Shown in pieces: positions 1 to 11,213 of a DNA stretch of 11,213 nucleotides. The stretch covers positions 1-11,213 of the forward strand of contig SXNL01000123.1 of the NCBI GenBank assembly GCA_005777185.1, written 5' to 3'. The notes beneath the pieces are model-generated. The model saw only the letters and a list, made by a program, of their open reading frames with translations, searched no databases and was not told where the DNA came from. The first letter of the stretch is position 1, and each line of letters begins with the position of its first letter. A program made the position numbers and the translations under genes. The stretch comes from Myxococcales bacterium (GTDB lineage: Bacteria; Myxococcota_A; Polyangia; Polyangiales; Polyangiaceae).

Positions 1-132
1 CGTCCGCCGCCACCACAACACCGCCTCGATGAAGTTCCGATCGTCCTTCGGCGGACGACCCGCTCGGCGCTGCGATCTCAGCAGCGCCTTGATCTTCGTC
101 CACTCTCGCTCCTGGAGTTGCCCTCGCGCCAT
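1..132 (-). mobile_element. IS5-family (IS427/IS1031-group) transposase OrfA, N-terminal fragment; the gene starts at 132 and runs off the window start
   Basis: Hand translation of the minus strand from the ATG at 130-132 gives MARGQLQEREWTKIKALLRSQRRAGRPPKDDRNFIEAVLWWRRT. This is the canonical N-terminus of IS4/IS5 'DUF4096' transposase OrfA proteins (L-x-D-x-E-W-x-x-I-x-P-LL ... GRPPKDDR..L.A.L..LRTG). It is absent from the ORF track because it is truncated by the window edge. Confidence 0.65.
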
Positions 133-215
133 CGTGCCCCGGATGGAACACAACGCCGCCCTCATGGACACGCCCCGGATTCGACGACGCGGCCAGGAAA
201 TCGTAGAGTCTCCGC

Positions 216-1139
216 ATGAGGCTTCGCCACGCTTTCTTCGTTTCGTTCGCCCTCGCGGTCGCCGTGGCGGGCTTCGCTTGCACCAAGGCCGATCCGCTCG
301 GCACGCCGACGGGCACGAGCTTCGACGGCGGGACCGAGCCGCCCTCGAAGAAGGACGCCACCGTGTTCGACCCAGGCGAGGCATCCGCGCCCACGCCCGA
401 CGCGGGGGCCAAGAAGGGGCAGGTCTATGCGCACACCGCGAGGACGCTGTACCTGTTCGAGCCCTACGCGAAGCAGCTGACGAAGGTGGGGGACTTCGAC
501 TGCCTCCCGGGCCCGGAGGTGATGATCGACATCGCCCTCAACGAGACCGGCGCGATGTACGGGACGACCAGCGACCTCGCCACCGACAAGGGACACTTCG
601 TCACCATCGATCCCATCTCCGCGAAGTGCACGACGAGGGGCGCCGTCGACTACTACCCGGACTCCCTCGGCTTCGTGCCAGCGGGGACGCTCGACGTGAA
701 GGAGGCGCTCGTCGGCTACGATGGCGAGTACTACGTCCGGGTCGACCTCGACACGGGCAAGATGACGGACATCGGGACGCTGAACCCGCCAGGCCCTGAC
801 GCGGGGACGCTGCACTACTCGTCGGGTGACATCGTCGCCATCATCGGCGACAAGGCGTACCTGACGGCAAACGACTCGGCCGACCTCGGGGACTACCTCC
901 TCGAGATCGATCCCAAGACGGGCCGCCGCGTGAAGGTCATCGCGCCACTCTCGACGCGAGAGCTGTGGGGCACCGGGTACTGGGGAGGAAAGATCTACGC
1001 GTTCTCCGGAGCCGGGCAGGTGCTGGAGGTGAACCCCGTCACCGGGGCGAAGTCGACCGTGGCGCAGATCGCCGTGCCCGACGGGGGCACTGGCTTCTAC
1101 GGCGCGGGCGTGACGACCCTGGCGCCACGTTCGCCCTGA
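216..1139 (+). CDS. Secreted or lipoprotein-like hypothetical protein with internal short repeats (possibly a beta-propeller fold)
   Basis: ATG at 216. The N-terminus MRLRHAFFVSFALAVAVAGFAC-TKA is a signal peptide with a Cys at the end of the hydrophobic core (relaxed lipobox). It has recurring (I/V)DPxTGxxxxV(G/I)-like segments (VTIDPISAKCTTRGAV, VRVDLDTGKMTDIG, LEIDPKTGRRVKVI, LEVNPVTGAKSTVAQI). Amino-acid composition is not Arg-rich, unlike the overlapping frames. TGA stop at 1137-1139. Confidence 0.6.
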   Translation: MRLRHAFFVSFALAVAVAGFACTKADPLGTPTGTSFDGGTEPPSKKDATVFDPGEASAPTPDAGAKKGQVYAHTARTLYLFEPYAKQLTKVGDFDCLPGPEVMIDIALNETGAMYGTTSDLATDKGHFVTIDPISAKCTTRGAVDYYPDSLGFVPAGTLDVKEALVGYDGEYYVRVDLDTGKMTDIGTLNPPGPDAGTLHYSSGDIVAIIGDKAYLTANDSADLGDYLLEIDPKTGRRVKVIAPLSTRELWGTGYWGGKIYAFSGAGQVLEVNPVTGAKSTVAQIAVPDGGTGFYGAGVTTLAPRSP

Positions 1140-1307
1140 CCTCGGCTTGAATAAAAGCCGGCCCGGGCAGATCCTTCCAGGATCGACCGCGTACAGTGGG
1201 ACGCGCACTCCCGCGCGCGACGGTTTCGAGAGGCCCTCGTGGAGGGATGGGCCCCGAGGATCGAGGTCGCGAGGGCTGACCCGTGCGCGATCCGGAGGTT
1301 TCATTCC

Positions 1308-2732
1308 ATGTCGAGGTGGTTCCAGAATGCACGTGTTCGCCGAGGCCTCGCCCTCGGCGCGGTCGTCCTCTCCACGGGAGGGCTCGTCCTCTACAAGGCG
1401 CCCGCGCAGGCGCACACGCCGTTCGCCCAGGTGATCGCATCGGGAAAGAACGTGCGGGAATTCTCGGGGCCGGGCGTGAAGGGGGCCATCTCGCTGTCGC
1501 ACGCCAAGGTGCTGTCGGGCACGCCGACGACCGTCTTCGCGGAGGTACGCCTGGCCGCGACGGCCGACGCGACCGATCGGCTGCGGGAGCGCGCGCCGAT
1601 CTCGATGGCGGTCGTGATCGACACCTCGGGCTCGATGAGCGGCGAGAAGATCGCGGAGGCTCGCCGCAGCGTGCTCAAGCTCGTCCAGGACATGCGCGAC
1701 GACGACGAGATCGCGCTGGTCCGCTACTCGGACACGAGCGAGCTCGTACAGTCCCTCGCCCGCGTCGGCCTCGTGCGAACCCAGCTCGAGCGGAAAATCC
1801 GCGATCTCCAGCCAGGCGGCGGCACGAACATCGCGCCCGCGATGAGCCACGGTAGGCGGGCGCTCGACGAGGCGTCCTCGGGGCGGGTGAAGCGGATCGT
1901 CCTCGTGAGCGACGGGCTCGACGCGACGCGGCAGCAGTCGGAGAGCGTGGCGCGATCGAGCTTCGAGAGCGGGATCACGGTGTCGTCGCTCGGGATCGGC
2001 CTCGACTTCGACGAGGGCTACATGGGCTCGGTGGCGATGAACGGCCACGGGAACTTCGCCTTCGTGAAGGACGGGGCCTCCCTCGCGCACTTCCTCAACA
2101 AGGAGCTGATCGAGACGTCCTCCACCACCGTCGAGCAGGCCCGCGTGAAGGTGCGCATCCCGCAGGGGTTCACGTTCGCGCGCTCGAGCGGCGCCGACGC
2201 GCGGGTCACAGGCGACGAGGTCGAGCTCGTGTTCGGCTCGCTCTTCGTGGGCGACGAGCGAAGGGCCATCGTCGAGCTCCGCGCGACCCTCCCCGAGGGC
2301 CGAGCCGCGGACCTCGGAGCGACCGTCTCCTGGACCCAGGTCGGCGGGAACCGGGCCTCGGTGGACGTCCCCACGCTCACGGTCCTCGCCGTGAGAAACC
2401 AGGCCGAGGTTGAGCGGGCGCGCGACGGTGCGGTGCTCGCGAGCGCCGTGAGCGTGCTCGCGTCCCAGCGTCAGCTCGAGGCCGCGGAGGCCTACACGCA
2501 CGGCGACCTCGACCGGGCCACGTCGCTCATCGATCAGAACGTGCGCGCGCTCGAGGAGGCCAAGGCGGCCGCTCCGATGGCGGCGGCGACCGCCCTCTCG
2601 AACCAGGCGGACTCCTACCGCAGCGCGAAGACGGGCTTCTCCCAGGCCGGCCCGGGGAGCGACGAGGGCCGGATGCGCGCGAAGGCGAGCGCCGCGCAGG
2701 AGATCAACAACCTCAGCCGGAAGGCGTTCTAG
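1308..2732 (+). CDS. Secreted von Willebrand factor type A (vWA) domain protein with complete MIDAS and a C-terminal helical extension
   Basis: ATG at 1308 preceded by GGAGG at 1294-1298. N-terminus MSRWFQNARVRRGLALGAVVLSTGGLVLYKAPAQA-HT is a signal peptide with an AXA cleavage site. The vWA core reads ISMAVVIDTSGSMSG (DxSxS MIDAS), ...GGGTNI (Thr), ...IVLVSDGLD (Asp). The longer ORF starts at 1239, but the RBS and signal peptide favour 1308. TAG stop at 2730-2732. Confidence 0.8.
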   Translation: MSRWFQNARVRRGLALGAVVLSTGGLVLYKAPAQAHTPFAQVIASGKNVREFSGPGVKGAISLSHAKVLSGTPTTVFAEVRLAATADATDRLRERAPISMAVVIDTSGSMSGEKIAEARRSVLKLVQDMRDDDEIALVRYSDTSELVQSLARVGLVRTQLERKIRDLQPGGGTNIAPAMSHGRRALDEASSGRVKRIVLVSDGLDATRQQSESVARSSFESGITVSSLGIGLDFDEGYMGSVAMNGHGNFAFVKDGASLAHFLNKELIETSSTTVEQARVKVRIPQGFTFARSSGADARVTGDEVELVFGSLFVGDERRAIVELRATLPEGRAADLGATVSWTQVGGNRASVDVPTLTVLAVRNQAEVERARDGAVLASAVSVLASQRQLEAAEAYTHGDLDRATSLIDQNVRALEEAKAAAPMAAATALSNQADSYRSAKTGFSQAGPGSDEGRMRAKASAAQEINNLSRKAF

Positions 2733-2734
2733 CC

Positions 2735-3664
2735 ATGCGCAAGATCGCGTTCCTCGTGGCCGCGGCGTGCGCCTTCGCGGCCACTCCGTACCTCAAGTAC
2801 CTCGGCGCGGTGCCCTCGGCGGTCGCCGCGGTGGGGCTGGGGATCGGCCTCGCCATGGCGGCCTCATCGGGCGCGTACGCGGTCTCGATCGCGGCCGGTT
2901 CGATCGGCGCGCTCGCGGCCGGGCTCCTGGCGCCGGTGTCGGGCCCCGCGTCGGGCGCGGTGTTCCTCGGCCTCGTCTTCGCGGAGCGCACGCTCCGCGT
3001 CCGCGGGAGGACGTCGCGGGCGCTCCACGTCCTCCTGGCGCTCGTCGGCGGCGCGATCGCCGGCGGGATCTCGAGCGCGTACGCGACCGCGAGCCTGCCC
3101 GTGATGGCCGTCGCCACGGTCGTCTGCTCCGTGCTCGTCGCGCTGCCGATGCTCGTCGACGCCGACGATCCGATCGCACACGCGCTGGATCAGGCCGCTT
3201 CGCTCGTCGCCGGCCGGAGCGCGTCGCTCCTCCACGAGGGCGCGGATCTGCGGCGCTCGACGCGCGAGATCCCGCTCGAGACGAGCCTCCACGCGCGCGT
3301 CGAGAAGACGTGGGCGGCCCTGCTCAAGCTCGCGGACGCCAGGGTGAAGATCGATCGCAGGCCACTGCCCACCGTCCCCCTCTCCCTCGCCGACGACACC
3401 TCCAGCGACGCCGCGCGATCGCCGGCCGACGCCGTCCTCGAGATGGTCGACGGGCGCATCGCCGAGCACGTGAAGGTGCTCGCCCGCGCCTACACGGCCG
3501 TGAACACCGCGAACGCCGCCCGGATCGGGCTCGACGACGCGGCCGTGAAGAGCGTCGCGACGGTCGGCGACAGCCTCGACGAGGTCAGCCGCACGATCGT
3601 GGAGGACGCGACCGAGGTGCCCCCGCTGGATCGCGAGCTCGCGCCGGCTCTCGGGAAGAGCTGA
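2735..3664 (+). CDS. Integral membrane protein (several N-terminal TM helices plus a cytoplasmic or periplasmic C-terminal domain), translationally coupled to the vWA gene
   Basis: ATG at 2735, only 2 nt after the vWA stop (TAGccATG), with GGAAGG 11 nt upstream. The N-terminal ~150 aa are strongly hydrophobic and Ala/Gly/Leu-rich (FLVAAACAFAA..., VGLGIGLAMAASSGAYAVSIAAGSIGALAAGLL..., VFLGLVFA..., LLALVGGAIAGGISSAYA..., VMAVATVVCSVLVALPML). The C-terminal ~150 aa are hydrophilic. Confidence 0.65.
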   Translation: MRKIAFLVAAACAFAATPYLKYLGAVPSAVAAVGLGIGLAMAASSGAYAVSIAAGSIGALAAGLLAPVSGPASGAVFLGLVFAERTLRVRGRTSRALHVLLALVGGAIAGGISSAYATASLPVMAVATVVCSVLVALPMLVDADDPIAHALDQAASLVAGRSASLLHEGADLRRSTREIPLETSLHARVEKTWAALLKLADARVKIDRRPLPTVPLSLADDTSSDAARSPADAVLEMVDGRIAEHVKVLARAYTAVNTANAARIGLDDAAVKSVATVGDSLDEVSRTIVEDATEVPPLDRELAPALGKS

Positions 3665-3750
3665 CCTTCGCCCGCCCTCTCACGTCCGGTCGAAGGTCGG
3701 AGCTCGGCGCGTCCGCGCCGGCGTGGGGCGCCTCTGGTAGGATCGCCGGG

Positions 3751-4917
3751 GTGACACGCAACCTGGTGGCGGCGATTTTACTGCATATTGCATGCATCGC
3801 CGGCTGCTCGAAGCAGGGCCTGATCGACGCCGCGATGATGAGCGCGCCTCGGCCGGAGCCGCCGGCACGAGCCGAGGTCGTGGTGGGCGAGCGCCGCTTC
3901 ACGCTCCTCGCGGGCGACGGGCATTGCCACGTCACCCCGCCAGACGCGCCCTTCCACGTGTCGCGCGACGTGGGGGCGGCCCTCGGGCTCGCGCGTGCAG
4001 AGCGCCTGGACTTCGTGATCTTCACGCCTCACGTGCGTGCGCGCTTCATGGCGGACCCCGAGCTTCGGGCCTCGTTCGTCGACGGCGCGCGCGTCCTCGA
4101 CCGCGAGCTGAGGGCGCTCGCCGCGACCGATGTCTTGCTGGTGCGCGGCTTCGAGTACACGGACCACATGTGGGGCCACGTCGGGTTCGCCTTCGGCGAC
4201 GAGACGCGCGCCCTCGAGGCCGCCGGAGACACCGGGGATCCGCGTCCGTTCTTCGAGGCCTACGTCGCCTCGGGTGGCGTCCTCACGCTGAACCACCCGC
4301 TCGTGTTGCCCCTCGATGGCGCGCCGTTCCACGAGGCCCGCGCCGACATGTCCTGGCGCGCGTTCACACGTCCCGCGCGCAGGCTCCCCGCGGACGTGGG
4401 CTGGCTCACCGCTCACGCCCACACGATCGAGACGTTCAACCTCGGCGTCTCCTTCCTCCGCGACCGGCTCCTCCGCGACGACCCGGAGGCGAGCTTCCGG
4501 GAGAACCACTTCCTGCTCGATCGCCAGATCCGCGCCCAGCGCCGCCGCCTCTCGTCGGTCGCCGGCTCCGACAGCCACGGGATGCATCTCCGCGCCGTGA
4601 TGTACGTGCTCGCCGACGCGCGCTCCACCGCGGACCTGCGGCGCGGGATCCTGGCGGGCCGCACCTGCGTGCGAGGGCCAGAGGCTTGCGTCGCGCAATT
4701 CCGGACGGACGGGCCCTGGCAGCCAGTGGGCAGCGCGCTCTCCTCGCCCCGCGCGCTCGAGATCGAGGCCCCCGCCGGCGCGACGGTCTACGTCGACGGC
4801 GTGAGACACGACGGCGCGAGCGTGCCGGCGCGCGCAGGCGTGTGCCAGGTGGTGCGTGTCCAGGTCGGACGGAGCATGTCGGGCCCGACGTACTTCAACT
4901 GCCCCTTCGTCACTTGA
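3751..4917 (+). CDS. PHP-domain (polymerase/histidinol-phosphatase-like) metal-dependent phosphoesterase with a lipoprotein signal peptide
   Basis: GTG at 3751 gives MTRNLVAAILLHIACIAG-C-SKQ, a textbook SPII signal with lipobox IAGC. An alternative ATG at 3835 would lose the signal. PHP motifs present: GDGHCH (HxH metal site), FTPHV, LNHP, GSDSHG (D.H). The in-frame sequence upstream of 3751 (ORF track 2767-) lies inside the membrane-protein gene in another frame and is Arg-rich noise. TGA stop at 4915-4917. Confidence 0.65.
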   Translation: MTRNLVAAILLHIACIAGCSKQGLIDAAMMSAPRPEPPARAEVVVGERRFTLLAGDGHCHVTPPDAPFHVSRDVGAALGLARAERLDFVIFTPHVRARFMADPELRASFVDGARVLDRELRALAATDVLLVRGFEYTDHMWGHVGFAFGDETRALEAAGDTGDPRPFFEAYVASGGVLTLNHPLVLPLDGAPFHEARADMSWRAFTRPARRLPADVGWLTAHAHTIETFNLGVSFLRDRLLRDDPEASFRENHFLLDRQIRAQRRRLSSVAGSDSHGMHLRAVMYVLADARSTADLRRGILAGRTCVRGPEACVAQFRTDGPWQPVGSALSSPRALEIEAPAGATVYVDGVRHDGASVPARAGVCQVVRVQVGRSMSGPTYFNCPFVT

Positions 4918-5815
4918 ACTGTACCGCGCCCGGCGCGGCCGCGTTGCTGAGCACCGCCGGGATCGTGTCCATGAGGACCTGCCCGTCGGTCGAGGTGATC
5001 CGCAGCGTGAGGCCGCCGGGCTGGAGGCCGACGCCATTCGTATCGATGAAGAAGTTGTAGTCTACACGTGGCATGTTCACGAAGGCTGCGCCCTTCTTGT
5101 ACTCGACCTTCGCGATCGGGACCCGATGGTTGCGGATCTGGATCGCGGTCCAGTACTGGGAGCTGCCGTCCTTGAAGAAGTAGCTGATGTTCCCGGTGAC
5201 CTCGCACGTGACCGCCTGCAGGGTGATGGGGACGATGCCCTTCACCTTGGGCGCGATCCTCTCGAAGCCTTGCGGGGAGAGGTCGATCGTGCTCCCGTCG
5301 CCGGCGCAGGTGGGACACGAGTCGACGACCCGCACGATGAGCTCCCCGAGCTCGCCGACGAGGCGGTAGCAGCCGCCACACACGGCGCTCGCGAGGTAGT
5401 CGGCCGTGTTCATCGCCGCGACGGTGTAGTACTGGCTCGCGGGAAGCTTGTCGTAGGAGCAGTGGCCGGTGCCGTCCGCCTCGACGTAGAAGGTCGCCTT
5501 GCCGTTCTTGATGGGGCCCAGCGTGCGGAGGCCACCGCTGGTGGAGCCGCTCGTCCCGCTGTCGCCGGACGCGCCGCTCGTCCCGCTGTCGCCAGACGCG
5601 CCGCTCGTCCCGCTCGTCCCGCTCGTCCCGCTCGTCCCGCTCGTGCCGGAGGCGCCGCTCGTGCCGGAGGCGCCGCTCGTGCCGGAGGCGCCGCTCGTGC
5701 CGCCCGACGTCGTCCCGACGTTGCCGGGATCGGCGGGCGGGCCGTCCTCCGCGCCACGGCAAGCGACGAACGCGAGGACGACCGAGGCGGTGGCGAGGAC
5801 GAGCGGATGACGCAC
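4910..5815 (-). CDS. exlX: Bacterial expansin (EXLX1/YoaJ-type: DPBB domain D1 plus CBM63-like domain D2) with lipoprotein signal and Thr/Ser/Gly-rich linker
   Basis: Strong similarity to B. subtilis EXLX1 as I recall it. STIDLSPQGFERIA matches GALDLSPNAFRKIG. GNISYFFKDGSSQYWTAIQIRNHRVPIAKVEYKKGAAFVNMPRVDYNFFIDTN matches GNFTYRIKEGSSRWWAAIQVRNHKYPVMKMEYEKDGKWINMEKMDYNHFVSTN. The C-terminal ...DTIPAV...GAVQF matches ...DTIPKL...GHVQF. A GTG at 5815 gives MRHPLVLATASVVLAFVAC-RG, a signal peptide ending in Cys. The maximal ORF instead starts at a GTG at 5917, adding 34 non-hydrophobic residues; that GTG has an AGGAG-like SD but overlaps the predicted sigma-54 promoter. TGA stop at 4910-4912. Confidence 0.75.
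   Translation of the reverse strand: MRHPLVLATASVVLAFVACRGAEDGPPADPGNVGTTSGGTSGASGTSGASGTSGASGTSGTSGTSGTSGTSGASGDSGTSGASGDSGTSGSTSGGLRTLGPIKNGKATFYVEADGTGHCSYDKLPASQYYTVAAMNTADYLASAVCGGCYRLVGELGELIVRVVDSCPTCAGDGSTIDLSPQGFERIAPKVKGIVPITLQAVTCEVTGNISYFFKDGSSQYWTAIQIRNHRVPIAKVEYKKGAAFVNMPRVDYNFFIDTNGVGLQPGGLTLRITSTDGQVLMDTIPAVLSNAAAPGAVQFK
5547..5700. repeat. Imperfect in-frame tandem repeats (27-bp unit x2, 9-bp unit gctcgtccc x4-5, 18-bp unit gctcgtgccggaggcgcc x3) encoding the (T/A/D)SG linker of the expansin
   Basis: Directly visible: gccgctcgtcccgctgtcgccggacgc / gccgctcgtcccgctgtcgccagacgc; then gctcgtccc repeated; then gctcgtgccggaggcgcc x3. On the minus strand this translates to GTSGASGTSGASGTSGASGTSGTSGTSGTSGTSGASGDSGTSGASGDSG. 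Confidence 0.8.
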
Positions 5816-5833
5816 GCCGGTAGTGTATTCGTT

Positions 5834-5849
5834 TGGCGCGCCCGCGCCA
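5834..5849. promoter_or_regulatory. 16-bp palindrome TGGCGCG-cc-CGCGCCA about 70 bp upstream of the candidate -24 element; possible enhancer-binding-protein or regulator site
   Basis: Arms tggcgcg (5834-5840) and cgcgcca (5843-5849) are exact reverse complements. Position relative to the sigma-54-like element matches typical bEBP upstream activator sites. It lies in the divergent intergenic region if the expansin starts at 5815. Confidence 0.2.
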
Positions 5850-5911
5850 TTCTGGATGCAGCTCTGGGCGCCTGGTCCCTGGAAATCGGCCCGTTTCGCA
5901 CCTACGTGAGG

Positions 5912-5927
5912 TGGCACGGGAGGTGCT
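5912..5927 (+). promoter_or_regulatory. Candidate sigma-54 (RpoN) -24/-12 promoter for the MVP-homologue gene
   Basis: TGGCACG (5912-5918) - GGAG - GTGCT (5923-5927) against the consensus TGGCACG-N4-TTGCW. The GG (5913-5914) and GC (5925-5926) have the exact N10 spacing. The predicted TSS near 5938 gives a ~24-nt leader containing the SD GAAGAAGGAG (5946-5955) before the ATG at 5962. Confidence 0.35.
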
Positions 5928-5961
5928 CCTCGCGGGGCGTCTCTCGAAGAAGGAGCCCGCC

Positions 5962-11213: not shown

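Follow-up and report, generated by a model that had tools for sequence, protein, structure and literature searches.

Expansins bind to cellulose and loosen it, but do not cut it. In a window of 11,213 nucleotides from a Myxococcales bacterium (GCA_005777185.1), the minus strand holds an open reading frame at 4910..5917, the translation of which agrees with an earlier note, made from the sequence alone, that described it as a lipoprotein of the EXLX1 expansin type with an ambiguous start. The locus thus raises the question of what this gene encodes, at which of two GTG codons its translation begins and on which polysaccharide its product would act. The gene product is an ordinary two-domain EXLX1-type bacterial expansin, in the membrane-anchored form typical of myxobacteria. 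Taken as a whole, we consider it very probable that the locus encodes a lipoprotein of the EXLX1 family, started at GTG 5815, probably from a leaderless mRNA, held on a long tether and engaged in the loosening of cellulosic walls.

Family, fold and inheritance

The revised gene and its two domains are as follows.

4910..5815, minus strand: expansin coding sequence, revised; 301 codons plus a TGA stop (4912..4910), start GTG at 5815..5813
5207..5503, minus strand: expansin domain 1, double-psi beta-barrel, residues 105-203 (Pfam DPBB_1, YoaJ alignment, pLDDT mostly above 90)
4913..5206, minus strand: expansin domain 2, carbohydrate-binding beta-sandwich of the CBM63 type, residues 204-301 (alignment, NF041144, model)

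The similarity to the family lies far beyond chance. The NCBIfam model NF041144 (expansin_EXLX1) reaches 204.4 bits (cutoff 100; E 1e-60), with profile positions 1-194 of 194 covered, and expansins in the PDB match with E values from 1e-42 (9ms5) to 5e-18, 2bh0 (YoaJ) standing at 6e-31. In Foldseek searches with an AF2 model, in which the module (residues 100-301) has pLDDT mostly above 90, target-normalised TM scores of 0.91, 0.88 and 0.88 were obtained for expansins of Streptomyces, Bacillus and Xanthomonas, respectively; both domains were aligned to 9ms5, 3d30, 9ms4 and 4jcw (0.86-0.91, again target-normalised), and the plant EXPB1 reached a TM of 0.69. The earlier note would have given up its EXLX1-type assignment if database searches returned no expansin-family similarity; they returned the opposite (NF041144 at 204 bits, 9ms5, YoaJ), and the structural matches of the AlphaFold model to solved expansins (TM 0.88-0.91) confirm the assignment. 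Considered alone, Pfam DPBB_1 scores 29.9 bits against a cutoff of 28.8 and Pfam Expansin_C is sub-threshold at 14.5 bits; the two-domain NCBIfam model spans domain 2 fully.

Both domains and the motifs quoted for them are in place, and the protein can be aligned column for column with YoaJ/EXLX1. Domain 1 contains KATFY...AVCGGC...IDLSPQGFERIAP and domain 2 contains GNISYFFKDGSSQYWTAIQIRNHRVPIAKVEYKK...VDYNFFIDTN...DTIP...VQF. In EXLX1, domain 1 carries the Thr12-Asp82 pair, in which Asp82 is essential for wall loosening and is thought to be positioned by Tyr73, and domain 2 carries a linear aromatic platform (W125/W126/Y157) that binds glucan together with K119 (PMC5072189). Here T12, D71, D82, K119, W126 and Y157 are kept, as T108, D165 and D178 (codon 5284..5282) in domain 1 and as K215, W222 and Y253 in domain 2, and W125 is replaced by Tyr (Y221). 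Across an alignment of 29 family members T108, D178 and W222 do not vary, and conservation of Y253 and K215 reaches at least 90%. The aromatic residue that supports Asp82 was not found at EXLX1 position 73, which is occupied by Cys167, within VDSCPTC; since 9ms5 also has Cys here and the residue does not vary within the clade, we regard it as a clade variant rather than as a disqualifying change. The module has six conserved cysteines, five in domain 1 and the sixth, C204, at the start of domain 2, which suggests disulfides.

Compared with the best-known member of the family, B. subtilis EXLX1/YoaJ (2BH0, 3D30, 4FER), the window protein has the same two-domain fold (TM 0.88, 34% identity, E 6e-31) and a nearly motif-for-motif domain 2. 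The two differ at the N-terminus, where EXLX1 carries an ordinary secretory signal without a linker and the window protein a lipobox with a Gly/Ser/Thr tether of 85 residues; in that Y73 and E75 are replaced by Cys and Thr (VDxCPxC motif) and W125 by Tyr; in the six conserved cysteines; and in charge, the module being mildly acidic (pI 6.1) whereas EXLX1 is described as basic (PMC5072189). The best solved relative is Ss_EXLX1 of Streptomyces sp. (9MS5; E 1e-42, 40% identity, TM 0.91); the DxCPxC motif and the SS(Q)(Y/W)W...RNHR core of domain 2 are common to the two proteins. The Streptomyces protein is actinobacterial, and its crystallised chain has neither lipobox nor Gly/Ser/Thr tether.

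Species-representative genomes yielded at least 585 relatives, of which the best 80 are almost all from Myxococcota. Lipoboxes were compared at 80 related loci, the start signature at 70 and the linker at the 56 with a clean lipobox; 29 family members were aligned. The closest protein or locus among the matches found is at most 58% identical. Expansins are carried by 22 of 26 sequenced myxobacteria (bioRxiv 10.1101/637728). The flanks are shared with relatives in Polyangia, one carrying an S9 peptidase gene and the opposite one hypothetical, VWA and DUF6923 genes, and this synteny places the host, a member of Myxococcota, nearest to Polyangia (Labilithrix/Polyangiaceae group). The syntenic orthologs of a Labilithrix sp. 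MAG (L001), Myxococcales bacterium 68-20 (L002) and Labilithrix luteola DSM 27648 (L022) have the same flanking genes and, as here, a lipobox and a start codon (GTG or ATG) with a -10 hexamer immediately in front of it; in L001 a Major Vault Protein homolog also lies between the S9 peptidase and the expansin. They differ in that expansin identity is only 49-56% and linkers are shorter, the vault-protein gene is absent from most of their loci, and the gene at 3751..4917 is absent from all of them. The expansin GC3 of 0.94 equals that of the adjoining genes. From the conserved synteny, the gene looks vertically inherited rather than recently transferred, and the sporadic distribution by horizontal transfer that had been invoked for bacterial expansins does not hold for this lineage.

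Predicted lipid anchor and possible substrates

Two features form the N-terminus of the 301-residue protein.

5762..5815, minus strand: signal peptide MRHPLVLATASVVLAFVA, residues 1-18, with a positive n-region (R2) and an uncharged h-region
5759..5770, minus strand: lipobox F-V-A-C, Cys19 codon at 5761..5759 (PS51257-type rule, conservation)

A PROSITE PS51257-type rule, applied by script, asks for a positive n-region, an uncharged h-region, a lipobox of the form [LVI..][AST..][GAS]-C and a Cys at position 15-35; MRHPLVLATASVVLAFVA followed by Cys passes it, with the Cys at 19 and an R in the first seven residues. Cys19, the predicted lipidated first residue of a mature N-terminus CRGAEDGP, is invariant across the 29 aligned family members (alignment A1), which bears out the lipoprotein signal of the earlier note. 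Equivalent signal peptides are found in 56-70 related loci; a lipobox is present in about 69 of the 80, and 56 have both a clean lipobox and a measurable linker. A lipoprotein signal joined to a linker is the norm of this clade in Myxococcota and already published, not the special fusion that had been supposed: lipoprotein expansins of Myxococcales, Xanthomonadales and Burkholderiales were reported by de Sandozequi et al. (2022, Protein Sci 31:e4315), as cited in PMC10501053. As far as that source describes them, the Myxococcales proteins, too, have an EXLX module behind a lipoprotein signal peptide, and their hosts live in soil; most of the 80 related loci, with a lipoprotein signal and a Ser/Gly/Thr/Asp-rich linker, match this architecture. 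The window protein departs from it in a linker that is among the longest (89 residues against a median of 33) and in a +2 residue that is Arg, not Gly, the residue found in 35 of 56 relatives.

The signal peptide and lipobox would direct Sec export, lipidation of Cys19 and cleavage by signal peptidase II. In M. xanthus, lipoproteins with a basic +2 Lys stay in the inner membrane and those with +7 Ala are exported to the matrix (PMC3222651); the mature N-terminus of the expansin (+2 Arg, +7 Gly) fits neither rule. In E. coli, Lol sorting to the outer membrane is aided by disordered linkers (bioRxiv 10.1101/2021.01.05.425367). With no +2 Lys and a long disordered N-terminal linker, the mature expansin would most likely be passed to the outer membrane by the Lol system, from where it might be flipped to the surface, be shed into matrix or vesicles, or stay in the periplasm. 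The lipobox alone fits the inner membrane, the outer membrane on its periplasmic face and the surface alike, and the surface display proposed in the earlier note is one candidate among these.

Once there, domain 2 would lie flat on beta-1,4-glucan chains through the Y221/W222/Y253 platform and K215, and domain 1 would offer the T108-D178 pair, the counterpart of the T12-D82 pair on which non-hydrolytic wall loosening by EXLX1 depends. The most likely role would be to help a soil saprophyte or predator to adhere to cellulosic plant debris and to open it. No carbohydrate-active enzyme genes were found near the expansin, and our search of the literature found no experimental test of any myxobacterial expansin.

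As EXLX1 also binds peptidoglycan strongly (PMC5072189), cellulose is not the sole possible substrate. The protein could be a periplasmic or envelope-facing lipoprotein whose long tether would span from the membrane to the wall layer, and whose substrate would be peptidoglycan, either its own (for example in spore formation) or that of prey, or its own exopolysaccharide matrix. This is an unlikely reading, although it draws on several lines of evidence: in EXLX1 the binding to peptidoglycan is very tight and loss of the protein lowers induced autolysis, and the fold of domain 1 is common to lytic transglycosylases such as MltA (PMC5072189); homologs bear the JGI label ‘expansin (peptidoglycan-binding protein)’; almost the entire phylum, one of predators and not of plant associates, carries expansins; no cellulase genes lie nearby; and the +2 Arg, basic like the +2 Lys of M. 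xanthus (PMC3222651), could favour retention in the inner membrane. However, the cellulose-binding aromatic platform and the equivalent of K119 are kept, all bacterial expansins assayed to date act on cellulosic walls and deletion of EXLX1 leaves peptidoglycan composition and cell morphology unchanged (PMC5072189), and decaying plant matter is the habitat of many myxobacteria (bioRxiv 10.1101/637728). We thus prefer plant cellulose as the substrate.

Translation start and promoters

Upstream of the lipobox Cys there are only two in-frame start codons, GTG 5917 and GTG 5815, and three features bear on the choice between them.

5816..5917, minus strand: 34-codon ‘extension’ of the longest ORF, judged non-coding (GC3, codon log-odds) and part of the divergent intergenic region
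5822..5827, minus strand: -10-like hexamer TACACT, with a 6-nt spacer to GTG 5815; pattern conserved in related loci
5912..5927, plus strand: sigma-54-type -24/-12 promoter TGGCACGGGAGGTGCT, matching TGGCAC-N5-TTGCW at 15 of 16 positions

The ORF from GTG 5917 exists as the earlier note had it, with 335 residues, of which 34 hydrophilic ones precede the signal peptide. That this longest ORF is the real gene is very improbable. It has in its favour a GAGGAG 8 nt upstream of GTG 5917, where GTG 5815 has no Shine-Dalgarno sequence; the preference that longest-ORF gene callers would show for it; and the similarly long N-termini annotated in several database relatives (e.g., P0003, P0022, P0026). 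Nevertheless, the extension has a GC3 of 0.65 and a mean codon log-odds of -0.44, both below those of all 3,241 in-frame 34-codon windows in the window's genes, whereas GC3 from 5815 downstream is 0.84-0.95, and it relies on codons that are locally very rare (AAA 2, AAT 1, ACT 3, GTA 5, GAA 7). The 301-residue form passes the lipobox rule; the 335-residue form, with its Cys at position 53 and no K or R in the first seven residues, fails both position rules. Relatives, too, begin with this short signal peptide. At the syntenic locus L001 no similarity to the extension was found in the upstream region, so that it is not conserved there, and a start at GTG 5917 would leave the divergent genes only 44 bp apart, instead of the 146 bp of the intergenic region 5816..5961. 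Codon statistics, lipobox rule and the short N-termini of relatives all agree with the preference for GTG 5815 already expressed in the earlier note, and a start at this codon, giving 301 residues, is well supported.

The apparent Shine-Dalgarno and GTG of the longer form are accounted for as the opposite strand of the sigma-54 promoter: the reverse complement of TGGCACGGGAGGTGCT contains GTG 5917, and GAGGAG overlaps the promoter's 3' end. The ‘reasonable’ Shine-Dalgarno of the earlier note is thus present but is merely the other strand of this element. The element itself, too, exists and overlaps the start of the extension as had been noted, but it serves the divergent neighbour on the plus strand, not the expansin gene. 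It is the sole match in the window with at most one mismatch to TGGCAC-N5-TTGCW (0.08 expected), its GG and GC are exactly 10 nt apart, and it lies on the same strand as, and 35 nt upstream of, ATG 5962 of a Major Vault Protein homolog, which has a Shine-Dalgarno AAGGAG at 5950..5955; its plus-strand orientation directs it away from the expansin gene and towards this homolog. At homologous genes the matches are looser: a site with two mismatches directly upstream in L057 and, by eye, only one with three mismatches in L001.

For the expansin gene, transcription would start from a promoter whose -10 is TACACT (5827..5822), 6 nt before GTG 5815. We took as the mark of a leaderless mRNA a -10 hexamer about 6-8 nt upstream of the start with no Shine-Dalgarno; between TACACT and GTG 5815 there is no Shine-Dalgarno, and this arrangement suggests a leaderless mRNA. 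Of 70 related loci, 38 show the pattern TANNNT-N(4-10)-start, compared with a background of 1.06% (binomial P 6e-56), and the same signature precedes two other first-in-unit lipoprotein genes of the window, at 216 and 3751. A sigma-70 scan that required 9 of 12 matches reported no full promoter for the expansin gene, because the -35 region is weak. From this conservation, the expansin mRNA is probably leaderless or near-leaderless, with TACACT as its -10.

The linker and what the gene may mean

Between Cys19 and the module lie two nested features.

5504..5758, minus strand: disordered linker, residues 20-104, with 30% Gly, 23% Ser and 16% Thr, pLDDT about 50
5540..5701, minus strand: run of 18 Gly-X-Ser triplets without a break (residues 39-92), the product of nested tandem repeats in the DNA

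The first conserved Thr of domain 1 lies 89 residues beyond the Cys, against a median of 33 in relatives (52nd of 56 in rank). Tandem Repeats Finder reports an 18-nt unit repeated 3.7 times at 100% identity (5637..5702) and a 27-nt unit repeated 4.5 times (5546..5666). Low model confidence, Gly/Ser/Thr composition and the tandem array at DNA level all agree with the flexible T/S/G tether of the earlier note; this tether of 85 residues, recently lengthened by tandem duplication, would let the module reach away from the membrane.

The Gly-X-Ser tract could instead be read as a bacterial collagen-like triple helix, a rigid stalk that trimerises the expansin, a reading suggested by the uninterrupted Gly-X-Y triplets, a Pfam Collagen score of 27.5 bits that barely exceeds the cutoff of 27.2, and sub-threshold matches to Scl1/Scl2 adhesin models and PDB collagen chains; yet known bacterial collagens depend on Pro or charge pairs for stability, and the 18 triplets have no proline and just two charged residues (2 Asp), Pfam and NCBIfam searches found no trimerisation domain, the AF2 model (confidence about 50) shows no regular structure in the tract, the tracts of relatives are shorter and often out of triplet register (0-7 triplets in most, 12 in one), and a triplet periodicity is the trivial outcome of duplicating DNA units of 9, 18 and 27 nt. 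Assignment to the bacterial collagen-like proteins was accordingly rejected and is the least credible of the readings considered here; the Pfam match is a periodicity artefact, since the duplicated DNA units impose the triplet register.

The protein leaves the existing knowledge of expansins unchanged. For annotation, the outcome is that the correct product has 301 residues from GTG 5815 and is not that of the longest ORF: the ‘SD plus GTG’ is a sigma-54 promoter read backwards, a trap that will probably be met again where promoters diverge in other high-GC genomes. The conserved -10 box right before the start could improve gene calling for the envelope proteins of myxobacteria. The gene contributes a divergent member, no more than 58% identical to any match found, to a family of interest to biotechnology for cellulose processing.

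Two broader proposals are in our opinion unlikely. One is that expansin mRNAs throughout Myxococcota are leaderless, often GTG-initiated and made from a -10 box right in front of the signal peptide; if true, this would be a conserved and so far undescribed mode of expression for an envelope protein. The other is that the lipid-anchored, long-tethered expansin acts on a non-plant polysaccharide, such as the peptidoglycan of prey or of the cell itself or the exopolysaccharide matrix of myxobacteria, which would explain the near-universal retention of expansins in a predatory phylum.

The expansin module and its functional residues

The window has a G+C content of about 70%, and the longest open reading frame (ORF) of the expansin gene was found where the earlier note had placed it (5917..4910, minus strand, 335 aa). 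The C-terminal 197 residues of this ORF are unmistakably an expansin. In fact, the curated NCBIfam model of EXLX1-family expansins, NF041144, matches end to end with 204 bits (cutoff 100; E 1e-60), and among expansins of solved structure the sequence matches those of Streptomyces (9MS5, E 1e-42), B. subtilis (YoaJ/EXLX1, E 6e-31) and Xanthomonas (9MS4, E 4e-30), followed by Clavibacter and fungal expansins. The expansin motifs quoted in the earlier note, which had likened the protein to EXLX1, are all present and aligned with YoaJ. In an AlphaFold2 model built from 29 family members, residues 100–301 (numbered in the 301-residue form that starts at GTG 5815) have pLDDT values mostly above 90, and the target-normalised TM-score is 0.86–0.91 against solved bacterial expansins and 0.69 against a plant beta-expansin.

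Residues of the module aligned with those of EXLX1, whose roles are taken from a review (PMC5072189)
T108: T12 of EXLX1; invariant in 29 sequences
D165: D71 of EXLX1; invariant in 29 sequences
C167: Y73 of EXLX1; differs, within VDxCPxC
D178: D82 of EXLX1; invariant in 29 sequences
K215: K119 of EXLX1; at least 90% conserved
Y221: W125 of EXLX1; aromatic kept
W222: W126 of EXLX1; invariant in 29 sequences
Y253: Y157 of EXLX1; at least 90% conserved

The conservation of D178 and of the aromatic residues means that both the wall-loosening Asp and the glucan-binding aromatic platform are present. The VDxCPxC motif is invariant within the clade and occurs also in the solved Streptomyces expansin. 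Six Cys residues of the module are invariant in the alignment of 29 family members, a pattern consistent with disulfide bonds formed outside the cytoplasm.

The protein is divergent: neither start form has an exact copy in a collection of 15 billion sequences, and nothing found in the protein, genome and metagenome collections searched is more than 58% identical to it. The top expansin identity in the genome scan is 56%, and the metagenome scan returned just two relatives of the expansin, 46% identical, together with three matches that cover no more than the repetitive linker. The source lineage is poorly sampled, or missing, in these collections. The protein search with the full ORF was half obscured by collagen-like low-complexity matches, and the usable homologs were P0001–P0030 only.

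Gene neighbourhood and inheritance

Genes of the window, drawn up from GC3 phase and Pfam matches
216-1139, plus strand: DUF6923 lipoprotein
1239-2732, plus strand: VWA protein
2735-3664, plus strand: hypothetical protein
3751-4917, plus strand: weak CehA/McbA-type metallohydrolase lipoprotein
4910-5815, minus strand: expansin
5962-8007, plus strand: Major Vault Protein homolog (MVP_shoulder, 97 bits)
8012-10171, minus strand: S9 prolyl oligopeptidase
10156-10668, minus strand: histidine phosphatase
10758-11213, minus strand: RecA, C-terminus; the window ends within the gene

The expansin gene looks vertically inherited in this lineage, and the sporadic distribution and horizontal transfer put forward in the earlier note do not describe it. 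With one genome scanned per species, at least 585 expansin relatives were returned, of which the best 80 are almost all from Myxococcota (Labilithrix, Polyangiaceae, Archangium, Nannocystis, Myxococcus and Kofleriaceae). About 15 Polyangia loci (L001–L011, L018, L019, L022, L027 and L032) keep the neighbours found at 216-3664 and 8012-10171 of the window, with the S9 peptidase upstream and the hypothetical, VWA and DUF6923 genes downstream and convergent, at 40–62% protein identity; the shared neighbours make these genes positional orthologs despite an expansin identity of just 49–56%. Furthermore, the codon usage is native (GC3 0.94, as in the neighbours), the dip in G+C to 0.65 at 5001-5500 being due to codon positions 1 and 2, and expansins have been reported in 22 of 26 sequenced myxobacteria, with acquisition inferred before the group diversified (bioRxiv 10.1101/637728). 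Synteny, native codon usage and published surveys thus argue together for vertical inheritance, and a recent horizontal transfer was rejected.

The expansin and its S9, hypothetical, VWA and DUF6923 neighbours, as envelope or secreted proteins, might work together. A few close expansin relatives come from metagenome-assembled genomes labelled Acidobacteriota, Bacteroidota or Chlorobi (L036, L047 and L053); they may reflect faulty binning or a gene transfer from Myxococcota to other phyla, and in L036 the presence of the conserved hypothetical neighbour speaks for the former.

Two genes depart from the common arrangement. The gene at 3751-4917 encodes a predicted lipoprotein of 388 aa with a CehA/McbA metallohydrolase match of 52 bits, under the cutoff of 80; it has no counterpart in the best 80 of the at least 585 related loci, and so appears to be an insertion specific to this lineage, placed between the expansin and the conserved hypothetical gene. 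The two convergent genes, this one and the expansin, share 8 nt at their 3' ends (4910-4917), and no terminator was detected there. The Major Vault Protein homolog (681 aa; Pfam MVP_shoulder at 97 bits, Vault_3 and Vault_4) recurs, among the same best 80 loci, in L001 and L057 only; in L001, a Labilithrix locus, it occupies the same place between S9 peptidase and expansin, and in L057 it lies about 3 kb off. Bacterial homologs of this protein are treated in bioRxiv 10.1101/872010. Rfam and tRNA scans across the window were empty.

Start codon and upstream region

Only two in-frame start codons, GTG 5917 and GTG 5815, lie 5' of the lipobox Cys. Close relatives in which to follow start-codon conservation were not found, and the question was therefore settled from more distant syntenic orthologs. 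Five independent lines (codon statistics, the lipobox rule, relatives, spacing and the overlap with a sigma-54-type element) favour GTG 5815, the start that the earlier note had preferred. Over the 34 codons between the two GTGs, GC3 is 0.65 and the codon log-odds average –0.44 bits, both of which are exceeded in every one of the 3,241 in-frame 34-codon windows of the window's genes (minima 0.74 and –0.43); downstream from 5815 GC3 is 0.84–0.95. The segment 5816..5917 is, in character, non-coding. From 5815, the N-terminus MRHPLVLATASVVLAFVA, followed directly by Cys19, satisfies the PROSITE PS51257-type rule, with an uncharged h-region and an Arg among residues 1–7, which bears out the signal peptide described for the short form; from 5917, a hydrophilic stretch comes first, the Cys falls at position 53, and the sequence breaks both position rules. 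Homologs from databases and related loci begin with a short peptide of the same kind, and the gap between the divergent genes is 146 bp with the short form versus 44 bp with the long one.

The overlap noted between the long ORF start and a sigma-54 element was also found, the element being on the plus strand. A sigma-54-type –24/–12 promoter close to consensus, TGGCACGGGAGGTGCT, at 5912..5927, has one mismatch to TGGCAC-N5-TTGCW and is the only site in the window at no more than one mismatch (0.08 expected). It is directed rightwards, 35 nt 5' of the Major Vault Protein homolog, which has its own AAGGAG Shine-Dalgarno (5950..5955) and ATG (5962). Read on the other strand, the CAC of the –24 element TGGCAC gives GTG 5917; the GAGGAG that had made this start appear reasonable does exist (5931..5926), but overlaps the –12 element on the opposite strand. 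On this alignment of motifs, the misleading GTG and Shine-Dalgarno are the putative sigma-54 promoter of the other strand read backwards. The homologous gene in L057 has a 2-mismatch site directly 5' (11223-11238, minus strand), and L001 a 3-mismatch candidate only. Since the element is on the plus strand, its serving the expansin is ruled out; two minus-strand sigma-54-like strings picked by eye have the wrong GG-GC spacing and are absent from a 3-mismatch scan. A search for activator-binding inverted repeats near the site gave weak ones only, within the expansin coding region.

GTG 5815 has no Shine-Dalgarno, and a –10-like hexamer, TACACT (5827..5822), stops 6 nt before it. When the signal-peptide start was placed in 70 related loci via lipobox and n-region, TANNNT (for example TATACT, TATCCT, TATGCT or TATAAT) was found 4–10 nt, mostly 6–8 nt, 5' of it in 38, against a background of 1.06% for all ATG/GTG triplets of the same loci (binomial P ~6e-56). 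As this geometry is that expected for transcription from the start codon, we infer that the expansin mRNA is leaderless or near-leaderless. The Archangium/Vitiosangium loci (L012–L017, L021 and L026) differ in upstream layout from the Polyangia and Myxococcus genes: TACACT lies about 33 nt 5', with a GAGGAG Shine-Dalgarno after it, and the expansin genes there would thus be leadered.

The same type of start, without Shine-Dalgarno, occurs at two other genes of the window encoding predicted lipoproteins, at 216 (TAGAGT-6-ATG; MRLRHAFFVSFALAVAVAGFAC...) and at 3751 (TAGGAT-7-GTG; MTRNLVAAILLHIACIAGC...), both of which appear to head their own transcription units, and leaderless-type starts may be common across the source genome. 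Around the expansin gene, a 9-of-12 scan gave no canonical sigma-70 promoter, and the search for intrinsic terminators gave nothing apart from one weak terminator-like hairpin, which lies within the start region of the neighbour. The literature search returned nothing relevant on Myxococcus transcription starts or leaderless mRNAs. The S9, VWA and 3703-start ORFs open with 34 codons of low GC3 (0.76), a hint that here too the longest ORF reaches beyond the true start; the longest S9 ORF, starting at 10171, shares 16 nt with the histidine-phosphatase ORF (10156-10668).

Lipoprotein architecture and proposed role

The lipoprotein signal and long flexible tether pointed out in the earlier note are present, as an architecture that is the rule in the clade: lipobox, Ser/Gly/Thr-rich linker and expansin module recur in homologs and related loci. 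This architecture is already in the literature for the phylum; according to de Sandozequi et al. (2022), as relayed in PMC10501053, about one third of diderm expansins have lipoprotein signals, soil-dwelling Myxococcales included. The linker (residues 20–104; 30% Gly, 23% Ser, 16% Thr) is disordered, with a pLDDT of about 50, and contains 18 uninterrupted Gly-X-Ser triplets. It is among the longest in the family, with 89 residues from the Cys to the first conserved Thr of domain 1 versus a median of 33 in 56 relatives, and ranks 52nd of 56. The triplets are encoded by tandem repeats nested within one another (5546-5702), with 3.7 copies of an 18-nt unit and 4.5 copies of a 27-nt unit, and the 100% identity of the 18-nt repeats points to a recent expansion; linker length is probably polymorphic between strains. 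Pfam Collagen matches 0.3 bits over its cutoff; since the tract lacks proline and contains just two charged residues, and the protein shows no trimerisation domain, the match is treated as a periodicity artefact and a collagen triple helix was rejected.

In E. coli, disordered N-terminal linkers favour Lol-dependent sorting to the outer membrane (bioRxiv 10.1101/2021.01.05.425367), and in M. xanthus Lys at +2 gives inner-membrane retention and Ala at +7 matrix export (PMC3222651). The mature N-terminus here, CRGAEDGP, has Arg at +2 (Gly in 35 of 56 relatives) and Gly at +7. Outer-membrane targeting is likely, and the protein may be exposed at the surface. The precursor would be exported by Sec, lipidated on Cys19 and cleaved by signal peptidase II, and the lipoprotein would be transferred by Lol to the outer membrane; domain 2 would bind glucan and the T108–D178 surface of domain 1 would cause non-hydrolytic loosening, with a probable role in colonising or opening cellulosic debris. 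The main rival is that the expansin acts instead on envelope, peptidoglycan or exopolysaccharide: EXLX1 binds peptidoglycan avidly (PMC5072189), the phylum of the source organism is predatory, and no cellulase gene lies near the expansin in the window. No experimental work on any myxobacterial expansin was found in the literature searched.

As a finding this is an ordinary one, a divergent new member of a known expansin family with an architecture already described for the phylum. The useful additions are the explanation of the decoy GTG and Shine-Dalgarno, the resolved gene model of 301 aa from GTG 5815, and the conserved pattern of a –10-like hexamer before the start.

What the first reader, a model, noticed from the sequence alone, without database searches (positions are those of the whole stretch)
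5834..5961. Sigma-54-type promoter plus upstream palindrome driving the MVP homologue
TGGCACG-GGAG-GTGCT at 5912-5927 matches the sigma-54 -24/-12 consensus at the critical GG-N10-GC positions, with one mismatch in the -12 box. It is correctly placed ~35 nt upstream of the ATG at 5962. About 70 bp further upstream lies a perfect 7+2+7 palindrome TGGCGCG-cc-CGCGCCA, the geometry expected for a bacterial enhancer-binding protein site. Sigma-54 control would mean the vault-protein gene is switched on by a specific signal (development, nutrient or envelope stress in myxobacteria) rather than expressed constitutively. The element also overlaps the alternative upstream GTG (5917) of the divergent expansin gene, which argues for the shorter expansin start at 5815.
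Basis: seen in the sequence. Interest (0 to 1): 0.55.

Follow-up and report, generated by a model that had tools for sequence, protein, structure and literature searches.

The report
Conserved sigma-54 promoter of bacterial vault-protein gene
The bacterial relative of the eukaryotic major vault protein in this myxobacterial contig sits behind a sigma-54-type, activator-dependent promoter that is conserved in almost every myxobacterial orthologue examined, so the gene is probably switched on by a specific signal and is not expressed constitutively.

Summary
Both motifs are at the stated coordinates. TGGCACGGGAGGTGCT (5912-5927, +) has one mismatch to TGGCACG-N4-TTGCW, at the weakly conserved -15 position. 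It is the only such site in the window and lies 36 nt before the ATG (5962) of a 681-aa MVP homologue.

The main evidence is comparative. In 62 orthologous loci, 38 carry a site with two or fewer mismatches on the sense strand in a 61-nt zone before the gene (0.1 expected, none antisense). With a looser score, about 53 of 55 Myxococcota loci carry one, and none of 8 non-myxobacterial loci do.

Upstream of these promoters lies a conserved 17-bp dyad, YGCnCCR-N3-YGGnGCR (NtrC-like layout). It is usually in tandem and phased at about 10.5 bp.

Its arms are perfect half-sites of this dyad, at the junction of two degenerate tandem dyads (5824-5840, 5843-5859).

The sigma-54 reading is strongly supported. 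The enhancer-site reading is plausible, with a revised geometry. This is a new member of a known kind. Nothing has been tested experimentally, and the activator and its signal are unknown.

The parts
5912..5927 (+). Sigma-54 (RpoN) -24/-12 promoter element TGGCACG-GGAG-GTGCT (positions -26 to -11), with GG at 5913-5914 and GC at 5925-5926.
   Evidence: the only site with one mismatch or fewer in the window, 3/200 shuffles; 15.3 bits with the family matrix, next best 8.4; the equivalent site is conserved upstream of orthologues.
5937..5939 (+). Predicted transcription start, 12 nt downstream of the -12 C at 5926. This gives a leader of about 24 nt.
   Evidence: Inferred from sigma-54 promoter geometry. 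It is supported indirectly, where orthologues with the -12 C exactly 14 nt before the ATG lack a Shine-Dalgarno and those with longer leaders have one.
5950..5955 (+). Shine-Dalgarno AAGGAG, 6 nt before the ATG.
5834..5849 (.). Perfect 7+2+7 palindrome TGGCGCG-cc-CGCGCCA. It consists of two perfect half-sites (YGGnGCR and YGCnCCR) of the conserved upstream dyad, at the junction of dyads 1 and 2.
   Evidence: The same junction geometry occurs in L043 (CGGCGCA-gc-TGCGCCG) and, with one-nucleotide spacing, in L034. Generic palindromes of this size occur at chance frequency.
5824..5840 (.). Distal candidate activator dyad TGTATTC-gtt-TGGCGCG. The right half is perfect and the left half degenerate. 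It starts at -88 from the T of TGGCAC.
   Evidence: 3.3 bits. Its position falls in the -88/-89 cluster of orthologous dyads.
5843..5859 (.). Proximal candidate activator dyad CGCGCCA-ttc-TGGATGC. The left half is perfect and the right half is off by one inserted T. It starts at -69.
   Evidence: 1.7 bits. It is near-identical to the 16.2-bit dyad TGCGCCA-ttc-CGGTGCG of the closest homologue, L065. Two such hits 18-24 nt apart occur in 0.25% of control 80-nt segments.
5962..8007 (+). Regulated gene: a 681-aa bacterial major-vault-protein homologue (MVP shoulder and vault repeats, with a C-terminal coiled coil).
   Evidence: MVP_shoulder 9e-28; rat and human MVP at 1e-25; the N-terminus is conserved from residue 1. 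GC3 is 0.96.
4910..5815 (-). Divergent neighbour: an expansin-like (DPBB) lipoprotein with a Gly/Thr/Ser-rich linker. The true start is probably the GTG at 5815. Its 5' region overlaps the candidate activator sites.
   Evidence: DPBB_1. GC3 and the signal peptide VRHPLVLATASVVLAFVAC.

Best explanation
The 146-bp gap between 5816 and 5961 holds an activator-dependent sigma-54 promoter for the MVP-homologue gene. RpoN-RNA polymerase is proposed to bind TGGCACG-N4-GTGCT (5912-5927) as a closed complex. On receiving its signal it would oligomerise and use ATP to open the promoter. Transcription would then start near 5938 and give a 24-nt leader with an AAGGAG ribosome-binding site. Shown here: the motifs, their statistical rarity, their conservation and helical phasing across orthologues, and the absence of a sigma-70-type promoter. 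Inferred: binding by RpoN and an EBP, the start site, and inducibility. Unknown: which EBP acts and what signal it senses.
For: (1) The site has one mismatch to the consensus, at the weakly conserved -15 position. It is unique in the window and arises in 3/200 shuffles.
(2) Among 62 orthologous loci, 38 have a site with two or fewer mismatches, GG and GC fixed, on the sense strand in a 61-nt zone before the gene. The expected number is 0.1, and there are none on the antisense strand.
(3) With a graded score, about 53 of 55 Myxococcota loci have one, and their count matrix shows invariant G-25, G-24, C-23, G-13 and C-12. None of the 8 non-Myxococcota loci has one.
(4) The -12 variant GTGC is seen in at least 7 orthologues.
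(5) The site's offset from the conserved coding motif varies in all three frames, so this is not protein-coding conservation.
(6) There is an internal consistency check. In 24 loci the -12 C lies 14-15 nt before the ATG, and 22 of these lack a Shine-Dalgarno. In 31 loci with longer predicted leaders, 30 have one. This is what is expected if the site sets the transcription start.
(7) A 17-bp palindromic motif, YGCnCCR-N3-YGGnGCR, lies upstream of these promoters. In two-fold cross-validation 51/52 held-out loci have a hit of 8 bits or more at -110..-30, about 70-fold enrichment. Hits are usually tandem, and their starts cluster at -47, -57, -67, -79 and -89.
(8) The window has two weak dyads at -69 and -88, each with one perfect half-site. 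This arrangement occurs in 0.25% of control segments.
(9) No sigma-70-like promoter is found in 5650-6100.
(10) RecA on the same contig is 83-84% identical to RecA from Myxococcales and Labilithrix. By established knowledge this phylum encodes RpoN and many EBPs.
(11) Tandem dyad sites within about 100 bp of the sigma-54 site are the documented pattern for the M. xanthus NtrC-like regulator NmpR (PMC11841059).
Against: There is no transcript, start-site or genetic evidence, because the contig comes from a metagenome. The window's full-dyad scores (3.3 and 1.7 bits) are far below those of almost all orthologues (8 bits or more), so the window is the weakest case in the family for the activator site. 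The half-site alone occurs 0.8 times per 100 nt in this DNA, and 7+N+7 palindromes occur at chance frequency. The thresholds used were set after seeing the window. No EBP gene lies on the 15-kb parent contig, and only 2 of 62 loci have one within 4 kb, of two different types. The presence of rpoN in this organism is inferred from taxonomy and was not seen directly.
Confidence: 0.82

Rival explanations
1. The sigma-54 promoter is real, but the 5834-5849 palindrome is not its enhancer. It could be a chance GC-rich palindrome or an operator for the divergent expansin-like gene. The activator would then bind elsewhere or through very degenerate sites.
For: Perfect palindromes with 7-nt arms and a spacer of 6 nt or less occur 13 times in the window against 14.3 expected. 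Half-sites occur 0.8 times per 100 nt. Full-dyad scores in the window are only 3.3 and 1.7 bits, against 8 bits or more in 51/52 orthologues. The half-site orientation in the palindrome is the reverse of the conserved dyad. The palindrome lies only 19-34 nt from the expansin start, so it is well placed to act on that gene. A related palindrome at 3705-3720 has no sigma-54 site downstream.
Against: Both arms are perfect matches to the conserved half-site. The two dyads they belong to are 19 bp apart and start at -69 and -88, inside the phased clusters seen in orthologues. The same 7+2+7 junction geometry occurs in L043. Dyad 2 is nearly identical to the strong dyad of the closest homologue, L065. 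Such a pair occurs in 0.25% of control segments. No better candidate site exists between 5816 and 5911.
Confidence: 0.3
2. The TGGCACG-N4-GTGCT match is a chance occurrence in GC-rich DNA, and the gene is transcribed from an unrecognised housekeeping-type promoter.
For: Allowing two mismatches, about 0.8 matches per window are expected by chance. One orthologue, L019, appears to use TTGACA-N17-TACGCT instead.
Against: Allowing one mismatch, only 3/200 shuffles give any site. In orthologues 38 sites are observed against 0.1 expected, none antisense. The -25/-24/-23 and -13/-12 positions are invariant. The Shine-Dalgarno and leaderless dichotomy tracks the position of the site. No sigma-70-like promoter is found in the region.
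Confidence: 0.04
3. The conserved GGCAC...TGC block reflects something other than a promoter. It could be an N-terminal coding extension of the MVP homologue (ORF from TTG 5833), a 5'-UTR RNA element, or the coding start of the divergent ORF (GTG 5917).
For: Open reading frames run through the region on both strands. The metagenome gene caller used 5917 as the start of the divergent gene.
Against: GC3 is 0.72 and 0.65 in the two putative extensions, against 0.96 and 0.93 in the genes. The protein alignment is conserved from Met1 at 5962. The motif sits in all three frames relative to the ATG in different loci. Only the -24 and -12 blocks are conserved, with a variable 4-nt spacer, which is not an RNA-helix pattern. 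There is no Rfam match in the window.
Confidence: 0.02

Closest known systems
Canonical RpoN (sigma-54) -24/-12 promoters, consensus TGGCACG-N4-TTGCW
   Same: GG and GC lie exactly 10 nt apart. TGGCACG is matched fully and TGC of the -12 box is kept. The site is on the sense strand, 36 nt before the start codon. There is no -35/-10 promoter. Candidate activator sites lie within 100 bp upstream.
   Different: The -15 position is G instead of T, a variant shared by at least 7 orthologues. Nothing has been tested experimentally. In about 40% of orthologues, though not in this window, the promoter abuts the ATG so closely that the mRNA would be leaderless. I could not find this described for sigma-54 promoters in the searchable library.
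Enteric NtrC enhancer sites (TGCACCA-N3-TGGTGCA; from my own knowledge, Ames and Nikaido 1985 as cited in PMC11841059)
   Same: The orthologue-wide motif YGCnCCR-N3-YGGnGCR has the same 17-bp dyad layout and the same conserved G2, C3, C5, C6 / G12, G13, G15, C16 positions. Some loci, such as L017 (TGCACTGCTTTGGTGCA) and L034 (TGCACCGATTTGGCGCA), are near-perfect NtrC consensus sites. The sites occur in tandem upstream of a sigma-54 promoter.
   Different: Position 4/14 is mostly T/A here, where NtrC has A/T. The sites lie closer to the promoter, with centres at about -64 to -107 relative to the start. There is no evidence that the binding protein is the nitrogen regulator. The window's own sites are half-degenerate.
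Myxococcus xanthus NmpR sites (GCGCA-N5-TGCGC, tandem S1/S2 with 14-15 bp between the sites, upstream of sigma-54 promoters; PMC11841059)
   Same: The phylum is the same and so is the architecture: two dyads with a 5-nt core spacer, in intergenic regions, less than 100 bp from the sigma-54 site.
   Different: The half-site sequence differs (GCnCC/GGnGC against GCGCA/TGCGC), so a different EBP is expected. The Nla28 half-site CT[C/G]CG[C/G]AG (PMC9765219) also differs.
Bacterial MVP homologues described in bioRxiv 10.1101/872010
   Same: The protein family is the same (Myxococcales MVP-like proteins with a band-7-like region and a C-terminal coiled coil).
   Different: That preprint does not contain the words sigma, promoter or operon. 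The regulation described here is new information on the family.

Membership tests
Sigma-54 (RpoN)-dependent promoter | Invariant GG (-24) and GC (-12) dinucleotides separated by exactly 10 nt | tested here: met
   GG at 5913-5914 and GC at 5925-5926.
Sigma-54 (RpoN)-dependent promoter | Good match to the extended consensus TGGCACG-N4-TTGCW, beyond chance | tested here: met
   There is one mismatch, at -15. Only 3/200 shuffles give any such site in 22 kb of strand. The family matrix scores it 15.3 bits against 8.4 for the next best position.
Sigma-54 (RpoN)-dependent promoter | Correct strand and distance relative to a gene start, with a ribosome-binding site in the predicted leader | tested here: met
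   The -12 C lies 36 nt before ATG 5962. AAGGAG is at 5950-5955. The start codon is confirmed by alignment and by GC3.
Sigma-54 (RpoN)-dependent promoter | Conservation of the element upstream of orthologous genes | tested here: met
   38 of 62 loci at a strict threshold against 0.1 expected, and about 53 of 55 Myxococcota loci with a graded score.
Sigma-54 (RpoN)-dependent promoter | Host encodes RpoN and enhancer-binding proteins | not testable with these tools
   Only a 15-kb metagenomic contig is available. RecA places it in Myxococcota, Labilithrix/Polyangiales-like. From established knowledge this phylum carries rpoN and many EBPs. No EBP gene is on the contig.
Sigma-54 (RpoN)-dependent promoter | Transcription depends on RpoN and starts about 12 nt downstream of the GC | not testable with these tools
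   This needs 5'-end mapping and genetics. The only indirect support is the Shine-Dalgarno and leaderless dichotomy in orthologues.
NtrC-family EBP upstream activating sequence (tandem dyads) | Dyad-symmetric site matching the motif conserved in orthologues (YGCnCCR-N3-YGGnGCR) | tested here: inconclusive
   In orthologues, 51/52 held-out loci score 8 bits or more. In the window the best full dyads score only 3.3 and 1.7 bits, each with one perfect and one degenerate half.
NtrC-family EBP upstream activating sequence (tandem dyads) | Two or more sites about two helical turns apart, within about 150 bp upstream of -24 and on a fixed helical face | tested here: met
   The window dyads start at -88 and -69, 19 bp apart. 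Orthologue site starts cluster at -47, -57, -67, -79 and -89, with spacings mostly 19-23 bp. The pair is rare in controls, 0.25%.
NtrC-family EBP upstream activating sequence (tandem dyads) | Bound by an EBP DNA-binding domain and required for activation | not testable with these tools
   This needs EMSA or footprinting and reporter mutagenesis. The cognate EBP was not identified; neighbouring EBP genes occur in only 2 of 62 loci and are of different types.
Enteric-type NtrC nitrogen regulon | Regulation by the nitrogen-sensing NtrB/NtrC pair, with the same sites upstream of glnA-type genes | not tested
   There is only motif resemblance.

The most novel reading that the evidence does not exclude
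Across Myxococcota, the bacterial vault-protein homologue is the conserved target of one dedicated NtrC-like activator. This activator would recognise helically phased TGCnCC-N5-GGnGCA dyads, which match enteric NtrC sites at every conserved position. Vault-protein production would then be a signal-induced response, possibly to nitrogen limitation or starvation. In about 40% of lineages the sigma-54 promoter is placed exactly 14 nt before the ATG, which would give sigma-54-dependent leaderless mRNAs, a combination I could not find described.
Probability: 0.3. Interest if true: 0.7.

Novelty: new member of a known kind. Interest (0 to 1): 0.5.

Why it matters
The function of bacterial MVP homologues, and of eukaryotic vaults, is unknown. 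A conserved activator-dependent sigma-54 promoter means the gene is silent until a dedicated sensor fires. The conserved tandem dyad gives a concrete bait for identifying that sensor, and through it the physiological condition under which bacteria make a vault-like protein. The orthologue set also offers a natural test bed of sigma-54 promoters with and without leaders. For this window alone, the result is an ordinary but well-supported promoter annotation, plus a corrected start for the divergent gene.

Tried and rejected
(1) I looked for a cognate EBP gene next to the MVP gene. GAFTGA and Walker-A motifs occur in only 2 of 62 loci. L013 has a REC-AAA+ type, apparently frameshifted, and L014 has an FHA-AAA+-HTH_8 type. 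They are unrelated to each other, so the EBP is not linked to the gene.
(2) I looked for other targets of the dyad within the 65 fetched loci. No dyad of 10 bits or more outside the MVP promoters has a sigma-54-like site beside it. A recurrent in-gene hit, CGCTTCGTGCCGGTGCG, is simply the codons of the conserved GRFVPVR peptide.
(3) I compared the motif with known M. xanthus EBP sites. NmpR (GCGCA-N5-TGCGC) and Nla28 (CT[C/G]CG[C/G]AG) are different motifs.
(4) I considered scanning the metagenome collection for the dyad plus sigma-54 pattern to define the regulon, and dropped it. My estimate was hundreds to thousands of chance matches in GC-rich DNA for any pattern loose enough to be useful.
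(5) An Rfam scan of the window found no match.
(6) A sigma-70 and terminator scan found no promoter-like site. It found one weak terminator-like hairpin on the minus strand across the ATG, which I judged incidental.
(7) A cluster look-up for organism names returned none. RecA homology was used for taxonomy instead.
(8) Treating the palindrome as significant in its own right was rejected after counting generic palindromes.

Full report
OBSERVATION. The sequence read confirms both motifs at the stated coordinates. TGGCACGGGAGGTGCT occupies 5912-5927 on the + strand, with GG at 5913-5914 and GC at 5925-5926, exactly 10 nt apart. The only departure from TGGCACG-N4-TTGCW is G for T at -15. TGGCGCG-cc-CGCGCCA occupies 5834-5849 and is a perfect 7+2+7 palindrome. 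Its centre lies 72 bp upstream of the -24 GG. The sigma-54-like site is the only match with one mismatch or fewer on either strand of the window, and 3 of 200 dinucleotide shuffles give any such match. Allowing two mismatches, chance would give about 0.8. The exact palindrome never arises in shuffles, but that test is post hoc. Counting every perfect palindrome with 7-nt arms and a spacer of 6 nt or less gives 13 in the window, against 14.3 +/- 4.1 in Markov-1 simulations. A palindrome of this size near a promoter is therefore unremarkable by itself.

SURROUNDINGS. The + strand gene at 5962-8007 encodes a 681-aa protein with a Pfam MVP_shoulder domain (9e-28) and borderline vault-repeat hits. 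It matches rat and human major vault protein in the PDB at 1e-25 over residues 182-594. Twenty homologues align from the first residue (M-x-E-R-D-V-R-E-R-D-I-L...), which fixes the start at ATG 5962. AAGGAG lies 6 nt upstream of it.

The divergent gene is an expansin-like (DPBB) protein. GC3 is 0.93 in 4910-5815 and only 0.65 in the putative extension 5816-5917. The MVP gene shows the same contrast, 0.96 against 0.72 for its putative upstream extension. The short form of the divergent protein begins VRHPLVLATASVVLAFVAC, a lipoprotein-type signal peptide. The metagenome gene caller had used 5917.

No sigma-70-like promoter is detected in 5650-6100, and there is no Rfam match in the window. The window is part of a 15.3-kb ENA metagenome contig with no EBP gene. 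Its RecA is 83-84% identical to RecA from Myxococcales and Labilithrix luteola, so the organism is a myxobacterium of the Polyangiales/Labilithrix type.

COMPARATIVE TEST OF THE PROMOTER. The MVP homologue has hundreds of relatives at 50-61% identity. I fetched 62 orthologous loci from species-representative genomes and four more for the closest homologues. I scanned the 350 nt before a conserved coding anchor for TGGCACG-N4-TTGCW with GG and GC fixed and two or fewer mismatches. This found exactly one site in 39 of 62 loci, always on the sense strand.

In a 61-nt zone there are 38 sense hits, against 0.1 expected from the density in the remaining 1.1 Mb of locus sequence. There are none on the antisense strand. 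With a graded score, recognisable variants appear in nearly all remaining Myxococcota loci, for example CGGCATG..CTGCA, CGGTACG..GTGCT and TGGCCTG..TCGCA. That makes about 53 of 55 Myxococcota loci.

The eight loci whose record titles assign them to Planctomycetota (four), Acidobacteriota (two), Clostridia and an archaeon have none. One myxobacterial locus, L019, shows TTGACA-N17-TACGCT instead.

The count matrix of the 55 sites has invariant G-25, G-24, C-23, G-13 and C-12 and a variable 4-nt spacer (one of the 55 sites, L065, was entered one base out of register, which accounts for the stray single counts). That is the sigma-54 signature. The window's site scores 15.3 bits with this matrix, against 8.4 for the next best position in the window. 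The site's distance to the coding anchor falls in all three frames, which excludes coding conservation. The window's GTGC at the -12 box is shared by at least seven orthologues, including the closest homologue L065 (CGGCACG-ACCG-GTGCT).

AN INTERNAL CONSISTENCY CHECK. The distance from the -12 C to the ATG is bimodal. In 24 loci it is 14-15 nt, which predicts a 2-3-nt leader, and 22 of these lack a Shine-Dalgarno. In 31 loci the predicted leader is 13-102 nt, and 30 of these have one. The window belongs to the second class, with a 24-nt leader and AAGGAG. This pattern is what one expects if the conserved element really sets the transcription start. It also implies a class of effectively leaderless sigma-54 transcripts among the orthologues.

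THE UPSTREAM ELEMENT. K-mer enrichment (GAAACGG and GTTTCGG) and an expectation-maximisation run on the 125 nt upstream of 52 promoters converge on a 17-bp palindromic motif, YGCnCCR-N3-YGGnGCR, of 14.3 bits. In two-fold cross-validation, 51 of 52 held-out loci have a hit of 8 bits or more between -110 and -30 of the promoter, against about 0.6 expected per 26 loci. Most loci have two hits 19-23 bp apart. The start positions cluster at -47, -57, -67, -79 and -89 relative to the T of TGGCAC, a period of about 10.5 bp, so the sites stay on one face of the helix.

The layout and the conserved positions are those of enteric NtrC sites (TGCACCA-N3-TGGTGCA; my own knowledge). They also resemble in architecture, but not in sequence, the tandem NmpR sites of M. 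xanthus (GCGCA-N5-TGCGC; PMC11841059). The Nla28 half-site differs too (PMC9765219).

In the window the full dyad scores poorly. The two best matches are 5824-5840, TGTATTC-gtt-TGGCGCG (3.3 bits), and 5843-5859, CGCGCCA-ttc-TGGATGC (1.7 bits). The two dyads are 19 bp apart and start at -88 and -69, within the phased clusters.

The same junction geometry occurs elsewhere. L043 has CGGCGCA-gc-TGCGCCG between two good dyads, and L034 has a 7+1+7 version. Dyad 2 is nearly identical to the 16.2-bit dyad TGCGCCA-ttc-CGGTGCG of the closest homologue, L065. A pair of hits at these scores, 18-24 nt apart, occurs in 0.25% of 24,120 control 80-nt segments, although the thresholds were chosen after seeing the window.

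Against this, half-sites occur 0.8 times per 100 nt in the window, and the window is the weakest full-dyad case in the family. My reading is that the palindrome marks the real activator-binding region. The conserved recognition unit, however, is the 17-bp dyad with the opposite half-site orientation, present here as two half-degenerate copies. I put this at roughly 0.55-0.65.

MECHANISM. The best-supported model has four steps. First, RpoN-holoenzyme binds 5912-5927. Second, an NtrC-family activator binds 5824-5859. Third, after activation the activator remodels the closed complex. Fourth, transcription starts near 5938. The motifs, their conservation, their phasing and the absence of an alternative promoter are shown. 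Binding, the start site, inducibility and the identity of the activator are inferred or unknown. The activator sites overlap the 5' region of the divergent expansin-like gene, so occupancy could also affect that gene, but this is speculation.

WHAT LED NOWHERE. EBP genes lie within 4 kb in only two loci and are of different types. No other dyad-plus-sigma-54 pair occurs in the fetched loci. Library searches found no paper linking bacterial MVP homologues to sigma-54. The one preprint on bacterial MVPs does not contain the words sigma, promoter or operon.

VERDICT. The sigma-54 interpretation is strongly supported by phylogenetic footprinting, and the enhancer interpretation is plausible with a revised geometry. 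In kind this is an ordinary activator-dependent sigma-54 promoter, so it is a new member of a known kind. Its conservation in front of the enigmatic vault-protein homologue, the well-defined phased dyad and the leaderless subclass make it moderately interesting. It also gives an experimental handle on the function of bacterial MVPs.

Noticed in passing
Orthologous loci such as L006, L008, L011, L026, L027, L030, L053, L054, L056 and L057 (promoter immediately before the ATG at about 4001): In 24 of 55 loci the -12 C of the sigma-54 site lies 14-15 nt before the ATG, and 22 of these have no Shine-Dalgarno. This predicts sigma-54-dependent mRNAs with 2-3-nt leaders, which are effectively leaderless. 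The other 31 loci have leaders of 13-102 nt, and 30 of them have a Shine-Dalgarno.
   Followed up: partly
window 3705-3730: A second related palindrome, CGGCGCG-tc-CGCGCCG, lies in the intergenic gap before the lipoprotein gene that starts at GTG 3751. The best full-dyad match of the whole window (3714-3730, 9.0 bits) overlaps it. The layout is the same as at 5834-5859, but there is no sigma-54-like site downstream, and it is not beyond chance by shuffles.
   Followed up: partly
window 4910-5917 (- strand): The metagenome gene call starts the expansin-like gene at GTG 5917. GC3 (0.65 against 0.93) and the lipoprotein signal peptide argue for GTG 5815. The called N-terminal 34 residues would overlap the MVP promoter.
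   Followed up: yes
window 5546-5702: Tandem repeats of 9, 18 and 27 nt encode a Gly/Thr/Ser-rich linker, (GTS/GAS)n, in the expansin-like lipoprotein. This region produces a probably spurious Pfam 'Collagen' hit.
   Followed up: no
L019 about 3900-3960; L003, L005, L007, L015, L020, L050, L052, L063: One myxobacterial orthologue, L019, has TTGACA-N17-TACGCT in place of the sigma-54 site. All eight loci whose titles assign them to Planctomycetota, Acidobacteriota, Clostridia or an archaeon lack a sigma-54 site. The sigma-54 control therefore looks specific to Myxococcota.
   Followed up: partly
window 8007-8012: The MVP-homologue gene (stop at 8007) and a convergent S9 prolyl-oligopeptidase gene (stop at 8012) are only 4 nt apart, which leaves no room for a terminator. 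The MVP gene appears to be monocistronic.
   Followed up: no
Orthologous loci at about +157 of the MVP gene (e.g. L009 4148, L019 4157, L032 4157): A recurrent in-gene match to the dyad matrix, CGCTTCGTGCCGGTGCG (10-12 bits), is the coding sequence of the conserved peptide GRFVPVR. It is probably a coincidence of codon usage and not a regulatory site, and it is absent from the window's own gene.
   Followed up: no
L013 1324-2730: An NtrC-type response-regulator EBP gene lies 1.3 kb upstream of the MVP gene. Its receiver domain and its AAA+ domain are in different frames, which points to an apparent frameshift or an assembly error.
   Followed up: no
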